Below, one piece after another: positions 1 to 64,000 of a stretch of 64,000 bases of DNA (positions are counted from its first letter, which is position 1; each line of letters begins with the position of its first letter). The translations under genes and the position numbers were made by a program. The stretch lies in the sequence record NC_022096.1; one strand, given 5' to 3'. The notes below the pieces were generated by a model that saw nothing but the letters and a program-made list of their open reading frames with translations, had not been told where the DNA came from and did no database searches.

Positions 1-2
1 TG

Positions 3-419
3 TTTGAGGCGCTGACGCCGCATACGAAGAAATTCAGCGTCTCCACGGAAGTGGATGATGGAGTTTACTGGCTTGGTGCCGATGCGGTGCAAGAGCGGAT
101 CAGCGTGAACGTGTACGCAGCCTCTTTGGGCCGAGACAACGATGCCGTGGCCGACCGCATTGTCGAACTCTACCGAACTCGCAACGTGCGTTACGTGGCG
201 CTCGACACTCGACACGTCAACCAAGACGTGTACCACGCCTGGCTGGAGAAACTGCAGGCGCGACTGCCCGATCCGATATACGTCTTCGACCCGTCAGTCG
301 GCGGGCCTTACTTCGATCAACTCATTCAGGACATGAACGATGGTGTCACACGAATCCCAGAAAGAGCACTTCCAGACGCTTCGGCAACTGGCCGCGACAA
401 TGGGGAAGAACATTGGTGA
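3..419 (+). CDS. hypothetical protein, 5'-truncated by the window edge
   Basis: Frame of ORF 51..419 is open from base 3, so the true start probably lies upstream; no motif recognised. Confidence 0.6.
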   Translation, partial: FEALTPHTKKFSVSTEVDDGVYWLGADAVQERISVNVYAASLGRDNDAVADRIVELYRTRNVRYVALDTRHVNQDVYHAWLEKLQARLPDPIYVFDPSVGGPYFDQLIQDMNDGVTRIPERALPDASATGRDNGEEHW

Positions 420-621
420 GTTCGTCAACAGCGGCAACGTCTTCCATCGGCCGTGTGCTGATTATCAAGGTAAAGGCGCAACGCTGACGATTACTGCCCG
501 CGGGACCATACGCGCAAGTGTCCACACGCCAACACCCACAGGCATCGAGACTTTCTGGGGATGGACCTACATGGACGATCAACCCGGACTCAAGCGCCTG
601 ATCAAGCGCATCGCACTCTAG
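340..621 (+). CDS. hypothetical protein
   Basis: ORF ending at TAG just before a terminator hairpin; alternative ATG at 400. Confidence 0.55.
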   Translation: MVSHESQKEHFQTLRQLAATMGKNIGEFVNSGNVFHRPCADYQGKGATLTITARGTIRASVHTPTPTGIETFWGWTYMDDQPGLKRLIKRIAL

Positions 622-641
622 GGAGCCAATGGCTCCCTTTT
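621..641 (+). terminator. rho-independent terminator
   Basis: GGGAGCC-AAT-GGCTCCC followed by TTTTCCTTT. Confidence 0.8.
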
Positions 642-688
642 CCTTTGGCCGTGGTAATTTCTCCGAATCGAACATGAGGAGATTTGCC

Positions 689-1192
689 ATGCTTGGATTA
701 TTCGGCAACGTGACTGTGAAGAAAGGCAAGCGGAAACGCAAATTCAAGAAGTACCGCCAGTACGAATACGATTTCTACGGGCGCAAGCTGGTGCTGCAAG
801 GCTACGAAGCACAAGCGCTTGAGTACCTTGTCGAAGTCGGCGGGTTCGATCCTGCGGACATCAAGACCGAGTGCGAGTTCGGCGACGCCCTGAACATCCG
901 TTACAAGTATTCGGGCAAATGGCGTTCCTACATGCCTGACATTTTCATCCGCAACCACAACATCATCGTCGAAGTGAAGTCGAAATCCACGATGGGCTTG
1001 TTGAACAACAAGAAGCGTGGTTGGTCGATGAACCAAGCCAAGGCGAAGGCGTGCCATGCCCGCGGTTTCAAGTTCTGCGTGCTTCTGATGACCGACTCAG
1101 GCAAGCGCATTCCGCTGCCGAAGAACTGGCCGCTGATGAAGAAGGCGGAGTGCCTGCGCATCATGCGTGAGGAGCTTGGAGTTCGCATCTAA
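689..1192 (+). CDS. PD-(D/E)XK (TnsA-N-like) endonuclease
   Basis: YMPDIFI...IIVEVKS catalytic-type motif; AGGAG RBS before ATG 689 (ORF-track start 629 lies inside the terminator); paralogous to 13438..14262. Confidence 0.7.
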   Translation: MLGLFGNVTVKKGKRKRKFKKYRQYEYDFYGRKLVLQGYEAQALEYLVEVGGFDPADIKTECEFGDALNIRYKYSGKWRSYMPDIFIRNHNIIVEVKSKSTMGLLNNKKRGWSMNQAKAKACHARGFKFCVLLMTDSGKRIPLPKNWPLMKKAECLRIMREELGVRI

Positions 1193-1213
1193 ACTGTAAA
1201 CTCCAGCTATACC
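1191..1213 (+). promoter_or_regulatory. putative phage promoter, class A (AAACTGTAAA-N7-TATACC)
   Basis: Intergenic; same motif and spacing recur at 3751, 8021 and 14355. Confidence 0.55.
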
Positions 1214-1231
1214 AACACAGAGCACACGGAC

Positions 1232-1879
1232 ATGAGCATTACCTACAAGTACGGAAACGGCAAGTTGATCGGCTACCGTTCCGTAGACAAGTTTCATGGT
1301 GGCCTGTCGTTCAAGTTTCATCCAGACGGCGGAGACTCGTTCGATCGGTTCATCGACAAGGGTTTGATTCTCGAAATCAAAACTCAGTACGGTGAGCAAA
1401 CGATCGCGCTGAAACGGAACGACTACCGCGTAGTTCCCGAGCTGTGGAACTGCACCACGCTGATTTTCCAGAGTAACGAGTTGGCGCGCTCGCTCCACCT
1501 TGCTCTCGACGTTGAAGGCTTCCTGCACGTTTCGACACACAGCACGGCGACCCTTGCCGCTGAGTTGGCGAGCACCATCACGCACCAGCTGGCAACACCG
1601 TTCATGAAGCGCAAGCAGATTGACGTGCATCTGCGTAGTGAGCCCAGCGTCATCGCGCATTCCATTCTTCGGTGCATCGGGCTCAACCGATTCGCACCCG
1701 GCATGGACGTCAAGACGTTCTACCAACAGCATACGCCAGAAGCAGCCTACTCTGCGCTGTGTGCGTGGCTGAGCAACAAAGACCTTCGCGTGAACTTCCT
1801 GCCGCATGATGGCACGAAGCGCGCCGCATTCGTTTCTCGCATTGGCGAGAATGTTTTGGAGTTCGCCGAACAGGCGTAA
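1232..1879 (+). CDS. hypothetical protein
   Basis: 215-aa ORF with GGAC before ATG; first gene after the class A motif. Confidence 0.7.
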   Translation: MSITYKYGNGKLIGYRSVDKFHGGLSFKFHPDGGDSFDRFIDKGLILEIKTQYGEQTIALKRNDYRVVPELWNCTTLIFQSNELARSLHLALDVEGFLHVSTHSTATLAAELASTITHQLATPFMKRKQIDVHLRSEPSVIAHSILRCIGLNRFAPGMDVKTFYQQHTPEAAYSALCAWLSNKDLRVNFLPHDGTKRAAFVSRIGENVLEFAEQA

Positions 1880-1895
1880 GCAAATAGGACCCATC

Positions 1896-2693
1896 ATGGC
1901 AGCCGTACGTAAACTATCCGACCTGAAAGAAGCTGGCTACAACCCGCGCGTCATCAGCAGCAAGCGCCTCAGCAACCTGCACAAGTCCATGACGACCTAC
2001 GGCGACCTGAGCGGCGTCGTGTTCAACGTCAAGACCAAGACCCTGATTTCCGGCCACCAGCGCCTCAAGCCGCTGCGTGATGCTGGCATCAAAGTCGAAA
2101 TCAAGACCAAGCCCATCACCGACAAGTTCGGCACTGTAGCCGAAGGCTACGTCGTCGCCAAGACCAGCGCCGGCGAGCTGCGCATCCCGTACCGCGAAGT
2201 ATCCTGGAGCGACAAGAAAGCCGAGTACGCTGCCAACATCGCTGCAAACGCTCACGGCGGTGACTTCGACCGCACCAAGCTCGGTACCCTGCTGGCTGCT
2301 CTGGAGAAGGGCAAGTCGTTCGACATCGACGTTCTGGGTCTCGATCCGTTGAGCGTGCGCAGCCTGATGCCGAAGATGCCGAACGTCGAAGGTAGCGGTG
2401 ACGATGACGGTGAATCGTTCCAAGAGTACGGCGAGGACAGCTTCGAGTTCGATCATCAGTGCCCGAAGTGCAAGTTCCAGTTCAACTCCAGCTCTGCAAG
2501 CAAGCCCAAGAAGGACAAGCCGCAACCCAAGGCGCCGAAGCTCGACGTGAAGAAGGCCAAAGCCGAAGTCAAAGCCAAGAAGATCAAGGCTGAGAAGAAG
2601 ACCGACAGCAAGGCCAAGTCCAGCGCCGCAAAAGAATCGCTGAAAAAAGCGAAGTCCAGTAAGCTCAAGGCCAAGATCAAGAAGGCCAAGTAA
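1896..2693 (+). CDS. ParB/Srx-like domain protein with CxxC and Lys-rich C-terminal tail
   Basis: YNPR...ISGHQRL ParB-N motif; CPKC; last ~60 aa Lys/Ala rich; AGGA RBS before ATG 1896. Confidence 0.75.
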   Translation: MAAVRKLSDLKEAGYNPRVISSKRLSNLHKSMTTYGDLSGVVFNVKTKTLISGHQRLKPLRDAGIKVEIKTKPITDKFGTVAEGYVVAKTSAGELRIPYREVSWSDKKAEYAANIAANAHGGDFDRTKLGTLLAALEKGKSFDIDVLGLDPLSVRSLMPKMPNVEGSGDDDGESFQEYGEDSFEFDHQCPKCKFQFNSSSASKPKKDKPQPKAPKLDVKKAKAEVKAKKIKAEKKTDSKAKSSAAKESLKKAKSSKLKAKIKKAK

Positions 2694-2704
2694 GTAGGTC
2701 AGCC

Positions 2705-3712
2705 ATGGAAAAGAAAATCGTCAAGATACCTTCGATGAAGAAGATCAACGCTCTTCCGAAGGCATTCAAAGGCATCAGTTCGTTCTCCGGTTGTGGCGGG
2801 AGCTCCACTGGTGTGAAGATGGCTGGCGTCCAAGTGCTGCTCGCAACCGAGTTCATCAAGCCAGCCATCGAAACCTACGAGAAGAACCACAAAGGCACCA
2901 TCGTCATCGGTGAAGACATTCGCAAGGTCGACTGGGAGTCGTGGCGCAAGGAGCTCAAGCTCAAGCGCGGCCAGCTGGACTTCTCCGAAGGCAGTCCGCC
3001 GTGCAAGTCCTTCTCGACCTCTGGCACTGGCAGTGACGACTGGGGCAAGGAGAAACTCTACTCTGAGAACGTCTACCAGCGCACCGATGACCTCTTCTAC
3101 GAGGAAATGCGCAAGCTGGAAGCGTTCATGCCCAAGGTCTTCGTCTGCGAGAACGTCAAGGGCATGGTTGAGGGTGACGCCAAGGGTTACTTCATCGAAA
3201 TCCTGCGTGACCTTAAAGCAATCGGGTATAGCGTGAAGGCGCAGGTGTTGAACGCTGCCCGTCTCGACGTACCCCAAGCCCGCGAGCGCGTGATCTTCGT
3301 TGGTGTGCGTAACGACTTGGTGAAGAAAGGCTTTGAGCCTGTGTTCCCCAAAGCGAAGCCGTACGAGGTGAACGTCAACGACGTCCTACCTCACATTGCG
3401 TACCTCAAGTCGAAGTACCGAGGCGACATCAAGTACGTCCCAGCTTCGATCCCGAGTCCTACGATCGTGGCGAGCGATGGTACCAACAGTGAGACTGCCG
3501 GCTTCTCGTCTGGCGGCTTCATTGAGACTGTCGATGGCGAGCGCCGCAAGTACACCATCGACGAGTTGAAGAAGATTTTCACCTTCCCGGATGACTTCAT
3601 CTTCACTGGTACCTACAAGCAGCAGTTCGAGCGTCTCGGCCGCTCAGTTCCGCCACTCATGATGTATCGCGTAGTCGCGGAGCTTCGCCGCCAGATTCTG
3701 GAGAAGCTGTAA
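2705..3712 (+). CDS. DNA cytosine-C5 methyltransferase family protein, candidate carboxymethyltransferase
   Basis: Motifs I FSGCGG, IV GSPPCKSFS, VI ENVKG, VIII QARERV, X GRSVPP (Asn replaced by Arg313). Confidence 0.93.
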   Translation: MEKKIVKIPSMKKINALPKAFKGISSFSGCGGSSTGVKMAGVQVLLATEFIKPAIETYEKNHKGTIVIGEDIRKVDWESWRKELKLKRGQLDFSEGSPPCKSFSTSGTGSDDWGKEKLYSENVYQRTDDLFYEEMRKLEAFMPKVFVCENVKGMVEGDAKGYFIEILRDLKAIGYSVKAQVLNAARLDVPQARERVIFVGVRNDLVKKGFEPVFPKAKPYEVNVNDVLPHIAYLKSKYRGDIKYVPASIPSPTIVASDGTNSETAGFSSGGFIETVDGERRKYTIDELKKIFTFPDDFIFTGTYKQQFERLGRSVPPLMMYRVVAELRRQILEKL

Positions 3713-3717
3713 CCCAA

Positions 3718-3740
3718 GGGAGTCTTCGGACTCCCTTTTT
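3718..3740 (+). terminator. rho-independent terminator
   Basis: GGGAGTC-TTCG-GACTCCC-TTTTT. Confidence 0.9.
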
Positions 3741-3750
3741 ATGGCCTCCG

Positions 3751-3773
3751 AAACTGTAAATCCACAGTATAAT
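3751..3773 (+). promoter_or_regulatory. putative phage promoter, class A (AAACTGTAAA-N7-TATAAT)
   Basis: Directly after the terminator, 20 nt before the cmoA-like ATG. Confidence 0.6.
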
Positions 3774-3793
3774 CCATTGGTTGGAGCCTAAAC

Positions 3794-4570
3794 ATGAGCC
3801 AAGAACCTGTAGTAGACAACCACGTCCCAGGCGAACGCTGGGAGTTCAACGAGGACGTAGCCAAGCAGTTCGACCTGATGCTGGAGAAGTCGATCCCCGG
3901 CTACGGACAGATGCGTGATCTGGTGTATCGCATCGGCAAGCGTTTCGTTCAGTCGCCGTCGAACGTCATCGATCTGGGTGCTAGCCGTGGTGAAGCCGTG
4001 GCGCGCTTTATCGCTGAGTTCCCGCACTCTGACTTCTTCCTCTCGGAAGTTTCCGAGCCAATGCTGGCTGAAATGCACGAGCGCTTTGCTGATCTGCCGA
4101 ACGTGTTTCCTGTGAGCTACGATCTGCGCAAGACGTCCGAGCAGATTGCCACAGCGATTCGTAATCCGAAGTTCGGCATGGCCCACGCTGGGCTGAACCC
4201 TGTTGCGTCGCACACTACGCTGGTGCTGTCTATTCTCACCATGATCTTCGTGCCCATCAACTTCCGCCCGAGCATCTACAAGGGCGTGTACGACGGACTG
4301 GCCCGCGGCGGCGCGTTCATCGTTGTCGAGAAGGTGCTTGGCAACTCCGCCGCCATGCAAGAGCTGCTGGTTGACGTGTACCACGAGTACAAGCACGACA
4401 ACGGCTACAGCTGGGAAGCCATCGAGCGCAAACGCGCCGCCCTCGAAGGCGTGCAAGTACCTGTGAGCCATGAGACCAACATCGATATGTTGCGTGCCGC
4501 TGGCTTCCGCAACGTCGAATCGTTCTGGCGCAACATGAATTTCGTGGCCTATCTGGCTATCAAGGATTAA
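3794..4570 (+). CDS. cmoA: CmoA-like carboxy-S-adenosyl-L-methionine synthase
   Basis: WEFNEDVAKQFDLMLEKSIPGY, IDLGASRG, GGAFIVVEK, KRAALEG (Arg214) and AGFRNVESFWRNMNF all match recalled CmoA blocks; GGAG RBS. Confidence 0.85.
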   Translation: MSQEPVVDNHVPGERWEFNEDVAKQFDLMLEKSIPGYGQMRDLVYRIGKRFVQSPSNVIDLGASRGEAVARFIAEFPHSDFFLSEVSEPMLAEMHERFADLPNVFPVSYDLRKTSEQIATAIRNPKFGMAHAGLNPVASHTTLVLSILTMIFVPINFRPSIYKGVYDGLARGGAFIVVEKVLGNSAAMQELLVDVYHEYKHDNGYSWEAIERKRAALEGVQVPVSHETNIDMLRAAGFRNVESFWRNMNFVAYLAIKD

Positions 4571-4572
4571 CG

Positions 4573-5025
4573 ATGCGTGAACTCAAGCTACTCCGCAAGC
4601 GCGTAAAGCAGGCTTGGGCGGCAGAAGCTGACCTGAGTCCGAATGAGCGAGAACTGCACCAGTGGCAGTTCCTGTCGATGCAGAGCAACGTGCCCTATGT
4701 CGTCGGTAAGGGTGCCGCCAACACGTTCTTCTATCGTGTCGGTACTACTGGTGAAATGACCTACGTGATGCCAGACGAAATGTTTGCCATCATGGACAAG
4801 TGGGTCAACTCTAGCTTTGCTTTGTTCGCCATCACCAAGACGCGCGACATCAAAGACGCCCCGTGCTCCACGGACATCAACGTCCTGCTGCAAAAGACGA
4901 AGGACAAGTACGTCGGTTATTTCATTGTCGGTATCACACCCGACCAGCGTGTAGTTCGCCTGCATGTATTGAAAAGCGGACTCCGCAAAAACCAATGGGT
5001 GCCCTTCAAGCCGAAGAAACGGTAA
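4573..5025 (+). CDS. hypothetical protein in the modification cluster
   Basis: 150-aa ORF starting 2 nt after the cmoA-like stop. Confidence 0.7.
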   Translation: MRELKLLRKRVKQAWAAEADLSPNERELHQWQFLSMQSNVPYVVGKGAANTFFYRVGTTGEMTYVMPDEMFAIMDKWVNSSFALFAITKTRDIKDAPCSTDINVLLQKTKDKYVGYFIVGITPDQRVVRLHVLKSGLRKNQWVPFKPKKR

Positions 5026-5034
5026 GGAAAGACA

Positions 5035-5859
5035 ATGGACCAGAAGACTCGTTCCAAGAAATTGCGCCGAGCGCTCGTTGCGCAGGCGAAGTCGGTGGGC
5101 GTCAAGAATGTAGCCGTTCCCATGAGCAGCGGTGTGGACAGTCACTGTGCGCTGTTCGCCTGCCTCGAAGCTGGGTTGAGCCCGCACGTCTACTCGTTCC
5201 ATCTGGACGGCGTTGAAAGCCGTGACGTGCGTGTCGCCGAGAAGACAGCGGAAGCCTTCGATCTGCCGTTCACCAAAGTGACGCTACCCAATGGCAAGAA
5301 GCAACTCATCAAGGACGTCATCGAGCTTGCCCGTTTCGGCTGCCGTAGCAAGACGGACTTCGAGTGCTTCTGGCCAATGTGGCACTTGCTGCCGAAGATC
5401 AAGCAGAAGGCTTTCTTCACCGGCCATGGTGCCGACAGCCTGTACTGCCTTAGCCGCAAAGCTGTTCAACACTACGCCGGCCGCGAAGATGAATTTCGTA
5501 GGCTGGCTTTCTCGTCCAACAAAGCCTTCCAGAAGGGCTTGATCGAGAAGTGGTGTGAGACTAAGGGCAAAGGCAAAATCTACTGCCCGATCTTCTTCAA
5601 CCAGCAGACGCTTGCAATCTTCCAAGGCGCCAAGCCTGCTGATCTGAACAAGCCGATCCAGAAAGCCGTGAGCCGCATGGCGTTCGAGGAATACTTCGAG
5701 CATGTGCGCGTCTACGTTCACCAACCTTTCCAGTTGGGTGACACCGGCATCAAGATCGGCTTCGAGCAGCATCTGCTGGACAGCGAACTCAACACCAAGT
5801 CCTACAAAAGCGTTGTCGGCATTTATAATGAGCTGGTGCGCAACTACGGGAAGAAGTGA
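5035..5859 (+). CDS. stand-alone asparagine-synthetase-like (PP-loop) ATP-dependent amide ligase
   Basis: VAVPMSSGVDS PP-loop and FFTGHGADSLY matching the AsnB synthetase-domain TGxGADE motif; no N-terminal glutaminase domain; AGGA RBS. Confidence 0.75.
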   Translation: MDQKTRSKKLRRALVAQAKSVGVKNVAVPMSSGVDSHCALFACLEAGLSPHVYSFHLDGVESRDVRVAEKTAEAFDLPFTKVTLPNGKKQLIKDVIELARFGCRSKTDFECFWPMWHLLPKIKQKAFFTGHGADSLYCLSRKAVQHYAGREDEFRRLAFSSNKAFQKGLIEKWCETKGKGKIYCPIFFNQQTLAIFQGAKPADLNKPIQKAVSRMAFEEYFEHVRVYVHQPFQLGDTGIKIGFEQHLLDSELNTKSYKSVVGIYNELVRNYGKK

Positions 5860-6473
5860 CCATGTTCATCCAAAACTATATCCACTACAAGACCGATCCC
5901 GCCTCGTGGGTGCTGAACACGCTGTTCCCGCTGACTGCGGAAGAGTACGGCGACCAGCAAGCTTGGCTCGATGCTGGAGCTCCAGACGAACCTCCGATGA
6001 CTCGCGTCCTGAATGCTGAGCAAGATCGACTGTTCAAGCTGGTACACAAGCACGCCAGTGACTACTACGCGCAGAACAAGCCGTACCTGAACTCCGTCGC
6101 AATCATGATGGCAATGACCGCGCTCTACGGTGAGCAGCAAGTTCTCGGCCATTCGTATCGCGGTGCATTCCTGTTTGCCGGCAACTGCGAAGCGATGTTC
6201 AGTCGTCTGGTGATGCAAGGTCAAGGTGCAATGGATTTCATGCGCTACAACCTTGCACAAGAAGTAACTGGTGACCCGATGCTCGCGGTAATTCGCGCCG
6301 AGCAACTGTGCCACAAGTACGGCCTGCGTAATCACCGCATGCCAACCGGTGACGGTACCGACATCGTGTTCAGCCTTGAGCCGATCGCCAACCCGGTGTT
6401 CGATAACGTCAAATACATTCCATCCGTCGCTGGCTACTATACCATCGTCGGCAAAGGTGCAGCGAGGGATTAA
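5856..6473 (+). CDS. hypothetical protein
   Basis: 205-aa ORF, GTGA overlap with the upstream stop (alternative ATG 5862). Confidence 0.7.
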   Translation: MTMFIQNYIHYKTDPASWVLNTLFPLTAEEYGDQQAWLDAGAPDEPPMTRVLNAEQDRLFKLVHKHASDYYAQNKPYLNSVAIMMAMTALYGEQQVLGHSYRGAFLFAGNCEAMFSRLVMQGQGAMDFMRYNLAQEVTGDPMLAVIRAEQLCHKYGLRNHRMPTGDGTDIVFSLEPIANPVFDNVKYIPSVAGYYTIVGKGAARD

Positions 6474-6475
6474 CC

Positions 6476-7537
6476 GTGGCCAAGAAAGACAAACTCAAGA
6501 AGAAAAAAGGTGATGTCAAGATCGATGTCACCGTCGAGAAGAAAAAGAAAAAGAAGGCGAAAGCCGAGGTAATGCCGATCGCGAAGGACAGCTACATCAT
6601 CGTTCGTGTCGGTAGCAAGCACAAGCTGGCACTCGCCATCAACCCGGAACGCGGTCGCGCTGTCATCGACGAAACTCTGGCGGACGACGAGCCACAGCAC
6701 ATCGAGTTCGACGAGAACAACCTGGTGTGCAACCTGGGCACCAAGCCCAAGGGTGGCGCTGCCTTCGGCGTGCGTATCGAACCCTACGTCTCCAGCGTCG
6801 AATCCAAGTACGGCCAGATGCACTTCTTCCGCGAGCTGGGTGACCTGGAGAAGAAAGCACTCAAGCGCGCACTGCGTCGCACCTACGACGGCATGCTGGA
6901 ACAGAACCTGAACGTCTTCCCGTTCACCCAGATGAAGATTACGCCGAAGCGCGGCAAGTACGCGGGTATGTATCTGTTCCGTCGCAAGTCTGGCGAGGTC
7001 TGGGATGCCGTTGTACTGCACCCGGAGACGTTCGAGGACACCAAGTTCAACGAGTACCTGCTGTACCACGAATACGGTCACGCTGTCTGGTACAAGATGA
7101 TCACTGCCAGCTACAAGGCCAAGTGGATCAAGCTCTACCACAAGCGCCTGGAGCTGATGAACATCCTGAAAGATCGTCTTGAGCCGATGCTGGACGAACT
7201 GCTCAAGTTCGCCGGCAGTCTCAAGGACTTCTACAAGGAACTCGAAGAGGAAGACCGCCTCGTGTTCCGTGAGGTGCTGTCGCACTACAAGCGCTACCAC
7301 AAGATGGATGGCTACTCGATGGACATCCTGCACATGGAAGACACTGAGAAGTTTGCTTCGATGTGGCCGAAGCGTGCAACTCTCGTTGAATCGCGCCCTG
7401 ACCTGAGCGAATATGCGATGGTCAAGCCTGAGGAGTTCTGGGCAGAAGCGTTTGCGTTCCACATGACTGGGCGCAAAATGCCCAAGGACATTACCAAAGC
7501 CATGGAGAAAACGCTGACTGCTTTGCAGAGCGTGTAG
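6476..7537 (+). CDS. putative zinc metallopeptidase (HExxH) with basic N-terminus
   Basis: YHEYGHAVW and downstream YAMVKPEEFWAEAF; N-terminal poly-Lys stretch. Confidence 0.6.
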   Translation: MAKKDKLKKKKGDVKIDVTVEKKKKKKAKAEVMPIAKDSYIIVRVGSKHKLALAINPERGRAVIDETLADDEPQHIEFDENNLVCNLGTKPKGGAAFGVRIEPYVSSVESKYGQMHFFRELGDLEKKALKRALRRTYDGMLEQNLNVFPFTQMKITPKRGKYAGMYLFRRKSGEVWDAVVLHPETFEDTKFNEYLLYHEYGHAVWYKMITASYKAKWIKLYHKRLELMNILKDRLEPMLDELLKFAGSLKDFYKELEEEDRLVFREVLSHYKRYHKMDGYSMDILHMEDTEKFASMWPKRATLVESRPDLSEYAMVKPEEFWAEAFAFHMTGRKMPKDITKAMEKTLTALQSV

Positions 7538-7547
7538 AGACTCCCAC

Positions 7548-8111
7548 ATGAACGACCTTGCGACGTTAAAGTCCCTAACCTCGATCAAGCCCATTGCTAC
7601 ATTGGGCAACACACCAGGCACCACCATGTTCAATCGTTTCTTCTTTGAGCGACTGAGCGCATTCGGCTCTGTGAAAAATGGCATCGTCCTGACGATTAAC
7701 GACGAAGCCTTTGAAGATGTAGAAGACTGGGGTGAGTTCATCCAGACCCCGATGGGTAACGTGACGGTTCGCCGTGCTGTTACCGAAGATGACCTGCAGA
7801 GTCTGAGTTTGCCGGGTATGGCCCATCTTCGTCATGCAGGCGTGCGCAATTTTGCTCGCCTGTTATCTGACGATGCCGTGATCTTTCGGTTTGAGACTGC
7901 GCGTTGGCAAGGCGTTGAGTATCCGATCGAGGAATTGAATCGGTACTTTGAAACCCTGCGTCGCGCTTATCACCTGAGTGACGAGGCTGGCATCATCGAC
8001 GTGCCGATTCAGCTCGGTAGTGTAAACCACCGATATACGACCAGAGCGCAGATTGAATCTGTCCTCTACCCAATGGCGTACTACTTTTTTCGAGAAGATA
8101 CGGAGCTCTAA
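7548..8111 (+). CDS. hypothetical protein
   Basis: 187-aa ORF tightly packed between neighbours. Confidence 0.65.
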   Translation: MNDLATLKSLTSIKPIATLGNTPGTTMFNRFFFERLSAFGSVKNGIVLTINDEAFEDVEDWGEFIQTPMGNVTVRRAVTEDDLQSLSLPGMAHLRHAGVRNFARLLSDDAVIFRFETARWQGVEYPIEELNRYFETLRRAYHLSDEAGIIDVPIQLGSVNHRYTTRAQIESVLYPMAYYFFREDTEL

Positions 8112-8112
8112 C

Positions 8113-8346
8113 ATGAACTTTGGTGAAGCGCTACACGTACTGGAACAAGGCGGCAAAGTCCAGCGCACCGGCTGGAATGGCAACGGCATGTGGCTCGAAC
8201 TCCAAGTGCCTGACGAACACAGCAAGATGACGCTACCGTACATCTTCCTGTCGTATCCTGCAGATGCCAAGAACACGCCCGGTGCGCGCGTACCCTGGGC
8301 TCCGTCGCAGACCGACGTTCTGGCGAAAGACTGGCAAGTGGTTTAA
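8113..8346 (+). CDS. DUF2829 family protein, Tad2-like (Thoeris anti-defence sponge)
   Basis: MNFGEAL..L..G.KV.R.GWNG.GMW...W.PSQTD.LA.DW signature; GGAG RBS before ATG 8113. Confidence 0.82.
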   Translation: MNFGEALHVLEQGGKVQRTGWNGNGMWLELQVPDEHSKMTLPYIFLSYPADAKNTPGARVPWAPSQTDVLAKDWQVV

Positions 8347-8358
8347 CAGGAGCCCATC

Positions 8359-9498
8359 ATGGCAAAGAAAAAAGAGAAGGCACCGCTCCCGCAACCTTCT
8401 GCAACCGAATCCCTGGCGGTCAAGTATCGCCCACGCACGTTGAAGGACGTGAAAGGCCAAGACAATGCTGTCGCCGCTGTCAAAGGTATGATCAAGCAGC
8501 GCAAGTACCCGGGTGCCATCCTGATCACCGGGCCGAGCGGCACCGGCAAGACCACGCTTGCCCGCATCCTTGCCACGTACATGAATGCCGACGACCCGAA
8601 GAAAGTGAAGGAGTCGATGGCGTATCGTCTGGGCGAAAAGCACCCAGACATCCTGACGCTGAACGCTGGCACCAACGGCAAAGTCGAAGACATCCGTACG
8701 CTGGTCAAGGGCTCGCGCTCTGCTCCGATGTCCAACTACCGCGTCATCATCATCGACGAAGCACACAAGCTCACCGGCGCCTCTGCCGAAGCTCTGCTTG
8801 TTCCAATGGAAGAGCCGCCGAGTCGTACCATCTGGATTCTCTGCACGACCGACCCGGAGAAGCTGCTCGACACGATGCAGAACCGCTGTGTCAAGTTGCA
8901 CCTGAGTCCTGTGGAGCCCAACCACATCGTTGATCGTCTGGCAGAAGTTGCTGCCGCAGAAGGCGTCAAGATGGGCAAAGAGAAGGAAGCGAAGAAGGCG
9001 CTGAATGCCATCGCGCAACTTTCCGACGGCAGTATGCGCAACGCCATCTCCATTCTCGAAAACCTCATGTTCGCCGTTGCTGGTGGCTTGGATTTCTCGG
9101 CCGAGGGTGCCCTCAAGTCCTATGTCGAGTCCGGTGCTGCCGACCTAGACAAGGCAGCAGCCTCCATGGTGGCTGCGTCGCTCAATCTCGACCTGCCGGG
9201 CGCTGTCAGTATGATTCGTCGTGCTGAGAACCCGCGCGGTATCGTGTACAAGTCGCGTATGCTGGTCGATTTCCTGATCGGCGAAAAGACGAAGACTGCC
9301 AAGTTCCAACCGTACACTGGTCGCGTGTTCAAGCAGGTTGCCGAGAAGATGGGCATTAAGTACAGTCTGCGTGCCCTGCTGCTTCTCCAGACGACCATCA
9401 CGAACGTGGAGTTGCAAATGAACAGTTGCAGCATCGCCGAAGCCGTGCTGCTCCAAACCGCCATCGGCAATTTTATCATCGAGAACAAGAGCGAGTAA
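8359..9498 (+). CDS. clamp loader subunit, DnaX (gamma/tau)-like AAA+ ATPase
   Basis: KYRPRTLKDVKGQ, Walker A GPSGTGKTT, Walker B IIDEAH, NRC (SRC-like); AGGAG RBS. Confidence 0.9.
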   Translation: MAKKKEKAPLPQPSATESLAVKYRPRTLKDVKGQDNAVAAVKGMIKQRKYPGAILITGPSGTGKTTLARILATYMNADDPKKVKESMAYRLGEKHPDILTLNAGTNGKVEDIRTLVKGSRSAPMSNYRVIIIDEAHKLTGASAEALLVPMEEPPSRTIWILCTTDPEKLLDTMQNRCVKLHLSPVEPNHIVDRLAEVAAAEGVKMGKEKEAKKALNAIAQLSDGSMRNAISILENLMFAVAGGLDFSAEGALKSYVESGAADLDKAAASMVAASLNLDLPGAVSMIRRAENPRGIVYKSRMLVDFLIGEKTKTAKFQPYTGRVFKQVAEKMGIKYSLRALLLLQTTITNVELQMNSCSIAEAVLLQTAIGNFIIENKSE

Positions 9499-9504
9499 TC
9501 GAAC

Positions 9505-11949
9505 ATGCTTGAAGGACTTGACGTTGAGCTAAACAACGTCGTCTATTTCAAGAACGCGAAACTGGACATTACCCGGCATCCGTTCACTGTCATCAGTGGG
9601 CACAACAAGGACAGCCGCATTTCCACAGAGACCAGTAACGGTGCAGGTAAGTCGCTGCTCTGGTCTGCTGTGCCAAACCTTCGTTATGAAGCAACGCCGC
9701 TTGCAACTCAGAAAAAGCGCAAGGACATCTTGGGCGCCTCCGACTCGTCAATCGCGTTTCGGTTCAAAGGCAACGACGGTAAAGTCTACCGTATCACCCA
9801 GACGCCCTCCAAGTTCGTTATTGAAAGAGACGGCAAAGACATCGAATGTCGAACCGTACCTCTACAGAAAAAGAAGATCGAGGAAATCTTCCCGATCACC
9901 GAAGATGAGTTCTACTCGTATGTGTACCTGCAATCGCAACGGCCGCTGCTGTTCCAGATAGCCAAGCCTACCGAGCGCCTGCAGTACATCACGTCCGTGT
10001 TCCGTTTGGACGTGTACGACCAGCTCAAGAAATACTTCACCAAGAAGCTTGGTGAAATCAAAAACAAGCAGGTCGAATTTGACGTGCTCAACACCCAGCT
10101 GGTGAAAGTCGATGGTCTCCTGTCGCGCCTTGACTGGAGCAAGGAGAAAGCCAAGGAACTGGAGAAGGCACAAGCCATCATCCGTACTCTTGGCGACGAC
10201 TCCAAGAAACTCCAGTCGTCCATCGAGCGGTACAAGGCGGCCATCGCGGCCAGCGAGCAGTATGCGAAGCTCAAGAAGCAACGCAAGAAGCTCAATCCTC
10301 CGATCAGCAGGAAAGAAGCCCTCGAACAGCAGGAGCTCCACGAAGCTCAGGCAGACTACCAATCTGACCTTAAGTCGTACCAAGCGCAGCGCAAGCAGCT
10401 CAAGCAACAACTGGATGAACTCGGCGACATCGAGTCTCTCCAGAAGCTGGAGAAGCGCCTCAAGAAACTCATCGACCATCAGGCAGGTGAAGAGGCTAGC
10501 TTGACCATGCTGCACGAGGCTCGCCAGGCCTACAAGCAGATCACTGCCGAACTCGACGAAGCCATTAGCGAGGCGAAATCCCTAGGCATCAAGCGTAAGG
10601 ACATCGACATCATCGTCGCCATCGGCCCTAAGGGGATGGAAGACGAAATCGCCAAGCACAGCGCCGTGTTGCAGCTTGAGTCGATTGTGTCTGACTGTGC
10701 TGATGGCGAATGCCCAACGTGCCAACAATCCGTAAATGTCAAGGCGTTCAAGAAGCAGATCGCTGCGGCAAAAGAAGCGGTGAAGAAACACAAGAAGGGG
10801 CTCGCCAAGTACGCTGCAAGCAAGGCAGTGTTTGACTTGCAGAAGAAAGCAAAGAAGCATGAGTTCAACGAAGCCAGCGAGCAGGAGTTTCTGGATCGCC
10901 GCTTGAAGTATCGGGAAACCGAAGAAAAGCTGGAGCAACTCCAAGAGCGTGTACGGGCCGCCAAGCAGGCTGACCGTATTCAGGCTAAGCTGAACGATCT
11001 GGAAAAGCCCAAAGCTCCGAAGAAAGAGCCAAGCTACTCGACCAAGCAGCTCAAGGAAATCCTTGAACAGCACTCCGAGCTGAAACGCATTGATAGCGTT
11101 CTGGCATCACTGGAAGAGCAGCACGGAACTATCGATGCAAAGGCGCTGTCTAATAAACTGGCCGATGCAGAAAAGCGCTACGCCAAGATTGAGTGTAAGT
11201 ACACCAGCGCTCAGGATGTGTGCAGCAATCTAGGTTCCAAGGCAAGTGAGTTCAAGGTCCTGCGCCGCGAGCGTAAGGATGTACTCGCACAGCTCGAAGC
11301 GATCAAGCCTATCATCGACCAGCGCGACCTGTACAAGTCCCTGGAGAAGGCATACTCCGCCAAAGGCCTCAAAGTGTTTGCGGCGAATCAGATTCTGGGT
11401 CAGATCGAACAGAACATGAATCGCTACGCCAATCTGATCTTCGCAGAACCCTTCAAGTTCAACCTGTTCGCCAAGGAAGACGGTGTGCATTGTATCGTCG
11501 ACCGCGGTAATGGGAAGAAGTCGGATGTCCGTATGCTCTCCGGAGCTGAATCGGATGCGTTCCGCCTTCTCTGGATGTGGGTAATGCTGATCATGGTTGA
11601 AGACGACCGTCGTACCAACTTCGCCGTTCTGGATGAGCCTGATTCGCACATGGACGAGACCACTCGTTCCTTGTTCATCGAGCGCTTCCTGCCGGCGCTG
11701 CGTTCGCTCGTTCCGCATGTGTTCTTGATCACTCCGTTGAGCAAGCACATGTACAGCGAGTGTGCGTACCTGACTGTCGTTAAACACAAAGGCGTTTCCC
11801 AACTGGTGGAGAATTTCGATGAGAGTAGCGGGCTTCGGATGCCACGCGCCGGACGAAGTTCTGGTGCGGCTGAACCGAGAAAACGGAGTAAGAAGAAGTC
11901 AGGTGCTCATGGTAGCGCCAGACGAAAAGCTGCCAAAGCGGCGGCCTAA
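9505..11949 (+). CDS. sbcC: SbcC/Rad50-like SMC ATPase
   Basis: Walker A NGAGKS, long coiled coil with CPTC zinc hook, signature LSGAE, Walker B VLDEPD. Confidence 0.88.
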   Translation: MLEGLDVELNNVVYFKNAKLDITRHPFTVISGHNKDSRISTETSNGAGKSLLWSAVPNLRYEATPLATQKKRKDILGASDSSIAFRFKGNDGKVYRITQTPSKFVIERDGKDIECRTVPLQKKKIEEIFPITEDEFYSYVYLQSQRPLLFQIAKPTERLQYITSVFRLDVYDQLKKYFTKKLGEIKNKQVEFDVLNTQLVKVDGLLSRLDWSKEKAKELEKAQAIIRTLGDDSKKLQSSIERYKAAIAASEQYAKLKKQRKKLNPPISRKEALEQQELHEAQADYQSDLKSYQAQRKQLKQQLDELGDIESLQKLEKRLKKLIDHQAGEEASLTMLHEARQAYKQITAELDEAISEAKSLGIKRKDIDIIVAIGPKGMEDEIAKHSAVLQLESIVSDCADGECPTCQQSVNVKAFKKQIAAAKEAVKKHKKGLAKYAASKAVFDLQKKAKKHEFNEASEQEFLDRRLKYRETEEKLEQLQERVRAAKQADRIQAKLNDLEKPKAPKKEPSYSTKQLKEILEQHSELKRIDSVLASLEEQHGTIDAKALSNKLADAEKRYAKIECKYTSAQDVCSNLGSKASEFKVLRRERKDVLAQLEAIKPIIDQRDLYKSLEKAYSAKGLKVFAANQILGQIEQNMNRYANLIFAEPFKFNLFAKEDGVHCIVDRGNGKKSDVRMLSGAESDAFRLLWMWVMLIMVEDDRRTNFAVLDEPDSHMDETTRSLFIERFLPALRSLVPHVFLITPLSKHMYSECAYLTVVKHKGVSQLVENFDESSGLRMPRAGRSSGAAEPRKRSKKKSGAHGSARRKAAKAAA

Positions 11950-12547
11950 GGGAATCGATTACGTCATCATGTTCAGTGTCAAGGACATGCGGCGTAATCT
12001 GGATGCGCACCAGAGCTTTGAACCCGTGGTGTTCCTAGTGTTCGATACGCCAATCGCCCTCAGTGGTTACACGATCCAACACATGGACTTCAAGATCGGA
12101 AGCGACGTGCATATCGACGGGTTCGAGTGCATTCCACTGAATCTCAATTTAAGCATTGACTCCAAGCCGTTTGAGCGCAGCGGTCTCGACATCGTGCAAC
12201 TGTCCATCGAAGAGGTTAAGGCCCAGCGGACACTGCTCAACCAGTTGATGACCTTCATCTACTCCCTGCCAAGGGCGACACACCAACGACCAATCAACTC
12301 GGCGGTGTGTTCCTGGATGGGTAGCAAGACCACGCTCGTGAAGCTCAACAACGACTTGGCCAAGATGCGGGATAGTCCGCTGACCGCCAAGCAGCTCGCC
12401 AGACTGAACGACATCCTTTCATCCGAGACCGCAGTCCTCTATCGAGAGGCGATGCGTGAAGGTGGGGATTCCGAAGTCTTGGCTCGCCGCTATGGCATCA
12501 GCGCGTATGAAATCAACTATATGCGCGCGATTGCCGCAAGGAGCTAG
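11819..12547 (+). CDS. hypothetical protein
   Basis: 242-aa ORF with GGAG upstream; overlaps the sbcC-like tail by 131 nt. Confidence 0.65.
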   Translation: MRVAGFGCHAPDEVLVRLNRENGVRRSQVLMVAPDEKLPKRRPKGIDYVIMFSVKDMRRNLDAHQSFEPVVFLVFDTPIALSGYTIQHMDFKIGSDVHIDGFECIPLNLNLSIDSKPFERSGLDIVQLSIEEVKAQRTLLNQLMTFIYSLPRATHQRPINSAVCSWMGSKTTLVKLNNDLAKMRDSPLTAKQLARLNDILSSETAVLYREAMREGGDSEVLARRYGISAYEINYMRAIAARS

Positions 12548-12551
12548 ACCC

Positions 12552-13403
12552 ATGGCAAAGGTAGTGCTGTACCACGCAGAGTGCAATGACGGGATCATGG
12601 CAGCAGCCATCGTCTCGTACTTCGAGAAAGACCCGACCATCATTTACCACCCTGTACACTACAACCGACCTTTGCCGGATATTCCAAAGGACTCCGATGT
12701 CATCGTTGCGGATTTCTGCCACGGTGATGTCGGGGCAATGTTTGCCCTGTTGGAGAACTCCAAGTCTCTGCTGGTAATTGATCATCATGCTGATGCAATC
12801 CCAGTGCTGGATGAGTTGCTGAAAGTCGATTCTCCGAAGCTCCAGGTCGTCTTCGACTCTGAGAACTCGGGCGCTGGTTGCACCTGGCGGCACTACACTG
12901 AGAAACAGGCACCCCTCGTTGTGCAGCGCGTTCGCGGTCATGACCTGTACAAGAACAAGGTGATCGATGACGATTACTTCTTCTACGGTGTGATGACGAA
13001 TCCGCAAACCATTTCCTACTGGGCGTCGTTGATCGATAACGACGCTGAGGTCACCAACCTTGTTGCGGCTGGTCGTCACATCTACAACTTCGTGATGAAC
13101 TCCGTGCTTCCGCAGATGCGGACCAAGGTGCGCTACACCAGCCATGCAGGTTACATCATTCCGATCGTGAACTGCAACCGTATCATCCAGCCGCTGATCC
13201 TTGATCGCCTGATCGAGATTGACTCTGTGGCTTTCGCGTATGAAGACATCGGCGGCGGAAAGCGTAAATGGAGCGTACGGTCCAGCACTTTCTGCAATGG
13301 TGCCGCCAAACGCATTGCCAACTCCTTTAACGGAGGCGGCCATCAGAACGCTGCCGGTTTCGTTACCGATGACACGTTCATGTTCCCGATCTTGGATACC
13401 TAA
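12552..13403 (+). CDS. DHH/DHHA1 family phosphoesterase
   Basis: YHAECNDG, ADF, IDHH and C-terminal GGGHQNAAGF; AGGAG before ATG 12552. Confidence 0.85.
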   Translation: MAKVVLYHAECNDGIMAAAIVSYFEKDPTIIYHPVHYNRPLPDIPKDSDVIVADFCHGDVGAMFALLENSKSLLVIDHHADAIPVLDELLKVDSPKLQVVFDSENSGAGCTWRHYTEKQAPLVVQRVRGHDLYKNKVIDDDYFFYGVMTNPQTISYWASLIDNDAEVTNLVAAGRHIYNFVMNSVLPQMRTKVRYTSHAGYIIPIVNCNRIIQPLILDRLIEIDSVAFAYEDIGGGKRKWSVRSSTFCNGAAKRIANSFNGGGHQNAAGFVTDDTFMFPILDT

Positions 13404-13437
13404 GCATGTTGGAAGCCCTTTCGACCAGTGACTGGCA

Positions 13438-14262
13438 TTAGCCGATTACCGCTCGCCGAACCTGTGCTTTCGTCATGTTGTACCAACCACTTGGCAGGCT
13501 TCGCCTGTTCCCGCCTTTGTCCATGAGAAGAAGGGTGAAGTTATACCCAGCGGCGATTGCAGCCTTTGCCTTCGCCGCGTTCTTCTTGAACGGACCGCCG
13601 TCTTGCTTCCCGCTCAATCCTAGAGTCCAGACGCTCTTGACCTCGATCACGTTGTTCTTGGTAACGTGGTAGAAGTCAGGAATGAACGTCCGGACCTTGC
13701 CCTCGAAACGATACTTGATCGTAGGCTTCCCGTCACGCACTTCGGAGACGATGTTCTCTGGCTTGGCACCACGGGCGATCATGTATTGCAGTGCCGCAGG
13801 TTCAAAGCCTTGGAGCTTGCGCGTCACGCCCGCTATGACTACCTCTTTCCTCTCGAAGTAACCGTAACGCTGTTTATCTTTCGCACAGACGAAACAGCCA
13901 TGCCCCTTGATGATGTGATTTGGGAGCATCTTTCGTTCGCTCTTACATTCAAGGCAGACGTGCATGATTTTCTTCAGGCGGCCCCTGTAGTCTTCCAAAG
14001 GCCTGAGTGTGGAGTCGCGCTCTTTAAGTTCGGCGATATAGGCATCCGTAGTTGGCAACTGATAACAACACAACAACTTGCCACGAGACGTTTTGGAACT
14101 CATAACGACCCCAGGATGGCGGTCGCGGATATCGCCACATTTGGTGCATTGGTGTTTGATTGAAGTCTTGATATTGACGTACTGTTCCAGTACGATGAGG
14201 TCAGGCCCGTACTTTTGCCTAACTAAGGCCAAGTACTCCTGATGGGTGATGCGCTTAGGCAT
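13438..14262 (-). CDS. Zn-finger plus PD-(D/E)XK endonuclease, candidate free-standing homing endonuclease
   Basis: N-terminal CTKC, CLEC, CFVC repeats; C-terminal FIPDFY...VIEVKS; the only inverted gene inside a + strand operon. Confidence 0.72.
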   Translation of the reverse strand: MPKRITHQEYLALVRQKYGPDLIVLEQYVNIKTSIKHQCTKCGDIRDRHPGVVMSSKTSRGKLLCCYQLPTTDAYIAELKERDSTLRPLEDYRGRLKKIMHVCLECKSERKMLPNHIIKGHGCFVCAKDKQRYGYFERKEVVIAGVTRKLQGFEPAALQYMIARGAKPENIVSEVRDGKPTIKYRFEGKVRTFIPDFYHVTKNNVIEVKSVWTLGLSGKQDGGPFKKNAAKAKAAIAAGYNFTLLLMDKGGNRRSLPSGWYNMTKAQVRRAVIG

Positions 14263-14351
14263 GTGATACTCTCTGAAAGTAAGGTGAAGGTGCCCAGACG
14301 GTATCCGTATTCAGAGTACGGAAGGACTGGCCGGTCTTTTCCCGTCTGGAC

Positions 14352-14373
14352 AAGTGTAAATTAGTCGCATACG
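14352..14373 (+). promoter_or_regulatory. putative phage promoter, class A variant (AAGTGTAAA-N7-CATACG)
   Basis: Intergenic, 21 nt before the sbcD-like ATG. Confidence 0.45.
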
Positions 14374-14394
14374 GAACAGACTTTGGTGTTTACC

Positions 14395-15462
14395 ATGTTA
14401 GAAGCAATCAGTACGTCAGATTTCCACCTCGAGGGAATGTTCAAGCATTTCGCCGATGCAACCGCGCGCCAGTTGCGTGAAATCGACAAGATTTACCAGT
14501 ACGGAATGAGCAAAGGCATTCGCCATGTCTTCATTCCGGGCGACATTTCCGATACGCCTCACATGAAGTTCGCCACGTACATGCAGTTGGTGATGTTCTT
14601 CAAGAAGTACGACGGCATCATCAACAGCTACTACATCGGAGGTAACCATGACCGTTCCGATGTCGAGTCCACGTCGTGTGACTTCCTCAAGATGATCGCG
14701 GATCACGGCTTCTTCAAGTCGTTCCGCATCTTCCTGCAACCTGAACAAGACCGCATCGATGGTACGCTCGTAAACTTCTGCGCATGGCCGTGCTACGAGA
14801 CCATGACCGAGAAGGAAGGTTGCCTGAACTTTGCCCACGTTGAATACAACGGCGCAATCGGTGATAACGGCCGACCGTTGAAGACCAAGCATGAGTTCCG
14901 CAGCCATGAGCGCGACTTCACCATCAGCGGTCACATCCACCAGTACCAGTATTTGAAGAACAAGCGTGCCATCTTCAATGGTAACCCGTACCAGAAGAAC
15001 TTCGGCGAGGCGTTGCCTAAGGGTTTCGTTCACTTCAAGGCCAGAACCAGTAAGAATACGGTTGACGTGAAGCACCGCTTCATCGACAACATGCCGAACT
15101 TTCGCCTGGAGACGGTCGTTGTGGAATCCCCGAAGGACTTCGCACGCCTGAAGGATGACAACAACATCCGCTACAAGCTGCTGGTGGCCCCTGATGTCCT
15201 GGTGCCCGCTGATCTGCGGCTCACCTACCCGAACATCACAGGTGGTATCTTCAACTCGGAAACCAAGAAGGCCGCCGCGAACGATGATTCGCCAATGGTC
15301 GAGCAACTCGGCCAGGTGGCTCAGATTAGCCGCGTGAAGCCTACCACCGGATTGAACAATTGGTTGGCTGGTGAGGGTTTCTCCAAGAAAGAAATCTCCA
15401 TGGCCAAAGGTATGGTCAAGGAGGCCATGAACGAACTCGGCATTTCCGTTGGAGAGTCCTAG
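14395..15462 (+). CDS. sbcD: SbcD/Mre11-like metallophosphoesterase nuclease
   Basis: SDFHL, GDISD, GGNHD, GHIH motifs. Confidence 0.88.
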   Translation: MLEAISTSDFHLEGMFKHFADATARQLREIDKIYQYGMSKGIRHVFIPGDISDTPHMKFATYMQLVMFFKKYDGIINSYYIGGNHDRSDVESTSCDFLKMIADHGFFKSFRIFLQPEQDRIDGTLVNFCAWPCYETMTEKEGCLNFAHVEYNGAIGDNGRPLKTKHEFRSHERDFTISGHIHQYQYLKNKRAIFNGNPYQKNFGEALPKGFVHFKARTSKNTVDVKHRFIDNMPNFRLETVVVESPKDFARLKDDNNIRYKLLVAPDVLVPADLRLTYPNITGGIFNSETKKAAANDDSPMVEQLGQVAQISRVKPTTGLNNWLAGEGFSKKEISMAKGMVKEAMNELGISVGES

Positions 15463-15532
15463 GAAATCCTAGGCATTCCTCCTAAGTTTGCCAATGTCAT
15501 TCTGATGTCAGAGAAATACATAGCTAGAGAAT

Positions 15533-15540
15533 GCTAATTT
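15533..15540 (+). promoter_or_regulatory. putative phage promoter element, class B (GCTAATTT)
   Basis: Intergenic; recurs at 16713, 41152 and 52177. Confidence 0.4.
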
Positions 15541-15630
15541 TTCTGCATCGAGTGACAAAGCACCTTGGCGCTAAGGTTGTACGTCGTCCTCGATGTTCAC
15601 AACCAAGCTCATTCCTAAGGAGACAAGGTC

Positions 15631-16629
15631 ATGGCGACCCGTACTCGTAACAAAGTGGTTGGCGGCAAAGTCGTCAAGCAAAAGGTAACGGTGGACAACT
15701 CCCCCGAGGCCAAAGCCAAGCGTAAGAAGGCGGCGCAGACTCGCAAGAAGACTGCTTCCAAGGACAACGCCAAGGCTCGCACCGAGCGCAAGTCGCGCAC
15801 CCCGCAAGAGAAGCTGGAAGCCGGCATCAAGCGTGCCATGCTCCGCGCCGCTCGCGAAGGCCGCGATCCGAAGAAGGCGAAGAAAGACTACATCGCCTGG
15901 CACAAGAAGCAGCAGTCCCACGGCGCTGCCAAGTCCAAGTCCAAGGAAGCCGCTGCCAAGGTGCGCGAAGCTCACAAGAAGCAGCGCGAAGCCCTGACTG
16001 CCAAGCGCAAGGCCATGGCCGACAGCTACAAGGCTGCCCGCGCCAAGCTGAAAGGCCTGCCGATCGAGAAGCGCAAGGCTCAAGGTGCCAAGCTGCGTGA
16101 CAAGTACAAGGCCAGCCTGGCCAAGCTGTCGCAAGCTCGCACCAAGCTGACCGCCGCCAAGAAGAAGAAGCTGGACGGCATCAAGTCCAAGCTGGCTGCC
16201 AAGAAGCCCGGCGCCAACCCGAACCGCAAGGTGAAGGCTGCTTCCGCTCCTGGCGTTACCGCTGCTCCGGCCAAGAAGCCGCGTAAGATGAAGACCACAC
16301 CGGAAAAAGCGAAAGCCCAATCCAAGACCCCGGCCAGCGGCGCTAAGGCTCCGGCCAAGAAAGCTGCAACCAAAGCTGCCAAGCCGGTAGCCAAGAAAGC
16401 AGCAGTCAAGGCCGCCAAGCCGGCAGCCAAGGCCGAAGCCAAGAAAGTGGCAACCAAGGTCGCTAAGACCGAGGCCAAGAAAGCCGCGACCAAAGCTGCC
16501 AAGCCGGTAGCCAAGAAAGCAGCCACCAAGGCCGCCAAGCCCGCCGCTAAGGCGACCGCGAAGAAAGAAGCTGCCAAGCCGACTACTCGCGCTCGCGCCA
16601 CCGGCAAAAAGGCTATCAAACGCGGCTAA
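15631..16629 (+). CDS. histone H1-like Lys/Ala-rich DNA-binding protein
   Basis: 332 aa dominated by K/A/P with AAKP/KKAA repeats; AAGGAG RBS; followed by a terminator. Confidence 0.8.
   Translation: MATRTRNKVVGGKVVKQKVTVDNSPEAKAKRKKAAQTRKKTASKDNAKARTERKSRTPQEKLEAGIKRAMLRAAREGRDPKKAKKDYIAWHKKQQSHGAAKSKSKEAAAKVREAHKKQREALTAKRKAMADSYKAARAKLKGLPIEKRKAQGAKLRDKYKASLAKLSQARTKLTAAKKKKLDGIKSKLAAKKPGANPNRKVKAASAPGVTAAPAKKPRKMKTTPEKAKAQSKTPASGAKAPAKKAATKAAKPVAKKAAVKAAKPAAKAEAKKVATKVAKTEAKKAATKAAKPVAKKAATKAAKPAAKATAKKEAAKPTTRARATGKKAIKRG
16369..16523 (+). repeat. intragenic direct repeat with 120-nt period
   Basis: 35-nt ACCAAAGCTGCCAAGCCGGTAGCCAAGAAAGCAGC at 16369 and 16489. Confidence 0.85.
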
Positions 16630-16652
16630 TCCCCGCACGGTAGTCTGACCTC

Positions 16653-16692
16653 AAAAAGGCCCGAGTCACTTCACTGTGGCTTGGGCCTTTTT
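16653..16692. terminator. rho-independent terminator, potentially bidirectional
   Basis: AAAAA-GGCCCGAGTCAC-loop-GTGGCTTGGGCC-TTTTT. Confidence 0.85.
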
Positions 16693-16752
16693 GTTTCTCC
16701 AGCCACCTGATCGCTAATTTATGAGCACGACACCTCTTGGCTGAGCATTACG

Positions 16753-17748
16753 ATGCAACTACAACCAAAATCTATCGACAGTAGCCAGAATGTCATCGAC
16801 ATTCGCAAGGCACGCAACGCCAATGAGCTTATAACGGTCATTGGCCGTATCAACACAGCATTACGGCAACAGCAATCCCAACACAAGACAGAGCGCACCA
16901 AAGTGAAATTTGGTCCTATGTCGAAGCTGTATGACGGCCTTCGTTGGGTGCTGCAAACACAAGGCGAACTGCTGGCTGCGTCTACCGTAGCTCAGAGCCT
17001 GAACGATGCTAAGCGCGAGCGCTGTGTTACTGCGTTGGATCACCTGAACGCCGACGTGCTCGCATTGAAGCGATCCCTGATTTCCCGCATCAACGCCGCA
17101 TCGAAGCCTATGGTCAGCGAGAAGCTTGGCCAGTATGCCGATGCCGTTCACGACTTTCTGCGTCCGCTGTGTGAGAAGTTGTACTCCATCAGCATGTACG
17201 ACGATTCCACGACCTACGTGGCATTCATCGCTCGGAACGTACAGACGGAAGGTTTTACCTCGCCGGAAGTGTGCTTGAAGCTGTCCGAGCGTGATGGTGT
17301 ACTCAAGGTCTCCATCCCGTACAGCCCGTTCGTGGATACTGAACAAGTCCCGCTGACCTCGTTGCGCGACCTGACCTACTTCCTTCAAGGTACGTTGAGC
17401 GTTCGCAAGACGGCTGCTCCGAAGCCGAAAGAAGAAAAGCTGCTACGCATCGAAGGTGTTACCGGAGTCGATGTTACCGATACCTTGAACCTGAATCTGG
17501 ATGCTGCCGTTCGTCCTGCTGACATCAACGGCATTCTGCGATTGGTCATTCCGATGATCCGCAAAGCCTTCTCTCCAGACCAGTTCGAGGTCTTGCATCG
17601 CTTCAACAACCAAAGCGATAAGAAGTGCCTGCAGTTCTGTGTATGCAAGCGCGCAGTTGTAGACCCGAGAGCATTGAGTCGTTTGACCCGCCTGCTGGGT
17701 ATGACCAAATCGCAGATCACTCAAATGACCGAACCGGAGACCCCATGA
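16753..17748 (+). CDS. hypothetical protein
   Basis: 331-aa ORF after terminator and class B motif. Confidence 0.7.
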   Translation: MQLQPKSIDSSQNVIDIRKARNANELITVIGRINTALRQQQSQHKTERTKVKFGPMSKLYDGLRWVLQTQGELLAASTVAQSLNDAKRERCVTALDHLNADVLALKRSLISRINAASKPMVSEKLGQYADAVHDFLRPLCEKLYSISMYDDSTTYVAFIARNVQTEGFTSPEVCLKLSERDGVLKVSIPYSPFVDTEQVPLTSLRDLTYFLQGTLSVRKTAAPKPKEEKLLRIEGVTGVDVTDTLNLNLDAAVRPADINGILRLVIPMIRKAFSPDQFEVLHRFNNQSDKKCLQFCVCKRAVVDPRALSRLTRLLGMTKSQITQMTEPETP

Positions 17749-18788
17749 AACATCTCGAAAAATTGACCGAGGAACAACTGCTGGAGCACGCCAAGAAGCA
17801 GATGCCTCTGTATCGCCGCCTTCTGGCTCGCGCCACTTCCTTCCTCGGTGGGTTGTTCGGCAAGGGCCGCCAAGTGGCTACTGCCGCAGACGTTCAGATC
17901 AGCGTTGACGGCATGGGCGGTCGCCAAGTCGGTAAGCTCACCCTGAGCAACTTCAAGGCACCCAGCTTCAACAAGCTCAAGTCGCACGTCACTGCGCTAC
18001 AGGAAAGCGACGCCATCGACGAGCTGGACTATATCGTCAGCCGTCTGGCCAAGAGCGAAAATACCAAGATGAAGGCCGAGGCCAAGCGCATGTTGCCCAT
18101 GCTGGTAGCGATGCAAGAGGCCTTCAATGATGCGCATGAAGCGCTGGAGTCCATTGCGGACAAGCACTTGCCTGCCGAAGTAGGCAATGTATTCCAAGCG
18201 GCCGACAAGCATGTCACCGAGTTCATGCGTGAATATACCGGTGACGCCAAAGTCGAAGTCCCGGCGAACGTGTTGGTTGGTGCCGAAGACGACCACATCG
18301 ACTTCGTGCAATACTTTGAACTCACCGAGTTCGTCGAGCAGCGCATCTACCTGATGGTCACCTGTTCGCTGACCGCCGTGGGTAATGAGTACGTCATGTC
18401 CACGCACGTTACCTCGCAGGATCGCTTCCAAGGCCCTATGAGCTACGACATCGGCGAGGCGACACAAGACGTCGGCAAGGCCATGCGCCAAGAGCTGGCT
18501 GTTCAAGGTGTGATCGTCACGACCGGCGCCATCAAGCTCAAGGTGGACGAGAAGCGCGTCACCAATGCGCTCAAGCGCCTCCCATTCGTTACCGACGTTA
18601 AGGTAGCACCGAAAGCCATCAACGTCTGGGTGAAGGGCAACAAGCGCACGCACGATCAGGAGAAGGAAATCTTTGCGATTATCTCCTCCGATTCCGACGT
18701 CCGCACTCAGTTGGGCCGCAGTCGCCGCCTGGTGAGCAACTTCACCGAAGACAAGCACTGGCAGTTCACCGTCACCGCCCGGGGCTGA
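17745..18788 (+). CDS. hypothetical protein
   Basis: ATGA overlap with the upstream stop; GGAG RBS. Confidence 0.72.
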   Translation: MKHLEKLTEEQLLEHAKKQMPLYRRLLARATSFLGGLFGKGRQVATAADVQISVDGMGGRQVGKLTLSNFKAPSFNKLKSHVTALQESDAIDELDYIVSRLAKSENTKMKAEAKRMLPMLVAMQEAFNDAHEALESIADKHLPAEVGNVFQAADKHVTEFMREYTGDAKVEVPANVLVGAEDDHIDFVQYFELTEFVEQRIYLMVTCSLTAVGNEYVMSTHVTSQDRFQGPMSYDIGEATQDVGKAMRQELAVQGVIVTTGAIKLKVDEKRVTNALKRLPFVTDVKVAPKAINVWVKGNKRTHDQEKEIFAIISSDSDVRTQLGRSRRLVSNFTEDKHWQFTVTARG

Positions 18789-18790
18789 CC

Positions 18791-19720
18791 ATGTACCAAT
18801 ACTTCCATGACCCGTTGTCGTTTCGGCTGTCAACGTGGCCGTGGGGTGGTGCGTCTTACATCAAGACGTTCAACTACCGCGTCCACAACATCCTGTTCAA
18901 ACCGCTGCTGGACTATCTCGCCGCTGAGCTGGACAAGAGCCCGACACTGAAAGTACGCAAGACCACGTTCACTCTGGTCAACGTCTACAGCGGGTTCACG
19001 GATATGAGCTACGGCTCAGGGCCTGCGCCGTATCGTTCCATTCGACGCGGTCCAATCGTTTTCACGTTCGCCATGACACGTCGCGAGGGAGGCTTCCAAT
19101 TCCCTCGCCACGTTATTTGGAACACAGGACACACCGCGCTCTGGGGTCCGAACCTGCAACGCGGACACGACTACCTGTCGATCAGCGTGCCGATCAACAT
19201 TGCCATGCAGTGTCGGTTGAACAACACGCTGCGCACGCAGATGGAGTGGCTGTACAAAATCGTTGGAGGCTGGAGCAAGTCGTATGCGATGAGCCGTGAT
19301 TCATTCACGCTGCGCAGCGACAGCAACAAGCTCACGCATGACCAGTTGTACTTCCGAACCATTCCGAAGACCATGTGGATGTTCCCGTGGCAGGACTGGA
19401 AGTACGTTCGAGAGTTCTGGGATCGCGGCGCCGATGTGCTGAATCTGGACAACCTGGACGTGCAGTTCGTGGATTACTTCTTGTCGTACCTGACACGGTA
19501 CTTCAACAAGGTCGACGACCCGAACGTGAAGCCTGCCTTTGAGTTCATCGAGCAGACCGTACGTTCCGGTATTCTGGATTGCGTACAGCGCACTTCGAGT
19601 GACCTGTCACGTCTGGTTGAACCGTACATCCCAATCGACATCAAGACACAGATGGTACAAGGCGAAGCGACCGATGTCGAATCGCTTGTTCGTGCCATTT
19701 GCAATGGGGACACCAAATGA
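18791..19720 (+). CDS. hypothetical protein
   Basis: 309-aa ORF, tight spacing. Confidence 0.7.
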   Translation: MYQYFHDPLSFRLSTWPWGGASYIKTFNYRVHNILFKPLLDYLAAELDKSPTLKVRKTTFTLVNVYSGFTDMSYGSGPAPYRSIRRGPIVFTFAMTRREGGFQFPRHVIWNTGHTALWGPNLQRGHDYLSISVPINIAMQCRLNNTLRTQMEWLYKIVGGWSKSYAMSRDSFTLRSDSNKLTHDQLYFRTIPKTMWMFPWQDWKYVREFWDRGADVLNLDNLDVQFVDYFLSYLTRYFNKVDDPNVKPAFEFIEQTVRSGILDCVQRTSSDLSRLVEPYIPIDIKTQMVQGEATDVESLVRAICNGDTK

Positions 19721-20937
19721 GTTCCGTCCATAAGTGTGTCGAGGGTACCAACCTGGCCGTGATCGATGTCATCTTGGATGAGTTCGATCAGCCAGTCCAT
19801 CCTGCAGATAACGTCGCAGGCCCTCGCGTCCGTGTTTACGATACGGACAAATCAGTCATCTGCGAAGTCATCGCAACTGTCGATCCGAGCGAGCCCGGTG
19901 CTTGGCGTGCCGACCTCGCCATCCCCAAGATGGGGCTCAAGGATCGTGTTGATCTGCGCTGCGTGTGGCACCTGCGAGGCAACGACGGTGAGTCGTACAA
20001 GTCCACGCACGTCCTGCAGGTAAGTCCACAGACGGATGAGCGCACTGGCGACGTTATCGCCATGTACTCCCGCGATATGCACCTGACTGTGGCTCTGCCG
20101 TTCTCGTTCGATCCCGGCAAACCAAAGCAGCCTGCAAATCCTCAGAAAGGGCTGCCTGCTGTTCCAGGACGTCCCGGCGATATGCTGACCTTCAGCCTGT
20201 ATCGGAACAACGAACCTCTCATGGTCGATCTTCCGTTCAGCGATCCTGCCGTTGCGTATGAGCAATATGCGGACAAGACCGTTGTTCGGGTGCCGAACGT
20301 GGCTGGGTTGGCAAAGCTGGAGCCGCTGCTGTTGTACGTCCAGCACACCCGGAAAGATGCGTTCACTCCGACGATGTACACGTTCAAGGTGTGGATCATC
20401 ACGCCGCAAGTCCTAGTGGCCGCCAACAGCCTTGAGCAGTTCATCAACAAGGCGCGGGTGCAGAACGTGATCCCAGAGCTGGAGTACACGCAGAGCGACC
20501 TGTTGGAGTATCTGGCCCGCGGCTTGAACCTGTTCAACATGTTCCCACCGCAGCTCACTGCGTTCAACGGTACCAACATGCAGGGCCTGATCTACGACTG
20601 CTGGTTGCAGTGCAGTTCGTACTACGCTCTGGCTGCGCAGCTCCAAGCTGAAGGTGCCCTTGCGTTCGACTTCTCCGGTCAGAGCGTGTCGCTGAACGTG
20701 GATCGCACTCCCGCCATTGAGTCGGCCCTGGGTCGCGTGGAACAAGGCATCGAGCAGTATGTCAAACCCGCCAAGAAGCTGCTGGCTCGTGCAGGTGTCA
20801 ACTCTGGTGATGGTTCGCAAGGTGGCAAGTTCATCGATGGCAGTTCGCAGATCGGCGCTGTCGGACTTATCAACGCTCCGACTACACGTCTTCCATGGAC
20901 TGGTCGTGGCGCTACGTGGAGCCGCGGCTTCTTGTAA
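19717..20937 (+). CDS. hypothetical protein, possibly a virion neck/adaptor protein
   Basis: ATGA overlap; LEYLARGLNLFNMFPP segment loosely recalls phage neck proteins (weak inference). Confidence 0.55.
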   Translation: MSSVHKCVEGTNLAVIDVILDEFDQPVHPADNVAGPRVRVYDTDKSVICEVIATVDPSEPGAWRADLAIPKMGLKDRVDLRCVWHLRGNDGESYKSTHVLQVSPQTDERTGDVIAMYSRDMHLTVALPFSFDPGKPKQPANPQKGLPAVPGRPGDMLTFSLYRNNEPLMVDLPFSDPAVAYEQYADKTVVRVPNVAGLAKLEPLLLYVQHTRKDAFTPTMYTFKVWIITPQVLVAANSLEQFINKARVQNVIPELEYTQSDLLEYLARGLNLFNMFPPQLTAFNGTNMQGLIYDCWLQCSSYYALAAQLQAEGALAFDFSGQSVSLNVDRTPAIESALGRVEQGIEQYVKPAKKLLARAGVNSGDGSQGGKFIDGSSQIGAVGLINAPTTRLPWTGRGATWSRGFL

Positions 20938-20955
20938 TTTCATGTGGAGAGCAAC

Positions 20956-21396
20956 ATGACGCAACTCACGCAAAACTTCACGCTCGCCGAGTTCGAGCGC
21001 TCCGACACTGCACGCGCACAAGGGATCGACAACTCCGTCCCCAAGGCGTTGCTTCCCAATGTTCAGCGCCTCGCCGAGTTCCTGCAGGAACTGCGTGATG
21101 CTCTGGGCAAGCGTATCATCATCAGCTCCGGCTATCGTGGTGACGCGCTGAATCGCATGGTTGGTGGTGTCACGTCCTCTGCGCACACGCAGGGTCTGGC
21201 TGCCGACATCAGCGTTCCGGGCATGAGCCCTGAGGAGCTGTTCCAGGCGATCATCAAACTGGACCTCGGTTATGACCAAGTGATCCAGGAGTTCGACAAA
21301 TGGGTCCACGTCGGCCTGAGCGTCGGCAAACCGCGCAAGCAGCGTCTTCGCGCAACGAAAAACTCGGCCAAGAAAACGGTCTACACTCAAGTCTAA
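20956..21396 (+). CDS. peptidase M15A family endolysin-like peptidase
   Basis: NFTLAEF, SSGYRG, SAHTQGLAADI, YDQVIQEF..WVHVG; GGAG RBS. Confidence 0.85.
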   Translation: MTQLTQNFTLAEFERSDTARAQGIDNSVPKALLPNVQRLAEFLQELRDALGKRIIISSGYRGDALNRMVGGVTSSAHTQGLAADISVPGMSPEELFQAIIKLDLGYDQVIQEFDKWVHVGLSVGKPRKQRLRATKNSAKKTVYTQV

Positions 21397-21408
21397 ACGG
21401 AGACACTC

Positions 21409-22269
21409 ATGTCCAGTTTCGAGCATACTCGCCAGAACGTGACTCAGGCGCTGCGCAACCTGCAAGCCGAAGGCCCGTCCTTCCAAGTCCAGCGCGTCAC
21501 TCCCATCGGCGACAAGTTCGCCCGCATCCTCGGCACCATCACCGCCAGCGCCAGCCCGGAAGCCGTGCGTAACGCCGTCTCCAAGCTCAGCAACAAGGTC
21601 GTGCCTGTTGAGGGCAGCTTCGCAGCCATCGCCTCCAACGGCATCACCCAGACCGTCGAAGGTATCGTCGGTGTGCTGGAGCAGCGTGTAGTTCTCGACG
21701 AGAGCAACGCCAGCGGCTTCACTGCCATTGCCAACACCAACATGTACATGGACTCCGAAGAGCGCCTGTGGAGCCTGAACAAGACCGACGCCGGCGACAT
21801 CCTGATCAAGTCCCACGCGGGCGACGATCTGGAGATCATGAACAGCCTCATGGCCTGTGTCGCTTCCAACAGCGTCGGCATTCAGGAATCCATCCCTGCC
21901 AGTGATCGCGTCGCTCAACAGCGTATCGGTCTGCAAGGTGGTGACCTGATGGCGTATGTCAGCCCGTCGCTCGGTCGTACCGTCATGGGCTTCGCTGTCG
22001 CCAGCGTGGATGACGCTCACGGCAACGACACCGGCCTGCTGGCTGTGATCGACCGCGATGGTAACGTCGAGCAGGTGCACCGTGATCTGGTTATCGCCTC
22101 GGTGGCCAGCAACGACATCGAGTTCGACGACACTACCGAGATGGAAGCCGTCGCTGCTGGGAACTTCTCGCTGGAGTTCATCGCTGACTACTACCGCAAG
22201 ATGTTCATCCGCAGTCCGGAATACTTCGACAAGTTCTGGGCTCGCTTCAAGAGCCACGCTTTCATGTAA
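21409..22269 (+). CDS. hypothetical protein, possibly virion-associated
   Basis: 286-aa ORF with strong codon bias, GGAG RBS and a downstream terminator. Confidence 0.7.
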   Translation: MSSFEHTRQNVTQALRNLQAEGPSFQVQRVTPIGDKFARILGTITASASPEAVRNAVSKLSNKVVPVEGSFAAIASNGITQTVEGIVGVLEQRVVLDESNASGFTAIANTNMYMDSEERLWSLNKTDAGDILIKSHAGDDLEIMNSLMACVASNSVGIQESIPASDRVAQQRIGLQGGDLMAYVSPSLGRTVMGFAVASVDDAHGNDTGLLAVIDRDGNVEQVHRDLVIASVASNDIEFDDTTEMEAVAAGNFSLEFIADYYRKMFIRSPEYFDKFWARFKSHAFM

Positions 22270-22296
22270 TCTGTGGCGCCATCCAGTAGTGAAGGA

Positions 22297-22322
22297 GGGG
22301 TGCCTTAGGGTGCCCCTTTTTT
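22297..22322 (+). terminator. rho-independent terminator
   Basis: GGGGTGCC-TTAG-GGTGCCCC-TTTTTT (two G-U pairs). Confidence 0.8.
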
Positions 22323-22333
22323 AGGTCCGCGAT

Positions 22334-23146
22334 ATGCCAAAACTCAAGACGAAAACCAAAGGTGATCGACGCATAGACGTTAGCGGCGTTGACGTTGATG
22401 AGCGCGGTCGCCTCAGAAACAAGGATGTGCCAGATGACGCACGCCGTAGTTCTGGCGTGAAGAAAAAGAAACGCACGGATGACAGGAAGGCAAAACTCGC
22501 AACTCTGTCTGAGGAAGAACCCAAGAAGCGCAAGAAGAAACGCGCTCTGGATGAGGATGAACTTCCGAAGAAGAAAAAGCTGAAACAGGCTACGCTATCC
22601 ACTGAGGAGAAGCGAGCCAAGAAGAAGGACAAGCTGGAGCGAGAGCCCGCAACATCGAAGCAGCTTGCCAAGATGGAGCGACGCAAAGCTAAGCTGCTGG
22701 ACGACCTCGAAACTCTGCCGGTACCATCCGATCACGGAGACGAGTTCGATCACCAGTATCGCGGCATGTTCGATAACCTGCGGACCATCACGGCACTCTT
22801 CGAGGAGAAGATGCTGTCGAATCCAACGGGTCGTGACGTGTACGCCCTCTCCACGCTTTACTCGCAGATGCGAGAGGTGATTGCGGACATCCGTTCCGCG
22901 AAGGACGTAACCTCTCAAATTCATGAGCTGGAGTCCAAGGCCTATTCTTCGTTCCTGACCATGGTTGGCCAGACGTATATCGACACCTTCTTCAAGATGC
23001 AGAAGGACATCCGCATGTACGTCAAGGACACTGATGCCCAGTCGCAGCTCATCGCCTCGTTGCAGGGCGTTTGCAAAGACCAGGCAGACAAAATCCAGAT
23101 CGGTTACGGCGCAATGCTAGACCGTGTCCGTACGGTACTGATGTGA
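22334..23146 (+). CDS. hypothetical protein with Lys/Arg-rich N-terminal half
   Basis: 270-aa ORF; predicted-helical C-terminal half. Confidence 0.7.
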   Translation: MPKLKTKTKGDRRIDVSGVDVDERGRLRNKDVPDDARRSSGVKKKKRTDDRKAKLATLSEEEPKKRKKKRALDEDELPKKKKLKQATLSTEEKRAKKKDKLEREPATSKQLAKMERRKAKLLDDLETLPVPSDHGDEFDHQYRGMFDNLRTITALFEEKMLSNPTGRDVYALSTLYSQMREVIADIRSAKDVTSQIHELESKAYSSFLTMVGQTYIDTFFKMQKDIRMYVKDTDAQSQLIASLQGVCKDQADKIQIGYGAMLDRVRTVLM

Positions 23147-23520
23147 TGAAACGACCCAAGGTCCACAAGTCGAAAGCGCGCCTCGTAACCGGCCCCAAGA
23201 AAGTAGGGACCGTTGCCAAGATACGCCGCACCAAAACGCAAGCGTACGGTGATCGGTGGACCTGGGCTGCGATGTGCGCCGAAGTAAAACGTCGTGCCGG
23301 ACATAAGTGCCAGAAGTGCGGTCGACCCGAATCCGAATACGGACTGCAGGTTGATCACATTGTCGAAGTTTCGCGCGGTGGGCAGACGGCCTTCTACAAC
23401 CTGAGGGCCCTATGTCCCATCTGTCACGCGAACCGACCCAGCCACAAATCCGCCAAGAATCTCATCCTACATGAAGCTAAGAATCGTGACCAACGTCGAG
23501 TTTCCAAGGGACGTAAGTGA
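23146..23520 (+). CDS. HNH endonuclease
   Basis: CQKCG...VDHIVEVSRGG...NLRALCPICH; TGATG overlap with the upstream stop. Confidence 0.88.
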   Translation: MKRPKVHKSKARLVTGPKKVGTVAKIRRTKTQAYGDRWTWAAMCAEVKRRAGHKCQKCGRPESEYGLQVDHIVEVSRGGQTAFYNLRALCPICHANRPSHKSAKNLILHEAKNRDQRRVSKGRK

Positions 23521-24154
23521 AGACTACCGTCCTGTATGGGATGCGTTCCTTAAGATGCGTGCCGTTACTCAGCTTCGGATGTTTGAGAATGCGGAGACGG
23601 CCGTACCGGAATGCTTTCGTTTGTTAATCAACCAGACTGGCGCCAAAGTCAAGCTGCTCCATACTGTAAAAGAGTGTATGCCGCTCGCCAAGCCCATCAA
23701 ACGCCTGAAGGATTTTCTTCGCAAAGGCGACGTGTTGGGTCACATGCGAATCGTGCGGCATTCGCAGTCTATGCGGTACCAAGAAGCTGGCTCTGTTTGC
23801 GCCCTCTATAACCCTGTCTTCCAGGGTATTGTCGTTTTACGGCCGATGCGATTCGACCTGAACTACATGGTCAACCGCATGCAGGGCTTGTTGTTCAAGC
23901 ACGTGCCGTACCAGATCAGCGACAAGATGCCGAACGGCAACCCGAAGAAGCAGAAGAAATTCGGTGCACTGCGCGACGCTGATTATGCGACCGTGCTTAG
24001 TACCACGGACCTCGTCGTCTACATGGCGCGAACCGAGAACGAACTTGTCTTGAAGTACGAAGTCAAGTTGGCAGCCATAGTGCCCCTTTACCAGCGGGTA
24101 GACGTTGCTCTAAAGAGTACATGGCGTAACGCAATCACAGGAGTCTTTGTATGA
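23471..24154 (+). CDS. hypothetical protein
   Basis: 227-aa ORF overlapping the HNH tail by 50 nt. Confidence 0.65.
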   Translation: MKLRIVTNVEFPRDVSEDYRPVWDAFLKMRAVTQLRMFENAETAVPECFRLLINQTGAKVKLLHTVKECMPLAKPIKRLKDFLRKGDVLGHMRIVRHSQSMRYQEAGSVCALYNPVFQGIVVLRPMRFDLNYMVNRMQGLLFKHVPYQISDKMPNGNPKKQKKFGALRDADYATVLSTTDLVVYMARTENELVLKYEVKLAAIVPLYQRVDVALKSTWRNAITGVFV

Positions 24155-24531
24155 GCGGCGATATGGACAATGTCCAACAGAAGCTGCAAGAACTTGCCGA
24201 TGGGCAGTCCAGCCCAGGCACCCTACAGATCATCGACAGTCTCAGCCGAGAGTTGGACAGTGCGCGATCTGAACTGCTGTACGAGCGCATGAGCGATGCT
24301 CAGGACGTGACCGACAAGGAGGTGACCGAGTTCAAGCGCAAAGTCTACGCCTCGCTCAAGACGGAGCGGGCCGCCGACCTTGCAATGCTTTACGGTCGCA
24401 AGTTCTTCGAGGCGCATACTCCTGCCGTGTGTCTGGCAGTAGCGCAGGCCCTCGTTACCATCGCAAACGAGCAGAAGGCCAAGACGCCAAAACTTTGGCA
24501 AGACCTTCTGGAATCTCGTGGTCACATTTGA
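24151..24531 (+). CDS. hypothetical protein
   Basis: ATGA overlap, AGGAG RBS. Confidence 0.7.
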   Translation: MSGDMDNVQQKLQELADGQSSPGTLQIIDSLSRELDSARSELLYERMSDAQDVTDKEVTEFKRKVYASLKTERAADLAMLYGRKFFEAHTPAVCLAVAQALVTIANEQKAKTPKLWQDLLESRGHI

Positions 24532-24540
24532 GGACATATC

Positions 24541-27500
24541 ATGGGCTCTCTGTTTACGCTGAACAGCCTCTCTGCCGCAATCGACGCGGCGGTTGAGGAA
24601 GCATCGAAGACTCCCTTCAAGCGCGAAATCGATGCCATGTACGACGCGCTTGGTGCGTCCCTTTCCGGTGATGCTCCAGAGTACGTTTCGCTGGCTGCCG
24701 GCGCACCCGACCTGGTGAAGTCTTTGCAGCCGGTCTCTCTGGACCCTGAGCTGTATAAGGCTTACAACTCCTTCTTCTACAACAAGCGCCGCGCCTTCCT
24801 GGTCGAACTGTTCGATCAAGTCGCTGACGTTGCCAACTCCGTGAACTGCTTCTTCCTGTTCATGCGGGAAATGCTGCAACAAGGCCGCAGCCTGTTCGCA
24901 GCCGAATCCAATCGTACCGAATGGGATCGTCGCATTCAGGAGCTGGCTGAACGTGCTGTCAAGCAGCGCGATATGCTGCGTCAAGGCGACAAGTCGTCGG
25001 TCAACGAATCGATGTATCGCCTGCTGGGTGCGATGATGCACGGCGACAAGCACTCCATCCGAGCCTCAGAGGTCTACTCTGGCGGTGTCGATGTGATGCT
25101 GGCACGCTCCGCGCGTGACAAGGCACTGATGTGCTCCAACATCCAGTACGGCTATTTCCTGGCGTCCAATACGTCGCAGTTCGGTTATGAGAATGACCGC
25201 ATGCAGGCGTTCATGACAGAGACTTCGCTCAAGGTCAAAGAAGCCGCTCGTGAAATCCTGGAGTACCTGTTCGGCGCCGGCCACGAAGGCAGCAGCTACG
25301 AGCCGTACATGAAGTCGCTCCCGCTGACCACGGACTTCACCGAAATCCAGCGCATCTTCGAGAAGGTTGTGGGCGTCAAGCTGGGCGTCAACTTCTTCCA
25401 CAACATCACCTTCGGCACCGACAGCAAGTCCAAGGCTGAGCAGTTCTGCCGCGCCGTGTTGGTGCTGCACGCAGAGAAGTCGGCCGAAGCTGAACTCTCC
25501 AAGCAGTACAGCCGCGAAATCGCTCGCTCCGACATCGGCCCGGAGGGTTTGCTGTCTGTCGAAGCCCTCGTTAAGCAGCGCGTACAGCAGGACATCACCA
25601 CGGAAGCCGCCCTGCTCAACCGTGTTGTTGGCTCCACAATCGCGTTCACCTTCGACAAGCCCACGGCGCGATTCATCGCACAGGCAGAAGAAACCGAAGA
25701 CCTCAACTTCGCCAACTTCGACTCCTGGTTCAGTCTGTGGAGCACGCAGTTCCTGCGCAAGAAGGGCAGCACTGTCTCCAATGACCTCGTCAAAGGTCGT
25801 GTCAAGCTCGCCAACATCCCGCGCTACGTGCTGCCTGTGTCCAAGCTGGCCCAGATCACCAAGGCGCGTCAACGTCTCGGTATGTCTGTCGAGGCTACCC
25901 GCGCGAACGAAGACGGTCTGTACATCACGCCCCAGGGCACGCTCGCCTATCTGCCGACTGGCGAAGACCGTGACAAGCTGACGGCCATCAACGAGTTCGA
26001 GCGTCTGGGTGCTGCTGTGGCCAAGGTCTGCTCCGACTACGGCATCAACAACAGCATCCTCGCCGAGAGCTACGAGAAGGTTGCCCAGTACGGCATTCCG
26101 CACAGCGTCTACGCTGAGGCAAACGCCAACCTGAAACGCCTGACTGAGTTCCACGACTCCGTGCTGAGCTACGACTGGGACTACGGTCTGCGTGTCTACG
26201 GCTCCGAGCGCCCTGGTCTGGTTCGCTGTGAGGTGCAAATCGGCGCGGTGAAGCCTGATACGCTTACCATCGCTGATTACCTAGGCTATAACATGGCCAA
26301 GGAAGGTGAGGCGCCGTTGCAGAAGACGTTCGCCGACAGTCTGATGTTGATGACGCATGACAACCCGATTGCGTCCGACACGCATCCGCGCGACATCTAC
26401 GGTTCCACCATGGAGCCGGACAAGTTCGTCAAGACCGCCCAGTTCCGTTCGATCTTCGAGACGTATTTCTTCCACGTCTACAAGGGTGAGCTTCCTGGTC
26501 TGCAGGAGCTGGTGAAGCGTGCCATGTCGGAACTCTCCATCGAGAAGCTCGACAAGGAAACTCCGCGCGATCAGGGTCCGCTGTACACTGGTCTGATCAC
26601 CAGTGACGGTACCATGCGCGATGCTGGCCGTAATCAGGAAACTGACATCGAGCTGGCTGAGCGTCTTCTGGCAGCCACTGCGAACGCCACCAGCGGTAAG
26701 AACGGCACTTTCATCGCCCGCGAACTGGGCGAGGATATGCGCGACGCCTCGTACCAGGAAATGCAAGATGCCATTGCCGAGCACGAAGACTTCTTCGTTG
26801 CCGACAAGTCGCCTGCCCACCACTTTGCCCGCCTGTTCAACTTCATCGGCGGTAACGTGTTCAAGCAGATTCTCGACGGCATCAACAGCCTGAGCGTCGA
26901 GCAACTCACCGATGGCTCTCGCAGCCATGAAGTGGTCGAGCGTCTGCCATCTGCCGATGGCGGTCAGCCCATGGACGTGAAGCGCACCATCGTGCGTCCG
27001 AACTCCAATGAGCTGCTGAACACGGTCAAGCCTATCGCCATCATGTTCGGCAAGTACGCGCAGAACTATGAGGCGTTGGAAGCCGAGGCCGAAGAAGCCA
27101 TCAAGTCTATCGAGTACGATCCGGGCGTCGATGTGGAAGACATCCACTTCGCGGGTAGCAAAGAGTCGTTCTCTGTGTTCCCGCACCAGCTGGACACCCA
27201 TCGGTATCTGCGCAAGCCGCAGCCGCCGAAGTTCGCAGTGCTCGACATCAGCCCCGGTGGCGGTAAGACCTCGATCGGCCTCGGCGACATGGCTGCCATC
27301 GTCAAGGATATGCAGGGCTTGGGCAAGAAGATTCGCCCGCTGGTTCTCTGCCCTGATGGTCTGATCCGTAACTGGTGTAATGATATGAAGTCGTTCGCCG
27401 GTGACACCTGGAACATGATCCCGATTGACAAGAACGTGTTCAATCGTTGGGGCGCCGAGCGTCTCCAGCAGGTGATCGAACAGGCTCCGCCGAACACGAT

Positions 27501-30450
27501 CGTGGTTGCTGGTCTGAACTTCCTGCGGAACAACCGCATGTCCATCGTTATCGGCAACGCCGTAATGAACGTGGGCACCAACCTGGAGTTCATCAAGGCA
27601 TTCAAGTTCAACTACATCATCATCGACGAAAGCCACAAGCTCAAGGGCATCAACACCGCCAAGCACAAGGTCACGAAGCAGCTCACCACTGCGTCGTTCG
27701 TGGAGTACCTGCGCATCGCAACTGGTACCCTGATCGCCGACCGTGTGCGTGACATCGAAGGTCAAACGGCTCTGTACTCGCCGCACATCTTCCGTCAGGG
27801 CGAACTGTCCAGCAGCACGGTCACGCAGTCGCTGAACGACGAGCTGAAACTCGGTGACGAAACCGTCCAGTTGTGGAAGGTGAACACGCCGCAACGCGCA
27901 CGGCAACGTCTGTCGCGCTACGCCGCAGTCATCACCAAGAAGAAGAAAGAGTGGGCCTTCATGCTGCCCTCCCCGATCGAAAACTTCTATGGTATCAAGT
28001 TCGTCAACGAGGAAGGTACCGAGCAGGAGATTCGTGAAGGCGAACTGCACCGCCAGCTCTATGATCTGGTAGTGGACGAGTCCGTACAGGCCCTGCAGCA
28101 GTTGCTGTCGAAGGCCAAGGGCCGTGCTGCTGGTGAAGATGATGACGACGATGACGATGGTGACGGTGACGAAGACGCCGAAGGCAACGAAATCGACTTC
28201 GAGATGGACGAAGGGGATGAACTGGCTGCTCTCAGCCAAGCAGACCTCGACGCCTACCTGCAGCGGATCGAGCGCCTGATCATCGCACCCGAGTACGACC
28301 CTCTGTTCGAGCAGGTCTTCGGTGCGTACGGCATCAAGAGCTACACGTCGCGGAAAGCGAAGTTCATCGCCAATCTGGTTGATCGCCATTTCAATCCCAA
28401 GGAGTGGAGTAAGGGCGAAGTGTACACCGAGTACGATCTGGTAACCTTCGAAGGTGACCTGTATCTGGCTCGTAAGTACAACAAGGAATCGACCACTCGC
28501 GACCAACTGCCGCGCGATACCATCGGCAAGGACCCGAAGTCCAACCCGTCGATCTGGAAGAAAGAGCCTGAGGGCAAGGTCATCATCTTCTGCCGCTACA
28601 CCAACTCGGTGAACGCGGTGTACAACGCGCTCGCGCCGAAGTACCAGAAGATGGCGGTCAAGTTCACCGGCGAAGAAGTGGACAAGTGGTCGAACCTGGA
28701 TGCGTTCATCAGTGACCCGAACGTCAAGATCATCGTTGCCAACGAAATGGGTCTGTCGGAAGGTCACAACCTGCAGATGGCCTCGCGCATGATTCGCGTG
28801 GAGTCTCCGTGGGGTCCGGGTGAACTCGACCAGTCGGCTTCGCGTATCTTCCGTCCTGATCCGAAGGGTGCGGCTGCTGGTGAAATCTACCGTGAAGTCG
28901 TGTTCCTGGACTGGGTGCTCGCGGACAACTCGATGGAGGTGGCTAAGCAAGGTCGCTTGATCGCCAAAATCTTCAACAAGACCCGCTTTGACGAGGCCGA
29001 GAACCCGCGCTACGCCGACGTGTTGGCACACAACATGCTGGAAGAAGTCAGCATGTCCTTGGCGACTCTGCAGGAGCGTCCGAGCCTGTATGACTACGAC
29101 GAGTATATCTCGGCGTACAGCCAGCTCAACGGCATCCAGCGTGCCGAGTTCACGCACATGCGGGCGACCATGCCTACCTCGATGCTTGAGGTTCCGCAGA
29201 CCCCTGTTGTTGATGGGGCGCGGTCGATCAACACTCCGTTCGTTTCGTCTCAGGACATTCCTGACCCGAACGGCTGGAAGCCTGTTGTGTTGAAGAAGGT
29301 GCTGCGTGCGGAAGACGGCAAGCAGTATGTCGAAGACCCGGATCGTCTCGTTGGGCAGCCGGTTATTACCGACCGCGGCAACGGCATGATCGTCAGTGTC
29401 AAGACCCGCTACGTTGGTCTGGCGAAAGACGGTGTGGTCAACAAAGACCGTCCGATCAGCTCCGTGTTGGTCAAGCTGAAAGGCAGCAACGAAATCATCA
29501 GCATTGGTGACATGGGCCTGCTGTTCATGCCTACTGCTGCCAGCTCGAAGGTGATCCAGAAAGAGTTTGCTGTCGATCTGGCCTACCGCAAGGCGGACAT
29601 CAAGAAGCAGGAACGCTTGCAGCGCGATCAGGAGCTTCTGGAAGAGCAGGAAGAGAAGGAACGTGTGCGTCGGGAACGTCGCAGCACTCGCCAGGCTCGC
29701 GTGCGTACAACTTCCATCGATGCCGGTGAAAAGCGTAAACGCAACATCAAGGAAGGTAAGCCTGTTAACCAGGGTGTGACCTACACTCCGAACTTGAAGA
29801 TTCCGACTTCGGTGAAGCCGGACGCAGCAGAAGTTGAGGCAACTCCACTGGTGCTGTCGCCTGCTTACTACCACGGGTATCTGACGCTCGAATCCGACAA
29901 CATCGACTACGCCAAGGCGTTGAAGAAGCACGGGTTCAAGCAGATCGGGGAGTACGCTTTCATCGTAGTGTCGCGCCGTAATCAGGCGAACGCTGTGATG
30001 GACTACATCGAGGAGAAGTTCCACCTGTCCGATCAAACGGCCAACCGCCTCGGTGAAGTGTTCGCTGCCTTTGAGAAGGGCAAGCGTGGTTTGTACAATC
30101 TGGAGCTCCTGCCTCAGAACACGCTGCCGCACTTCTTCCAAGTCAGCAAGCGCATGGTAACCGATCGGAAAGAGGCTCGTTTCTTCCCGTTCTTCATGGA
30201 TGACAAGCTGATGATTGCTGTGGACGTTGCTACGTCGCCGATCATCAAGCGCCATATCGGCAAGGAGATTCCGGGTGCAAATACCAAGTGGCAACTGTCA
30301 CCTGGTGCTCTGGTGTGCTTCCTGCAGAACAAGGCTGCCATGAACAGCAAGGTCAAGGAGCTGAAAGACGCTGGCTTCACCATCGCATCGCCTGACGTGC
30401 TCAAGAAGGAGATTGCTGCAATCAACTTCAAGGCATCGAAGAAGAAGTGA
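24541..30450 (+). CDS. large SNF2/SF2 helicase-like protein (1969 aa)
   Basis: Motif I ISPGGGKT, II IIDESH, III ATGT, IV IIFCRY, V SEGHNLQ, VI QSASRIFR; GAGG RBS. Confidence 0.85.
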   Translation: MGSLFTLNSLSAAIDAAVEEASKTPFKREIDAMYDALGASLSGDAPEYVSLAAGAPDLVKSLQPVSLDPELYKAYNSFFYNKRRAFLVELFDQVADVANSVNCFFLFMREMLQQGRSLFAAESNRTEWDRRIQELAERAVKQRDMLRQGDKSSVNESMYRLLGAMMHGDKHSIRASEVYSGGVDVMLARSARDKALMCSNIQYGYFLASNTSQFGYENDRMQAFMTETSLKVKEAAREILEYLFGAGHEGSSYEPYMKSLPLTTDFTEIQRIFEKVVGVKLGVNFFHNITFGTDSKSKAEQFCRAVLVLHAEKSAEAELSKQYSREIARSDIGPEGLLSVEALVKQRVQQDITTEAALLNRVVGSTIAFTFDKPTARFIAQAEETEDLNFANFDSWFSLWSTQFLRKKGSTVSNDLVKGRVKLANIPRYVLPVSKLAQITKARQRLGMSVEATRANEDGLYITPQGTLAYLPTGEDRDKLTAINEFERLGAAVAKVCSDYGINNSILAESYEKVAQYGIPHSVYAEANANLKRLTEFHDSVLSYDWDYGLRVYGSERPGLVRCEVQIGAVKPDTLTIADYLGYNMAKEGEAPLQKTFADSLMLMTHDNPIASDTHPRDIYGSTMEPDKFVKTAQFRSIFETYFFHVYKGELPGLQELVKRAMSELSIEKLDKETPRDQGPLYTGLITSDGTMRDAGRNQETDIELAERLLAATANATSGKNGTFIARELGEDMRDASYQEMQDAIAEHEDFFVADKSPAHHFARLFNFIGGNVFKQILDGINSLSVEQLTDGSRSHEVVERLPSADGGQPMDVKRTIVRPNSNELLNTVKPIAIMFGKYAQNYEALEAEAEEAIKSIEYDPGVDVEDIHFAGSKESFSVFPHQLDTHRYLRKPQPPKFAVLDISPGGGKTSIGLGDMAAIVKDMQGLGKKIRPLVLCPDGLIRNWCNDMKSFAGDTWNMIPIDKNVFNRWGAERLQQVIEQAPPNTIVVAGLNFLRNNRMSIVIGNAVMNVGTNLEFIKAFKFNYIIIDESHKLKGINTAKHKVTKQLTTASFVEYLRIATGTLIADRVRDIEGQTALYSPHIFRQGELSSSTVTQSLNDELKLGDETVQLWKVNTPQRARQRLSRYAAVITKKKKEWAFMLPSPIENFYGIKFVNEEGTEQEIREGELHRQLYDLVVDESVQALQQLLSKAKGRAAGEDDDDDDDGDGDEDAEGNEIDFEMDEGDELAALSQADLDAYLQRIERLIIAPEYDPLFEQVFGAYGIKSYTSRKAKFIANLVDRHFNPKEWSKGEVYTEYDLVTFEGDLYLARKYNKESTTRDQLPRDTIGKDPKSNPSIWKKEPEGKVIIFCRYTNSVNAVYNALAPKYQKMAVKFTGEEVDKWSNLDAFISDPNVKIIVANEMGLSEGHNLQMASRMIRVESPWGPGELDQSASRIFRPDPKGAAAGEIYREVVFLDWVLADNSMEVAKQGRLIAKIFNKTRFDEAENPRYADVLAHNMLEEVSMSLATLQERPSLYDYDEYISAYSQLNGIQRAEFTHMRATMPTSMLEVPQTPVVDGARSINTPFVSSQDIPDPNGWKPVVLKKVLRAEDGKQYVEDPDRLVGQPVITDRGNGMIVSVKTRYVGLAKDGVVNKDRPISSVLVKLKGSNEIISIGDMGLLFMPTAASSKVIQKEFAVDLAYRKADIKKQERLQRDQELLEEQEEKERVRRERRSTRQARVRTTSIDAGEKRKRNIKEGKPVNQGVTYTPNLKIPTSVKPDAAEVEATPLVLSPAYYHGYLTLESDNIDYAKALKKHGFKQIGEYAFIVVSRRNQANAVMDYIEEKFHLSDQTANRLGEVFAAFEKGKRGLYNLELLPQNTLPHFFQVSKRMVTDRKEARFFPFFMDDKLMIAVDVATSPIIKRHIGKEIPGANTKWQLSPGALVCFLQNKAAMNSKVKELKDAGFTIASPDVLKKEIAAINFKASKKK

Positions 30451-30457
30451 TCCACAG

Positions 30458-30480
30458 GTGGGGAGGAAACTCCCCACTTC
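30458..30480 (+). terminator. hairpin, possible weak terminator
   Basis: GTGGGGAG-GAAA-CTCCCCAC with a short U tract. Confidence 0.55.
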
Positions 30481-30498
30481 CTCAACGAGGGAATCTGA

Positions 30499-31011
30499 AT
30501 GCAAACCAGTAAAGAGAAACTGATGGCGCAGCAATTGGTGCTGTTCCATCTGGGCTTCTACAAAGGCCTGATCGATGGCATTTGGTCGACCGCCACCATC
30601 ACAGCCAAGAAGAAATTCGAGGCCGACATGAGCTTCTTGCCTGCCTATCCGAATCAAGGACTGCCCTTCGGTGAGCGCGACAAGTTGCCCAAGAACATGT
30701 ACTACGCCAACGGTCTCATCAAGCACCGTGAGCTGACGCCTGAACGCGAGAAGGAAATCATGGACGCCATGAAGGCGCGCATGGGTGCTGCCACGCGGGA
30801 AGAGCCGAAGGTCGAAGTCGGTATTACTGAGATCGACGGGGCAGGTCTCGTGGGTCCTGCCGGTGAAGCTGGTCAACCCGGCCCAGACTATCCAGCAGAC
30901 GGACAGCCCAACGCGTTGGCTGGTGCTGCAGGGCAGGAACAGAAGCCTGCACACCAGCAACAGGGCAAGCCACATCATCACGGCCATCGGCCCAAAGATC
31001 AACGGCGGTGA
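30499..31011 (+). CDS. hypothetical protein
   Basis: 170-aa ORF with a low-complexity G/P/Q/H C-terminus. Confidence 0.65.
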   Translation: MQTSKEKLMAQQLVLFHLGFYKGLIDGIWSTATITAKKKFEADMSFLPAYPNQGLPFGERDKLPKNMYYANGLIKHRELTPEREKEIMDAMKARMGAATREEPKVEVGITEIDGAGLVGPAGEAGQPGPDYPADGQPNALAGAAGQEQKPAHQQQGKPHHHGHRPKDQRR

Positions 31012-31014
31012 CCT

Positions 31015-31524
31015 ATGAAGCATCCGGCTAAGCTCACTTACGCCGCGCTGCGACTCAATGGTGCCACCCGCCGCTACCTGTTCTGCACAACCCAAGAGAA
31101 GCCACACTTCGGTGACGAGTCTTTCGACTTCTTGGCGTACTTCGGGTTTGGTAGTGGTGAGTTTGAGGGCATGCACCCGCCCGAGTACGACAAGCTGCGC
31201 GTTCGCGTTGTTCAACTGCCGTCGTCTGATGTCGAGTACAACCTGGCCTTCATCGCCAAAACGATGAGCCAGCCGACAGACGAGTTTCGTGGCTTCTACA
31301 CGGAAGACGGCACTACGTTTCACATGCTCATGCCCGATCCCGATGGTGTGTCCCTGACTCATCTTTCGGCGTTCAACTGGCATTACTACACCGCAATCGG
31401 CGGCGACCAGCATACTGCGTTCTCGCACATCAAAGCGATGAACCGCAAGCATGTGCTGTTCGAGACCTACGCGGAGCAAAGTCGCTTGCTGCTCGGCTAC
31501 AGCGAACTCGCCCGTGTGATCTGA
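31015..31524 (+). CDS. hypothetical protein
   Basis: 169-aa ORF before a terminator. Confidence 0.68.
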   Translation: MKHPAKLTYAALRLNGATRRYLFCTTQEKPHFGDESFDFLAYFGFGSGEFEGMHPPEYDKLRVRVVQLPSSDVEYNLAFIAKTMSQPTDEFRGFYTEDGTTFHMLMPDPDGVSLTHLSAFNWHYYTAIGGDQHTAFSHIKAMNRKHVLFETYAEQSRLLLGYSELARVI

Positions 31525-31528
31525 CTAT

Positions 31529-31557
31529 AGGCGGCCTTCGGGTCGCCTTTTCTTTTT
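31529..31557 (+). terminator. rho-independent terminator
   Basis: AGGCGGCC-TTCG-GGTCGCCT-TTTCTTTTT. Confidence 0.88.
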
Positions 31558-31561
31558 CCGC

Positions 31562-31571
31562 AAACTGTAAA
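31562..31571 (+). promoter_or_regulatory. class A motif core AAACTGTAAA upstream of the DNA polymerase
   Basis: Identical 10-mer to 1191 and 3751, directly after a terminator; downstream TATA element degenerate. Confidence 0.5.
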
Positions 31572-31603
31572 TGCTATCCAGACATGGATTAGAGGTGTTT
31601 GGT

Positions 31604-34600
31604 ATGCCTAAGTGCGATCATGTCGAGTTGGACTACAAATACTCCAAGAAGTTTCGCAGAGTCGAGAACAACTTCGGGTATGTCCGCTTGGCCAAATCGG
31701 TAGTCAAGAAGCCCAAGGGCAAGATTCTGTTTGTGTTGGACTACGTTCCGACCGAAGACCTGCGCAGTGGCCGTATGCTCAGCGGTGCCACTGGCCAACT
31801 GTTCGATAACGTCATCAAAGTAGCCGAGCAGTATTACAACAGCGACCACGAACTCGCCGATTATTCGTGGCTGGCAATATCGTTCCACGCGTTCAAGACG
31901 GCAGGCCAACCCGAGCAGTTTCGCTCTGACGCCAAGCTGGAGTTTGCGGAGCGCCTGAATTTCATCATCACCGAATACAAGCCAGATGTCGTAGTGACCT
32001 TCGGACAAGACCCGTACAAGGCACTGAACGGCGAGTTGATTGCCTCGAAGTACCGCGACCGAAAGGGTATCCACTACGAGCACTTCTACGGCGTACCAAT
32101 CGAGACGACCGTAAGCAAGGGTGAGAAGTCGCACACGTTCAAGCACGTTCCGACGCTCAGCCTGAACACCCTGGTAAACGCCAGCGGCAAAGGCGAGCCA
32201 ATGTACCTCGCTGGGTATGTTGCGCGTAACCTGATGACTGCGCTGTATGGCGGCGAGTTGCGGTACAAGATTCCTGAGTTGAAGTACAAGGTCAGGCTGG
32301 TCGACACTATCGACAAGTTTGACGAAATGCTCGACACGATCACCGAAGCCAAGGAAGTGGCAATCGACACGGAGACCAAGAACCTCATGCGGATCACAAA
32401 CCGCATGTTGACGATTCAGTTTGCCGTGGATGAAAAGGCTGCGTACATTCTGCCCATCGGACACAAGGACAGTCCTTGGTTGCCCGACGAGTTGAAGTAC
32501 ATCAAGAAGAAGTTGCGCCTGTACTTCGAGCGCAAGAACAAGAACAAGCAGCACATCTACGCCAACGCCGTGTTCGACCTGAACAGGATTCGCGTGGACC
32601 TTGGAGTTCGCCATTTCAAGAATGCTGTCTGGGACGTGTTCGCTGGTGAGTTCGGGCACGACGAAAACATGAAGGTGTTGGAGGGTATCACTGGCGGTAC
32701 CTACTACACCCTGCTCAACATTTGTATGCAGTACGGTTGTACCGCGTACTACGAGTCCGACTTCGGTAAGGACAAGCGGGCAACCATCGAACAGGCCGAC
32801 TTGGATAAGTCCCTGCTCAATTACTGCGCACTGGACGTCGTTACGCTCATCCACATCAAGCGCCTGCAGATTCAGCGCGGTAAGGACTACGGCTACAAGA
32901 AGTACCAGAGCATCGTGAAAGAGCAGATCAGTGATATGCTCCACGTGTTCTCGTGCCTTGAGGTCAACGGGTGCAAGACGGACATCAACTGGCTGTTCTA
33001 CCTGAAGTCCAAAGACAGCCCGATCTTGAAGCACCGTGCCGACGTCATCAAGGCACTCAACGAGACCAAGGGCGTACAGCGCGCCAACGCCAAGATGTCG
33101 AAGCAGTCTGGCGCGCCGCAACTCGGCCTGTTTGGAAAGACCAAGCTCAACATCTTCGACATCGGCAAGAAGGCACACTTGAACATGCTCATGTTCGACG
33201 TGCTCAAGCTCAAGCCGCTGTCTACGGGTAAGGGCGGTCAGGGCAACATCGACAAGGACTTCCAGAAGAAGTATGCGGACATACCGGAAGTGGCTCTGTA
33301 CAACGAGCTACAGAAGGTCAAGAAAATCTACAACAGCTATGTCAAGGCGTTTGTCAAGCAATGGGGTTCCGACTCCGACATGCGCTCCGACTCCTGCATT
33401 CGTCCGTTCTTCCAGTTCCGAGACGTGGTAACAGGCCGTACCTCGGCGAAGAAACCATCGCTGCACCAAATCCCAAGCAGAAACGAAATCACGGAGTTCA
33501 TCAAGAAGATGTTCCCCGGCCGTGCCGACTTGGGTAAGATCATCAAGCGCCTGTTCATTGCGGACAAGGGTCGCCTGATCTTGAAGATCGACTATGCGGC
33601 ACACGAAGTTCGTGGTTGGTCGATCATCACTGGTGACCAAGAAGTGGCAGACCTGTTCTGGCACGGCTTGCGTATGCGTAACCAGTACAAGCTCTACCCA
33701 ACGGAAGAGCTGGCGAAAAAGATTGACATGGAAGGTGACGTCCATAAGATCAACGCCGCGTACTTCTTCGGTATGAAGATCGAGGACGTAGATAAGCCGA
33801 AGCGTAACAGCGTTAAGCAGGTAATCTTCGGTCTGATTTACCAGCAGGGCATGGAGGGTGTTGCCAAGTCCACAGGGCAAACCCTTGAGGCGATCAAGTC
33901 TCTGGTCAAGGCGTTCTTCAAGCGCTTCCCGATCGGTGCTGGCTGGTTCGACAAGATCAAGGAGAAAGCTGCCAAGCAGTTGTATGTCGAATCGCCCCTG
34001 GGCCGTCGCCGTAACCTGTGGGCATTCCTGATCCCGAAAGATGCCAAGTCGTTCGAGGGTGTCTACGCTGCCACTGGCCGTCGTGCTGTGAACTCGCCAA
34101 TTCAGGGCATGGGTTCTGACTTCCTGGTGTCTGGCGCTCGGGAAATCGAGAACATGAAGTATGCCCACTACCGCGAGACTGGCCACTACCCGGACTTCTA
34201 CATGTGCAACTCTGTACACGACTCCTTGGAGTTTAGCGTTGCGTATGAGGACGTTTGGCTTGCGATTCGGATGATCGAACACGGCCTGACTTACGGCGTC
34301 ATGAGTGTCATGGAGAAACGTCATGGTCTGCGCTTCCCAGTGCCGCTGGAAATCGACTTTGAAATCGGCGCCAACATCCGTGACTGCAAAGGCTGGGATT
34401 ACAGCCTTGCCAATCTGGATGAGTTGATCGAAAAAGCTCTGGTACAGCAGCGCGATGAATTCGGCTACGAAGTGGACGTTGAGAAGACACTCAAGCAGAT
34501 CACCCGTGGTCAGTACGAGCACATGCCTGACTGGGCCAAGAAGCAAGCCTGGAACCTGAAACTCAAGATGAAGGGTATGAAGAAAGACCCGCGTGCCGCC

Positions 34601-34702
34601 GACGAAGTCTTCACAGCGAAGACTGCGAAAGCCGCCATCGAGAAATTCAACGCCAAGCCTAAGAAACCTGTGAAAGGCAAAGTCATGAAGGAGGCCGCAT
34701 GA
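31604..34702 (+). CDS. DNA polymerase family A with N-terminal UDG-like domain and 3'-5' exonuclease
   Basis: Exo I AIDTET; Pol motifs A KIDYAAHEVR, B KQVIFGLIYQQG, C VHDS; GAGGT RBS before ATG 31604. Confidence 0.92.
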   Translation: MPKCDHVELDYKYSKKFRRVENNFGYVRLAKSVVKKPKGKILFVLDYVPTEDLRSGRMLSGATGQLFDNVIKVAEQYYNSDHELADYSWLAISFHAFKTAGQPEQFRSDAKLEFAERLNFIITEYKPDVVVTFGQDPYKALNGELIASKYRDRKGIHYEHFYGVPIETTVSKGEKSHTFKHVPTLSLNTLVNASGKGEPMYLAGYVARNLMTALYGGELRYKIPELKYKVRLVDTIDKFDEMLDTITEAKEVAIDTETKNLMRITNRMLTIQFAVDEKAAYILPIGHKDSPWLPDELKYIKKKLRLYFERKNKNKQHIYANAVFDLNRIRVDLGVRHFKNAVWDVFAGEFGHDENMKVLEGITGGTYYTLLNICMQYGCTAYYESDFGKDKRATIEQADLDKSLLNYCALDVVTLIHIKRLQIQRGKDYGYKKYQSIVKEQISDMLHVFSCLEVNGCKTDINWLFYLKSKDSPILKHRADVIKALNETKGVQRANAKMSKQSGAPQLGLFGKTKLNIFDIGKKAHLNMLMFDVLKLKPLSTGKGGQGNIDKDFQKKYADIPEVALYNELQKVKKIYNSYVKAFVKQWGSDSDMRSDSCIRPFFQFRDVVTGRTSAKKPSLHQIPSRNEITEFIKKMFPGRADLGKIIKRLFIADKGRLILKIDYAAHEVRGWSIITGDQEVADLFWHGLRMRNQYKLYPTEELAKKIDMEGDVHKINAAYFFGMKIEDVDKPKRNSVKQVIFGLIYQQGMEGVAKSTGQTLEAIKSLVKAFFKRFPIGAGWFDKIKEKAAKQLYVESPLGRRRNLWAFLIPKDAKSFEGVYAATGRRAVNSPIQGMGSDFLVSGAREIENMKYAHYRETGHYPDFYMCNSVHDSLEFSVAYEDVWLAIRMIEHGLTYGVMSVMEKRHGLRFPVPLEIDFEIGANIRDCKGWDYSLANLDELIEKALVQQRDEFGYEVDVEKTLKQITRGQYEHMPDWAKKQAWNLKLKMKGMKKDPRAADEVFTAKTAKAAIEKFNAKPKKPVKGKVMKEAA

Positions 34703-35028
34703 GTGGTGACCTGCAACACGCCGTCGATCTTTTGAACGAGGCAGTGGCGCTTGATCCGAAACTCTGGTCGCTGTTTGACGTGATGGTCCCTACGGCTACC
34801 GTCGTAGGGCTATCAACGCCTATCGAGTTGATGCAGGTCAATGATCGACTCGCCATGGCGAACGTGCTCGGAGTCCTGAACGGACTTCTTGCACCCAGTG
34901 CAAACGAGCGTATCAGCATTATCGTGGAAAACAAAAATGGACACACCCAACGCAAATTTTGCGTCACCGGGCTTGAACATTCCGCCGTGGGCGATGCTCA
35001 GCACCAGGATGTCGAAGGGTCTGTATAA
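34699..35028 (+). CDS. hypothetical protein
   Basis: ATGA overlap with the polymerase stop, GGAGG RBS. Confidence 0.65.
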   Translation: MSGDLQHAVDLLNEAVALDPKLWSLFDVMVPTATVVGLSTPIELMQVNDRLAMANVLGVLNGLLAPSANERISIIVENKNGHTQRKFCVTGLEHSAVGDAQHQDVEGSV

Positions 35029-35350
35029 GCGCATTCTTGCCAGCCAGACCATAAGCCTGTCCAAGGGCGAATTGCAGCAATGGTTCGTTGAGTCGTGGAA
35101 TGCAACCTACGCCAACTTCACGCAGGTTGCAATCGCAATGTGTGAAGACACTACGTCGGCAGAGATTCTGATGCGCGCTGCCCGCGCCGTGTTTCTGGAA
35201 ATGCAAGTGCGATTCCCAGGACTTCACCGTTCTGGATACAACATGTACATGGCAGTGTCACCTCGCGGTAGAACCTGCCGTCTCTATTTAGACGTTGCGC
35301 CCAAGGGCGTGATCGTGACAGACGCTCCTGTTAATTGGACTCTGCACTAA
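34937..35350 (+). CDS. hypothetical protein
   Basis: ORF filling the gap to the clamp gene; start uncertain. Confidence 0.5.
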   Translation: MDTPNANFASPGLNIPPWAMLSTRMSKGLYKRILASQTISLSKGELQQWFVESWNATYANFTQVAIAMCEDTTSAEILMRAARAVFLEMQVRFPGLHRSGYNMYMAVSPRGRTCRLYLDVAPKGVIVTDAPVNWTLH

Positions 35351-35360
35351 GGAACGAAAG

Positions 35361-36506
35361 ATGAAGATTTCCCAGAAGCCAAACCTCTCTTTCACTGCAC
35401 ATGCCAAAGAACTGCAATCGGCAATCAGCAAGGTGCAGAGCATCACCCAGTTCGTCGATTGCCTTGACACCGAGCGCAAGCATGCCCTGATCGTCGCTGA
35501 TGGCAAAGCCTACGTTGCAGGTATCACACCTGATGCGTTTGCGTGCCTCCAGATTGCCGACAGTATGGCTGACGCTGAGGGTAGCCTGGTGTTCGATCCG
35601 CAGACGGTCAACGGCCTTATCAAAGGTCGTGATGTTCTGAGCGTCGAAGGCAGCAAAGCGCAAGTCACGTTCAGTGCCGTGAAAGGTAAGTACACCGCCA
35701 AGACCGAACTCGCCTTGTTCGATGACGCCGACATGGTGCGCGTCAAGTCCGTGTTCGAGGCTCCCAAGGCGAAGAAGCTCAAGAATGCCGTCATCAACGC
35801 AATTCGCGCAGGCATCAAAGCGGCCGAACTCACCAACTTCTACTCGGACGAAGTGATCCTCGCTTTCGTCAAGGTTGGTGAGAAAGGCGTCACCATCGAG
35901 TGCGCGGACAACTTCCACATTTCCTGCTACCAGGACAAGACACCGAGCGACGCCAAGTTTCGCTTTGCCATTCCTGCCAAGACTTTCGGCCTGATCGACA
36001 AGTTCATCGGCGACGAAGACGCGCAGTTCAGTCTCGACGGTAGCCAATTGCGTGTCCACGGCAAAGGCTTCACTGTGAGTCTGCCGGAAACTCAAGCCGA
36101 CGAAAGCTACTTCGATTTGGTTCCGCAGTATCTGAAAGCCCTCACCGAGCCGAAGACCAAGATCAAGTTCAAGACCGAGGCGTTGAAGACGGTCGACAAC
36201 ATGTTCGCCATCATTACCGAAGATACCAAGATGGCGTTCTCCGTCGGCAAGAAGGGTGTCGAGATTCGCATGACCACACGTAGCGGCGAAGTCAGCGATG
36301 AGTTCAAGGCGGCCGTTGATGGCGAGAAGCGCACTGCGCATATCGATCCGCGCATCCTGAATGACCTGCTCAAGAAAGCCAAGGGTGATGAGATTCCGAT
36401 GGAGTTTTACGTCGGCAAGAAAGGCACCTCGTCGTGCTTCAAGATCATTTCCAAGCAGAGTGACACTGCGCGCCTTACTCAGATTGGTACCTTCTATGAC
36501 GAATGA
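35361..36506 (+). CDS. sliding clamp, DNA polymerase III beta-like
   Basis: 381 aa, the size of a three-domain beta clamp, with similar alternating strand/helix pattern; IDPRILNDLLK recalls the beta-clamp third domain; AAGGA RBS. Confidence 0.65.
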   Translation: MKISQKPNLSFTAHAKELQSAISKVQSITQFVDCLDTERKHALIVADGKAYVAGITPDAFACLQIADSMADAEGSLVFDPQTVNGLIKGRDVLSVEGSKAQVTFSAVKGKYTAKTELALFDDADMVRVKSVFEAPKAKKLKNAVINAIRAGIKAAELTNFYSDEVILAFVKVGEKGVTIECADNFHISCYQDKTPSDAKFRFAIPAKTFGLIDKFIGDEDAQFSLDGSQLRVHGKGFTVSLPETQADESYFDLVPQYLKALTEPKTKIKFKTEALKTVDNMFAIITEDTKMAFSVGKKGVEIRMTTRSGEVSDEFKAAVDGEKRTAHIDPRILNDLLKKAKGDEIPMEFYVGKKGTSSCFKIISKQSDTARLTQIGTFYDE

Positions 36507-36933
36507 TGTCAGCCCGATCTTTAGTATCGCGGATGACATTGAAATCACCAGCAAGGGTGTAAATACCTTTGAGCGGCTGGGTGCTGCGCATGACGGTTAT
36601 CACATAGCCGTCTTCTTTCGCCCAGTCGTGCAGGCGTCACTCCGCATCGACCACAAGAACCCGATCATCCTGAACCGATTCTGCACGATGTACAACTTCG
36701 TGAACAATCGTGGTACCGTGTACGGGCACCTGTTCGTAGTGAACGAGACCAAGCTGGAGATCATCGACAACCGCATGATTATCCGTTGCAACCAGCGCGA
36801 AAAGTACGACTTCGAGGCGCTGACCTTGAGCAACGAGAAGACCAAACTGCTGTTCTTCAAAAGCAGCTCAGGCTGCCTGCTGGTGCTCAGCGCTGGCAAC
36901 GAACAGTCCGAATACCTTATCAAGGAGGCGTAA
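36496..36933 (+). CDS. hypothetical protein
   Basis: ATG 36496 overlapping the clamp stop region. Confidence 0.62.
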   Translation: MTNDVSPIFSIADDIEITSKGVNTFERLGAAHDGYHIAVFFRPVVQASLRIDHKNPIILNRFCTMYNFVNNRGTVYGHLFVVNETKLEIIDNRMIIRCNQREKYDFEALTLSNEKTKLLFFKSSSGCLLVLSAGNEQSEYLIKEA

Positions 36934-37464
36934 ATGGACAAAGAGGATTTGGATCATCTGCGTCGAATCGTCAAGCGCGATGAGAAGTACAAGCGCTTCA
37001 AGGCCGCTGTCGATAAGAACCCGAACCTGCAATTGGCGTTCGAGGACCTGCACGATGAGATTGATCGGATGCAGCGCACGCGCTCCGTCCGCTCTCTGAA
37101 TCGCAAGGACAAGGACTTCACCAACTCCGTGATCGATGCGATGCTCATGGACGTTCGCTACCGGGGTCGCCTTGCTGAGATTCTTGCATCTTGTCTGGCT
37201 ATCACAGGAGGTTTTCAGGAGACGTTGCTTAACCTGCGTGATTACCTGCTGCTTGAGTACAGCGGCCGCCTTGGCAAGCATCGCACAACGAAAGACGAGC
37301 GGCGCAATTTCATGGAGAACGTCCTCCGTCCGTTCTTCCGTTACATCCACAAGGTGGAGCAACTGAAAGCCCACGCTGAGTTGATCGTCGCTGACATCGA
37401 CAAGACCAGCTATACCTACACCAACCTGGTAGCTGCCATCAAGCTGTTGGGGAAAGGCGAGTAA
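36934..37464 (+). CDS. hypothetical helical protein
   Basis: GGAGG RBS; directly upstream of the UvsW-like helicase. Confidence 0.68.
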   Translation: MDKEDLDHLRRIVKRDEKYKRFKAAVDKNPNLQLAFEDLHDEIDRMQRTRSVRSLNRKDKDFTNSVIDAMLMDVRYRGRLAEILASCLAITGGFQETLLNLRDYLLLEYSGRLGKHRTTKDERRNFMENVLRPFFRYIHKVEQLKAHAELIVADIDKTSYTYTNLVAAIKLLGKGE

Positions 37465-37471
37465 CTCGAAC

Positions 37472-39067
37472 ATGGCTGACATTATTGTCCGTGAGCGCAT
37501 GTACATCCCCAGCTATCTGGTGGATGAGCGCGACGTGAAGAAAAGGTACGTCCATCGGTTTTACGAGGAGTCGGCCTGTCGAAAATGTGATAACCGTTCC
37601 GAGCGGCACAACTACGTCTGCCAGAAGTGCCCGGCGTACACTGGCAAGAACGTCACCGTCAATGAGAAGATCGTCGATGGCGTTCACTACTACGGCATCC
37701 CATTGGGTGAACGCAAGAACCTGAAAGCTCATCTTGGTATCAAACCCAAGCGCCATACCTTCATCGACCTGCGCACAAAAGCAAAGCGCCGCTACGATGT
37801 CCGCATGGTGAACTTCAAGCCGTTCGATTACCAAGAACCTGCTGTCGAAAAGCTCGGCGATGCAGGTTTTGGCATTCTCAAAGCGCCGCCACGTTCCGGT
37901 AAGACTCCGACCATGCTCTACACGGGCATCAAGAAGTTCCCGTACCGCATCTGCATCATCGCTGACCAGAAGGAGTTCCTCGATCAGTTTCTGGCACACG
38001 TCGAGGAATTTACCAACCTGCCGCAGCTGGAGAAGAAGTACAAGAAGAAACTCTATGGTTACGGCAAGAAGCCCGAGGACTTCAAGAACTTCGAGATTAT
38101 CGTCTGCACCTACCAGACGTTCCTGAGCGAGAAAGGCAAGAAGCTGCTCAAGCTCCTGAACAAGAACTACGGCACTGTGTTCGTGGACGAGGTGCATTCC
38201 TCAGGTGCATTGAAATACTCCGAGTTCCTGAATGAGCTGGCAATGCGTGTGCGTATCGGTGCGACCGGTACCGACGACCGCAAGGACGGCAAGTACAAGA
38301 TCGTCGAACAGATCATGGGGCCCGTCACTGCGCTGATCGAACGTGACCAGTTGCAGGCGCAAGTCTTCGTGCATCCGTTGGACTTCGTGAAGTCCAAGAG
38401 CCAGTACAAAGGCCGCGCTGGCTTCACCTATTGTGTGAACTTCCTGAGTAAACACAAGAAGCGCAACCAGTTCATCGTTGACTGGGTGATGAAAGACTTG
38501 GAGAAAGGGCACAACCTGTTGATCCCTGTGTTCCGTAAAGAGCACGTCTGGGAACTGGTCAAGATGATCAACGACGAGGCTGGCAAGAAGATTGCTGATG
38601 GCTTCGTTGGTGGTGCCAAGAACAAGAAGGACATCGAGCGCAGACGTGAGGTACTGGAGAAGGCCAAGTCCGGCAAGATTCGCGTGGTCATCGGCATTCG
38701 CTCGCTGATGCAACGCGGCCTGAACGTCCCTCGCTGGAGCATGATCTACGGCGTCATGCCTATCAACAACGAACCAAACTGGAAGCAAGAGTCGTCGCGT
38801 GTGCTCACCCCGTTCGAAGGTAAGCGCAAGCCCGGCATCCGGCTCTTTGTGGACGAGCACATTGGGTTGACCTTGGGTTGCTTTGCTGGCACGTACAAGC
38901 AATGCCTCAAGTTCAAGCACAAGCCAACTGAGGTGGCAAGTGAACGAGCAATCAAACTCTTGGAGAAGCACCAAAGCCGCCGCGGTGGACGAGGCGGTGA
39001 CTTCATGGAGGACACCAAAGCAGTGCGATCAACCCCGAGAGCACTCGGCCGTCCATTCGGAGATTAA
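37472..39067 (+). CDS. SF2 DExH helicase, UvsW-like
   Basis: YQEPAV Q-motif, PPRSGKT, VDEVH, ATGT, QRGLNVP; N-terminal CxxC/CxxC. Confidence 0.85.
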   Translation: MADIIVRERMYIPSYLVDERDVKKRYVHRFYEESACRKCDNRSERHNYVCQKCPAYTGKNVTVNEKIVDGVHYYGIPLGERKNLKAHLGIKPKRHTFIDLRTKAKRRYDVRMVNFKPFDYQEPAVEKLGDAGFGILKAPPRSGKTPTMLYTGIKKFPYRICIIADQKEFLDQFLAHVEEFTNLPQLEKKYKKKLYGYGKKPEDFKNFEIIVCTYQTFLSEKGKKLLKLLNKNYGTVFVDEVHSSGALKYSEFLNELAMRVRIGATGTDDRKDGKYKIVEQIMGPVTALIERDQLQAQVFVHPLDFVKSKSQYKGRAGFTYCVNFLSKHKKRNQFIVDWVMKDLEKGHNLLIPVFRKEHVWELVKMINDEAGKKIADGFVGGAKNKKDIERRREVLEKAKSGKIRVVIGIRSLMQRGLNVPRWSMIYGVMPINNEPNWKQESSRVLTPFEGKRKPGIRLFVDEHIGLTLGCFAGTYKQCLKFKHKPTEVASERAIKLLEKHQSRRGGRGGDFMEDTKAVRSTPRALGRPFGD

Positions 39068-39068
39068 G

Positions 39069-39545
39069 CTGGTAGTTCATGAGGCCAAGATTCATCTTGG
39101 GCCCTCAGGACTCAAAGAGTACCACGGTCGTCAAGAGACGGCCGTGCTTGCCGGCATACTGCACAAGTCCGCATGTCGGCATAAGGTCTGGCGCCGCGTA
39201 GTCGCCAACGCCGTCGAGACGGAAAACTCCGTGTTGCTGCTCGAAGGGCCTGAGGCCAGATTCGAGGCCGACAAGGTGTGCAAGTACGTCAAAGGTGATG
39301 TGGACGTGATGTCACCTGCTGAGTACCTGCAATCTGTAAACAGAGCAAAGATAGTCTTCTGTCCAGTCGCACCCAGTATGATCAAGGCATATCCAGACCT
39401 GATCAACGTGTTGCTGGACGCTAACGAATTGCATACGATACTCTCCTATGACCAAGCGCAGGAAAGATTTCTTACAAGACTTAGACAACGAGCTGCAAAG
39501 CGTCGATCCCAAGTCTCTACGCTCATCTATCGCGAAGGAAGATGA
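39069..39545 (+). CDS. hypothetical protein, start codon uncertain
   Basis: Open frame 38883..39545 fills the gap; no ATG near the expected start; CTG at 39069 follows GGAG. Confidence 0.45.
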   Translation: MVVHEAKIHLGPSGLKEYHGRQETAVLAGILHKSACRHKVWRRVVANAVETENSVLLLEGPEARFEADKVCKYVKGDVDVMSPAEYLQSVNRAKIVFCPVAPSMIKAYPDLINVLLDANELHTILSYDQAQERFLTRLRQRAAKRRSQVSTLIYREGR

Positions 39546-40257
39546 GGTTGCCCTGAATTTCCGCTTCGATAACGTCCGCCAGAAGCTGCTCAAGTCGCGT
39601 GGTGTTGACGGCTACCCGTTCAGTCTGGCGCGTTCCCCGTTTGTGTTGGAGGATGCCCTGGTGCGGATCAAGCCGATCGTCCTCGACGTTCAGGCCCTCG
39701 CAAAGAAGACCCAGAACGAACAGCGCGACGCCGTTGCCCTGCTCCAGTCCAAGCACGCCATCACGTGGTTGCCGGAAGAGTTTGTGATGCGCAGCGTGTC
39801 GATCAAGAAGCAGCTCGCCAACATCCACAAGGTGATGGAGAACCCGCTTCGTGGTAGTTACACGATGGCGATTGGCAGTTATCCGAGCGACACTAGAGCC
39901 AAGCTGCTGGCGCTAAACTTCATGGATCGTGCGATTACGGCACAGCAAGCCGGCCAGCATCGTGGACGTGCGTACCCACTCTGGCACACTCTCTACGGTA
40001 ACCAGTGGGACAGCCTGCGCGACGCCCGCGAGGAAGAGCATTTCAGTATGCTCATCATCACCAACGTCGGCATGGACAGCAGCACAACCAAGCTGGAGAA
40101 GCTGCGCGACTTGCTGGTGAAGTACGGTAACGTGCCAAAGATCGTCGTCGTCAACGGCTGCGATCCCGTGACCTTCTTCGCTGAGAAGGTGCGCCTACCC
40201 CTCAACTATGCGTTCTACCTGTCGGCGGAACAAAAAGCCTCTATCATGGACATCTAA
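39448..40257 (+). CDS. hypothetical protein, possibly a degenerate DnaC/IstB-like P-loop fold
   Basis: MAIGSYPSDTRAK at a Walker A-like position and MLIITNVG at a Walker B-like position, both non-canonical. Confidence 0.5.
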   Translation: MTKRRKDFLQDLDNELQSVDPKSLRSSIAKEDEVALNFRFDNVRQKLLKSRGVDGYPFSLARSPFVLEDALVRIKPIVLDVQALAKKTQNEQRDAVALLQSKHAITWLPEEFVMRSVSIKKQLANIHKVMENPLRGSYTMAIGSYPSDTRAKLLALNFMDRAITAQQAGQHRGRAYPLWHTLYGNQWDSLRDAREEEHFSMLIITNVGMDSSTTKLEKLRDLLVKYGNVPKIVVVNGCDPVTFFAEKVRLPLNYAFYLSAEQKASIMDI

Positions 40258-40259
40258 AC

Positions 40260-41093
40260 ATGGGACCACAAGCCACGCTCCTGGATGAAATCGACGAAAT
40301 GATCGATGCCATCAAGCAAACGCACTCCAACATGGAGCGCGTGTATGCCGTCTACCTTCCGCACTTCCCGGAGCAGTCCAAGGTCATCGATGATCTGAAC
40401 CAGTTGATCAACGCCGCCGACAGTCCTGATTCCACGCCAGTTGCGCGTCACGATAAGTCAGGCGCCCTGGTCAAAGTGGACAGTGGCCTGAACATCGCAC
40501 AAGATGTCCAGCGTATCCGCGAACAGCAGCAGACGGTAGAGGCTGAACAGCCGAAGGAAAAGACGCAGGAGGAAATGAAGGAAGAGTGGGGCAGCATGGC
40601 GTTGCGCACCCTGTTCCGAAAGATCAACCAGCTCTGCCATCCTGACAAGTGCAAACGGTTCAGTCACATTGAGGTGAAGAAACTCCGCGAGGTGTTTGAC
40701 GACGCTCATCGCGCCTACGCCGACCGTGATCGATATACGCTGAATCTGCTGTTCATCCGTGCCTGCTACATCCGCGGAGAACTGGATCGCCTGCCTCGTG
40801 AAGTGGTGCAGGACATCCAGAAGCGCCACACCGATCTGGTGCTGGACTTCCAGGCTCTCGCCATGCACCCGTTGTATCAGGTGCTGTTTGCCCACATGCA
40901 AGGACAGCACTACACGGCCAAGATCAAGTTCGGTGAGTTTCTGGTTACGCACATCCAGCGGTTGAACGATGAGCTGGAGCGTGTCCGTAAACTCAACGCC
41001 GCGACCAAGGCCATGTTTGATGAACTACATGCCGCCCACGAGGAGAAGAAATTCAAAGATACCGTGGACATGGTCGAATCCTCTGCCGATTAA
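40260..41093 (+). CDS. J-domain (DnaJ-like HPD) containing protein
   Basis: LRTLFRKINQLCHPDK...LREVFDDAHRAY. Confidence 0.68.
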   Translation: MGPQATLLDEIDEMIDAIKQTHSNMERVYAVYLPHFPEQSKVIDDLNQLINAADSPDSTPVARHDKSGALVKVDSGLNIAQDVQRIREQQQTVEAEQPKEKTQEEMKEEWGSMALRTLFRKINQLCHPDKCKRFSHIEVKKLREVFDDAHRAYADRDRYTLNLLFIRACYIRGELDRLPREVVQDIQKRHTDLVLDFQALAMHPLYQVLFAHMQGQHYTAKIKFGEFLVTHIQRLNDELERVRKLNAATKAMFDELHAAHEEKKFKDTVDMVESSAD

Positions 41094-41098
41094 CCCAA

Positions 41099-41124
41099 AC
41101 GGAGCCCATTGCGGCTCCGTTTTT
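41099..41124 (+). terminator. rho-independent terminator
   Basis: ACGGAGCC-CATTGC-GGCTCCGT-TTTT. Confidence 0.88.
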
Positions 41125-41151
41125 CGTTTCCGTCAACCAGTTCGTTGGTGT

Positions 41152-41159
41152 GCTAATTT
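41152..41159 (+). promoter_or_regulatory. putative class B promoter element GCTAATTT
   Basis: Between the terminator and the tail sheath gene. Confidence 0.42.
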
Positions 41160-41255
41160 ACTCCGTACAATGTCAGTCATGGTTTCGTTGTACCATAGAC
41201 GGTTGTCCAGTGTTTCCATACCAACTATACGAGAAACTGTTGACGGAGACCTAAC

Positions 41256-42899
41256 ATGGTCAGTAAAGTTCATCCCAGTGCCGGTGTATATCCGAATGAA
41301 AAGGATATGTCCGTGCGCGCCGCCGCGGCCTCGACTTCCATTGTCGGTACCGTAGGTGAAGCCTCCATGGGCGCGGTCAATGTGATCGTGGACATCTTCG
41401 ACAACGAAGACCTGCGCTCCAAATTCGGCACGCCCAACGCGCAGAAGTACGGATTCGCTCTGTACTGTGCCGAACAGGCGCTTTCCCAAACCAAGGCCCT
41501 CAAGTTCATCCGTGTGGTAAACACCGATGCGCTGACTGCTGGTGCCTACCTAACCATTGACGACCCGGCTCAAACCATTCCGAACGTCCGTCTGAACGTC
41601 TTCGATGACGGCAGCAACAACCCTCGCGGTGTCTGGGACCCGGAAAACAACCTGGGCTTCACGGCAGATCAAGATGCCGTGGATCGCGTGCTCGGTTACT
41701 TCGCCGCAGCCAACCCGGGTGCGTGGAACGACCGCCTGAGCATCAAGGTACGTCCGTCGAATCCGAGCGGTGTTGACGTGAGCGACGAACGCCACTACAA
41801 CCCGTACCAGTTCTGGGTAGATGTTTACCTGGACTTCAAGAACGCCAACAGCCGTCCGGTGGAATCCTACCTGGTTAGCCGCGTTTACGAGCTGAACGGT
41901 GACGGCGATCAGATGTACTGGGAAGACGCGATCAACCTGCGTTCGCGCTATATCCGCGTCAAGAACAACCCGTTCTGCGGTCCGGTCAAGATCAAGAAGG
42001 AAGCCTTCGAGTTCCTGAAAGGCGGCAGCGATGGTACTCGCCCGACCGAGGCGCAGATCGCCGCAGCTTACGAGGAATTTGCCGATACCGAAACGGTTGA
42101 CGTGAACATCCTCATGAACTCCGGTTACACCACGCCGCTGGTTCAGCGCAAGATGGTGAGCATCTGTGAGAATCGCGGCGACGCGCTCGCAGTGCTGGAC
42201 GTACCGGATGCGGAACACGAAGCTGCCCGTGCCGTGAACTACGCCACGAACACGCTCAACGTGAACTCCAGCTACGCCGGTTTGTACACGCCGTTCGTGC
42301 AAATCCGCGATACGCACAACGACAAGACCCTGTTCATTCCGCCGTCTGGTCATGTGTGTGCTGCTATGGCGTACACCGACTACAACCGTGCCGTCTGGTT
42401 CGCACCTGCTGGTCTGTCTCGTGGTACCGTCAAGGTCCTGGGCATTCGCACCAAGTACAACCAAGGTGCACGCGATGCGCTCGACCGTGCCCACATCAAC
42501 CCGATTCGCAACATCCCGGGTCGTGGTTACGTCATCATGGGCCAAGAAACCCTGCAAGCGTTCGCGTCCGCATTCAGCAACATCAACGTCCGCCGTCTGG
42601 TCAACTTCGTCAAGAAGTCGCTGGCGTCTGCGTGTGCAGTCTCCAACTTCGATCCGAACGATTCGATCACACGCCTCAGCCTGAAAGGTATCTGCGACGA
42701 CTTCCTGCGTCCGATCCGACAGGGCCGCGGCCTGTATGCGTTCGAGATTGTGTGCGATATGCGCAACAACGACCCGGCAGACATCGCCAATGGCGACCTG
42801 GTGCTGGATGTCTACCTCGACCCGGTCATCCCGGCCAAGCGTGTCCATGTGACATCGCACATCATGCCGACCGGCACGTACTTCGACGAAAACAACTGA
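41256..42899 (+). CDS. contractile tail sheath protein
   Basis: N-terminal AGVYPNEKDMS; C-terminal PPSGHV, WFAPAGLSRG, INPIR, GQETL, INVRRL. Confidence 0.92.
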   Translation: MVSKVHPSAGVYPNEKDMSVRAAAASTSIVGTVGEASMGAVNVIVDIFDNEDLRSKFGTPNAQKYGFALYCAEQALSQTKALKFIRVVNTDALTAGAYLTIDDPAQTIPNVRLNVFDDGSNNPRGVWDPENNLGFTADQDAVDRVLGYFAAANPGAWNDRLSIKVRPSNPSGVDVSDERHYNPYQFWVDVYLDFKNANSRPVESYLVSRVYELNGDGDQMYWEDAINLRSRYIRVKNNPFCGPVKIKKEAFEFLKGGSDGTRPTEAQIAAAYEEFADTETVDVNILMNSGYTTPLVQRKMVSICENRGDALAVLDVPDAEHEAARAVNYATNTLNVNSSYAGLYTPFVQIRDTHNDKTLFIPPSGHVCAAMAYTDYNRAVWFAPAGLSRGTVKVLGIRTKYNQGARDALDRAHINPIRNIPGRGYVIMGQETLQAFASAFSNINVRRLVNFVKKSLASACAVSNFDPNDSITRLSLKGICDDFLRPIRQGRGLYAFEIVCDMRNNDPADIANGDLVLDVYLDPVIPAKRVHVTSHIMPTGTYFDENN

Positions 42900-42909
42900 G
42901 AGGCGGAAA

Positions 42910-43554
42910 ATGTCTGAACTTCGTCTGGACCAACTGATTGACGATCTGGAGTCCATCTCCAATCTTCAAAACATGGACCCGCTGAACCCGATCGTGGTTC
43001 GCCTGTCCCACCCGACCAACCGTACCGTCACCGTAGTGGTGTGCGCGCAGAAAGAGCCCTCGCTGCTCATCCTGCCGCTGAACGTCACCTGGATCGACTT
43101 CGATCCGCTGTCGGCCAACTATCGCAAAGCACTGCGCCGCGTCTCCAAGGACGTGGATACCGTGCACGGTCGTGACCACACCTGGGAAATCATCGAGAAC
43201 TACAACGATGTCTTCGTCACCCAGTATTACGACGCCGAAGACACCGCTCAACTGACCACACAGAACCCGGTGCCGGCCGCCTCGCCGACCATCATGGGTG
43301 TGGCCCGTATCTCGGTTCCGGCCCAAGTGTCGAGCAACCCCGTCGTGGTAGCCGAAGGCGACCCGCGTCTGTCCGACGCTCGTCCGCCGACTGGCCACAC
43401 GCACGAAGAAGTGCCTGCAACCCAGATCAAAACGTCCACGGGTGTTGTCACCATCGGCGGCAGCGAAGCTCCCGTCGCCGGCGCTGCTCTCGTAGCAACC
43501 GGTCCGACTACCGCCGTATGGCGTAAGCTGACCACCTCGGACATCCAGAACTGA
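42910..43554 (+). CDS. virion structural protein, paralog of the N-terminal domain of 43571..48145
   Basis: Shared NPI.V.L, LP.NV.WI..DP.S..Y.K.LRR and D.R.S.AR.P..HTH blocks; GAGG RBS. Confidence 0.7.
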   Translation: MSELRLDQLIDDLESISNLQNMDPLNPIVVRLSHPTNRTVTVVVCAQKEPSLLILPLNVTWIDFDPLSANYRKALRRVSKDVDTVHGRDHTWEIIENYNDVFVTQYYDAEDTAQLTTQNPVPAASPTIMGVARISVPAQVSSNPVVVAEGDPRLSDARPPTGHTHEEVPATQIKTSTGVVTIGGSEAPVAGAALVATGPTTAVWRKLTTSDIQN

Positions 43555-43570
43555 TCGGAGAAGATCGAAT

Positions 43571-46500
43571 ATGGCAACCCTGGCCGAATTCATTCGTCAG
43601 GCGGTGGCACTGGCTGACTACCGGAACCTCGCAGTGGAGAACCCGATCCCTGTGCAGCTTCCGCTGGGCAACGGCGAGAACATGACTGTTGTGGTATCCT
43701 TCATGGAGCCCAACAACGTCACTCTGCCGTTCAACGTCAGCTGGATCGTCGTCGATCCTGATTCCAACGACTACCTGAAAGTGCTGCGCCGTACCTCTGC
43801 TCTTCCGATGCCGGGCTATCGCAACACCTGGGTGGAAATCACCACCATGGAAGACCTCATCGCAGAGCCTCAGTTCTGGGACCTCAGCAGCGGGTTCAAC
43901 CTCGGTGAAGTCGAAGCTCCCCAGCTCGGTGCCGCTACGATTGACGTGCGCGGCCTTGTGCAACTGAACCGCGAGTACGCTCCTGACCGCGATAACCCGC
44001 TGGTTGTCGGCAGCAACGACGCTCGTATGTCCAACGCCCGTACTCCGCTGCCGCATACGCACCCGAAGCTCCCCATCACCATGATGCGCGGCGCTACTGG
44101 GATCAATGCGTACACGGCCAAGATCGGCACCGCCAATTCGCCGAAAGCAGGCGAGATTCTGACCATCACTGGCCCGGGTGCTCAGCCCAATGAGTGGCTG
44201 GGCGAATGGCGTCGTCCGACTGCGGCCGATCTGGTATACGACGGTCCTACGTTCGATGACCTGATCATCAACGGCCCAGTTGGCAACACCATCGACGAAA
44301 CCATGCCGTTCACGTTCTCCGCTGACGCGGCATTCAGCGATGGTCAGACCATCGTTGGCGTTGCTGCTTCGTGGTCTGTGATCGGTAACGGCCAGTACGC
44401 CTCGATCGGTACCCTGACTGGTATCTTCCAGTCGCTGGACGTTGATCAGGACCAGACCGTGCGCGTCGAAGCTCGCTGGACTCACCCGGAATCGGGCGTA
44501 CAGCGCAGCAAGTTCGTGGACATCCTCGTGGTCGACCGTACCATCCAGGTCAACCTCGTCAGCATCGAACTGAACGGTCCGGACGAAATCGAAGAAAACA
44601 GCATCGCCACGTACACCGTGACGGCGCACTTCGACAACGGCACCAGCACTGGCGTAACCCCGACGACGTTCACTTCGTCCAACCCGGGTGCCGGTGAGTT
44701 CAACGCTGAGACCGGCGTATTGGAAGTTGGTGAACTCACCACCGACCAGACCACTACGATCAGCGCGACCTACAACTTCAATGGCGTTACTCGGGATGCT
44801 ACCTTGCAGGTTAGCTGCCTGGACACCACTGTCTATCCGGCCAATGCCGTGATCGTAGGTCCGAACACCGTTGACGAAAACACCACCGTGAACTTCGTGC
44901 TGCGTGTGACCTACACCAACGGCACTCAGGTGGACGTCGCTGCTTCCGACTGGGCTTCCAGCGACGAAGAAGCAGGTACTATCAACGCGACCACAGGCGA
45001 GTTCGTGGCTGCGACCAACCTGTTCGAGGACAAGCAGACCGTACTCACGGCCAGCTACACTCTGGAAGGTCGTACCGTCAATGCGTCCAAGCAAGTGCTG
45101 GTCAAGGACGTCACTGTGTACCCGCGCAGTGCCACGATCTTGGGCATGGCTTCGGTCAACGAAGGTACCATCGCGCAGTACCAGTTCCGCGTGACGTTCA
45201 GCGACGACACCTCGGCTGTTGTTTCCGTGTCCAACTGGGCACTCGACAACCCGGCCGTCGGCACCATCAACCCGACCACCGGTCAACTCGTTGCGGCTGC
45301 CGATGTCAGTGTGGACACTCTGGGCGTCATCAGCGCCTCGTACTCCGCCAACGGCCAGACTGTGAGCGCCACGTTCAACGTGACTGTCACCGACGAGACC
45401 AACTATCCGGCGTCCGCTCGCATCGTGGGCAACGCTCAGATGGATGAGAACTCGACCCAGACCGTGACGTTCGAGGTGACCTACACCGACGGTAGCAAGG
45501 TAATCGAGTCGATCACCAACTGGGCTTCGTCCAACACCAGCGCTGCAACCATCGGTGCCGCAAGTGGCCTGGTAACCGCTGCTGTGAACCTCACGGCGAA
45601 CGGCACCACTACGATCAGCGGCAGCTTCACCCGCGATGGTCGTACCGTGACGGCCGAACTGGCGTTGACTGTGCGTGACACCACGAACTATCCTGTGAGT
45701 GCTGTCATCAACGGTCCTGCAACCATCAACGAAGGCGGGCAGGCAGACTATACGCTGGCTGTTACCTTCACCGATGGCACTACGGCAAACCGTGCAGCCA
45801 ACTGGAGCATCACTGGTGGCAACGGCGCTACGATCAATACGTCGGGTCGCGTAACTGCACCTGCAAACGTGGACGCCAACACCGGCGCTACGATCAACGC
45901 CTCGTTCACTCTGGACGGTCGTACGGTCAACGCACCTGCACGTGCAATCCAGATCATCGATACGACTGTGTATCCGAGCACGGCGCGCATCATCGGCCCG
46001 AACTCGGTCCCGGAAAACACGTCGCAGACGTACCAGCTGGAAGTTACCTTCAGCGATGCCACCAAGGCTATCGTGCCGGTTACCAACTGGGCGTCCAGTG
46101 TGCCTACTACAGGTACCATTGACGCGAACACCGGCCTGTTCAGTGCTCTGGAAACCACCGGCAACAAGGTCACCAAAATCACCGCGTCGTACACTGCACA
46201 AGGCCGCACTGTCGGCAGCGAGCTGAACATCACTGTGGTTGACGCCACCAACTATCCGGTCTCGGCCGCGATTGAAGGTCCGGCTGTCGTGGCTGAGGAT
46301 GGCACTGCGCAGTACAACCTGCGGGTGACGTTCACCGATACCACGTCGTCTTTGGTGCCAGTCACTGACTGGGCATCGAGCAACGAGGGCGTTGGCGTCA
46401 TCAACCCGACCACTGGTGCGTTTGTCGCTGCTGCAAACCTGCTGGCCGATGGCACTACCACGATCAGCGCGTCGTACACGTCCGAAGGTATCCGCGTCGA

Positions 46501-48145
46501 TGCCCAGCTCACCGTTACCGTGGAAGACGAAACCGTCTATCCGGTTAGCGCTGTGATCACCGGTGCAGCCGTCGTGGACTCGCTGCAAACCTCGCAGTAT
46601 GAGCTGCGCGTGACCTTCGATGACAACTCGACCCTGGTAATGCAGGCTGATAGCTGGTCGTCGAGCAACACCACCACCGGCGGCACCATCGACGAGAACG
46701 GCCTGTTCACTGCTGTCGAGAACGTGTCTGGTTCCAACATCAACACGACTCTGACCGCGACCTACAGCCTGGATGGTCGTGAAGTCACCGCGACTCGCGT
46801 TATCGCCGTGCATGACGTGACGAACTATCCGGCAAGCGTCGCTATCAGCGGCCCGAACTCGGTGAACTCGTCCGTGAGTGATGGTCCTGGCACTGCGCAG
46901 TACACCGCGGAAGTGACGTATCTGGACGGTACCAAGAACACGCTACCCTCCGGTACGTGGTCTGTCGAAGGCGCTTCACAGTCCGATCCTGTGGGCACCA
47001 TCGATGCGGCCGGCCTGTTCACTGCCAACCAAACTCCGGGTGGCGGCAACCGCAACATTTCGATCAAGTTCAGCTACACCGAATTTGGTCGTACCGTCAA
47101 CGGCTCCAAGTCTGTGGCGTTCGTTGTTGTGCCGATTCCGCAGTCGCTGGCCATCAATGGTCCGAGCGAAGTGGCTTCGGATGTTTCGCAGCCGTACACT
47201 GCACGCCTGACGCTGAACAACGGTGGCACCATGGACGTACTCGCTACGTTCAGCACTACCGCAGCATCCAACATCGCGTCCATGTCGGCGGATGGTACTC
47301 TGGCTGTGCAACATCTGGCCGCAGATACTCCGATCGAACTGCACGCGACGTACACTGGCAATGGCATCACTGTCACCGCCGACCGCACCATCACTGGTAA
47401 GAAGGCGGTGGAACTCGATAGCATCACTGTATCGGGTCCGACCAACCTTGCCAGCGGTAACAGCGCGCAGTACACAGTCACTGCTCACTACGACAACGGA
47501 ACCACGGCTGATGTTACGGCCTCGGCTACGTTCTCCAGCAGTGTTCCTGCTGCCGGTACGTTCAGTGGCGTGACTCGCGGTCTGTTCCAGGCTGCAAACG
47601 TGCAGAGCGACACCGACACCGTGCTGACGTTCGGCTTCACTGCGAACGGCATCAGCCGATCCGCCACTGTCAACCTGCAGGTGGCTGCTCCGTTGCCAAC
47701 TGGTAGCAACTTGCCGCGCTACGGCGTAGCAATGTTCTCCGACACGGACTTCACCGGCGGTAAGACTGGCACTGACGTGAACTACGGTAATCCGTACACC
47801 CGTTGGTCCGGTATCCAGGACTTCGCCGATTCGGTGTTGACCAACCTGATGCCGAGCGCCAACAGCAGCGAGCAGTTCACGCTCAACATCGGCGAAGCCC
47901 AGTACGGCTACTTCATGCACTTGAAGTCGCTGTCCAACTACTGCGAGTTCACCGATCTTGCGATCAACGTGCCTGGCGGTATGGGCGGTATCACGTGGAC
48001 TCCGGAAGGTGAAATCGGCAGCACCTTCGATCCGATCGAAGTTACCTACGACTGTCACGATGGCAACGGCCCGCAACAGTGGCTGGTGTATCGTACCGAC
48101 TGGGATACCCTCGGCTCGATTACCTTCAGGGTTCGTTACACCTGA
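43571..48145 (+). CDS. large virion protein with about 12 tandem Ig-like (BIG2-type) domains
   Basis: About 95-aa repeats opening with (V/N)YP.SA.I.GP and containing W.SS...GTI...TG and I.ASYT. Confidence 0.85.
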   Translation: MATLAEFIRQAVALADYRNLAVENPIPVQLPLGNGENMTVVVSFMEPNNVTLPFNVSWIVVDPDSNDYLKVLRRTSALPMPGYRNTWVEITTMEDLIAEPQFWDLSSGFNLGEVEAPQLGAATIDVRGLVQLNREYAPDRDNPLVVGSNDARMSNARTPLPHTHPKLPITMMRGATGINAYTAKIGTANSPKAGEILTITGPGAQPNEWLGEWRRPTAADLVYDGPTFDDLIINGPVGNTIDETMPFTFSADAAFSDGQTIVGVAASWSVIGNGQYASIGTLTGIFQSLDVDQDQTVRVEARWTHPESGVQRSKFVDILVVDRTIQVNLVSIELNGPDEIEENSIATYTVTAHFDNGTSTGVTPTTFTSSNPGAGEFNAETGVLEVGELTTDQTTTISATYNFNGVTRDATLQVSCLDTTVYPANAVIVGPNTVDENTTVNFVLRVTYTNGTQVDVAASDWASSDEEAGTINATTGEFVAATNLFEDKQTVLTASYTLEGRTVNASKQVLVKDVTVYPRSATILGMASVNEGTIAQYQFRVTFSDDTSAVVSVSNWALDNPAVGTINPTTGQLVAAADVSVDTLGVISASYSANGQTVSATFNVTVTDETNYPASARIVGNAQMDENSTQTVTFEVTYTDGSKVIESITNWASSNTSAATIGAASGLVTAAVNLTANGTTTISGSFTRDGRTVTAELALTVRDTTNYPVSAVINGPATINEGGQADYTLAVTFTDGTTANRAANWSITGGNGATINTSGRVTAPANVDANTGATINASFTLDGRTVNAPARAIQIIDTTVYPSTARIIGPNSVPENTSQTYQLEVTFSDATKAIVPVTNWASSVPTTGTIDANTGLFSALETTGNKVTKITASYTAQGRTVGSELNITVVDATNYPVSAAIEGPAVVAEDGTAQYNLRVTFTDTTSSLVPVTDWASSNEGVGVINPTTGAFVAAANLLADGTTTISASYTSEGIRVDAQLTVTVEDETVYPVSAVITGAAVVDSLQTSQYELRVTFDDNSTLVMQADSWSSSNTTTGGTIDENGLFTAVENVSGSNINTTLTATYSLDGREVTATRVIAVHDVTNYPASVAISGPNSVNSSVSDGPGTAQYTAEVTYLDGTKNTLPSGTWSVEGASQSDPVGTIDAAGLFTANQTPGGGNRNISIKFSYTEFGRTVNGSKSVAFVVVPIPQSLAINGPSEVASDVSQPYTARLTLNNGGTMDVLATFSTTAASNIASMSADGTLAVQHLAADTPIELHATYTGNGITVTADRTITGKKAVELDSITVSGPTNLASGNSAQYTVTAHYDNGTTADVTASATFSSSVPAAGTFSGVTRGLFQAANVQSDTDTVLTFGFTANGISRSATVNLQVAAPLPTGSNLPRYGVAMFSDTDFTGGKTGTDVNYGNPYTRWSGIQDFADSVLTNLMPSANSSEQFTLNIGEAQYGYFMHLKSLSNYCEFTDLAINVPGGMGGITWTPEGEIGSTFDPIEVTYDCHDGNGPQQWLVYRTDWDTLGSITFRVRYT
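44250..47690 (+). repeat. about 12 degenerate ~285-nt tandem repeats encoding Ig-like domains
   Basis: YP anchors near 44833, 45119, 45403, 45688, 45971, 46253, 46538, 46826 plus four flanking, more divergent units. Confidence 0.8.
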
Positions 48146-48160
48146 TAGGTCAACCACTAA

Positions 48161-48188
48161 GGACGGGTCTTCGGGCCCGTCCGTTTTT
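48161..48188 (+). terminator. rho-independent terminator
   Basis: GGACGGGTC-TTCG-GGCCCGTCC-GTTTTT. Confidence 0.88.
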
Positions 48189-48199
48189 GGAGTTCTGCT

Positions 48200-49156
48200 A
48201 TGCCACTCTACGCATCTGCTTTTTTCGTGCCTACGAGTGCTGGTGTGCCGTACATTCTGGAGGATATTTATCTCCGTGGCGGCTACCGCTCCGTGGCAAC
48301 AATCGCGGATCGTGATGCAATCAAATCTGCTGCGCGTAAGCAAGGTGCGATTGTCTACGTCCGTGAAGACACAACTCTCTACTGGCTGCCCGATACGGCC
48401 GTCGCTGGGTCCGATGCTTGGAAGCCATTTGACGTGACCCGTTACGTCAACTTCGTCTGGGATGCACCGCTGTCTCTCGATACCGAGACGGAGCCGGGTA
48501 AGTTCCATGTGAAGATCGACGGGAAGCGCATTGTCCCAGTGATCTTGGAAGAACACGCAGGCTTCGTGCTGATCGTTGGCGAGGGCGGCAACCCTGTGTG
48601 GGCTAAGCTGGATGCCTTGCCTAATCGTGATGCTGCCGCTGCTGGCCATGCGCTGATCTTGGATGCCCAGAAGAATCCGATCTGGGGTGCCGTGTCCTCG
48701 CTCCCATCTACCGAAGGTGTTGCGCAGGGTTCCGCCCTTGTCGTCGATTCCGAAGGCGGTGCTGTTTGGGGCGAAGCTGCCAAGAAGGCGCGCATTACAC
48801 CTGAGCATTCCCCGGGTCCGATCATTGCGGCTGGCACTGCACAGTTTGAACTCACGCTGAACTCCCAGTTCGGTGCCGTGCTTCGTCTGGCTGTGTCGCA
48901 TCCTGATCTGGTTGTCGAACTGCATCGCGCAGAAACCTTCGACGACACCAACCCGTACACGTTCATTTCGTCTGTTGCCAAGCTCGAAGACGATGGCATC
49001 ACCGTCCTCGAAGGCGGCGAAATCCAGAAATCCCGTCGCTATGGGTTCTTCGAGGCTGCCACGGCCGTCGAGCCCAAGATGTACGTCAAGATCACCAACG
49101 AAGGACAGGACTCGGTCGAGCCTACTCTCTACCTGACGTTCCTGCCTATGGAGTAA
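48200..49156 (+). CDS. putative virion/tail-associated protein
   Basis: RGGYRSVATIADRDAI and repeated G.P.W short motifs typical of tail fibre-associated proteins; GGAG RBS. Confidence 0.6.
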   Translation: MPLYASAFFVPTSAGVPYILEDIYLRGGYRSVATIADRDAIKSAARKQGAIVYVREDTTLYWLPDTAVAGSDAWKPFDVTRYVNFVWDAPLSLDTETEPGKFHVKIDGKRIVPVILEEHAGFVLIVGEGGNPVWAKLDALPNRDAAAAGHALILDAQKNPIWGAVSSLPSTEGVAQGSALVVDSEGGAVWGEAAKKARITPEHSPGPIIAAGTAQFELTLNSQFGAVLRLAVSHPDLVVELHRAETFDDTNPYTFISSVAKLEDDGITVLEGGEIQKSRRYGFFEAATAVEPKMYVKITNEGQDSVEPTLYLTFLPME

Positions 49157-49159
49157 GTC

Positions 49160-50350
49160 ATGCTGATGATCGCCGAAGCTAAAGTGAAGGACTTGGCGAC
49201 AATGTCCTGGTTTACCTACACCGGCGAGAAGGCGATCAAGCTCGGTACGGACAAACAGTTCAACCAGAAGCATCCACTCGTGGTGCGCCCAGGTGAACTG
49301 GTCGGTCTGAAAAAAGCTGCCCGTGGTCCAGGTGCTGGCAACTACCAAGTTGTGCTGGGCCACGCGGTGCATGTCCTCTTCCGCAACGTCACGCAGAAGA
49401 TGATCGATAAGATCGAGGGCAAGCTCAAGCCGTACAAGGGTAAGCCACCGGAGCATGGTCAACTTCAGGAAGGTAAGAAGCGCACCACGAAGGTGCGTAT
49501 CCGAGAAAAGGAAACCTCCGACAAGCTGGTTGCTGATCTGTTCAAACCCGAAGGGCCTGTGCGAGAGAACGCTACCTACAACAGGGAGAACTACCAATGG
49601 CGCCGTGTTGTTCACGCTGGCGTCGCGGTGAAATCCTTGAAGCAGGGTCGTTCCAAGTACAGTACCCAAGAAGGCGATGTCGTCGGTATGCGTTACATGA
49701 CCAAGGCGCGTGGTGGCTTCATCATCCTGCCAAACATGCAGCGCGTCAACATTGATCACGACACCTACATGAAGCTCATCGAGTCCACGCGCATCCAACC
49801 GTCCTCGAAGCAACAAAAAGGCATCGTGATTCTCGCCGACGTTAAGGCAACCCTGCCGAAAGAGACGCGCAATCGCAAGAAGAAGGAACCAGAACCGGAC
49901 GTTCGCATCCAGCGCGGTGAGCCCGAGAAAACGGCTGGCCGACGGATGCAACGTGACATCAAAGGCTTCACGCATGACCACGACATCCCAGACGTGGACA
50001 TTGAAGACGACGAACTGGAAGACGAAGCTCCATCGCAGGTGCCAGAAGCGCACCAGCCTGCGAAGGTGATCAGAGTCGGCTCGTTGCTCCAGAGCGCCAA
50101 GCGCCCTGACAACAAGTTTGCTGTCGTGGACGCCGAAGTACACGAAACGTACACCGAGTTCTCCCTCTACAGTCTGCGTACCAAGGATGTGCGTAAGCTG
50201 AGGATGTCCAACGATACCGACATGTCCAACACCAAGTCCGTTCTGGTGCTCGGTGATGTGTCCAAGTCGGAACTCGCCGCAGGTAAACGGGCTTTCAACA
50301 AGGCTGTAAAAGATAAGAAGTTTACCGTCGGCACCATTCATGACCAGTGA
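49160..50350 (+). CDS. hypothetical protein
   Basis: 396-aa ORF, GGAG RBS. Confidence 0.7.
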   Translation: MLMIAEAKVKDLATMSWFTYTGEKAIKLGTDKQFNQKHPLVVRPGELVGLKKAARGPGAGNYQVVLGHAVHVLFRNVTQKMIDKIEGKLKPYKGKPPEHGQLQEGKKRTTKVRIREKETSDKLVADLFKPEGPVRENATYNRENYQWRRVVHAGVAVKSLKQGRSKYSTQEGDVVGMRYMTKARGGFIILPNMQRVNIDHDTYMKLIESTRIQPSSKQQKGIVILADVKATLPKETRNRKKKEPEPDVRIQRGEPEKTAGRRMQRDIKGFTHDHDIPDVDIEDDELEDEAPSQVPEAHQPAKVIRVGSLLQSAKRPDNKFAVVDAEVHETYTEFSLYSLRTKDVRKLRMSNDTDMSNTKSVLVLGDVSKSELAAGKRAFNKAVKDKKFTVGTIHDQ

Positions 50351-52296
50351 GCATCATGGACAAGACTACTCTTTCTAAAATCAAACGGAATCCCAGAGGG
50401 TTTGCCGAGGGCTTGACCCTCGGTGAGCTCCGCAAAACACTGCAACACTTCGACTACGAATATCACGACAAGAACCAAAGCTCGGTCCCTGACCAGGTGT
50501 ATGACGTTCTCCGCGATGTTCACGATGAGCGCTCCAAGAAACCGTATTCCCGCGTGGGTGCCAAAAGCTCGCACGCGGCTCGTCGCGTCAAACTACCTGA
50601 ACCAATGGGTAGTCTTTCCAAGCTCAAGCCCGGCTCGTCCGGGCTTTTGGCGTTCCTGGACAAAGGCCCGTTCGTTGTTTCCGATAAGGAAGACGGCATT
50701 AGCCTGGAGCTGATCTACGAGAACCACGTGCTCTCGCGTGCGTTGCAGCGTGGTGACGGCAAGATCGGCACGGATTCCTCGGGCGTGATCCCTGCTCTCA
50801 AGGTTCCGCAGCGCGTCAAGGTACCTGAACTCATCGTTCGCGTTGAGTTCACCATGACCAAGCAGACATTTGACCGTCACTTCAACAGCGCCAAGGGCGG
50901 ACAATACGACACCGCGCGTAACGGTGCCGGCGGCCTGCTCAATCGTAACGAGCCGACGCAAGCCATCAGCAAGATCAAGTGTATCGCACACGAAATCATG
51001 CGTGGCCCGTTTGCCCGCAAGGCTCCGAGCAAGCAGTTCGCCTACTTGAAATCGCTGGGTTTCGACGTGGTACCGCATAAGGTATACCCGACGCTAAGCG
51101 AGAAGGTGCTGTCCAATCTGCTGGCTCTGCGCAAGGCTCGCTCCAAGCGCGAAATCGATGGCATCGTTGTTGCCCAAGATCGTCCGTACACCGTTGTGGG
51201 TAAGTACCCAAGCCACGCGTTCGCCTTCAAGATCAACGATCTGGAGTCGAGCGTCCTCGTCAAGGTCAAGGACGTTGAGTTCAACGAGTCTCGCTACGGT
51301 CGATTGGCTCCACGCATCCTGATCGAACCGACGAAGATCGGCGGCGTCATGGTCGAACACTTCACTGGCCACAATGGGTTCTACATCGAGCACGGCTACA
51401 CGTCGAAGCTCAAGGGCTCTCAGATTCCGTACGAGCCACGCCCGATCAACAAGGGCGCCACGATTCGTGCAGTACGGTCTGGTGACGTGATTCCGTACAT
51501 CGTGGAAGTCGTCAAGGCTGCCAAGAAACCTGCACAGCCTGATGTCCCGTTCGAGTCTGATGGTGTGCATTACTACGCCAAGCACGGCGGTGGCGATGAC
51601 CGTAAGGCCAAGTTGCTGCTCAACTTCTTCACGGCGTTGGAAGTGGATGGGATCAAGCGCGGCACTATCGACATTCTGATCGAGAACGGCTTCGACACCA
51701 TCAAGAAGATCATCACGGCTGAGGCTGCTGACTTCGAGGAGATTCCTCGTTTCGGCCATACTAAGGCAGTGACTCTGGAACGCAACATTCGCAACAGCCT
51801 AGCCAAGAACGCAACTCTAGCCAAGCTCGGTGCGGGTAGTGCCTTGTTCGGTGACAAGTTCGGGGAGTCCCGCCTGAATGAGCTGTTTAAGGCATTGCCG
51901 AACATCGTCTACTCGGATATGTCCCAGCGCCAGATGGTTGCAGCCATCCAAGAGATTCGCGGCTTCAAGGAGCTGGCGATCAAGGCGGCCGAGGCCATGC
52001 CGAAATTCCGCCTGTTCCTGAAGCGCCTAGGCGTCAAAGTTGTGCAGCCCAAAGTGCTGAAATCCAAGAGTGCTAAGCTGGCCGGTATGTCCATCCTGTT
52101 CACCTCGGTACGCGATAAAGAGCTGGCTGAGTGGATCGTGACGAACGGTGGTAAGCTGGCATCCAGCGTCAAGTCAGCTAATTTACTCATCGTGAAGGAC
52201 GAGTTCTCTACCAACAACAAGACCGAGTATGCCAATGCAAATGGCATCCCGGTTATGTCCCTGGATAAGTTCAGGGCCAAATACAAGGTGACGTGA
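50347..52296 (+). CDS. ligA: NAD+-dependent DNA ligase
   Basis: KEDG adenylation motif, RGDGKIG, RNGAGG, IDGIVV, FAFK, RSGDVIP, HhH region and C-terminal BRCT-like domain. Confidence 0.92.
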   Translation: MSIMDKTTLSKIKRNPRGFAEGLTLGELRKTLQHFDYEYHDKNQSSVPDQVYDVLRDVHDERSKKPYSRVGAKSSHAARRVKLPEPMGSLSKLKPGSSGLLAFLDKGPFVVSDKEDGISLELIYENHVLSRALQRGDGKIGTDSSGVIPALKVPQRVKVPELIVRVEFTMTKQTFDRHFNSAKGGQYDTARNGAGGLLNRNEPTQAISKIKCIAHEIMRGPFARKAPSKQFAYLKSLGFDVVPHKVYPTLSEKVLSNLLALRKARSKREIDGIVVAQDRPYTVVGKYPSHAFAFKINDLESSVLVKVKDVEFNESRYGRLAPRILIEPTKIGGVMVEHFTGHNGFYIEHGYTSKLKGSQIPYEPRPINKGATIRAVRSGDVIPYIVEVVKAAKKPAQPDVPFESDGVHYYAKHGGGDDRKAKLLLNFFTALEVDGIKRGTIDILIENGFDTIKKIITAEAADFEEIPRFGHTKAVTLERNIRNSLAKNATLAKLGAGSALFGDKFGESRLNELFKALPNIVYSDMSQRQMVAAIQEIRGFKELAIKAAEAMPKFRLFLKRLGVKVVQPKVLKSKSAKLAGMSILFTSVRDKELAEWIVTNGGKLASSVKSANLLIVKDEFSTNNKTEYANANGIPVMSLDKFRAKYKVT

Positions 52297-52721
52297 TGGC
52301 GGCAATCAAAATCAACCTCGCGGAAGCGGCTAATCGGGATGATCCTGATTTTGCCGCATTGCGTCAGCATCCGCGTTACGGTGATGCCGTGAAAATACTG
52401 CAGGCGCGTGGTTTGCGTCCGCAGGGCGTTCGCGGCTACCCAGCACTGCTCGACATTCTCAAGCAATTCGATGATGGAACGGTCGACGTTAAACGTGAGA
52501 GCGAGCCGCTGGCGCTTGCCAACCTGCGACGTGATCTTCCGCGTGAACTGGAAAAGCTGCGCGAACTTCAAGGCATCGTCAAGTCCATGCAGGATGAAGA
52601 TGTTGAACCCGAGGAGCTCGAAGCCGCACTTCAGGATGTCCAACACCAACTGCATCGTGTGGCAGGTTTGCGTAAGGCGATCACTCGCTTGTACGACCGC
52701 CATCGCAAACAAAAGAACTAG
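52293..52721 (+). CDS. hypothetical protein
   Basis: GTGA/ATG overlap with the ligase stop. Confidence 0.68.
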   Translation: MMAAIKINLAEAANRDDPDFAALRQHPRYGDAVKILQARGLRPQGVRGYPALLDILKQFDDGTVDVKRESEPLALANLRRDLPRELEKLRELQGIVKSMQDEDVEPEELEAALQDVQHQLHRVAGLRKAITRLYDRHRKQKN

Positions 52722-52729
52722 GAGTTCTC

Positions 52730-53659
52730 ATGGCACTCATTCATATCAATGCTGACGGTTCTTTCGAGGCTGTTGCTGCTGGCAGTTCGTTCGATACTGC
52801 CTACAAGGAACTCAAGGCGAAAGTCACTGCGTTGAAGGCCGACATCGCCGCGGCTCGAAAAACGGTGAACCCGCTCAAGCGCATCGCCGGCCTGAAACTG
52901 CAATTGCAGCACGCCCAGCCCAAACGCGCAGCCAAGATCAAAGAAATGATCAACGGCCTGCGCACCAAATTCAACCTCAGTCCAAAAGCGACCATCGGCG
53001 GTACTCAACGCGCTGTTGACAAGATGGAGACGCAACTGGCCAAGGTCGAAGCGCGTATTGAAAAACTGCGCGAGAAGAACTCCAACCGTCTTCAACCAAA
53101 GACGCCTGCCAAGAAGGCAAGCCAGCCTACCGCCAAGAAAGCAGTGACCCGCAAAGTCAGCTTCGACACGGAAGCTCGTCGCGCCGCCCGTGAGACCACC
53201 ATGGGCATCAAGGGCAAGTTGCGTGAACTGGACGCCAAGTCCAAAGAGCCGACCAAGAAGAAGCCCGCCAAGGCAACAGTCAAGCATCCAGGCAGCGTAA
53301 GCACTGGCGCCAAAGCAACTGTGTTGGCTACGATCAAGCAGATCAAAGCTGACATCGCCAAGGGCCTGACGGGTCCGAAGCTGGCCCGTGCACAGGCTGA
53401 ACTCAAGAAGCAGCGCGCTGCTCTGCGGGAACTGCGTAAAGGCGAGTCTGCCAAGAACGCTGCTGCCGTAGCTCCGCGTGCCAAGGCTTCCAAAGCTGGT
53501 ATGGGCAGCGCCGACAAGAAGCCCTCCTCGAACGAGAAGCGCATCGAGTCGCTGCGTGCCAAGCTCAAGCCGCTGAAACCAGGCTCGCCCGAGTATCGTC
53601 AGATCATGACCAAGATCAAGACGCTGCAAGGCCGTTCTCCCGTCGGTGGCAACCGCTGA
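52730..53659 (+). CDS. highly basic Lys/Ala/Arg-rich protein
   Basis: 309 aa; AGGAG RBS; few acidic residues. Confidence 0.75.
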   Translation: MALIHINADGSFEAVAAGSSFDTAYKELKAKVTALKADIAAARKTVNPLKRIAGLKLQLQHAQPKRAAKIKEMINGLRTKFNLSPKATIGGTQRAVDKMETQLAKVEARIEKLREKNSNRLQPKTPAKKASQPTAKKAVTRKVSFDTEARRAARETTMGIKGKLRELDAKSKEPTKKKPAKATVKHPGSVSTGAKATVLATIKQIKADIAKGLTGPKLARAQAELKKQRAALRELRKGESAKNAAAVAPRAKASKAGMGSADKKPSSNEKRIESLRAKLKPLKPGSPEYRQIMTKIKTLQGRSPVGGNR

Positions 53660-53731
53660 TAAGCAACACCAGTACCGTGGCTCGGACTAACCATCCGAGT
53701 CGCGGTTTGTCCGCATCTACGGAGCACGTCA

Positions 53732-54082
53732 ATGCAGCTACTCATTGCCATGGCCTCTGCGGAGGACACGCTGAACGAACGTATCCGAGCGCAGCGGAAG
53801 AAGCTGCAGGACATACGTCGCCAGCTCCAACTGTTCAATCGTATTCGACCGTTGCGTGCGTCCATCAAACGCAACCTGACGACTGCGAAGAACACCAAAG
53901 ACGACAACACCTTGAAACGCCTTAAGGTAGAGCGGCGTAACGCTGCGGCGCGCATTGCAGTTCTGGAGAAGAGCCTGACATCCAAGTCGTCAGAGGCTCA
54001 ATTGAAGGAGCAGTTGAAGCGCCAATCGGAACGGCTCAATGACCTGAACACCAAGCTACGGGAGCTGCGCACTGCGGCCTAG
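53732..54082 (+). CDS. basic coiled-coil protein
   Basis: 116 aa heptad-rich, GGAG RBS. Confidence 0.68.
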   Translation: MQLLIAMASAEDTLNERIRAQRKKLQDIRRQLQLFNRIRPLRASIKRNLTTAKNTKDDNTLKRLKVERRNAAARIAVLEKSLTSKSSEAQLKEQLKRQSERLNDLNTKLRELRTAA

Positions 54083-54091
54083 GGAAACGTC

Positions 54092-54580
54092 TTGAAATTC
54101 CCCAAGAATCCACGGGACATCGCCAAGTTCATCGATTTCCTAAGAGTGCTGTGTGCGTCGATTAACGGTAAGCCCGAGGGCTTTATCGGCACTGCCAAAG
54201 GCGTGGAATCCGCACACTGTCACACGCGCGTCGCCAAGTTCCTGCAGACGCACGCATCCGAACAACCAAAAGCAATGGTCGTTATCCTGGGTACTCCAGG
54301 TAGTTACTACGCCGTTGCGCACTCGCTCGTGGTGAGTGCAGATGAATCTGCCATCATTGTGGATGCCTACACTGGGCACTTCCTCGAAGGGCAGTACATC
54401 ACCGACTTGCAGGGTCACAAGAAGCACTACCTGATCTACGCTGCGTACTACGCCGCCGACCTTGTCACCCTAGCCAAGGCAGACAACTTCGAGGAAGCGC
54501 TTGAGCATCTGCGCGTCGCACCATTCAAGGGTGACGACATCCCATCGATTGGTCATGCCAAGGTACAAATCAAGAAGTGA
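54092..54580 (+). CDS. hypothetical protein
   Basis: TTG start after AGGGA. Confidence 0.6.
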   Translation: MKFPKNPRDIAKFIDFLRVLCASINGKPEGFIGTAKGVESAHCHTRVAKFLQTHASEQPKAMVVILGTPGSYYAVAHSLVVSADESAIIVDAYTGHFLEGQYITDLQGHKKHYLIYAAYYAADLVTLAKADNFEEALEHLRVAPFKGDDIPSIGHAKVQIKK

Positions 54581-54629
54581 GTGGCAGGATGCCCTCCTAA
54601 CTCAAATGGAATCTAAACAGGAAGCGGAT

Positions 54630-55904
54630 ATGAAACTTGCAGTCTACGCCATTGCGAAGAACGAAGCCAAACACGTCGAGCGCTGGTACGAGTCGGTAAA
54701 AGACGCCGACGAAATCATCGTGCTGGACACCGGCTCCACCGATGGAACCCAGAAGCTACTGAGCGATCTGGGCGTGCGTGTTGCCTCGATGGCTTTTGAA
54801 CCTTTCCGATTCGACACCGCCCGAAACGCGGCACTGAATCTGGTGAGCCTCGACGCCGACTACTGCATGTTCATCGACTTGGATGAGACCATGCCCAAGG
54901 GTAGCATCGCTGCCATTCGCAAGGCCATCAACAAGACTCAGAAGGACATGTACGCCCTGCGCCTGGTCTTCAAGTTTGACCACAAACGCCAGCCGATCGT
55001 GTCGTACCCGCGCGAAGCCGTACACCGCCGCAACGCTTTCTACTGGAAGTACCCTGTACACGAACTGCTCGCCTGCCATCAGGGCGAATACTCGTATGAG
55101 GAGCTCAACGTCCAGGTGTTCCACGAGCCGGATGAAACGAAAGAGCGCTCCTCGTATCTGAGCCTGCTGGAAACAGCCGTCGAAGAAAACCCGAACGATC
55201 CGCGTCAGGCGCAGTATCTGGGCCGTGAGTACATGTACCAAGGCCGCCCGTTCGATGCTCAGATGTGGCTCAAGCGCCACATTCAAATGGAACCACACGG
55301 TCCGTTCCGTTCAGAGTCTGCGTCGTACATTGCCCAGTGTTTCCTGATGCTCGAAGGGCAAGTCGAAGAGGCTATCGACGAAGCTGAGGCTTGGTACTTC
55401 CGAGCCATCGCCGAGTTCAATAGTGCCCGTGAACCGTTCTGTGAACTGGCGGACCTTTACTTCAAGTGCCATGAGTTCGAGAGTGCCATCGGCATGTTGA
55501 AGTCGGCCATGCGTATTCCAGCGAAGCCGAATGTCGCCATGATCAGCCGAGACGAGTTCTACTCGCACTGGCCGCATCACATGCTCGCTGCCTGCTACTT
55601 CAACATCGGCAATCGCACGGCAGCAAAATACCACATCCAAGAAGCGATGAAGTCTGCTGGCACTCTCAGCGGTCACCTCGCAAACGACATCGTGAAAATT
55701 CTGGGGCTCGAAAATGCTACTCAGTCTCTCCTTGGCGTCGAAGCCAGCTCGGGTGTCGAAGGACACGTTCCTGAAGATGGGCCCGAGCAAACAGAAGCAG
55801 TATCTGACCCACTACCCTCGGAGCAGCCATCGCTTTCTTCTCGCCAAGAAAGCCAAAGCTCCGAAACCGGAAGTGCAGCCGCGTCGTCGCCTGTCTCGGA
55901 ATGA
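54630..55904 (+). CDS. glycosyltransferase family 2 with TPR-like C-terminal repeats
   Basis: AIAKNE, VLDTGSTDGT, ARNAAL, FIDLDE (DxD), PVHE; helical YLGREY/AWY.RAI repeats. Confidence 0.85.
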   Translation: MKLAVYAIAKNEAKHVERWYESVKDADEIIVLDTGSTDGTQKLLSDLGVRVASMAFEPFRFDTARNAALNLVSLDADYCMFIDLDETMPKGSIAAIRKAINKTQKDMYALRLVFKFDHKRQPIVSYPREAVHRRNAFYWKYPVHELLACHQGEYSYEELNVQVFHEPDETKERSSYLSLLETAVEENPNDPRQAQYLGREYMYQGRPFDAQMWLKRHIQMEPHGPFRSESASYIAQCFLMLEGQVEEAIDEAEAWYFRAIAEFNSAREPFCELADLYFKCHEFESAIGMLKSAMRIPAKPNVAMISRDEFYSHWPHHMLAACYFNIGNRTAAKYHIQEAMKSAGTLSGHLANDIVKILGLENATQSLLGVEASSGVEGHVPEDGPEQTEAVSDPLPSEQPSLSSRQESQSSETGSAAASSPVSE

Positions 55905-57105
55905 GTACGAAGGGCTGACCAAGAAGCACAAGGCCAAGTACGATGAGCAGTTCCCCAAGAGCCGCCATCGTACAAAGCATAAGGCCTCGAAGCGTGCGAA
56001 AGGCGACTACAAGCACGACGCGCGGGAGACCAAGCGTCAGGCAGGCGCGCGCCGCAAAGCCAATCAGGTGGAAGTCGATAAGCAACGCAACGTCATTGTG
56101 GATGACGGTGCAGGCGTGATCAACCGAGAGAGCGTTAAAGCTCTTGGTCAAATCAAGTCCACCCACCTGCATCAGGCTGCTGCCAATATCGATAACAACC
56201 GCGACGAAGCGCACGACGTTATCGACATGCAGCTCAAGGACAAACCCAACCTGAAAGATCGTGGCCTAGAAGCGCTGCGTGAAATGATGGAAGGTGATGG
56301 GCTGCTTGAGGGCAAGCATGACGCCGAAGATGACGATGAGCGCCAAGCCGTAGACGACGAAGGTAATCCACTCTTCGGCGAAGACAACAAGGCCCTCACT
56401 GAGAAGGACAAGAAGGCACAAGATGCCGAGTCTGACGAGGAAGAGGAAGAACCCAAACCGAAGAAAAAGAAAAAGAACGACCGATCGCATCGAGACAGCA
56501 AGAAGTTCCGCGACGGTAAAGCCGTTCTCGGCATGATCGTCAAAGGCGCTCTTGTCGTAGGTGCCGTAGGGTTGATCGCCGTTGCTGCCGGTCCATTGTC
56601 TATGGTGATTGCTCGCGGCATGCTTGACCTGTACGGCGACATCCGTAGCCTATCGTCTTCCGCTGCCGATGAGCTTGCCAAGTCCAAGGACGAGCGCAAC
56701 TACGATACCATCGACGAACTCATCACACAGACGGTTAGCTACCTGCGCAACATGGACATGGACGATCTGCATGATCAGTCCAAAGAAATGTTTGCCGCCT
56801 TGGCTGCCCAGGACGTCGATGTTTATCAGGTGGCGTTCGATGCCATTCTACCACTTGTGCATGAACGTCCGCGTGGCCGCGTAGGCAAAAACTTCTTCGG
56901 GGGTACCTACGCCAACATGCAGACACTCGCCGACGCCATCGGCAAGGCCCTCGACCAGAAGGGTGTGCTCAAAGAGCATGAGTACCACAAGAGCGACATA
57001 GACGAGTGCCATCTGTTCTACTGCACAGATGCGAAACGCACGTTGGTCGCCCTTGGCATGAACGAAACCATCGGCATCTATCACGTTGCCTTACTGAATT
57101 GGTAG
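55714..57105 (+). CDS. hypothetical protein with basic N-terminus, acidic middle and one predicted TM segment
   Basis: GALVVGAVGLIAVAAGPLSMVIA hydrophobic stretch; overlaps the GT2 tail by 191 nt. Confidence 0.65.
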   Translation: MLLSLSLASKPARVSKDTFLKMGPSKQKQYLTHYPRSSHRFLLAKKAKAPKPEVQPRRRLSRNEYEGLTKKHKAKYDEQFPKSRHRTKHKASKRAKGDYKHDARETKRQAGARRKANQVEVDKQRNVIVDDGAGVINRESVKALGQIKSTHLHQAAANIDNNRDEAHDVIDMQLKDKPNLKDRGLEALREMMEGDGLLEGKHDAEDDDERQAVDDEGNPLFGEDNKALTEKDKKAQDAESDEEEEEPKPKKKKKNDRSHRDSKKFRDGKAVLGMIVKGALVVGAVGLIAVAAGPLSMVIARGMLDLYGDIRSLSSSAADELAKSKDERNYDTIDELITQTVSYLRNMDMDDLHDQSKEMFAALAAQDVDVYQVAFDAILPLVHERPRGRVGKNFFGGTYANMQTLADAIGKALDQKGVLKEHEYHKSDIDECHLFYCTDAKRTLVALGMNETIGIYHVALLNW

Positions 57106-57111
57106 GTTCGT

Positions 57112-57453
57112 ATGGAGCGTATCACCTACAAATGCGACAAGGCCGAGCACAAACTGCCTCTGGCTCAGCGCAAGAACTGGCACGTCTATCTCGGTGAGAA
57201 GTTGATTGCAACCATCGCCGCGACTGATGATGTCTCCAGTGACCGTAGCCATTCGCTGCGCATCTGGAAAGCTAAGATGTATCACACCGGCTTCGATCCG
57301 TTCGACTTCCCCCACCACAGTGAAGGGGATGAGGAAGAGAAGACCAAGCCGCACGTGGCCTTAGCTGACGGCAAGCCAGTGCTCATCAATCCTCAGCCCA
57401 TGACTATGCGTGAAGCTCGGTCGTGGGTTCGTCATGTAGTGCAGAGGGGCTAA
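57112..57453 (+). CDS. hypothetical protein
   Basis: 113-aa ORF, tight spacing. Confidence 0.65.
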   Translation: MERITYKCDKAEHKLPLAQRKNWHVYLGEKLIATIAATDDVSSDRSHSLRIWKAKMYHTGFDPFDFPHHSEGDEEEKTKPHVALADGKPVLINPQPMTMREARSWVRHVVQRG

Positions 57454-57458
57454 CTCGA

Positions 57459-58223
57459 ATGCAATTGGTTCTGAAAGGAAAAAGCGACCTGATGATGTCG
57501 CGCAGCTTCGCCATCGGCGCACCGCCTACCGAGCTGTCCAACGTCGAAAACACGAAACAAGGTCTGACCCTCACTGGTCAGCAAGCAGGCGGTGACGCTC
57601 GCATCCTCGACGCGCACATCTGGCTGCCGAAAGCCGCCAAGCACTATCGCCTGAGTGAAGACCTGCGCGACTACATCGTCGTTCCGGTGCCAAGCATCAT
57701 CACGTCGATCCCCAATACCAACGGGGACAGCGCCAGCTTCGCACAGCTCACGGAGTTCAATCCTGAGTATGGCATGATGGCGTATCGTACCTGGGTGGGC
57801 AAGCCCACGCACGTCGAGCACGACAACAAGGACATCACCAAAGCGAAAGGCGTCATTCTTGACACCTACCTGCGGCCGCTTCCACGTCATCCGAAGTTTG
57901 CCAAGCTGGTGAAGCTGATGGCTTTCGACCGCACCAAGGACTCGTTCCTCGTGAACAAAATCCTGCGCAATGAAGTCAGCACCTACTCCATGGGTATGTG
58001 GTATTCGTCCTACACCTGCCCGATCTGCGCTCAACGTGTAGGCAAGGGCATTGGCCAGCCGTGTGCGCATACTCGCCCGCGTCGTCCAACCTACCAACTG
58101 CCGGATGGTCGCCTGGCCTATCGCCAGTGTGAAGGCTTGATCGGCTTCGAGACTTCGGTTGTGATGGACCCTGCGTATGTCGTTGCGCAGTCGGACATCG
58201 TCTGGGACATTTCGAGGCTCTGA
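57459..58223 (+). CDS. putative prohead (capsid maturation) protease
   Basis: GKPTHVEHD...KAKGVILD...YSMG..YTCPIC pattern recalls His/Ser-type phage maturation proteases. Confidence 0.55.
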   Translation: MQLVLKGKSDLMMSRSFAIGAPPTELSNVENTKQGLTLTGQQAGGDARILDAHIWLPKAAKHYRLSEDLRDYIVVPVPSIITSIPNTNGDSASFAQLTEFNPEYGMMAYRTWVGKPTHVEHDNKDITKAKGVILDTYLRPLPRHPKFAKLVKLMAFDRTKDSFLVNKILRNEVSTYSMGMWYSSYTCPICAQRVGKGIGQPCAHTRPRRPTYQLPDGRLAYRQCEGLIGFETSVVMDPAYVVAQSDIVWDISRL

Positions 58224-58224
58224 T

Positions 58225-58626
58225 ATGCGAAATCGCTGGGTGGATCAAACCACGTTTTATGATCCGGAAGCAAAGGGCGGCGGCAACTGTGCAGAGGCGT
58301 GCGTGGCGTCTCTGTTCAACATCCCGCTGGAAGACGTACCCACGTTTTTCGACAAAACCGATCCTGATCCTGCGTATCGCTACTGGCGCAATCTGGAAAA
58401 CTTCATGTTCTCCCGTGGCTACTGGCTACAGCGCGAGGACTGTGAGTACGTTTTCGAGGGCACGTATATGGTCAGCGGTCCGTCAGCACGTGGCTGCCTT
58501 CACATGGTAATCTACCAGAACGGCGAGTTGCTGCACGATCCGCACCCGTCCAGGAAGGGTGTCCAGAAAGTGACCCAGACGTGGCTGCTCATTCCACTGG
58601 ACCCAGCAAACTTCAAACGAGAGTAA
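58225..58626 (+). CDS. putative papain-fold cysteine peptidase
   Basis: GNCAEACVAS...LHMVIY...LHDP gives a Cys-His-Asp order. Confidence 0.45.
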   Translation: MRNRWVDQTTFYDPEAKGGGNCAEACVASLFNIPLEDVPTFFDKTDPDPAYRYWRNLENFMFSRGYWLQREDCEYVFEGTYMVSGPSARGCLHMVIYQNGELLHDPHPSRKGVQKVTQTWLLIPLDPANFKRE

Positions 58627-58631
58627 CTGCC

Positions 58632-59165
58632 ATGCAGATCAAGGTAGCTATGTATAGCGCAGAAGCAGCGAACAAGCTCAGCCATATCCCCTACACAGGA
58701 ACCAACGGCCTGTACTCCGCAGTGGTCCCGACTCCAGGGTCCATCGAAGCCATCATCAAGCTCGCGGACGAGCTGGAGCTGTCCCCGGAAGAGGATGCGC
58801 TGCACGCTACAGTGATCTACAGTAAGAAGGCGCCTGGGGATAACGTCGAGGCCGTGAAGCGAATCGCAGATTCCGATTACGCCTACCACGGCGTCATCAA
58901 CGCGGTAGAGCACTGGGTCGGCCACAACGGCAAGACCTATATAGTGCTCAAGCTGGTGAGTGCTGGCATCGTTCTCGCCAACGCCAGCTTGCAGCGCATG
59001 GGCGCCGAGCACACGTTCGTCCCGTTCTCTCCGCACATCACCTTGAGTGACGACGTTCCTGTAGACGAAGCCATGCAAGCCCGCATCGATTTCGTGAACA
59101 AGCGCCTGGCTTTCGACCCGATCGAGGTCAAGCTCATCAACCAGATCGTCGGTGACTTGGATTGA
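58632..59165 (+). CDS. 2H phosphoesterase, Acb1 (T4 gp57B)-like anti-CBASS nuclease
   Basis: Two HxT motifs LHATVIYS and PHITLS; GLYSAV and MGAEHTF blocks co-linear with T4 gp57B as recalled. Confidence 0.8.
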   Translation: MQIKVAMYSAEAANKLSHIPYTGTNGLYSAVVPTPGSIEAIIKLADELELSPEEDALHATVIYSKKAPGDNVEAVKRIADSDYAYHGVINAVEHWVGHNGKTYIVLKLVSAGIVLANASLQRMGAEHTFVPFSPHITLSDDVPVDEAMQARIDFVNKRLAFDPIEVKLINQIVGDLD

Positions 59166-59284
59166 AGAAGCCCAAGAAGCGCAAAGGTAAGAAGTCCGTG
59201 CGCATCAAGGTGCCTTTGTTCCCTAATCAAGGCACCCCTGCCGAGACGGATGTCGTTCAACTCCCACCAGAGAATCGCTTATGA
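59162..59284 (+). CDS. small basic protein (40 aa), not in the ORF track
   Basis: TTG overlapping the upstream TGA; its TGA overlaps the downstream ATG; MKKPKKRKGKKSVRIKVP... Confidence 0.45.
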   Translation: MKKPKKRKGKKSVRIKVPLFPNQGTPAETDVVQLPPENRL

Positions 59285-59700
59285 GTATGCTCTGTGCGTC
59301 TCCGTATCGCGCGCCGAAAGTCAGACCTCCGATTGAAACTGACTTGTGGCCGCGCTACGGACTGGGCCGCCTCGAAACCTACGACAACCAAGCGATGATG
59401 GACATCGCCTTGGCGACGGAGCACGAGGACCCGCTCAACAACCCAACTTTCGTCTTGCCTGCGATAGACGAAACCCTCTATTACTACTACATAGTCCCGC
59501 TTGCCTACGGTAACGCCACGTTCTACGGACCGAGCGGATTCGCAGGTGGCTGGGACGGGGCAAGCTGGCCGCTCGATGACGTAGGCGAGGAGTACGGTCC
59601 TGTCGAAATCACGTATCGCGGCAATCAGTATCTGCTCTATCGCACCGACTTCGGCGGCGGCCAGGGCGGTACGTACACCGTGACCTTCGCCAATGGCTAA
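59281..59700 (+). CDS. virion protein, paralog of the C-terminal domain of 43571..48145
   Basis: Shared PRYG, GG..G..W and YRTD blocks in the same order. Confidence 0.65.
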   Translation: MSMLCASPYRAPKVRPPIETDLWPRYGLGRLETYDNQAMMDIALATEHEDPLNNPTFVLPAIDETLYYYYIVPLAYGNATFYGPSGFAGGWDGASWPLDDVGEEYGPVEITYRGNQYLLYRTDFGGGQGGTYTVTFANG

Positions 59701-59938
59701 GATCAAGGTGCAGCTCTGGGACCCACATCGACCGTACGACGGTGTGCGCGCCCCTAAGCATGAGGAGCCTGTGTATACGGACACTCCTGCCAAGAAAAAG
59801 AGTCGCCTGAGAGACAAGCGCAAGAAGCGCGAGCGCGATCAGATTCCTACTGCCACCCAGTCTCCGTCCCAGGAGAACACGTTCGTCTCCAAAGTCAATT
59901 GGTTGGGTAGGCGCGAACGCGGTATTGACCCGTACTAG
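59693..59938 (+). CDS. small basic hypothetical protein
   Basis: 81-aa ORF overlapping the upstream stop. Confidence 0.55.
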   Translation: MAKIKVQLWDPHRPYDGVRAPKHEEPVYTDTPAKKKSRLRDKRKKRERDQIPTATQSPSQENTFVSKVNWLGRRERGIDPY

Positions 59939-59946
59939 GAGCAGCC

Positions 59947-60069
59947 ATGAGTAAGCTCATCGGACTCTGGTTGGTAGCAGTCGCACCTGCTGTGATTCTA
60001 CCGATTTGGATTGGGTATCACGTACTGAACAAGGGACCAAAAGATGCCACTACCATGTGCGTGCGGTAA
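59947..60069 (+). CDS. small membrane protein (40 aa), not in the ORF track
   Basis: AGGAG RBS; LIGLWLVAVAPAVILPIWIGY hydrophobic segment. Confidence 0.5.
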   Translation: MSKLIGLWLVAVAPAVILPIWIGYHVLNKGPKDATTMCVR

Positions 60070-60358
60070 GCCAGAGCCGTGCTACCAATCACCACCATGC
60101 ACCAATCTCGCCGTCAAGTCTCCGACGCAGCCCATTCTGGGTGCGAAACGGCTGCTGTCTTTCGATGAACTCGTTTGTCGGCTGACCACAGAAGGCGGCG
60201 CCATCGTGAACGCCACAAGCTGTTCCGCCTACGAGTTGACACAGGCACAAGTCGAGGGTCGCGTATACGTCGATGCCAAGGGTTTGGCGTATGTGCTGCT
60301 CGATGCTGACTGGCTTGCTCAAATGCGGAAGCTCGAAAAAGCTCATCCGCACGCCTAA
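60044..60358 (+). CDS. hypothetical protein
   Basis: 104-aa ORF with AAGGGA upstream, ends at a terminator. Confidence 0.6.
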   Translation: MPLPCACGKPEPCYQSPPCTNLAVKSPTQPILGAKRLLSFDELVCRLTTEGGAIVNATSCSAYELTQAQVEGRVYVDAKGLAYVLLDADWLAQMRKLEKAHPHA

Positions 60359-60393
60359 AAAAGGGTCCCTAGTTTTCACTGGGGACCCTTTTT
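60357..60393. terminator. bidirectional terminator between convergent units
   Basis: AAAAAA-GGGTCCCTAG-TTTTCA-CTGGGGACCC-TTTTT. Confidence 0.9.
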
Positions 60394-60396
60394 CTT

Positions 60397-61077
60397 TTAC
60401 CGCTTGTATACCGCAACTCCGTGCAACAATGGATAGACGGACGTATCCGGCACCAATCTCTCCGTACGTTTGCGCACGCTGAACTGCCTGCCTTCCAGGA
60501 TTTTCCTGTTACTTGCCATATCGAAGGCATCAGTGAACACGACCTTGCCGTTCAGCACGCCGGCTACACCATCATCCATACGAACTGCACCATCCGTTCT
60601 CAGCATCGGTTCTATGCAGCCGATCAGCTCTTCCCAGCGCTCGCGGGACACCAACAAGAACAGCACGTCATCGCGCTGACTCTCTTCCCACAGGGCTTCA
60701 AAGGTTGGCTTGATTTCCGTGTACACACCATCATGCTTGACGAATATCGCAGCCGACAGCCAGTCGTCGTACTTGCGCACTGCAATGGTGTGTCCACTGG
60801 GCAGCGCAGGATTCGGCGCTTCGATCAGCGTGAACTTCGGAGCTTCACCTTGGAACAATGACCCGTCCGGTACGAAGCCCACAGGGTTCTCACACCAATC
60901 GATAGCCATCCAGCCCATACGACGCGCGCCCTTAGAGCCGAATCCGGCAAGCTCCGTTCCTTTGAACGCATCCGCATGGAATGGATCGCCGCTGCGTTCC
61001 CAGTAATCGACATTCTGAAAGCTCGGCGGTTGGGTCGGCCCTACTGTATACGACGCAACCAAATCTTCCTCAACCAT
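60397..61077 (-). CDS. hypothetical protein
   Basis: 226-aa ORF ending at the bidirectional terminator. Confidence 0.68.
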   Translation of the reverse strand: MVEEDLVASYTVGPTQPPSFQNVDYWERSGDPFHADAFKGTELAGFGSKGARRMGWMAIDWCENPVGFVPDGSLFQGEAPKFTLIEAPNPALPSGHTIAVRKYDDWLSAAIFVKHDGVYTEIKPTFEALWEESQRDDVLFLLVSRERWEELIGCIEPMLRTDGAVRMDDGVAGVLNGKVVFTDAFDMASNRKILEGRQFSVRKRTERLVPDTSVYPLLHGVAVYKR

Positions 61078-61078
61078 G

Positions 61079-61342
61079 TCACACCCCTACAGTGTTCCAG
61101 TAGCTCCTTGTCCGCGTATATCCGAGCGCCATAGCAGCAGTCTCATCCACGAGTTCTTGGATTTGAAACTCTTCGGCGCGCGTGAAGAACTGCTCGCGTC
61201 CACGTTCGTTGAAAGGAGCGAACAGCTTGATACGCTCCTCGATGGAGGCACTTGGGTCCTTATCCCAAGTGCTGTGGCCGATCTTCATGACCTCCTTGCG
61301 GTCATGGTTCACGGCGAAGATGCGGTGTCCTTGTTCGCTCAT
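61079..61342 (-). CDS. hypothetical protein
   Basis: 87-aa ORF coupled by ATGA overlap to the upstream gene. Confidence 0.6.
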   Translation of the reverse strand: MSEQGHRIFAVNHDRKEVMKIGHSTWDKDPSASIEERIKLFAPFNERGREQFFTRAEEFQIQELVDETAAMALGYTRTRSYWNTVGV

Positions 61343-61605
61343 ATGCGCGTGTACCCTTTCTCGAATGGTTCTTCCGGAGAGAACGAAGTGTGGCCGCTGT
61401 CGTACACGACAAAGTATCCGCCGGTTGTCGGTGCGTGGGTGTTGTACCAGTTGCGGGACACGGTGTGTTCCTTGCCGCCGTCCAGATGCAACGTCACCGG
61501 ATCGTAGTCACCGACATACGCGGACATCTGCTCGATCTTCGCAGCGTTGACGATCTTGTGGCATTGGTACGCCGGCAGATTCAGCCGTTCGTGTGGCGGT
61601 TTGAT
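61339..61605 (-). CDS. phage protein with GGY.VVY.SG..SFSP..PFE.GY motif; start codon anomalous
   Basis: Open frame from the upstream TAG; LPAYQCHKIV.A.KI block lies before the first ATG (61527). Confidence 0.55.
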   Translation of the reverse strand: MKPPHERLNLPAYQCHKIVNAAKIEQMSAYVGDYDPVTLHLDGGKEHTVSRNWYNTHAPTTGGYFVVYDSGHTSFSPEEPFEKGYTRI

Positions 61606-61983
61606 CTAGGTGCCTACGTGGCTGACGATCTTGTTGTCGTGTATCCACGCGCCGATGAGAATGCGCCACGGGAGATTGCGACATTCGATCACAGGGTGCC
61701 CATTCAGCTCACCGATGATGTTGTTCTCCAGTGCCGACTGCCGATGCTCGTACTCGAACAAAGGGAACATCGGATGGCCAGACATCACGGACATCAGTTC
61801 TTCTGCCACAGATGGGCCTGCCAGATACACGAACTTACGATTCGGATAGTCTTCGCGCACCTGTTCGCTCGGCACACTCACCGCCTGCATGGTTTCCAGA
61901 TTGAAGTCACGGAAACCCCAGCGAATGACGTTGTAGCCGTTGACGCCGAACGCCAGCAGATTTTCGATATTGACGTGTTTCAT
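61606..61983 (-). CDS. hypothetical protein
   Basis: ATGA overlap with the thyA stop. Confidence 0.65.
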   Translation of the reverse strand: MKHVNIENLLAFGVNGYNVIRWGFRDFNLETMQAVSVPSEQVREDYPNRKFVYLAGPSVAEELMSVMSGHPMFPLFEYEHRQSALENNIIGELNGHPVIECRNLPWRILIGAWIHDNKIVSHVGT

Positions 61984-63107
61984 TTGGCCACCTTGGCTTT
62001 GATGAACGGATGGGATTTGTACCCGTCGATGTGGATGTCTTCTAGCTTGAACTCGGTAATGGACGAGTACAGCTCTGCGCGATCCAGACTCAACACAGGA
62101 TAGTTGTCTTCCATGATCGGCCGCTGTAGTTGCTGACGCACTTGGTTGACGTGGTTGGAGTAGATATGCGCGTCGCCGAACGTGTGGAACAGCTTGCCTG
62201 ATGCCAGGCCGAATGCCTGTGCCAGCATGTGCGTCATGATAGAGTAGAAGCCGAAGTTAAAAGGCACGCCGAGGAAGAAATCCCCGCTACGCTGATAGAG
62301 CTTGCAGTCCAGCGTCGGTTGCCCGTGAGCACCTTCGCGCACGCACCATTGCGAAAGCGTATGGCACGGCGGCAGCGCCATCTCATCCAGACGGCTCACG
62401 TTCCACGCACTCAGAATAATGCGGCGACTGTCGCGGTTCTTCGCCAGTGCGTGTTCGATTTGCGCCAGCTGGTCGATACGGCGCTGAATGACGATTTCGT
62501 CCTTGCGACCAACGACGGCGACATTGAAGCCGCGCTTTATCCAGCCGTCTGGATCAGCCGACCACTGATCTGCGGTGATGATGCGCGTGTCTTCTTGAGC
62601 CCGCCATTGTGCCCCGTACACCGGACCCAGCTCGCCGTCGAGCAACTGGTGAGCATGTACGCCCTTGCTTGTCAGCCAAGCATCTTGCGCGTCCAGATCA
62701 TCTGGGTTCTCCAGCGACTCACGGAACGCGCTGAACTCATCCAGAAAGCCCATGCGTTCGCACTCTCGGATACGCTCGCTCCACTCCAGCAGTCGGCCAA
62801 AGATTTCGGTGCCCGGAATGACCCACTCGTTCCAGATGTTGACGCCGTTGTCGAGCAAGAACTTGACGTTGCTCTGCCCGCTCAGCATCCACACCAGTTC
62901 CTTGATGTACTTGTCGTACAGTACCTTCTTGGTGCTCGGAATAGGAACCAGCAGACGACCTTGTTCGTCCGTAAGCTCAAACTCCATGTTGATTGCACCG
63001 AACACAGAAATGGTGCCGACCCCAGTACGATCTTTACGCTCCTGACCGTTCTTCAGGATATACAGCAGCGCCCGCAGGTACTGCTCCTCATTCTGCTTTT
63101 GAATCAT
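61980..63107 (-). CDS. thyA: thymidylate synthase with two insertions
   Basis: DRTGVGT, IWNEW, LGPVYGAQWR, SRRIILSAWN, ALPPCH, YQRSGDFFLGVPFN, GDAHIYSNH. Confidence 0.95.
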   Translation of the reverse strand: MIQKQNEEQYLRALLYILKNGQERKDRTGVGTISVFGAINMEFELTDEQGRLLVPIPSTKKVLYDKYIKELVWMLSGQSNVKFLLDNGVNIWNEWVIPGTEIFGRLLEWSERIRECERMGFLDEFSAFRESLENPDDLDAQDAWLTSKGVHAHQLLDGELGPVYGAQWRAQEDTRIITADQWSADPDGWIKRGFNVAVVGRKDEIVIQRRIDQLAQIEHALAKNRDSRRIILSAWNVSRLDEMALPPCHTLSQWCVREGAHGQPTLDCKLYQRSGDFFLGVPFNFGFYSIMTHMLAQAFGLASGKLFHTFGDAHIYSNHVNQVRQQLQRPIMEDNYPVLSLDRAELYSSITEFKLEDIHIDGYKSHPFIKAKVAK

Positions 63108-63636
63108 GCAATGCCTCCTCGATACCTTTCAGATTCTTCTTGATCCAATCGTTGTTGATTGGTCCCCAGTCTTTGACGTAAAGCGTGCGGTCGGCCCTGC
63201 GATCAACCGAAGCGCCCACAGACTTGGATAAGGTCATCAGCATCATTTCTACCGACTTCCTCGGCCAGCCCAGTTTGCTTACGAGCTGCAACTTGTCCAG
63301 CTTGTTGGTGTCTACCACATGCAGCAGATACATGCGCCGCAGGAATGGCGTGCTCGCTTGCGGTCCTTTCGGAACGTCAGCATTCGGAGCTTCTGCCAGA
63401 ATGGTTTCCCGTTCTCGGTCATTCATGTAGCGCCAGCGGAGAACACCCAACACCTCTTTCTTCACATGCAACGAGACGTGCTTGCCAAACGTCCACCATC
63501 CACTGCCGTCCCAGTATGCGTCCATGTACCAATCGCCATGTACGGTAGCGTCTTGTACGGCGTACCAACCGTGCTTTCGAGGAAGCCTGTCCTCAACGCT
63601 TGCCCACGGTCGAGTTTCGCCTTTCTTTGCAGCCAT
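63088..63636 (-). CDS. winged helix-turn-helix protein (HTH_43-like C-terminal domain)
   Basis: FLRRMYLLH...GWPRKSVE...YVKDWGPINNDWI resembles HTH_43 as recalled; AAGGA RBS. Confidence 0.55.
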   Translation of the reverse strand: MAAKKGETRPWASVEDRLPRKHGWYAVQDATVHGDWYMDAYWDGSGWWTFGKHVSLHVKKEVLGVLRWRYMNDRERETILAEAPNADVPKGPQASTPFLRRMYLLHVVDTNKLDKLQLVSKLGWPRKSVEMMLMTLSKSVGASVDRRADRTLYVKDWGPINNDWIKKNLKGIEEALHDSKAE

Positions 63637-63672
63637 GTTAGTGGTTCCTTATTCATTGTCCCTCAGGTGTAG

Positions 63673-63703
63673 TTTACACTTCGGACCCACCGGTCAATAA
63701 TTT
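63673..63703. promoter_or_regulatory. divergent promoter region: class A core on -, TAATTT on +
   Basis: GAAGTGTAAA on the - strand (63673-63682) facing the thyA block; AATAATTT at 63696-63703 facing the PAAR-like gene. Confidence 0.45.
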
Positions 63704-63731
63704 ATACCCATTAGGAATCGAGGACAAACCC

Positions 63732-64000
63732 ATGCGTAACAGCCTTGAACTTGTGCTGAACCTGAAGGGACAGTGCAATATCAGACTGGGTGTGGATGCT
63801 TCTACCGGACACGGGTGCTTCCCATCGACCATACCGGCATCCGCATCCATCACGGTCTTCACCGACCAGATCGCCGAAGTGCGTGTCTCTGACAAGTACG
63901 TTCCGCACTGCTGCCCGAATCAGGGCTGCCACGCTCCAGCTGTAGTCAGGGGCGCACGCATCACTTTCACCGACCAGCTGGCCACACACCGCAGTAGCGA
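63732..64000 (+). CDS. PAAR-like spike-tip protein (T4 gp5.4-like), 3'-truncated by the window edge
   Basis: STGHGCFPS...VFTD...RVSD..VPHCC....H...V..G..ITFTD.LA.HR; GAGGA RBS; frame open to the end. Confidence 0.72.
   Translation, partial: MRNSLELVLNLKGQCNIRLGVDASTGHGCFPSTIPASASITVFTDQIAEVRVSDKYVPHCCPNQGCHAPAVVRGARITFTDQLATHRSS

Follow-up and report, generated by a model that had tools for sequence, protein, structure and literature searches.

A predicted CmoA/CmoX/CmoY-type system for hypermodification of DNA cytosine in the Pseudomonas jumbo phage PaBG

Gene content and layout of the locus

The window analysed here, 64,000 nucleotides of sequence record NC_022096.1, belongs to Pseudomonas phage PaBG (100% identity to the GenBank record over window positions 1800–6600). 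PaBG is a 258-kb jumbo phage and myovirus with a GC content of 0.53–0.60 (2-kb windows), in agreement with an earlier note, made from the DNA letters, that had described a GC-rich jumbo-like myophage. Positions 1896–6473 corresponded exactly to GenBank CDS PaBG_00176–PaBG_00181, and the six adjacent genes listed in that note were recovered as intact open reading frames on the plus strand, in the 5′ to 3′ order given in Table 1. Intergenic gaps ranged from −4 to 11 nt, with one exception of 81 nt between the CmoX and CmoA homologues, and the p205 gene overlaps or abuts the ligase gene depending on the start chosen. The genes are embedded in the replication/repair block of PaBG (clamp loader, SbcCD, Pol I).

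Table 1 Features of the PaBG locus (window coordinates)
Feature	Coordinates	Strand	Length	Evidence
ParB-like, PaBG_00176	1896..2693	+	265 aa	phrog_620, E 2.9e-38
CmoX homologue, PaBG_00177	2705..3712	+	335 aa	PF00145, E 1e-51; best PDB match 8YF3
Terminator-like hairpin and T-run	3716..3742	+		Sequence reading, RNA fold
CmoA homologue, PaBG_00178	3794..4570	+	258 aa	TIGR00740, E 7.6e-38
p150, PaBG_00179	4573..5025	+	150 aa	phrog_23597, no assigned function
CmoY-type amide ligase (predicted), PaBG_00180	5035..5859	+	274 aa	PF00733, E 4.9e-6; PP-loop
p205, PaBG_00181	5856..6473 (GenBank start 5862)	+	205 aa	Rare family

The 81-nt gap holds a terminator-like hairpin followed by a T-run; a stem of 9 bp is predicted for it, with a folding energy of −15.2 kcal/mol (z = −2.6 versus shuffles), and a consensus scan did not list it. 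A TATAAT hexamer lies 3′ of the hairpin (~3768–3773). A boundary of two transcription units may lie here. In Erwinia phage pEa_SNUABM_30, ~15 kb separate the two halves that flank the hairpin in PaBG (ParB–CmoX and CmoA onward).

Carboxymethyltransferase and carboxy-SAM synthase homologues

Among solved structures, PaBG_00177 best matched SpCmoX (8YF3, E 5.4e-56), the enzyme with which Synechococcus phage S-B43 carboxymethylates DNA cytosine at C5 and whose target is GC (PMC12783734); this match was 34 orders of magnitude better in E-value than that of the next methyltransferase, M.HaeIII (3.4e-22). All nine residues named for catalysis and for binding of carboxy-S-adenosyl-L-methionine (Cx-SAM) were kept in the alignment to SpCmoX, i.e., F27, E49, F50, D71, S97-P98-P99-C100, and R313 of PaBG_00177 correspond to F25, E47, F48, D69, S95–C98, and R350. 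The general C5-methyltransferase motifs were complete, and motif X, which carries an Asn in HhaI-type methylases, reads LGRSVPP, the Arg noticed earlier being R313. In SpCmoX, R350 replaces this Asn and contacts the Cx-SAM carboxylate; the wild type accepts Cx-SAM only, and the R350N mutant accepts neither cofactor (PMC12783734). A basic residue in place of the motif-X Asn likewise permits the use of Cx-SAM in M.MpeI N374K (cited in PMC12783734), which is an engineered laboratory mutant with a CG target, whereas the PaBG enzyme is natural and carries Arg. The variable (target-recognition) region between motifs VIII and IX is ~37 residues shorter than in SpCmoX and does not align with it, so that PaBG_00177 need not share the GC target of that enzyme. 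These comparisons supported the prediction that PaBG_00177 is a DNA cytosine C5-carboxymethyltransferase using Cx-SAM.

PaBG_00178, previously described as CmoA-like, had CmoA as its top model hit and the CmoA structures 1IM8 (4.5e-26) and 4GEK (2.2e-25) as best PDB matches. Its TIGR00740 score of 130.5 bits is below the curated NCBIfam cut-off (193.3 bits) and above the score of SpCmoA (115.6 bits), which has been verified biochemically. Identity was 30% to E. coli CmoA and 29–31% to SpCmoA, with the N-terminal and NGYS...KR blocks kept in comparison with both. We infer that PaBG_00178 is a carboxy-S-adenosyl-L-methionine synthase, converting SAM and prephenate to Cx-SAM. CmoB, the enzyme applying Cx-SAM to tRNA, had no match in PaBG (tblastn with E. 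coli CmoB), and the window contains no tRNA genes. The E. coli CmoA/CmoB pathway for tRNA cmo5U34 thus shares with PaBG a homologous CmoA and presumably the cofactor, but the predicted Cx-SAM consumer in PaBG is a homologue of DNA C5-methyltransferases, so that the predicted substrate is DNA cytosine rather than tRNA uridine.

A glutaminase-less amide ligase

PaBG_00180 scored above the PF00733 gathering score and covered positions 234–368 of the 517 positions of the TIGR01536 profile, i.e., the synthetase part only; as first proposed, this AsnB-type ligase therefore lacks a glutaminase domain. The PP-loop SSGVDS is intact (S31-x-G33-x-D35-S36), and 28 alignment columns are invariant over nine CmoY-type ligases. 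A profile of nine ligase orthologues matched the AsnB structure 1CT9 (residues 206–438, E 1e-7) as well as 3BL5 (1.7e-6) and 1JGT (6.5e-6). With asparagine synthetase B, beta-lactam synthetase, and QueC (PP-loop ATP pyrophosphatases) the ligase thus has in common the PP-loop SGxDS and synthetase-domain homology, and by analogy AsnB-like chemistry would be expected (acyl-adenylate, then amide); in contrast, it is roughly half as long as AsnB, and its predicted acyl substrate is a base in DNA.

Identity to SpCmoY, which joins glycine to 5-carboxymethylcytosine (5cxmC) in DNA and is the only characterised member of the family (PMC12783734), was 31–33% over 90% of the length. The pairwise E-value (1e-33) is weaker than the edge threshold of 1e-56 in the network of PMC12783734, so that the amine used in PaBG cannot be transferred by homology. 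The full-length alignment with SpCmoY, the profile matches, and the intact PP-loop supported the prediction that PaBG_00180 adenylates the 5cxmC carboxylate in DNA and couples an amine to it.

Distribution of the gene set and exchange of the ligase

Of 50,697 phage records, 70 had CmoA homologues, 123 CmoX-like genes, and 58 the ligase, and the three were clustered together in several unrelated phage lineages; their association is not due to chance. The gene set is also found in jumbo phages that infect Erwinia, Dickeya, and Yersinia, in cyanophages, and in one phage each of Staphylococcus and Streptomyces, and about 12 PaBG-like metagenomic loci show it in synteny. Within these loci, ParB, CmoX, CmoA, and p150 behave as a single co-varying module. 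The ligase is exchanged as a cassette: its subtypes swap freely between close relatives, which carry different accessory enzymes.

One metagenomic locus, L013, has a PaBG-like backbone (TnsA-like protein, 69% identity; metalloprotease, 66%; clamp loader, 66%) but in place of ParB–CmoX–CmoA–p150 it has genes for a thymidylate-synthase-like protein, a PLP-enzyme-like protein, and a 506-aa protein without assigned function. Its ligase is 74–75% identical to that of PaBG and adjoins the thymidylate-synthase-like and PLP-enzyme-like genes, and a p205 homologue is retained. The ligase subtype may therefore not be 5cxmC-specific, and together with the free exchange of subtypes this arrangement would fit a portable module for amidation in general, made up of the ligase and perhaps p205. 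In PaBG it would then act on another carboxylate, for example that of a small molecule, a nucleotide, or some other modified base, and the DNA would carry plain 5cxmC or another product. We regard this as unlikely. Four distinct phage types with the PaBG ligase subtype were found, and three of them, PaBG, L009, and L019–L024 (near-identical loci from six metagenomes), place the ligase directly behind CmoA–p150. SpCmoY, moreover, acts on 5cxmC in DNA, and L013 is known over 18 kb only, so that this phage could encode CmoX and CmoA at a distance, as in the separated gene groups of the Erwinia phages.

ParB-like protein, p150, and p205

In PaBG_00176, previously noted as ParB-like, the N-terminal domain is of the ParB/Srx type and has a GHQR box; the protein also has a CPKC element, and its C-terminal tail is rich in lysine. 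The Pfam ParBc model did not match it at E ≤ 0.01, and a six-orthologue profile gave a weak alignment (E 0.09) to Spo0J, in the ParB box region of its N-terminal part. The gene immediately precedes CmoX in PaBG-like loci as well as in pEa_SNUABM_30, and both are missing at the equivalent position of L013. ParBc neighbours of CmoX, as in PaBG, were reported for 1,660 contigs (PMC12783734), and ParB-like activators are known for another phage DNA-modifying enzyme: in the 5mYOX/ParB thymine dioxygenases (O'Toole et al., PNAS 2026, PMC13229309) a small ParB-like gene also lies beside a post-replicative base-modifying enzyme, and the dioxygenase requires its ParB to work on duplex DNA. The 5mYOX partner is an Fe/2OG dioxygenase, whereas the PaBG neighbour is a C5-methyltransferase homologue. 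By analogy, PaBG_00176 is proposed to be a partner or activator that would help CmoX on duplex DNA.

The earlier note had counted both p150 and p205 as accessory genes of the cluster; this is probably right for p150 and probably not for p205. No Pfam family was found for p150, its AF2 model (pLDDT 82.5) had no PDB match, and BFVD returned p150 itself only. Of the PaBG-like Cmo loci checked, all but L008 and L010 have the gene right behind CmoA, and it lies near CmoA in 51 records of jumbo phages from Erwinia, Dickeya, and Yersinia. It is a conserved companion of CmoA and probably the fourth component of the carboxymethylation module.

For p205, no family was found in Pfam, PHROGs, or NCBIfam, and its AF2 model (pLDDT 88.5, pTM 0.82) had no PDB match. 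Members of the family are rare, 1.84 billion proteins yielding 22 representative clusters, and share a conserved C-terminus, FDNxxYIPxxxGYYxIVGxGxARD. Homologues are missing from the Cmo loci L010 and L011, and one distant member is surrounded by replication genes and has no Cmo genes in its vicinity. Membership of p205 in the pathway is doubtful; as the gene follows the backbone of the phage in L013, where the four-gene module is absent at this position, it is probably not pathway-specific.

Proposed pathway

Taken from sequence and gene order, PaBG_00176–PaBG_00180 probably constitute a post-replicative hypermodification system of the CmoA/CmoX/CmoY kind that acts on the phage's own DNA. CmoA would turn host SAM and prephenate into Cx-SAM. 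Cys100 of CmoX, probably loaded or activated on duplex DNA by the ParB-like protein, would then attack C6 of a flipped-out cytosine, and the carboxymethyl group of Cx-SAM would be transferred to C5 while Arg313 holds the carboxylate of the cofactor; the predicted product, read from the protein family and the residues kept, is 5cxmC at a short target sequence. The ligase, with ATP, would adenylate the new carboxylate and couple an amine, perhaps glycine or a different small amine of the cell, to give a 5-(carbamoylmethyl)cytosine derivative, and p150 would accompany CmoA. If so, phage DNA would be expected to be shielded from restriction enzymes and other DNA-targeting defences. Neither PaBG paper mentions DNA modification or restriction resistance.

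GenBank names PaBG_00177 "DNA cytosine methylase" and PaBG_00178 "tRNA (cmo5U34)-methyltransferase", and these names, like the complete general motifs of the former, would suit an ordinary SAM-dependent 5mC methylase that counters host restriction, coincidentally next to a CmoA serving cmo5U in host tRNA. This is very improbable given Arg313 at the motif-X Asn position, SpCmoX as by far the closest solved relative, the lack of CmoB, and the CmoA–CmoX linkage repeated in unrelated phage lineages. That the genes are unexpressed or inactive remnants and PaBG DNA is unmodified would agree with a literature search that found no PaBG expression or DNA-composition data, but is scarcely credible for intact reading frames with catalytic motifs kept and with orthologues in several environmental relatives that are 70–89% identical in preserved order, which indicates purifying selection.

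Relation to known systems

The hypermodification system favoured here has its closest described counterpart in CmoA–CmoX–CmoY of S-B43 (Yang et al., PMC12783734; 8YF3), which is the Synechococcus phage pathway that the earlier note had mentioned. The same three enzyme families stand side by side in PaBG, without CmoB; SPPC, the residues contacting Cx-SAM, and the diagnostic Arg are all present in its CmoX, and both ligases lack a glutaminase domain. The homology to the S-B43 enzymes and the conserved residues thereby support the reading from carboxy-SAM via 5cxmC to an amide. Differences are the low identities (CmoX 35%; CmoA and ligase as above), the gene order (CmoA–CmoY–CmoX in S-B43 versus ParB–CmoX/CmoA–p150–ligase), the lack of p150, p205, and ParB homologues within the 12.7 kb of S-B43 examined, and the phages themselves, S-B43 being a marine cyanophage (Kyanoviridae) and PaBG a Pseudomonas jumbo phage (genus Baikalvirus).

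The novelty claimed earlier was overstated. The system was published in 2025 (Nat Commun) and predicted in thousands of phage contigs, including ParBc neighbours and non-glycine ligase clusters (PMC12783734). PaBG is not named in that paper; its gene set adds a new member, in a culturable phage, to the known CmoA/CmoX/CmoY system and is not a new kind of system. Added by the present comparison of about 12 PaBG-like loci are the co-varying four-gene module, the exchange of the ligase cassette, and p205 following the backbone.

Besides PaBG, the only cultured phages found with p150 were of the Alexandravirus type (e.g., Erwinia, Dickeya, and Yersinia phages pEa_SNUABM_30, vB_EamM_Alexandra, Y3, Yoloswag, vB_DsoM_AD1, and fHe-Yen9-02). 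Identities of their homologues to those of PaBG were 43% for ParB, 47–50% for CmoX, 42% for CmoA, 24–43% for the ligase, and 34% for p150. Unlike in PaBG, their genes form two groups separated by ~15 kb and a p205 homologue was not detected; the ligase occurs in at least three divergent subtypes inside this phage group, and CmoX carries an intein at the catalytic Cys.

Position and layout of the gene cluster

The six adjacent open reading frames that the earlier note had placed at 1896-6473 were all found there on the + strand and equal the GenBank CDS PaBG_00176-00181 of Pseudomonas phage PaBG (Baikalvirus, 258,139 bp, host P. aeruginosa PAO1), of which record positions 125800-130600 matched window positions 1800-6600 at 100% identity. 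The description as GC-rich agreed with a GC content of 0.53-0.60. Spacings were 11 nt between the ParB-like and the methyltransferase (CmoX homologue) gene, 2 nt between the CmoA gene and the gene of a 150-aa protein (p150), and 9 nt between the latter and the ligase gene; the gene of a 205-aa protein (p205) overlaps the ligase gene by 4 nt, or follows it after a 2-nt gap if the GenBank start is used. The p205 orthologues align from their first residues (MTM... vs MT...), which fits the earlier start. The sole wide gap is found where the CmoA gene begins 81 nt downstream of the CmoX gene, a pairing kept in relatives, and a terminator-like hairpin with a T-run parts ParB-CmoX from the group that begins with CmoA. 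This hairpin was missed by a promoter/terminator scan, whose counts were not above those of shuffled sequence. No tRNA genes were found within the window. The cluster is surrounded by a replication and repair block comprising a clamp loader, SbcCD, Pol I, and helicases.

Coordinates of the features discussed (window coordinates, or positions within a comparison locus where a handle such as L004 is given)
Feature	Position	Match or remark
PaBG_00174, TnsA/Vsr-like endonuclease	629-1192	GenBank start 689; DUF7487, E 4.9e-14
PaBG_00176, C-terminal 70 residues	~2480-2693	lysine/alanine/serine-rich
PaBG_00177, CmoX homologue	2705-3712	
Hairpin and T-run	3716-3742	
PaBG_00178, CmoA homologue	3794-4570	
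PaBG_00179, p150	4573-5025	
PaBG_00180, ligase	5035-5859	
PaBG_00181, p205	5856-6473	start GTG 5856 or ATG 5862 (GenBank)
PaBG_00182	6476-7537	GenBank start 6572; HExxH motif (YHEYGH); phrog_17197 'peptidase'
PaBG_00223 (substrate may be DNA or lie at the cell surface)	54630-55904	
Intein-bearing CmoX, Erwinia phage pEa_SNUABM_30	L004:2728-4857	MZ443778 29727-31856
Intein-bearing CmoX, PaBG-like locus	L011:5053-7353	Pfam Hint and Intein_splicing
Ligase-adjacent accessory gene	L006:7174-8250	
Ligase-adjacent accessory gene	L011:7366-8445	
Ligase-adjacent accessory genes	L010:4481-5994, 7037-7681	
Ligase-adjacent accessory gene	L015:5886-6557	
Genes in place of ParB-CmoX-CmoA-p150	L013:3606-8155	Logan SRR31240788 contig, 28.8 kb; thymidylate-synthase-like PF00303, E 1.7e-5; PLP-enzyme-like phrog_7093, E 3e-26

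Predicted carboxy-SAM synthase

The top NCBIfam match of PaBG_00178 was TIGR00740 (CmoA; 130.5 bits, E = 7.6e-38, curated cut-off 193.3 bits), in keeping with the CmoA-like enzyme noticed before. The cut-off is uninformative for phage CmoAs, because the biochemically verified SpCmoA of Synechococcus phage S-B43 also falls below it at 115.6 bits. The closest structures were the CmoAs 1IM8 (4.5e-26) and 4GEK (2.2e-25), followed by a generic SAM methyltransferase (2.9e-11), and the identity was 30% to E. coli CmoA and 31% to SpCmoA. PaBG_00178 is thus described here as a predicted carboxy-SAM synthase, which would convert SAM and prephenate to carboxy-SAM (Cx-SAM). CmoB is the tRNA enzyme that consumes Cx-SAM; tblastn with E. 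coli CmoB returned no homologue in PaBG, and a tRNA-modification reading of CmoA was therefore dropped. The lone CmoB match in the phage collection was OR851014.1 (3,445 bp, named Salmonella phage S.Kent 1-2-1), which is 93.5% identical to E. coli CmoB over its full length and looks like a host chromosome fragment.

Predicted cytosine carboxymethyltransferase and ParB-like protein

In the pathway of phage S-B43 described by Yang et al. (Nat Commun 2025; PMC12783734), CmoA, CmoX, and CmoY give rise to Cx-SAM, 5-carboxymethylcytosine (5cxmC), and 5-glycyl-cxmC, respectively, as was shown in vitro, in E. coli, and in S-B43 virion DNA. Wild-type SpCmoX used Cx-SAM as its sole cofactor, and an R350N mutant used neither cofactor; R350 contacts the Cx-SAM carboxylate and replaces Asn304 of M.HhaI, F25, E47, F48, and D69 are cofactor contacts, S95-P96-P97-C98 form the catalytic loop, and an SPPC motif with the catalytic Cys served as selection criterion for CmoX (PMC12783734).

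PaBG_00177 belongs to the C5-cytosine methyltransferases, as had been claimed (PF00145, E = 1e-51; TIGR00675, 153.3 bits, above the cut-off of 100.65 bits). Its nearest solved relative was SpCmoX (8YF3, E = 5.4e-56), followed by M.HaeIII (3.4e-22). The Arg reported in motif X was recovered as R313 (LGRSVPP), opposite SpCmoX R350 (VGRMVPP) in both HMMER and MAFFT alignments; the catalytic loop is S97-P98-P99-C100, and F27, E49, F50, and D71 match the adenine and ribose contacts of SpCmoX. These residues and family matches support the assignment of PaBG_00177 as a predicted Cx-SAM-using DNA cytosine C5-carboxymethyltransferase. Between motifs VIII and IX, the variable region of PaBG_00177 could not be aligned to that of SpCmoX and has about 37 residues fewer, so that the GC target of SpCmoX is not transferable to PaBG.

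PaBG_00176 matched phrog_620 'ParB-like partition protein' (E = 2.9e-38), and a Pfam search returned no ParBc (PF02195) match at E ≤ 0.01. A profile of its orthologues aligned weakly to Spo0J residues 6-72 (E = 0.09), with GHQR opposite GERR. The protein starts with a putative ParB/Srx-type domain and contains a CPKC element kept among orthologues; the PaBG copy ends in a lysine-rich tail. This tail resembles histone H1 and was also seen in the PaBG-like loci L006, L009, and L010; it is missing in L011 and the Erwinia orthologues. In a 2026 study (PMC13229309), a DNA thymine dioxygenase was activated by ParB-like phage proteins encoded beside it, and this specifically on duplex DNA; by analogy we propose that PaBG_00176 may load or activate CmoX.

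Predicted amide ligase

The ligase PaBG_00180 (274 aa) matched PF00733 with 26.9 bits (cut-off 21), and its match to TIGR01536 was limited to the synthetase half (profile positions 234-368 of 517), in line with the reported lack of a glutaminase domain. Its PP-loop reads SSGVDS, with S31, G33, D35, and S36 invariant across nine CmoY-type ligases. A single-sequence search of the PDB gave no match; AsnB (1CT9, residues 206-438, E = 1e-7) was reached by a profile of the nine sequences alone. SpCmoY, which joins glycine to 5cxmC in DNA in an ATP-dependent manner (PMC12783734), could be aligned over 90% of the length of PaBG_00180, with an identity of 33% over residues 18-263 (E = 4e-27, search of the whole phage collection) and of 31% in a multiple alignment. 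The assignment as a predicted 5cxmC amide ligase of the CmoY type is supported by these comparisons.

Comparison of PaBG-like loci

Searches for related loci with single proteins returned PaBG itself alone; PaBG-like metagenomic contigs were gathered via homologues of p150, and then of the ligase and p205. Backbone proteins of these loci (TnsA-like endonuclease, metalloprotease, clamp loader) were 50-87% identical to those of PaBG. A synteny search of the gene trio had been suggested, and CmoX, CmoA, and the ligase indeed recur together in PaBG-like loci.

Gene order in PaBG and PaBG-like loci (ligase identity in brackets)
Loci	Genes
PaBG, L009, L019-L024	ParB, CmoX, CmoA, p150, ligase (76-82%), p205-like
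L006, L011	ParB, CmoX, DUF1611, ligase (40-44%), CmoA, p150
L015, L016	ParB, CmoX, ligase (35%), 2OG-Fe(II)-oxygenase-like, CmoA, p150, p205-like
L010	ParB, ligase (38%), GNAT-like (weak match), arginase-family, CmoX, short DUF1611, CmoA, ..., p150
L013	thymidylate-synthase-like, PLP-enzyme-like, 506-aa unknown, ligase (74-75%), p205-like

ParB, CmoX, CmoA, and p150 are jointly present in the Cmo loci and jointly absent at the corresponding position of L013, where the listed genes sit instead, and on account of this joint presence and absence they behave as one module. L013 may carry another route to pyrimidine hypermodification, with the amidation step in common. In jumbo phages of Erwinia, Dickeya, and Yersinia (Alexandravirus and relatives), the genes known from PaBG form two groups, CmoA-ligase-...-p150 and ParB-CmoX, at a distance of about 15 kb from each other; in PaBG, it is the hairpin that lies between these groups.

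The ligase is an exchangeable cassette, each subtype of which is accompanied by different accessory enzymes: its identity falls to 31-44% between sister phages whose CmoX is 80-89% identical to that of PaBG (the intein-bearing CmoX of L011, at about 53%, is the exception). The PaBG cassette is the minimal version, with no further recognisable enzyme. Among the accessory genes, some matched DUF1611 (PF07755, E = 5.5e-49) and others a 2OG-Fe(II)-oxygenase-like protein (phrog_61, E = 1.4e-26); a match to the arginase family (PF00491, E = 1.3e-43) was accompanied by a neighbouring gene weakly similar to GNAT. As these genes vary from phage to phage, several different final adducts on 5cxmC are suggested.

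p150 was found directly behind CmoA in all PaBG-like Cmo loci except L010 and L008. It matched no family in Pfam or NCBIfam and an unnamed family alone in PHROGs; its AF2 model was fair (pLDDT 82.5), with no significant match in the PDB (best E = 0.32) and with itself alone in BFVD. A chorismate-mutase-like role in prephenate supply was dropped, no fold match supporting it, and no domain match stood behind the JGI label 'YwqK antitoxin' on one p150 homologue. Based on covariation, we commit only to a role of p150 as accessory to CmoA/CmoX.

p205 matched no family either. Its AF2 model was confident (pLDDT 88.5, pTM 0.82) and without a match in the PDB (best E = 0.21); a search of 1.84 billion proteins yielded a very small family of 22 representative clusters, and an alignment of p205 sequences (n = 27) was too diverse for a pattern search. 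No similarity was found to the 203-aa gene product behind the ligase in Erwinia phage pEa_SNUABM_30. The earlier note had counted six genes to the pathway; five fit, and the place of p205 is doubtful, because it stays with the phage backbone and is kept in L013, L010 and L011 lack it, and in L012 a distant member of the family is surrounded by replication genes. A role as ligase partner, as the 4-nt overlap might suggest, was rejected as the main reading, since p205 follows p150 and not the ligase in L006 and L015, and is also countered by its persistence in L013 without CmoX/CmoA there.

Proposed pathway and alternatives

Judged from the enzyme families and their residues, a pathway of the CmoA/CmoX/CmoY type probably acts in PaBG as proposed. 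CmoA would turn host SAM and prephenate into Cx-SAM; Cys100 of CmoX would then attack cytosine C6 and, with ParB helping and the carboxylate held by Arg313, C5 would receive the carboxymethyl group; the ligase would finally adenylate the new carboxylate with ATP, upon which an amine would attack. The activities, target motif, amine, and protective role are putative for PaBG.

Among the alternatives, the main one is that the PaBG ligase subtype is not specific for 5cxmC, which we regard as unlikely. It draws on L013, whose ligase is 74-75% identical to that of PaBG and represents the one occurrence of this subtype with neither CmoA nor CmoX nearby; in PaBG itself, the ligase gene lies in the same cluster as both. 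An ordinary 5mC methylase next to a tRNA-modifying CmoA is very improbable: Arg313, the recurrent CmoA-CmoX linkage, and the lack of CmoB all speak against it. Inactive remnants are just as improbable and are contradicted by the conservation of the cluster.

Beyond the CmoA/CmoX/CmoY-type pathway, a broader reading of the loci is held only tentatively and is less likely than not. The system would consist of a fixed installer (ParB, CmoX, CmoA, and p150, the last being an obligatory new component of carboxymethylation) and an exchangeable decorator (ligase subtypes travelling with DUF1611, arginase-family, GNAT-like, or 2OG-oxygenase genes); the amine would be other than glycine, and the ligase would be shared with a thymidylate-synthase-based pathway (L013). 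If this were true, the ligase would be a portable amidation module common to two base-modification chemistries.

Relation to published work

The carboxymethylation and amidation put forward in the earlier note were right in mechanism by homology; the newness had been overstated, as this kind of system was already published (PMC12783734). That study also predicted from sequence 5,615 CmoX, 4,257 CmoA, and 2,251 ligases in phage contigs, along with 1,660 ParBc neighbours, the ligases including clusters with non-glycine pockets. To a specialist who knows it, occurrence in a jumbo phage, which had been offered as a new aspect, would come as no surprise. PaBG, Pseudomonas, and 'jumbo' are mentioned neither in its text nor in the supplements and the part of its source data that were covered. 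DNA modification of PaBG is not a subject of the PaBG papers or of a comparative paper on jumbo phages, and a literature search found no further paper on natural CmoX.

One marine cyanophage is so far the only source in which 5cxmC and its glycine amide have been shown. The laboratory strain PAO1, a host with rich genetics and well-mapped defence systems, supports the growth of PaBG, which therefore offers a practical model, suited to asking what the ParB-like neighbour does, whether p150 is needed, which amines are joined by the non-glycine ligase subtypes, and which defences the adducts beat. The installer/decorator architecture, the conserved p150 companion, and the identity of the amine in PaBG are testable questions. 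Sister phages share near-identical installers but differ in the ligase and its accessory genes, a pattern expected under diversifying selection on the final adduct, and the swapped ligase cassettes point to a set of further cytosine amides. If PaBG DNA contained 5mC or plain C alone, doubt would fall on the use of the Arg signature to predict CmoX function from sequence.

Flanking genes and inteins

In most PaBG-like loci, L013 included, the variable position is bordered on its upstream side by the counterpart of PaBG_00174. PaBG_00182 is kept at 50-82% in every PaBG-like locus covering its position, again including L013, and is therefore considered a backbone gene outside the modification system.

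An intein of approximately 350-430 aa interrupts CmoX in Erwinia jumbo phages (709 aa) and in one PaBG-like metagenomic phage (766 aa). Its insertion point coincides with the catalytic Cys of SPPC (...GSPPC, intein ...VVHN, CKGFST...).

Follow-up and report, generated by a model that had tools for sequence, protein, structure and literature searches.

A putative CmoX-type DNA hypermodification module in the Pseudomonas jumbo phage PaBG

The window, which is the whole stretch of 64,000 nt that was analysed, corresponds to positions 124001-188000 of the genome of the Pseudomonas jumbo phage PaBG (NC_022096.1). A module of five genes on the + strand, gp310 to gp306, encodes a ParB-like protein and CmoX, followed beyond an intergenic hairpin by CmoA, p150 and CmoY. 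The features referred to below are, in window coordinates:

1896..2693, + strand: ParB-like protein (PaBG gp310), 265 aa; alternative start at 1806; PHROG 620
2705..3712, + strand: cmoX, DNA cytosine C5-carboxymethyltransferase homolog (gp309), 335 aa; matches PF00145 and SpCmoX/8YF3
2993..3004, + strand: motif IV of CmoX, S97-P98-P99-C100, with the catalytic Cys nucleophile; codons AGT CCG CCG TGC
3638..3649, + strand: motif X of CmoX, G312-R313-S314-V315; codons GGC CGC TCA GTT
3716..3741, + strand: terminator-like hairpin AAGGGAGUC-UUCG-GACUCCCUU with a U5 run; RNA fold dG -20.9 kcal/mol
3750..3761, + strand: conserved block GAAACTGTAAAT, past the hairpin and ahead of cmoA; identical in PaBG, L006 and L012
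3794..4570, + strand: cmoA, carboxy-SAM synthase homolog (gp308), 258 aa; matches TIGR00740, 4GEK and 1IM8
4573..5025, + strand: p150 (gp307), conserved small protein; phrog_23597
5035..5859, + strand: cmoY-like ATP-dependent amide ligase (gp306), 274 aa; matches PF00733 and SpCmoY
5862..6473, + strand: p203 (gp305), lineage-specific ORF found only in PaBG-like contigs

As judged from sequence, the complete published module is found in PaBG, with homologs of the ParB-like protein, of CmoX, of CmoA (the carboxy-SAM, or Cx-SAM, synthase) and of CmoY (an Asn-synthetase-like amide ligase). In the PaBG record gp309, gp308 and gp306 are annotated as 'DNA cytosine methylase', 'tRNA methyltransferase' and 'asparagine synthase', and these three misleading labels in a reference phage genome are corrected here. 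Each module gene is single-copy, with no paralog elsewhere in PaBG. The phage is absent by name from the paper that describes the CmoX system (Yang et al., Nat Commun 2025, PMC12783734), and modification or restriction-resistance tests are not reported in the PaBG papers.

Gp309 was identified as a C5-methyltransferase (C5-MTase) using PF00145 (E 1e-51) and TIGR00675 (153 bits, cut-off 100.65). Its closest PDB sequence match is 8YF3 (E 5.4e-56, compared with 3.4e-22 for HaeIII), the 1.9 Å structure of SpCmoX. This enzyme of Synechococcus phage S-B43 depends on Cx-SAM to carboxymethylate C5 of DNA cytosine (PMC12783734), and it aligns with gp309 end to end (E 3e-66). The AF2 model of gp309 (pLDDT 90.7) also gave 8YF3 as the top fold match (E 2.5e-29, TM 0.77); by sequence and by fold, gp309 is nearer to 8YF3 than to any SAM-dependent methyltransferase of known structure. 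The structural comparison with M.HhaI and M.MpeI proposed in the first-pass annotation supported the assignment at the level of the fold (TM ~0.72, E 2.9e-22 for M.HhaI; TM 0.67 for M.MpeI, 4DKJ). M.HhaI and M.HaeIII share this fold and motifs I, IV, VI and VIII with gp309, for which a covalent Cys-C6 mechanism is predicted by analogy, but they use SAM and carry Asn in motif X. The residues F27, G29, G31 and G32 of motif I (FxGxGG), E149-N150-V151 of motif VI (ENV) and Q191, R193 and R195 of motif VIII (QxRxR) are invariant in the family alignments, and SPPC 97-100 aligns with SpCmoX S95-C98 and is invariant in 120/120 homologs. The residues that contact the cofactor adenine and ribose in SpCmoX (F25, E47, F48 and D69) correspond to the identical F27, E49, F50 and D71 of gp309, conserved in 118-120 of the 120 homologs. 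All of the catalytic and cofactor residues named in the CmoX paper are kept in gp309, namely F27, E49, F50, D71, SPPC 97-100, E149 and R193/R195.

The first-pass annotation had drawn attention to the motif X codons GGC CGC TCA GTT, and direct reading confirmed that they are in frame with the ORF at 2705-3712 (+) and encode G312-R313-S314-V315. R313 was placed at the position of the motif X Asn because the HMMER alignments to solved structures pair 'ferlgRsvpp' of gp309 with 'ykmigNavpv' of HaeIII and 'hrqigNavpp' of DNMT1; its counterparts are SpCmoX R350, HhaI N304 and M.MpeI N374. Gp309 thus has Arg313 where the canonical M.HhaI-type enzyme has the Asn (N304) of the motif X Gly-Asn, and it shows the two features by which CmoX proteins were counted in the published census, SPPC together with Arg at the motif X Asn position. 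Of 204 aligned family members, 191 have Arg in this column, 12 have Asn, 1 has Met and 0 have Lys, and a W113...Y119-S120 segment after motif IV, together with E309, is common to CmoX-family members and co-varies with the Arg. One natural Asn-type relative, P0082, retains Y119, S120 and E309. The assignment of gp309 to the CmoX family, as a putative DNA cytosine C5-carboxymethyltransferase, is supported by these comparisons.

The role of the arginine is known from the homolog. In 8YF3, R350 contacts the carboxymethyl group of Cx-SAM; wild-type SpCmoX accepts Cx-SAM only and leaves SAM unused, the R350N mutant is inactive with both, and R350, in the words of that paper, 'strikingly mirrors' M.MpeI N374K (PMC12783734). 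The first-pass annotation had given the N374K precedent correctly, in the same sense in which the CmoX paper cites it, and its proposal that a natural motif X Arg is a signature of Cx-SAM use was upheld, SpCmoX R350 being the carboxylate-binding residue in gp309's top match. The predicted switch of an R313N mutant from Cx-SAM to SAM is contradicted by the homolog and is not to be expected, because SpCmoX R350N takes neither cofactor. Nor is the signature new, the CmoX system having been published in December 2025 (PMC12783734); since both the reaction and what the Arg does in it were already established, the PaBG finding is not a discovery. The likeness to M.MpeI N374K lies in a basic residue that takes the place of the motif X Asn and allows Cx-SAM to be used, whereas N374K is an engineered Lys in an enzyme with a CpG target and without a dedicated CmoA or ligase, and the PaBG residue is a natural Arg.

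In order to relate the motif X residue to gene neighbourhood, 161 related loci from two collections (viral sequences and bacterial assemblies) were surveyed, with cmoA scored in the fetched flank. There, cmoA was present for 131/144 enzymes of the Arg type and for 0/17 of the Asn type. For the viral loci the counts are 68/74 against 0/10 (median gap 36 bp, same strand, Fisher 2.9e-9), and the bacterial assemblies replicate them with 63/70 against 0/7 (Fisher 1.4e-6); these Fisher values overstate independence, because the tree offers only three well-supported independent pairs, all of them concordant (sign test, p 0.25). On the tree the Asn state needs seven changes, at least three of which are forced by supported branches, and the presence of cmoA follows every one. 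In the nearest Asn-type relative the ParB, MTase and p150 genes stand in the PaBG order, with cmoA and cmoY absent. The suggestion that GR and GK variants of motif X would co-occur with cmoA was borne out for Arg; a natural Lys was found in 0/204 family members. The survey adds a control that appears to be absent from the text of PMC12783734, namely that Asn-type relatives from the same clade are consistently without cmoA and ligase. Truly cellular (non-phage) Arg-type enzymes were sought in the 80 bacterial-assembly loci, and no use resembling restriction-modification was seen; both of the annotated loci, which come from multi-copy Verrucomicrobia MAGs, carry phage genes, and the others were scored only for the Arg/Asn state and for cmoA, ligase and ParB homologs.

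The cmoA-like gene reported next to the MTase in the first-pass annotation was confirmed, beginning 82 bp downstream of cmoX on the same strand. Gp308 matches the CmoA equivalog model TIGR00740 over its full length (positions 14-239 of 239, E 7.6e-38) with 130.5 bits, below the cut-off of 193.3. SpCmoA, which is biochemically active, reaches only 115.6 bits, lower than PaBG CmoA, so that for phage CmoAs the cut-off is set too high. In the PDB, gp308 matches H. influenzae YecO (1IM8) with E 4.5e-26 and E. coli CmoA (4GEK) with E 2.2e-25. In E. coli CmoA, Arg199 forms a salt bridge to the cofactor carboxylate that distinguishes CmoA from ordinary SAM-dependent methyltransferases (Byrne et al. 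2013, PMC3663124); its counterpart in gp308 is R214 (codon 4433-4435). HMMER alignment with 4GEK and 1IM8 further equates gp308 Y37, D60, G62, S64, E85, E179 and R214 with EcCmoA Y39, D62, G64, S66, D89, E164 and R199, E85 being an Asp-to-Glu replacement. Compared with SpCmoA, PaBG CmoA has an insertion of ~17 residues between beta3 and beta4, and owing to an insertion the residues opposite EcCmoA D117 and N132 are either of uncertain alignment or changed. PaBG CmoA keeps the 'KR..LE.V' motif of the Ec-R199 type, whereas SpCmoA does not align to it. Gp308 and SpCmoA align with E 1e-31.

Gp306 was matched to PF00733 (E 4.9e-6; 26.9 bits, cut-off 21) and, over 251 aa, to SpCmoY (E 2e-35). Of the 517 positions of the AsnB model it matches only 234-368; the protein is without a glutaminase domain and contains a PP-loop, S31-S-G-V-D-S36, at 5125-5142. 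PDB sequence searches with CmoY and with the ParB-like protein returned nothing useful.

The ParB-like gene gp310 ends 12 bp before cmoX, and its product has an N-terminal ParB-like region, a CxxC element (CPKCKF) and a Lys/Ala-rich tail. It matches PHROG 620, 'ParB-like partition protein' (E 2.9e-38), and phrog_498, a ParB domain fused to methyltransferases (E 2.2e-20), with no Pfam match at E<=0.01; a homolog in the same position in prophage L121 matches PF02195 with E 1.9e-5 and 25.0 bits, just below the cut-off of 26.3. Arg-type and Asn-type MTases alike can have a gp310 homolog immediately upstream (L004, L014, L017, L121, L140). ParBc proteins occur on 1660 CmoX contigs (PMC12783734), and in its ParB-like neighbour PaBG probably resembles many of the published contigs. 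The p150 protein was modelled by AF2 with a pLDDT of 90.4 and has only 10 database relatives in a homolog search; a fold search gave no significant match in the PDB (best E 0.18) and only itself in BFVD. It was considered as a Cx-SAM component and rejected, as it also follows Asn-type MTases without cmoA (L014, L017), and for this reason p150 is not tied to Cx-SAM chemistry. For p203 no Pfam, NCBIfam or PHROG match was found, and its homologs, 31-42% identical, occur only in PaBG-like contigs. As a conserved fourth component it was likewise rejected, being unrelated to the post-ligase ORFs of Erwinia and Yersinia phages and of S-B43, and its membership in the module is doubtful.

In its likeness to S-B43, PaBG has the three enzymes on one strand, each homologous over the full length (35%, 29% and 33% identity for CmoX, CmoA and CmoY, respectively), with the SPPC motif, the motif X Arg and the adenine and ribose contacts identical in CmoX. 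The gene order differs, being ParB-cmoX followed by cmoA-p150-cmoY in PaBG and cmoA-cmoY-cmoX in S-B43, and in PaBG a terminator-like hairpin separates cmoX from cmoA. PaBG is a Pseudomonas jumbo myovirus and S-B43 a marine cyanophage; the biochemistry comes from S-B43. Identity to characterised proteins of only 29-35%, and a CmoA score under the NCBIfam curated cut-off, count against a CmoX-type function of the PaBG genes.

The PaBG genes gp310 to gp306 very probably form a CmoX-type module for the post-replicative hypermodification of DNA. In the proposed pathway CmoA would convert SAM and prephenate to Cx-SAM, and CmoX would flip the target cytosine out, with Cys100 attacking C6 and the cofactor group passing to C5 as in any C5-MTase. 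Arg313, which stands where canonical C5-MTases have the motif X Asn, would pair through its guanidinium with the cofactor carboxylate, so that a carboxymethyl group would be transferred and 5-carboxymethylcytosine (5cxmC) produced. The PP-loop ligase CmoY would adenylate the 5cxmC carboxylate and then join an amine, yielding 5gcxmC if the glycine precedent applies; the bulk and charge of the adduct would shield the phage DNA from host nucleases. The present analysis establishes the homology, the linkage of the genes and the conservation of the active sites, and the chemistry was shown only for the S-B43 homologs; we infer the operation of the pathway in PaBG, its recognition sequence and its amine.

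These last two particulars may differ from those of S-B43. GpC specificity was demonstrated for SpCmoX only and is not claimed family-wide (PMC12783734), and it should not be assumed for gp309, in which the target-recognition span R195-R281 is 86 aa long as against 116 aa in SpCmoX, and hence 30 aa shorter. Were the motif GpC, ~31% of the cytosines in the window would be candidate sites. The ligases fall into several clusters with distinct pocket residues, for which other amines are predicted (PMC12783734), and PaBG CmoY is only 33% identical to SpCmoY. In the PaBG-like contigs L005 and L013 the CmoX is 87% identical to that of PaBG, yet the ligase is only 35% identical and a 2OG-Fe(II) oxygenase is added; because such close relatives carry a different ligase paralog, the adduct may vary. 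Against another amine, glycine is the sole experimentally demonstrated CmoY substrate, giving 5gcxmC, and the residues for an alpha-amino-acid carboxylate are kept by the largest ligase cluster and several smaller ones (PMC12783734), while the lack of a glutaminase domain in the PaBG ligase speaks against glutamine-derived ammonia. That the pathway runs to 5cxmC as proposed, with CmoY adding another amine (an amino acid, ammonia or a polyamine), CmoX recognising a motif other than GpC, or both, is in our estimate only somewhat short of an even chance.

It is improbable that 5cxmC itself is the end product in PaBG, with the Asn-synthetase-like protein acting on a substrate other than DNA. A recognisable ligase lies in the fetched flank of only 19/74 viral Arg-type loci, which indicates that the ligase is optional in the family, and p150 intervenes between cmoA and cmoY in PaBG. 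However, S-B43 virion DNA has its 5cxmdC fully converted to the amide (PMC12783734). Ligase homologs moreover adjoin 0/10 Asn-type loci, and the PaBG ligase lies on the same strand as cmoA and within ~470 bp of it.

Genes for tRNA-Thr(tgt) and tRNA-Ala(tgc) lie ~4-6 kb upstream of the module in PaBG, and cmo5U34 is carried by the tRNA-Thr(UGU) and tRNA-Ala(UGC) isoacceptors in E. coli and Salmonella. The reading that these tRNAs and the annotations in the record and the PaBG genome paper would favour, namely that gp309 is an ordinary SAM-dependent 5mC methyltransferase with an incidental Arg, that cmoA serves cmo5U34 of the phage tRNAs and that the 'asparagine synthase' is metabolic, is hardly credible, given that wild-type SpCmoX does not use SAM (PMC12783734), that 191/204 family members have the Arg, which switches repeatedly in step with cmoA, that many small contigs and prophages pair an Arg-type MTase with cmoA, and that neither a CmoB-like gene nor a second methyltransferase is found among the annotations of the entire PaBG genome. 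CmoB resembles CmoX in using the Cx-SAM produced by CmoA, and an Arg is proposed to recognise the Cx-SAM carboxylate there as well (cited in PMC12783734), but it is a tRNA ho5U34 carboxymethyltransferase, a class I RNA methyltransferase that acts on a tRNA oxygen and is unrelated to the C5-MTases. Cx-SAM may have a dual role, serving DNA and, through the host CmoB, tRNA.

Beyond the proposed hypermodification pathway, a broader and more tentative possibility, which we consider rather unlikely to hold as a whole, is that PaBG-type jumbo phages make an undescribed 5cxmC-derived base (with another amine, another motif or both), that their siblings elaborate it by means of the swapped ligase and the 2OG-Fe(II) oxygenase, and that the repeated natural Arg-to-Asn switches of the family need second-shell changes (S120, E309). 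If true, this second-shell need would account for the inactivity of the single R350N mutant and would supply a recipe for interconverting methyl- and carboxymethyltransferases. PaBG grows on the laboratory strain P. aeruginosa PAO1, which would provide a genetically tractable host-phage pair in which 5cxmC-type hypermodification could be probed against restriction and other defence systems, a question left by the S-B43 work.

The hairpin between cmoX and cmoA starts 4 nt past the cmoX stop codon. It was missed by a consensus terminator scan and found by direct folding (z -3.78; 0/200 shuffles fold as well), and PaBG-like contigs keep it, with a T-A pair replaced by C-G in a compensatory manner. 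Owing to this terminator-like element, cmoX and cmoA-cmoY may not be co-transcribed. The window has 7 occurrences of twelve-mers similar to the block GAAACTGTAAAT (<=2 mismatches), where 2.8 would be expected, and from this we infer no more than a candidate phage promoter element.

The codons GGC CGC TCA GTT at window positions 3638-3649 were found to be in frame with an open reading frame of 335 aa (2705-3712, plus strand; gp309 of Pseudomonas jumbo phage PaBG) and give Gly312-Arg313-Ser314-Val315, as read in the first-pass annotation. Matches to PF00145 (E 1e-51) and TIGR00675 (153 bits; cut-off 100.65) identify the product, at the sequence level, as an unambiguous C5 cytosine methyltransferase homolog. 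In HMMER alignments with proteins of solved structure, PaBG 'ferlgRsvpp' lies opposite 'ykmigNavpv' of M.HaeIII and 'hrqigNavpp' of DNMT1, thus placing Arg313 at the motif X Asn position, as had been proposed. The top match among solved structures was 8YF3 (E 5.4e-56; motif X GRMVPP), the structure of SpCmoX from Synechococcus phage S-B43 (Yang et al., Nat Commun, 7 Dec 2025; PMC12783734). The two proteins align end to end at 35% identity (E 3e-66), the catalytic Cys C100 and motif X R313 of PaBG corresponding to C98 and R350 of SpCmoX, and F27, E49, F50 and D71 to its cofactor contacts F25, E47, F48 and D69. An AlphaFold2 model of the PaBG protein (pLDDT 90.7, pTM 0.91) was closest in fold to 8YF3 (E 2.5e-29, TM 0.77); the suggested structural comparison with M.HhaI (TM ~0.72) and M.MpeI (4DKJ, TM 0.67), carried out at the fold level, matched both behind 8YF3.

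In the S-B43 system, SAM and prephenate are turned into carboxy-SAM (Cx-SAM) by the phage's CmoA, CmoX carboxymethylates C5 of cytosine in GpC sites to 5-carboxymethylcytosine (5cxmC), and the Asn-synthetase-like CmoY uses ATP to join glycine to 5cxmC, giving the amide 5gcxmC, the species present in virion DNA (PMC12783734). In the 1.9 Å structure Arg350 replaces HhaI Asn304 and touches the Cx-SAM carboxymethyl group, and wild-type SpCmoX uses Cx-SAM only (PMC12783734). R350 is said there to 'strikingly mirror' the engineered M.MpeI N374K, so that precedent had been cited correctly. The authors' census comprised 5,615 CmoX candidates, defined by an SPPC motif and the Arg, with 4,257 CmoA, 2,251 ligase and 1,660 ParBc sequences on their contigs (PMC12783734). 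By homology, gp309 is a member of this family, published in December 2025; PaBG was neither named nor tested there (the text and the supplements searched mention neither PaBG, Pseudomonas nor jumbo phages), and is probably already an unnamed node in the census, since UniProtKB and IMG/VR, both containing PaBG, were searched. A literature search found no CmoX papers beyond this one. The reading of Arg plus cmoA as a carboxymethyltransferase signature was therefore right in substance but already published, and the activity in PaBG is predicted. The present analysis is of value for re-annotating a reference phage genome, for pointing to PaBG/PAO1 as a tractable pair in which the biology can be tested, and for the natural switches between Arg and Asn and the ligase/oxygenase variation met in the course of it.

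PaBG (NC_022096/KF147891, genus Baikalvirus, 258,139 bp) infects P. aeruginosa PAO1; window positions are record positions minus 124000, and bases 1800-6500 were 100% identical to PaBG. The record annotates the neighbourhood (gp310-gp304) as follows:

gp310, ParB-like partition protein
gp309 (cmoX), DNA cytosine methylase
gp308 (cmoA), tRNA methyltransferase
gp307 (p150), hypothetical protein
gp306 (cmoY), asparagine synthase
gp305 (p203), hypothetical protein
gp304, peptidase

The PaBG genome paper files the asparagine synthase under metabolism and does not mention DNA modification or restriction resistance (PMC7412058). Each module gene is single-copy, and no second methyltransferase is annotated across the whole PaBG genome. 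Elsewhere in the window, gp312 (689-1192) has a TnsA/Vsr-like endonuclease fold (DUF7487, E 4.9e-14; Tn7_TnsA-like_N, E 3.7e-5) and in PaBG-like contigs is kept, at 74-76% identity, immediately ahead of the module. The gene gp263 (54630-55904) carries the annotation beta-1,4-glycosyltransferase, with DNA or cell-envelope glycans as possible targets.

In sequence, PaBG CmoA resembles H. influenzae YecO and E. coli CmoA (E ~1e-25) and is 29% identical to SpCmoA (E 1e-31). Its full-length match to the CmoA equivalog TIGR00740 scores 130.5 bits, below the cut-off of 193.3; this threshold is uninformative for phage proteins, since SpCmoA, of proven biochemical activity, reaches no more than 115.6 bits. 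Arg199, whose salt bridge with the carboxylate of the cofactor sets CmoA apart from ordinary SAM enzymes (PMC3663124), is conserved as R214, as are Y37, D60, G62, S64, E85 and E179. PaBG CmoY (274 aa) contains an Asn-synthase PP-loop domain but lacks a glutaminase domain. With the glycine ligase SpCmoY it shares just 33% identity (251 residues, E 2e-35), and the amine that it attaches may be glycine or another.

The motif X residue was R in 117 of the 120 nearest database homologs (43-100% identity); two had N and one had M, the remaining catalytic positions being invariant. Viral-contig loci and their flanks were then scored for this residue and for genes homologous to the cmoX neighbours in PaBG and S-B43, giving 84 non-redundant loci (74 Arg-type, 10 Asn-type). 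The proposed co-occurrence was borne out: cmoA was near the methyltransferase in 68/74 Arg-type and 0/10 Asn-type loci (Fisher p 2.9e-9, the loci being related), and in a second, independent set of bacterial and archaeal assemblies in 63/70 and 0/7 (p 1.4e-6), a single Met-type locus also being without cmoA. In the 68 viral loci the two genes were always on the same strand (median gap 36 bp; <=100 bp in 49/68). The absence of cmoA from Asn-type loci is not due to missing flank, as 8/10 have at least 2.8 kb downstream. A CmoY-like ligase adjoined the methyltransferase in 19/74 Arg-type and 0/10 Asn-type viral loci. Because the loci are related, a tree was built with the motif X residue masked; the best tree required 7 changes in the Asn state, at least 3 of them forced by well-supported branches. 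The presence of cmoA was concordant with the Arg/Asn state in every independent pair, giving at least 3 concordant independent switches and 0 discordant, the 3 secure pairs falling short of formal significance. In the locus (L014) of the Asn-type enzyme nearest PaBG (P0064), the ParB-like (48%), methyltransferase and p150 genes keep the PaBG order, and cmoA and cmoY are absent. Motifs I, IV, VI and VIII are retained in every Asn-type relative, so these look like functional 5mC enzymes. The Arg-type loci without nearby cmoA (6/74 viral, 7/70 assembly) are compatible with use of host Cx-SAM, which was shown in E. coli (PMC12783734). Met at motif X (GMSV) was seen in two members, P0084 (an ENA contig) and L157, both without cmoA nearby, and Lys in none of 204 family sequences.

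The prediction that R313N would switch preference from carboxy-SAM to SAM failed in the homolog, SpCmoX R350N taking neither cofactor (PMC12783734). In the family alignment, four further residues differ in frequency between Arg-type and Asn-type enzymes:

2921-2923 (+), codon of Arg73, 98% vs 50%
3059-3064 (+), codons of Tyr119 (99% vs 50%) and Ser120 (99% vs 17%)
3629-3631 (+), codon of Glu309, 100% vs 42%

Tyr119 and Ser120 belong to a segment conserved downstream of motif IV (W113...Y119-S120), and Glu309 is four residues ahead of Arg313. As a lead rather than a finding, the four residues are candidate second-shell determinants for the use of Cx-SAM, and may be the reason that R350N abolished SpCmoX activity instead of switching it.

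In enterobacteria tRNA-Thr(UGU) and tRNA-Ala(UGC) carry cmo5U34. PaBG encodes both isoacceptors in a tRNA cluster just upstream of the window (record 120228-122843; L001:229-2844), and phage-made Cx-SAM could also feed host CmoB for this modification; such a second use leaves the Arg/cmoA linkage unexplained. For DNA carboxymethylation, the preferred reading, GpC specificity should not be assumed in PaBG because its motif VIII-IX span (86 aa; family median 87) is shorter than that of SpCmoX (116 aa). Were the motif GpC, the window would hold 5,517 sites, and 31% of all its cytosines would be targets.

The ParB-like gene stops 12 bp short of cmoX. Four nucleotides past the cmoX stop, a strong hairpin followed by U5 (3716-3741; dG -20.9 kcal/mol, z -3.78) precedes a conserved block GAAACTGTAAAT at 3750-3761; the terminator-like hairpin is kept in PaBG-like contigs with compensatory change. 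Similar 12-mers number 7 in the window against 2.8 expected, and the block is a possible PaBG promoter element; related 12-mers lie at:

1190
9558
13258
21409 (minus strand)
31561
52894

Next come cmoA, p150, cmoY and p203, spaced 2-9 bp apart. On this layout the genes likely form two units, [ParB-like, cmoX] and [cmoA, p150, cmoY, p203]. The ParB-like/methyltransferase pair is retained with Asn-type enzymes, and also in Erwinia phage pEa_SNUABM_5, where cmoA-cmoY are 17 kb away; therefore ParB tracks the methyltransferase, and cmoA and cmoY track Arg. Past its ParB-like region, the gp310 C-terminus (2400-2693) carries a CPKCKF zinc-ribbon-like element and a Lys/Ala/Ser-rich tail of ~70 residues (KKAKAEVKAKKIKAEKK...) resembling histone-H1-like non-specific DNA-binding tails. 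The small protein p150 (4573-5025) has a confident alpha/beta prediction (pLDDT 90) with no structural relatives in PDB or BFVD, and is conserved directly downstream of both Arg-type and Asn-type methyltransferases of the PaBG clade; among its homologs, one from JGI bears the label 'antitoxin YwqK'. p203 is lineage-specific.

Two PaBG-like IMG/VR contigs (3300042268_000114, L005:5565-7360; 3300001592_000019, L013) encode a CmoX 87% identical to that of PaBG, a different PP-loop paralog as ligase (288 aa; only 35% identity with PaBG CmoY) overlapping the cmoX stop, and, between ligase and cmoA, a 223-aa 2OG-Fe(II) oxygenase (PF13640, E 1.6e-14). Oxygenases do not figure in the CmoX paper (PMC12783734). 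The gene content suggests that close PaBG relatives bear a different, possibly oxidised adduct. In pEa_SNUABM_5 the 701-aa CmoX (gp046, L004:21053-23158) is interrupted by an intein (Hint_2, PT-HINT, Intein_splicing) precisely at the junction of GSPP with the catalytic Cys (...GSPP|CFLRD...VVHN|CKGFS...), so that the nucleophile would be the C-extein +1 residue; split CmoX matches likewise occur in Yoloswag, AD1 and other Erwinia/Dickeya jumbo phages. Three Verrucomicrobia MAGs each hold at least 4 diverged copies of a ParB - cmoX - (ligase) - cmoA module (L119, L121, L123, L126; L140-L142, L145; L127, L138, L147, L155), with 76-92% nt identity over many kb. As L140 encodes DNA polymerase, primase/helicase, exonuclease, terminase, portal and major head protein, these are several related prophages per MAG, and temperate phages therefore bear the module too.

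Follow-up and report, generated by a model that had tools for sequence, protein, structure and literature searches.

A predicted carboxy-SAM synthase of Pseudomonas jumbo phage PaBG probably serves DNA cytosine hypermodification rather than tRNA modification

Introduction

The CmoA-CmoX-CmoY pathway of Synechococcus phage S-B43 has been shown experimentally (Yang et al., Nat Commun 2025; PMC12783734; PDB 8YF3). In that phage, CmoA makes carboxy-SAM (Cx-SAM), CmoX writes 5-carboxymethylcytosine (5cxmC) in DNA, and CmoY ligates glycine onto the 5-carboxymethylcytosine (PMC12783734). The same study recognized CmoX proteins as C5-methyltransferase (C5-MTase) homologues with an SPPC motif and an arginine at the position of Arg350 in the S-B43 enzyme (SpCmoX), an arginine that goes with exclusive use of Cx-SAM, and its survey found ParBc proteins adjoining many CmoX genes (PMC12783734). 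A related activity has been engineered in M.MpeI N374K, in which a basic residue in place of the motif-X Asn lets a C5-MTase make 5cxmC from Cx-SAM (PMC12783734). The sole characterized example of the pathway so far is that of a cyanophage.

Here, we describe a locus of Pseudomonas phage PaBG, a giant (jumbo) phage, that appears to encode a previously undescribed member of this known kind of system. The locus lies in a 64,000-nt window of record NC_022096.1, by which we mean the whole stretch of DNA that was analyzed, and its genes are arranged in the order ParB-like gp310, CmoX-type gp309, CmoA-type gp308, gp307, CmoY-type gp306, and gp305. The PaBG genome paper makes no mention of DNA modification or of roles for these genes, and PaBG is not named in the CmoX paper (PMC12783734) or in the supplements searched. 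Public sequencing runs yielded relatives only, in the form of assembled contigs, the best of them sharing 0.47 of the sampled words, and not PaBG itself.

We consider it likely, with a probability of roughly 80%, that Cx-SAM made by gp308 feeds hypermodification of PaBG cytosines by gp309 and gp306 rather than a tRNA pathway. The analysis establishes homology, retention of the diagnostic residues, the order of the genes and the persistence of their cluster in relatives, and hairpin and motif statistics; all of the enzymatic steps, the modification in PaBG DNA, its target sequence and amine, and the promoter function of a recurring motif are inferred.

Results

The open reading frame at 3794..4570 (plus strand) is gp308 of PaBG, which carries the GenBank label “tRNA methyltransferase.” A first-pass annotation made from the sequence alone had called it CmoA-like, and homology, residues, and an AF2 model all agree that the 258-aa product is a homologue of CmoA-type carboxy-SAM synthases. 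Among solved CmoA structures, it matched Haemophilus influenzae YecO (1im8, E 4.5e-26) and Escherichia coli CmoA (4gek, E 2.2e-25) over nearly its full length, and it was matched by the NCBIfam CmoA model TIGR00740 (E 7.6e-38). Identity is 30% to E. coli CmoA and 29% to the S-B43 enzyme, SpCmoA (235 aa, E 1e-31). The curated NCBIfam equivalog cut-offs for CmoA are 193.3 bits (TIGR00740) and 285 bits (NF011995); E. coli CmoA scores 455 and 582 bits, and gp308 is under both cut-offs, at 130.5 and 95.3 bits, respectively. The enzymatically validated SpCmoA also scores under them (115.6 and 102 bits), so the cut-offs mark canonical tRNA-pathway orthologues and not activity.

For the AF2 model of gp308 (pLDDT 91.5), the nearest structure is E. 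coli CmoA (E 3.5e-21, TM 0.87 to 0.88), and PDB entries 4iwn, 4gek, and 1im8 rank highest, with TM scores by target of 0.86 to 0.88. This match does not discriminate, because the small-molecule methyltransferases CysG and BelI score similarly and by fold alone are almost as near to gp308 as CmoA is. By sequence, gp308 is far nearer to CmoA (1e-26) than to CysG or BelI (1e-8 to 3e-11). In a phylogenetic tree, gp308 was placed within a separate, well-supported clade of jumbo-phage sequences and phage contigs. SpCmoA diverges from canonical CmoA even more than gp308 does.

Alignments also bore out what that annotation had read at the residue level, namely, that the Tyr of a PGY motif and the Arg of a KR motif are kept and that the block LNFTLQF is altered. 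The PGY Tyr of gp308 is Tyr37, aligned with E. coli Tyr39, and the KR Arg is Arg214, aligned with E. coli Arg199, which binds the carboxylate of Cx-SAM by a salt bridge (PMC3663124, PMC4482062). Among 61 family members, the Arg199 position is occupied by Arg in 48, Lys in 7, Ala in 4, Ser in 1, and Glu in 1, the last being SpCmoA. As SpCmoA is active, Arg is not strictly required for activity at this position. The reported SAM contacts of E. coli CmoA are Tyr39, Asp62, Gly64, Ser66, Ala70, Asp89, Asn90, Asp117, Asn132, and Phe137 (PMC3663124). Their counterparts in gp308 are Y37, D60, G62, S64, A68, E85 (for Asp), D110, and F152, and two contacts are changed (Asn90 to Val86 and Asn132 to Ile147).

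The block LSILTMIF, residues 145 to 152 of gp308, is aligned with E. coli LNFTLQF. Asn132 is the sole side-chain contact in the E. coli block, and active SpCmoA has Leu in its place; E. coli Gln136 corresponds to Ile151 in gp308, a Gln-to-Ile change common to about half of the phage-type CmoA family. These two observations largely answer the worry raised by the altered block, which, judging from the alignment, is a trait of the PaBG-like subfamily. In addition, gp308 contains an insert of ~25 residues (about 113 to 140) that is absent from both E. coli CmoA and SpCmoA.

Upstream of gp308 lies gp309 (2705..3712, plus strand), whose 335-aa product is a homologue of CmoX-type DNA cytosine-C5 carboxymethyltransferases according to Pfam and its similarity to SpCmoX. 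Pfam DNA_methylase matches it with an E value of 1e-51, and its best solved relative is SpCmoX (8yf3, E 5.4e-56), followed by M.HaeIII (3.4e-22); SpCmoX and gp309 are 35% identical (E 3e-66). Every SpCmoX residue named as catalytic or Cx-SAM binding (PMC12783734) is identical in gp309: F27, E49, F50, D71, S97-P98-P99-C100, and R313 correspond to SpCmoX F25, E47, F48, D69, SPPC, and R350 and are invariant in the 7 sequences aligned. With SPPC at residues 97 to 100 and with Arg313 at the diagnostic position, where ordinary methylases carry the motif-X Asn, gp309 has both hallmarks of published CmoX proteins. The variable region between the conserved motifs, which probably sets the target sequence, is 37 residues shorter in gp309 than in SpCmoX, and the GC target of SpCmoX is not transferable to gp309 because of this difference in length.

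Alternatively, gp308 might form no Cx-SAM and work, with its CmoA-like fold, as an ordinary SAM-dependent methyltransferase whose substrate is a small molecule or a nucleic acid. Its GenBank label, its scores below the equivalog cut-offs, the structural similarity of CysG and BelI, the replacement of Asn90, Asn132, and Gln136, and the position of the insert near the substrate cleft could all be read in this way. We nevertheless regard such an activity as very improbable, given that gp308 resembles CmoA in sequence far more than it does CysG or BelI, that Arg214 is kept, and that active SpCmoA lies even further from canonical CmoA. The Arg of gp309 likewise implies a need for a source of Cx-SAM, although host CmoA could in principle supply it. 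Taken as a CmoA-type synthase, gp308 very probably converts SAM and prephenate to carboxy-SAM.

The third enzyme of the set would be gp306 (5035..5859, plus strand), which starts 465 nt downstream of cmoA and encodes a 274-aa homologue of CmoY-type ATP-dependent amide ligases, as judged by Pfam and by homology to SpCmoY. It consists of an asparagine-synthetase C-terminal domain only (Pfam Asn_synthase, E 4.9e-06) and is 33% identical to SpCmoY over nearly its whole length (E 2e-35). An invariant PP-loop, S31-x-G33-x-D35-S36, and a further 25 invariant columns are shared by gp306, SpCmoY, and five relatives. Since identity to SpCmoY is only 33%, glycine as the ligated amine is not transferable to gp306. 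The CmoX features of gp309, together with the homology of the trio to that of S-B43, uphold the central reading of the first-pass annotation that gp308 provides cofactor to the neighboring MTase and not to a cmoB/tRNA pathway. DNA modification was not named there, and its proposal to complement an E. coli mutant for cmo5U aims at the wrong end use.

The 64,000-nt window contains no tRNA gene, as had been remarked earlier, and we detected no cmoB: the window open reading frames scanned (629 to 6473) had no CmoB-type family match, and when 50,697 phage records were searched by tblastn with E. coli CmoB, PaBG gave no match. The lone match in those records, on a 3.4-kb Salmonella fragment, evidently stems from host DNA. 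Five PaBG tRNA genes, including Thr-UGU and Ala-UGC, do lie outside the window, 1.2 to 3.8 kb upstream of its start. The host, Pseudomonas aeruginosa, has its own cmoA-cmoB operon, with a CmoA that shares 52.6% identity with that of E. coli (PMC12288880). An origin of gp308 by recent capture of cmoA from the host is ruled out by this value, compared with 30% for gp308; the GC content of the cluster, which equals the PaBG genome mean, and the position of gp308 in the clade of phage contigs argue the same way.

A role in translation can also be envisaged, in which gp308 would raise the level of Cx-SAM so that host CmoB makes cmo5U34 on phage or host tRNAs. In keeping with this, the PaBG tRNA-Thr(UGU) and tRNA-Ala(UGC) genes are 5 to 8 kb upstream of cmoA, the tRNA-Thr gene is preceded, at a distance of ~90 nt, by a copy of the promoter-like motif described below, and P. 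aeruginosa, which has CmoB, carries cmo5U/mcmo5U on tRNAs with UGU and UGC anticodons (PMC12288880). However, cmoA is already present in the host, the phage records searched are without cmoB, and gp308 sits between CmoX-type and CmoY-type genes in a linkage that is kept in relatives. The same type of CmoA, moreover, occurs in phages whose characterized product is modified DNA (PMC12783734). We think a translational role unlikely; it could be a side benefit and not the main role of gp308.

Immediately upstream of the CmoX-type gene is gp310 (1896..2693, plus strand), identified as a ParB-like protein by its matches to PHROG 620, “ParB-like partition protein” (E 3.4e-38), and PHROG 498, which comprises ParB-MTase fusions (1.1e-20). 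The Pfam ParBc domain was not detected in it. A protein of the same size precedes the MTase directly in three related metagenomic loci (L004, L006, and L009; matched by size and position), and an annotated ParB-like protein does so in Erwinia phage Y3. The first gene of this upstream unit in the PaBG record, gp311 (1232..1879, plus strand), encodes a 215-aa hypothetical protein with no Pfam or PHROG match.

Linkage of the enzyme genes extends beyond PaBG. In PaBG-like metagenomic contigs, the genes for the MTase, the Asn-synthase-like protein, and CmoA stay together despite rearrangements. A CmoA-like gene is present in 70 phage-isolate records, 61 of which fall in host groups that also have a CmoX-like gene. 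The clusters of relatives additionally hold genes resembling those for an oxygenase, DUF1611, arginase-family proteins, and PLP enzymes.

Two small genes accompany the ligase gene. The first, gp307 (4573..5025, plus strand), is an open reading frame with homologues in relatives; it begins 2 nt past the cmoA stop codon and encodes a conserved protein of 150 aa. Its homologue lies directly 3′ of the CmoA gene in the close relative L004/L005 and three lineages of greater divergence (L006, L008, and L099) and in the same cluster in 51 records of Erwinia, Dickeya, and Yersinia jumbo phages. Among phage isolates, gp307 homologues are restricted to jumbo phages with CmoA (53 records). No functional match was found in Pfam, NCBIfam, PHROG, or the ESM Atlas, and all 100 representatives retrieved in an exhaustive profile search were unannotated. 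The AF2 model (pLDDT 91.2) has a mixed alpha/beta fold, for which four structure libraries held nothing significant (best Foldseek E 0.29 and 0.04); a VIA Z of 6.6, for the N-terminal half only, is within background. The notion that gp307 is a chorismate mutase supplying prephenate found no support, as its alpha/beta model matches no enzyme. The second small gene, gp305 (5862..6473, plus strand), begins 2 nt past the CmoY stop codon as an open reading frame for a 203-aa hypothetical protein; Pfam, PHROG, and the Atlas gave no lead, and a homologue in the same position was found in the closest relative only (29% identity).

Between the CmoX and CmoA genes, we detected an intrinsic-terminator-like hairpin with a T-run (3716..3740, plus strand). 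A 9-bp stem (3716-3724/3729-3737) with a TTCG loop precedes the T-run, and its folding energy of −21.1 kcal/mol (z = −4.1) was equaled by 0 of 200 shuffles, in line with the terminator proposed earlier at this point. Part of the T-run is drawn into the stem, and for this reason a consensus terminator scan missed the hairpin. Beyond it, 43 nt before the cmoA ATG, is the promoter-like motif AAACTGTAAA (3751..3760, plus strand), recognized by its over-representation and most likely the “class A motif” of the first-pass annotation. Another copy, at 1191..1200 (plus strand), heads the gp311/ParB-like/CmoX unit, 40 nt before the ATG at 1232. Exact copies number 3 in the window, against 0.08 expected, and the whole PaBG genome has 11 copies of AA[CG]TGTAAA[CT], against 0.57 expected. 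All 11 are co-oriented with the local genes, and 4 of them directly follow a hairpin and T-run.

We also read a TATAAT hexamer (3768..3773, plus strand), a possible −10 element that is without a matching −35 element and is not conserved after the other motif copies, and a Shine-Dalgarno GGAG (3783..3786, plus strand) 7 nt before the cmoA start codon. A sigma-70 promoter at cmoA was discounted, as a consensus scan found no −35/−10 pair. The suggestion that cmoA has its own promoter is in keeping with the hairpin and the recurring, orientation-consistent motif. Only 2 to 9 nt separate cmoA, gp307, cmoY, and gp305, and it is plausible that cmoA starts a separate transcription unit behind the terminator and the putative promoter motif. 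On this arrangement, cmoA is predicted to be cotranscribed with the ligase gene rather than with the transferase gene. Separate regulation of cofactor supply, which had also been proposed, finds no support beyond the putative division into two units: the same motif class heads both the MTase unit and the cmoA unit, so the two probably belong to one temporal class.

Discussion

We postulate that during infection gp308 turns host SAM and prephenate into Cx-SAM. This cofactor would be used by gp309, whose Arg in place of the motif-X Asn could accommodate the carboxylate, and the carboxymethyl group would be transferred to phage-DNA cytosines at C5 to yield 5-carboxymethylcytosine. The ligase gp306 would then adenylate the carboxyl group and join an amine to it, which is glycine in the characterized homologue. 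The resulting hypermodified cytosine may shield phage DNA from host nucleases. Expression would proceed from a cmoA-gp307-cmoY-gp305 unit behind the terminator and motif; the unit before it, which holds the ParB-like gene and cmoX, is headed by a motif of that class too.

The authors of the CmoX study raised the possibility that such enzymes act as a SAM sink, and they reported a kcat for SpCmoA that is tenfold above that of E. coli CmoA (PMC12783734). Applied to PaBG, gp308 would starve SAM-dependent defenses (restriction-modification, BREX) and SAM-derived signals, much as phage SAM lyases do. This hypothesis leaves the conserved linkage of cmoA to an Arg-bearing transferase and a ligase unexplained, and we hold it to be highly unlikely as the main function, although SAM depletion would be compatible with DNA modification as a secondary effect.

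More tentatively, PaBG-like jumbo phages might run an extended carboxymethylcytosine pathway, with gp307 as a new component and a divergent CmoY that attaches an amine other than glycine; we think this doubtful. In such a pathway, gp307 could, for example, pass Cx-SAM on from CmoA to CmoX, relieve inhibition of CmoA by its product, or serve as a DNA-targeting factor. A cytosine adduct not yet described would form when the divergent CmoY, alone or together with gp305, joins the non-glycine amine.

Our reading of gp308, gp309, and gp306 would correct database labels: “tRNA methyltransferase,” “DNA cytosine methylase,” and “asparagine synthase,” as applied to PaBG and to about 50 jumbo phages akin to it, most likely denote one DNA hypermodification pathway. 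A cultivable phage of P. aeruginosa PAO1 is then predicted to have 5-carboxymethylcytosine-derived DNA, and PaBG would offer a genetically tractable host system in which to set the modification against restriction, CRISPR, and other defenses. The extra cluster genes of its relatives (oxygenase, DUF1611, arginase-family, and PLP-enzyme-like genes) hint at a varied decoration step, and gp307 adds a conserved protein with no recognizable fold relative that is tied to cmoA.

The closest described system is that of S-B43, with which PaBG shares clustering of the same three enzyme families, a ligase without a glutaminase domain, and, as in many clusters of the S-B43 paper's survey, a ParB-like gene beside CmoX. 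The two differ in that the PaBG CmoA, CmoX, and CmoY are only 29%, 35%, and 33% identical to their S-B43 counterparts and in gene order, which is CmoA-CmoY-CmoX in S-B43 and ParB-CmoX / CmoA-gp307-CmoY-gp305 in PaBG. PaBG CmoA has the ~25-residue insert and an Ile151/Asn156 variant of the motif-IV block, and, unlike SpCmoA with its Glu, it keeps the canonical Arg (Arg214). PaBG also has two extra conserved small genes. Compared with the engineered M.MpeI N374K, PaBG CmoX would follow the same principle, but the engineered enzyme has Lys instead of Arg and CG specificity and depends on E. coli CmoA.

With the bacterial CmoA/CmoB pathway, PaBG has in common the CmoA family and fold, the predicted reaction (SAM and prephenate to Cx-SAM and phenylpyruvate), and the retention of Tyr39, Arg199, and most SAM contacts; it differs in being without cmoB and in its probable acceptor, DNA cytosine instead of tRNA ho5U. 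Jumbo phages of Erwinia, Dickeya, and Yersinia, among them vB_EamM_Y3 and AD1, have a CmoA that is 40 to 43% identical to gp308 and likewise have a CmoA-AsnS-like pair, a ParB-like protein with a C5-MTase homologue, and a gp307 homologue. Their MTase, however, is 709 aa long and encoded about 18 kb from cmoA, and their clusters contain a 2OG-Fe(II) oxygenase or a DUF1611 protein, neither of which is found in PaBG.

A comparison can also be made with the glucosyl-5hmC of T4 and with 5hmU derivatives, in which a handle is likewise placed at C5 first and decorated second, presumably against restriction. In hydroxymethyl-pyrimidine phages, the handle is a hydroxyl that is introduced on the nucleotide, ahead of DNA synthesis. 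In a PaBG-type pathway, by contrast, a carboxyl handle would be placed on polymerized DNA from a dedicated cofactor.

Results

The gene cluster. The window lies in the genome of Pseudomonas phage PaBG (NC_022096/KF147891; 258,139 bp; genus Baikalvirus; host P. aeruginosa PAO1), which it matches at 100% identity, window positions being record positions minus 124,000. A first-pass annotation, made from the sequence alone, had proposed a CmoA-like carboxy-SAM synthase at 3794..4570 (+, 258 aa). This open reading frame is real and corresponds to gp308, labeled "tRNA methyltransferase" or "tRNA (cmo5U34)-methyltransferase" in the record. On the same strand, it is preceded by gp309, a C5 DNA methyltransferase homologue (Pfam DNA_methylase, 1e-51), and, 5' of that, by a ParB-like protein (PHROG 620, E = 3.4e-38). 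It is followed by gp307 (4573-5025, +; 150 aa, no family), gp306 (+), a 274-aa asparagine-synthetase-like PP-loop protein without a glutaminase domain, and gp305 (+; 203 aa, no family), for which sequence family and Atlas searches gave no lead of any kind. The GC content of the cluster (0.54 to 0.585) equals the genome mean (0.558). Three starts are uncertain: the ParB-like frame (1806 versus the annotated 1896), gp305 (GTG at 5856 in the ORF listing, overlapping the gp306 stop, versus ATG at 5862 in the record), and a peptidase gene (GTG at 6476 versus the annotated 6572).

Just 5' of the ParB-CmoX block, and separated from the ParB-like gene by gp311 (+, no function assigned), is a TnsA/Vsr/MutH-like endonuclease (DUF7487, E = 4.9e-14; 629-1192, annotated 689-1192; +). 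Three related metagenomic lineages (L004/L005, L008, and L009) likewise have a DUF7487 protein 5' of this block, and the enzyme might be a candidate nuclease distinguishing modified from unmodified DNA. Another annotated PaBG gene product is the beta-1,4-glycosyltransferase gp263 (window 54630-55904; record 178630-179904); the phage encodes a dCTP deaminase and a thymidylate synthase elsewhere in its genome.

gp308 is a CmoA homologue. Near its full length, gp308 matches the solved structures of H. influenzae YecO (1im8, E = 4.5e-26) and E. coli CmoA (4gek, E = 2.2e-25; 30% identity), and it is also similar to SpCmoA, the CmoA of Synechococcus phage S-B43 (29% identity, E = 1e-31). The NCBIfam CmoA model TIGR00740 detects it (E = 7.6e-38) at 130.5 bits, below the curated equivalog cut-off of 193.3 bits. 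Since the validated SpCmoA scores lower still (115.6 bits), we read this as "not a canonical tRNA-pathway orthologue" rather than "inactive."

Alignments bore out every residue named in the first-pass annotation: Tyr37 corresponds to E. coli Tyr39, Arg214 to Arg199, and LSILTMIF (145-152) to LNFTLQF. In crystal structures of E. coli CmoA, Arg199 forms a salt bridge to the carboxylate of carboxy-SAM (PMC3663124, PMC4482062). We compared the cofactor contacts listed in PMC3663124 in an alignment of 61 sequences; gp308 keeps Y37, D60, G62, S64, A68, E85 (for Asp89), D110, F152, and R214 and has lost Asn90 (Val86) and Asn132 (Ile147). The earlier concern about the divergent LNFTLQF block is mostly resolved, as Asn132, the sole side-chain contact there, is Leu in the active SpCmoA; otherwise this block touches the cofactor through its main chain (PMC3663124, PMC4482062). 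The Gln136 column holds Ile in 26 of the 61 family members and Gln in 24, and the Ile is accompanied by Asn replacing Glu five positions on, so it marks a subfamily, not a defect. The Arg199 position is Arg in PaBG and most phage-type CmoAs; the biochemically active SpCmoA (S-B43 locus, L002:4392-5087) has Glu there, flanked by Lys, and may have a different carboxylate-binding arrangement.

An AlphaFold model of gp308 (57 homologues in the alignment, pLDDT 91.5) had E. coli CmoA as its nearest structural match (E = 3.5e-21; TM by target, 0.87 to 0.88). Past the fourth strand, about 25 extra residues (about 113-140) are modeled as a pair of short helices plus a loop. The CysG and BelI methyltransferases fit the model just as closely (TM 0.88 to 0.89); because the fold does not tell CmoA from such enzymes, the case for gp308 rests on sequence, Arg214, and context. 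On these grounds gp308 is unlikely to be an ordinary methyltransferase, a reading that the shared fold would allow: Arg214 is present, similarity to CmoA is much stronger than to other methyltransferases, and the neighboring gp309 is predicted to need carboxy-SAM.

Predicted partner enzymes. In S-B43, CmoA converts SAM and prephenate to carboxy-SAM (Yang et al., Nat Commun 2025; PMC12783734). CmoX, a C5-methyltransferase homologue, uses carboxy-SAM, not SAM, to form 5-carboxymethylcytosine in DNA, and CmoY, an asparagine-synthetase-like ligase, joins glycine to the new carboxyl group (PMC12783734). The CmoX crystal structure (8YF3) places Arg350, the counterpart of Asn304 in M.HhaI, in contact with the carboxymethyl group; with "SPPC plus Arg350" as the criterion, the authors' survey of phage sequences yielded 5,615 candidate CmoX genes, of which 4,257 have CmoA nearby and often a ParB-domain protein too (PMC12783734).

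PaBG gp309 is 35% identical to SpCmoX (E = 3e-66), and its best solved relative is 8yf3 (E = 5.4e-56), with ordinary methylases following from 3.4e-22 on. We aligned gp309 and SpCmoX with four PaBG-like metagenomic homologues and one from a cyanobacterial plasmid and found all of the SpCmoX residues named in the paper to be invariant: F25, E47, F48, D69, S95-P96-P97-C98, and R350 correspond to PaBG F27, E49, F50, D71, S97-P98-P99-C100, and R313. The variable region, which probably sets the target sequence of gp309, differs in length between the two proteins. PaBG gp306 aligns with SpCmoY over nearly its full length (33% identity, E = 2e-35), and the PP-loop plus 25 further columns are invariant among gp306, SpCmoY, and five relatives. 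By the residue and homology matches of gp309, gp306, and gp308, the PaBG cluster thus agrees with the published sequence definition of the system, and we infer its enzyme chemistry from sequence throughout. Depletion of SAM by gp308 as an anti-defence measure, a possibility that the authors of the 2025 paper raised (PMC12783734), may be a secondary effect.

Conservation in relatives. Metagenomic homologues 53 to 80% identical to gp308 sit on contigs of 150 to 260 kb that look like PaBG-like jumbo phages. In the four lineages examined, the C5-methylase homologue, the asparagine-synthase-like gene, and CmoA remain together, with gene order and extra genes varying. The extra genes encode a 2OG-Fe(II) oxygenase (L006:6231-6884), a DUF1611 P-loop protein (L008:5160-6188), and an arginase-family enzyme and a Tad2-like fusion (L009:5427-6955 and 7822-9024). 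A further contig has DUF1611 and alanine-racemase-N-like PLP proteins (L099:2415-4392), and there is another insert site at L010:6945-7583. This variety suggests that several different final cytosine adducts exist across jumbo phages. The arginase-family hydrolase has a possible GNAT-like neighbor, and the Tad2-like (Thoeris anti-defence) domain belongs to a 400-aa protein encoded directly 3' of cmoA.

Among 50,697 phage records, 70 have CmoA-like and 63 have close CmoX-like genes, with almost complete overlap (Erwinia, 48; Synechococcus, 6; Dickeya, 2; Pseudomonas, 2; Streptomyces, 2; Yersinia, 1). Erwinia phage Y3 carries CmoA, an asparagine-synthase-like gene, and a 2OG oxygenase at 12.6 kb and a ParB-like gene and a 709-aa methylase at 30 kb. 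The absence of a cmoB partner, first noted for the window, extends to the whole set: the lone CmoB homologue is on a 3.4-kb record, evidently a piece of the Salmonella chromosome. A few kb upstream, PaBG encodes tRNA-Thr(UGU) and tRNA-Ala(UGC), and host tRNAs bearing these anticodons carry cmo5U (PMC12288880), so extra carboxy-SAM from gp308 could, as a possible side effect, help phage tRNAs; but P. aeruginosa already encodes a CmoA, and the linkage of gp308 points to DNA. The 94-nt length called for tRNA-Ala(UGC) (record 122295-122388; L001:5496-5589; anticodon at position 37) is well above the usual for a tRNA-Ala, and the gene may contain an insertion or be miscalled.

A maximum likelihood tree of 113 CmoA homologues placed gp308 in a well-supported clade of 17 (SH-aLRT 97), the other 16 members of which are all metagenomic homologues from the similarity search that gave the contigs above; E. 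coli CmoA and SpCmoA are both on very long branches. CmoA of this broad phage type is also common among bacteria, in genomes and MAGs from Actinomycetota, Chloroflexota, Verrucomicrobiota, Planctomycetota, and cyanobacteria (37 to 45% identity; L016-L095), and these homologues are nearer to the phage type than to E. coli CmoA. At the best 80 bacterial loci, a CmoX-like gene lies within 4 kb in 16, a CmoY-like gene in 3, and a weak CmoB-like match in only 1. P. aeruginosa CmoA, whose gene shares an operon with cmoB, has 52.6% identity to its E. coli counterpart (PMC12288880). Given the 30% identity of gp308 to E. coli CmoA and the genome-typical GC content of the cluster, a recent copy of the host cmoA is ruled out.

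Putative transcription units. Four nucleotides past the gp309 stop is a hairpin with a 9-bp stem (3716-3724/3729-3737) and a TTCG loop that runs into a T-stretch. The terminator first proposed between the two genes is a real hairpin (-21.1 kcal/mol, z = -4.1; 0 of 200 shuffles fold as well), missed by a consensus terminator scan because two T's are absorbed into the stem. Ten bases past it, and 43 nt 5' of the cmoA ATG, is the promoter-like motif AAACTGTAAA (3751-3760, +); a Shine-Dalgarno GGAG lies 7 nt 5' of the ATG. Three copies of the 10-mer are present in the window (0.08 expected), always on the plus strand and intergenic. In the whole 258-kb genome, pieced together from its annotated stretches, the relaxed form AA[CG]TGTAAA[CT] has 11 copies, where a first-order Markov model predicts 0.57 +/- 0.8; they are at window positions 1191-1200, 3751-3760, 14352-14361, and 31562-31571 and record positions 33597, 34524, 88292, 90326, 107705, 120137, and 187681, with none in the 188- to 258-kb region. 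All are co-oriented with local genes, most 25 to 49 nt 5' of a start codon; 4 of the 11 are directly preceded by a hairpin and T-run, and one is about 90 nt 5' of the tRNA-Thr gene and tRNA cluster. The motif thus behaves like a predicted phage promoter class and might label PaBG genes that belong to a single temporal class. A search of public sequencing runs found none that contains PaBG. PaBG encodes a sigma-70-like factor (PMC7412058), and the candidate reader is perhaps the phage sigma factor gp118. A TATAAT at 3768-3773 had no -35 partner in a consensus scan and no counterpart at the other motif copies.

The copy at 1191 precedes gp311, and the region reads as two adjacent putative units headed by the same motif class: gp311, the ParB-like gene, cmoX, and the terminator, and then cmoA, gp307, cmoY, and gp305 (gaps of 2, 9, and 2 nt). 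This layout predicts co-transcription of cmoA with the ligase, not with the transferase. The motif statistics make the earlier suggestion that cmoA has its own promoter plausible; that it is regulated separately goes beyond the evidence, as the motif also heads the gp311-cmoX unit.

gp307. Homologues of gp307 lie directly 3' of cmoA in PaBG and in relatives L004/L005, L006, L008, and L099 (36 to 54% identity among those aligned; the L099 copy came from a profile search) and 2 to 5 kb downstream, in the same cluster, in Erwinia phages. Among isolates, gp307 is limited to CmoA-carrying jumbo phages (53 records). S-B43 lacks it, and the three S-B43 enzymes are enough to recreate that modification in E. 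coli (PMC12783734); we therefore regard gp307 as an accessory of the PaBG-type lineage. Its model is a confident alpha/beta fold (pLDDT 91.2), with no significant match in the PDB, AFDB clusters, or BFVD, and its VIA scores stayed at background level. Of the 100 representatives from an exhaustive profile search, none is annotated and nearly all are stand-alone proteins of about 110 to 180 aa, the exceptions being some fragments (a few) and three proteins of greater length. The most conserved feature is an invariant loop, V44-G45-K46...A49-N50-T51.

Discussion

The CmoA-CmoX-CmoY system was published in December 2025, with thousands of phage CmoA genes counted (PMC12783734). Neither its text nor the supplements consulted name PaBG, and the pathway goes unmentioned both in the PaBG genome paper and in a comparative review of jumbo phages. 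The PaBG cluster is therefore a previously undescribed example of a known system, its chemistry predicted, in a cultivable P. aeruginosa phage and with lineage-specific accessory genes.
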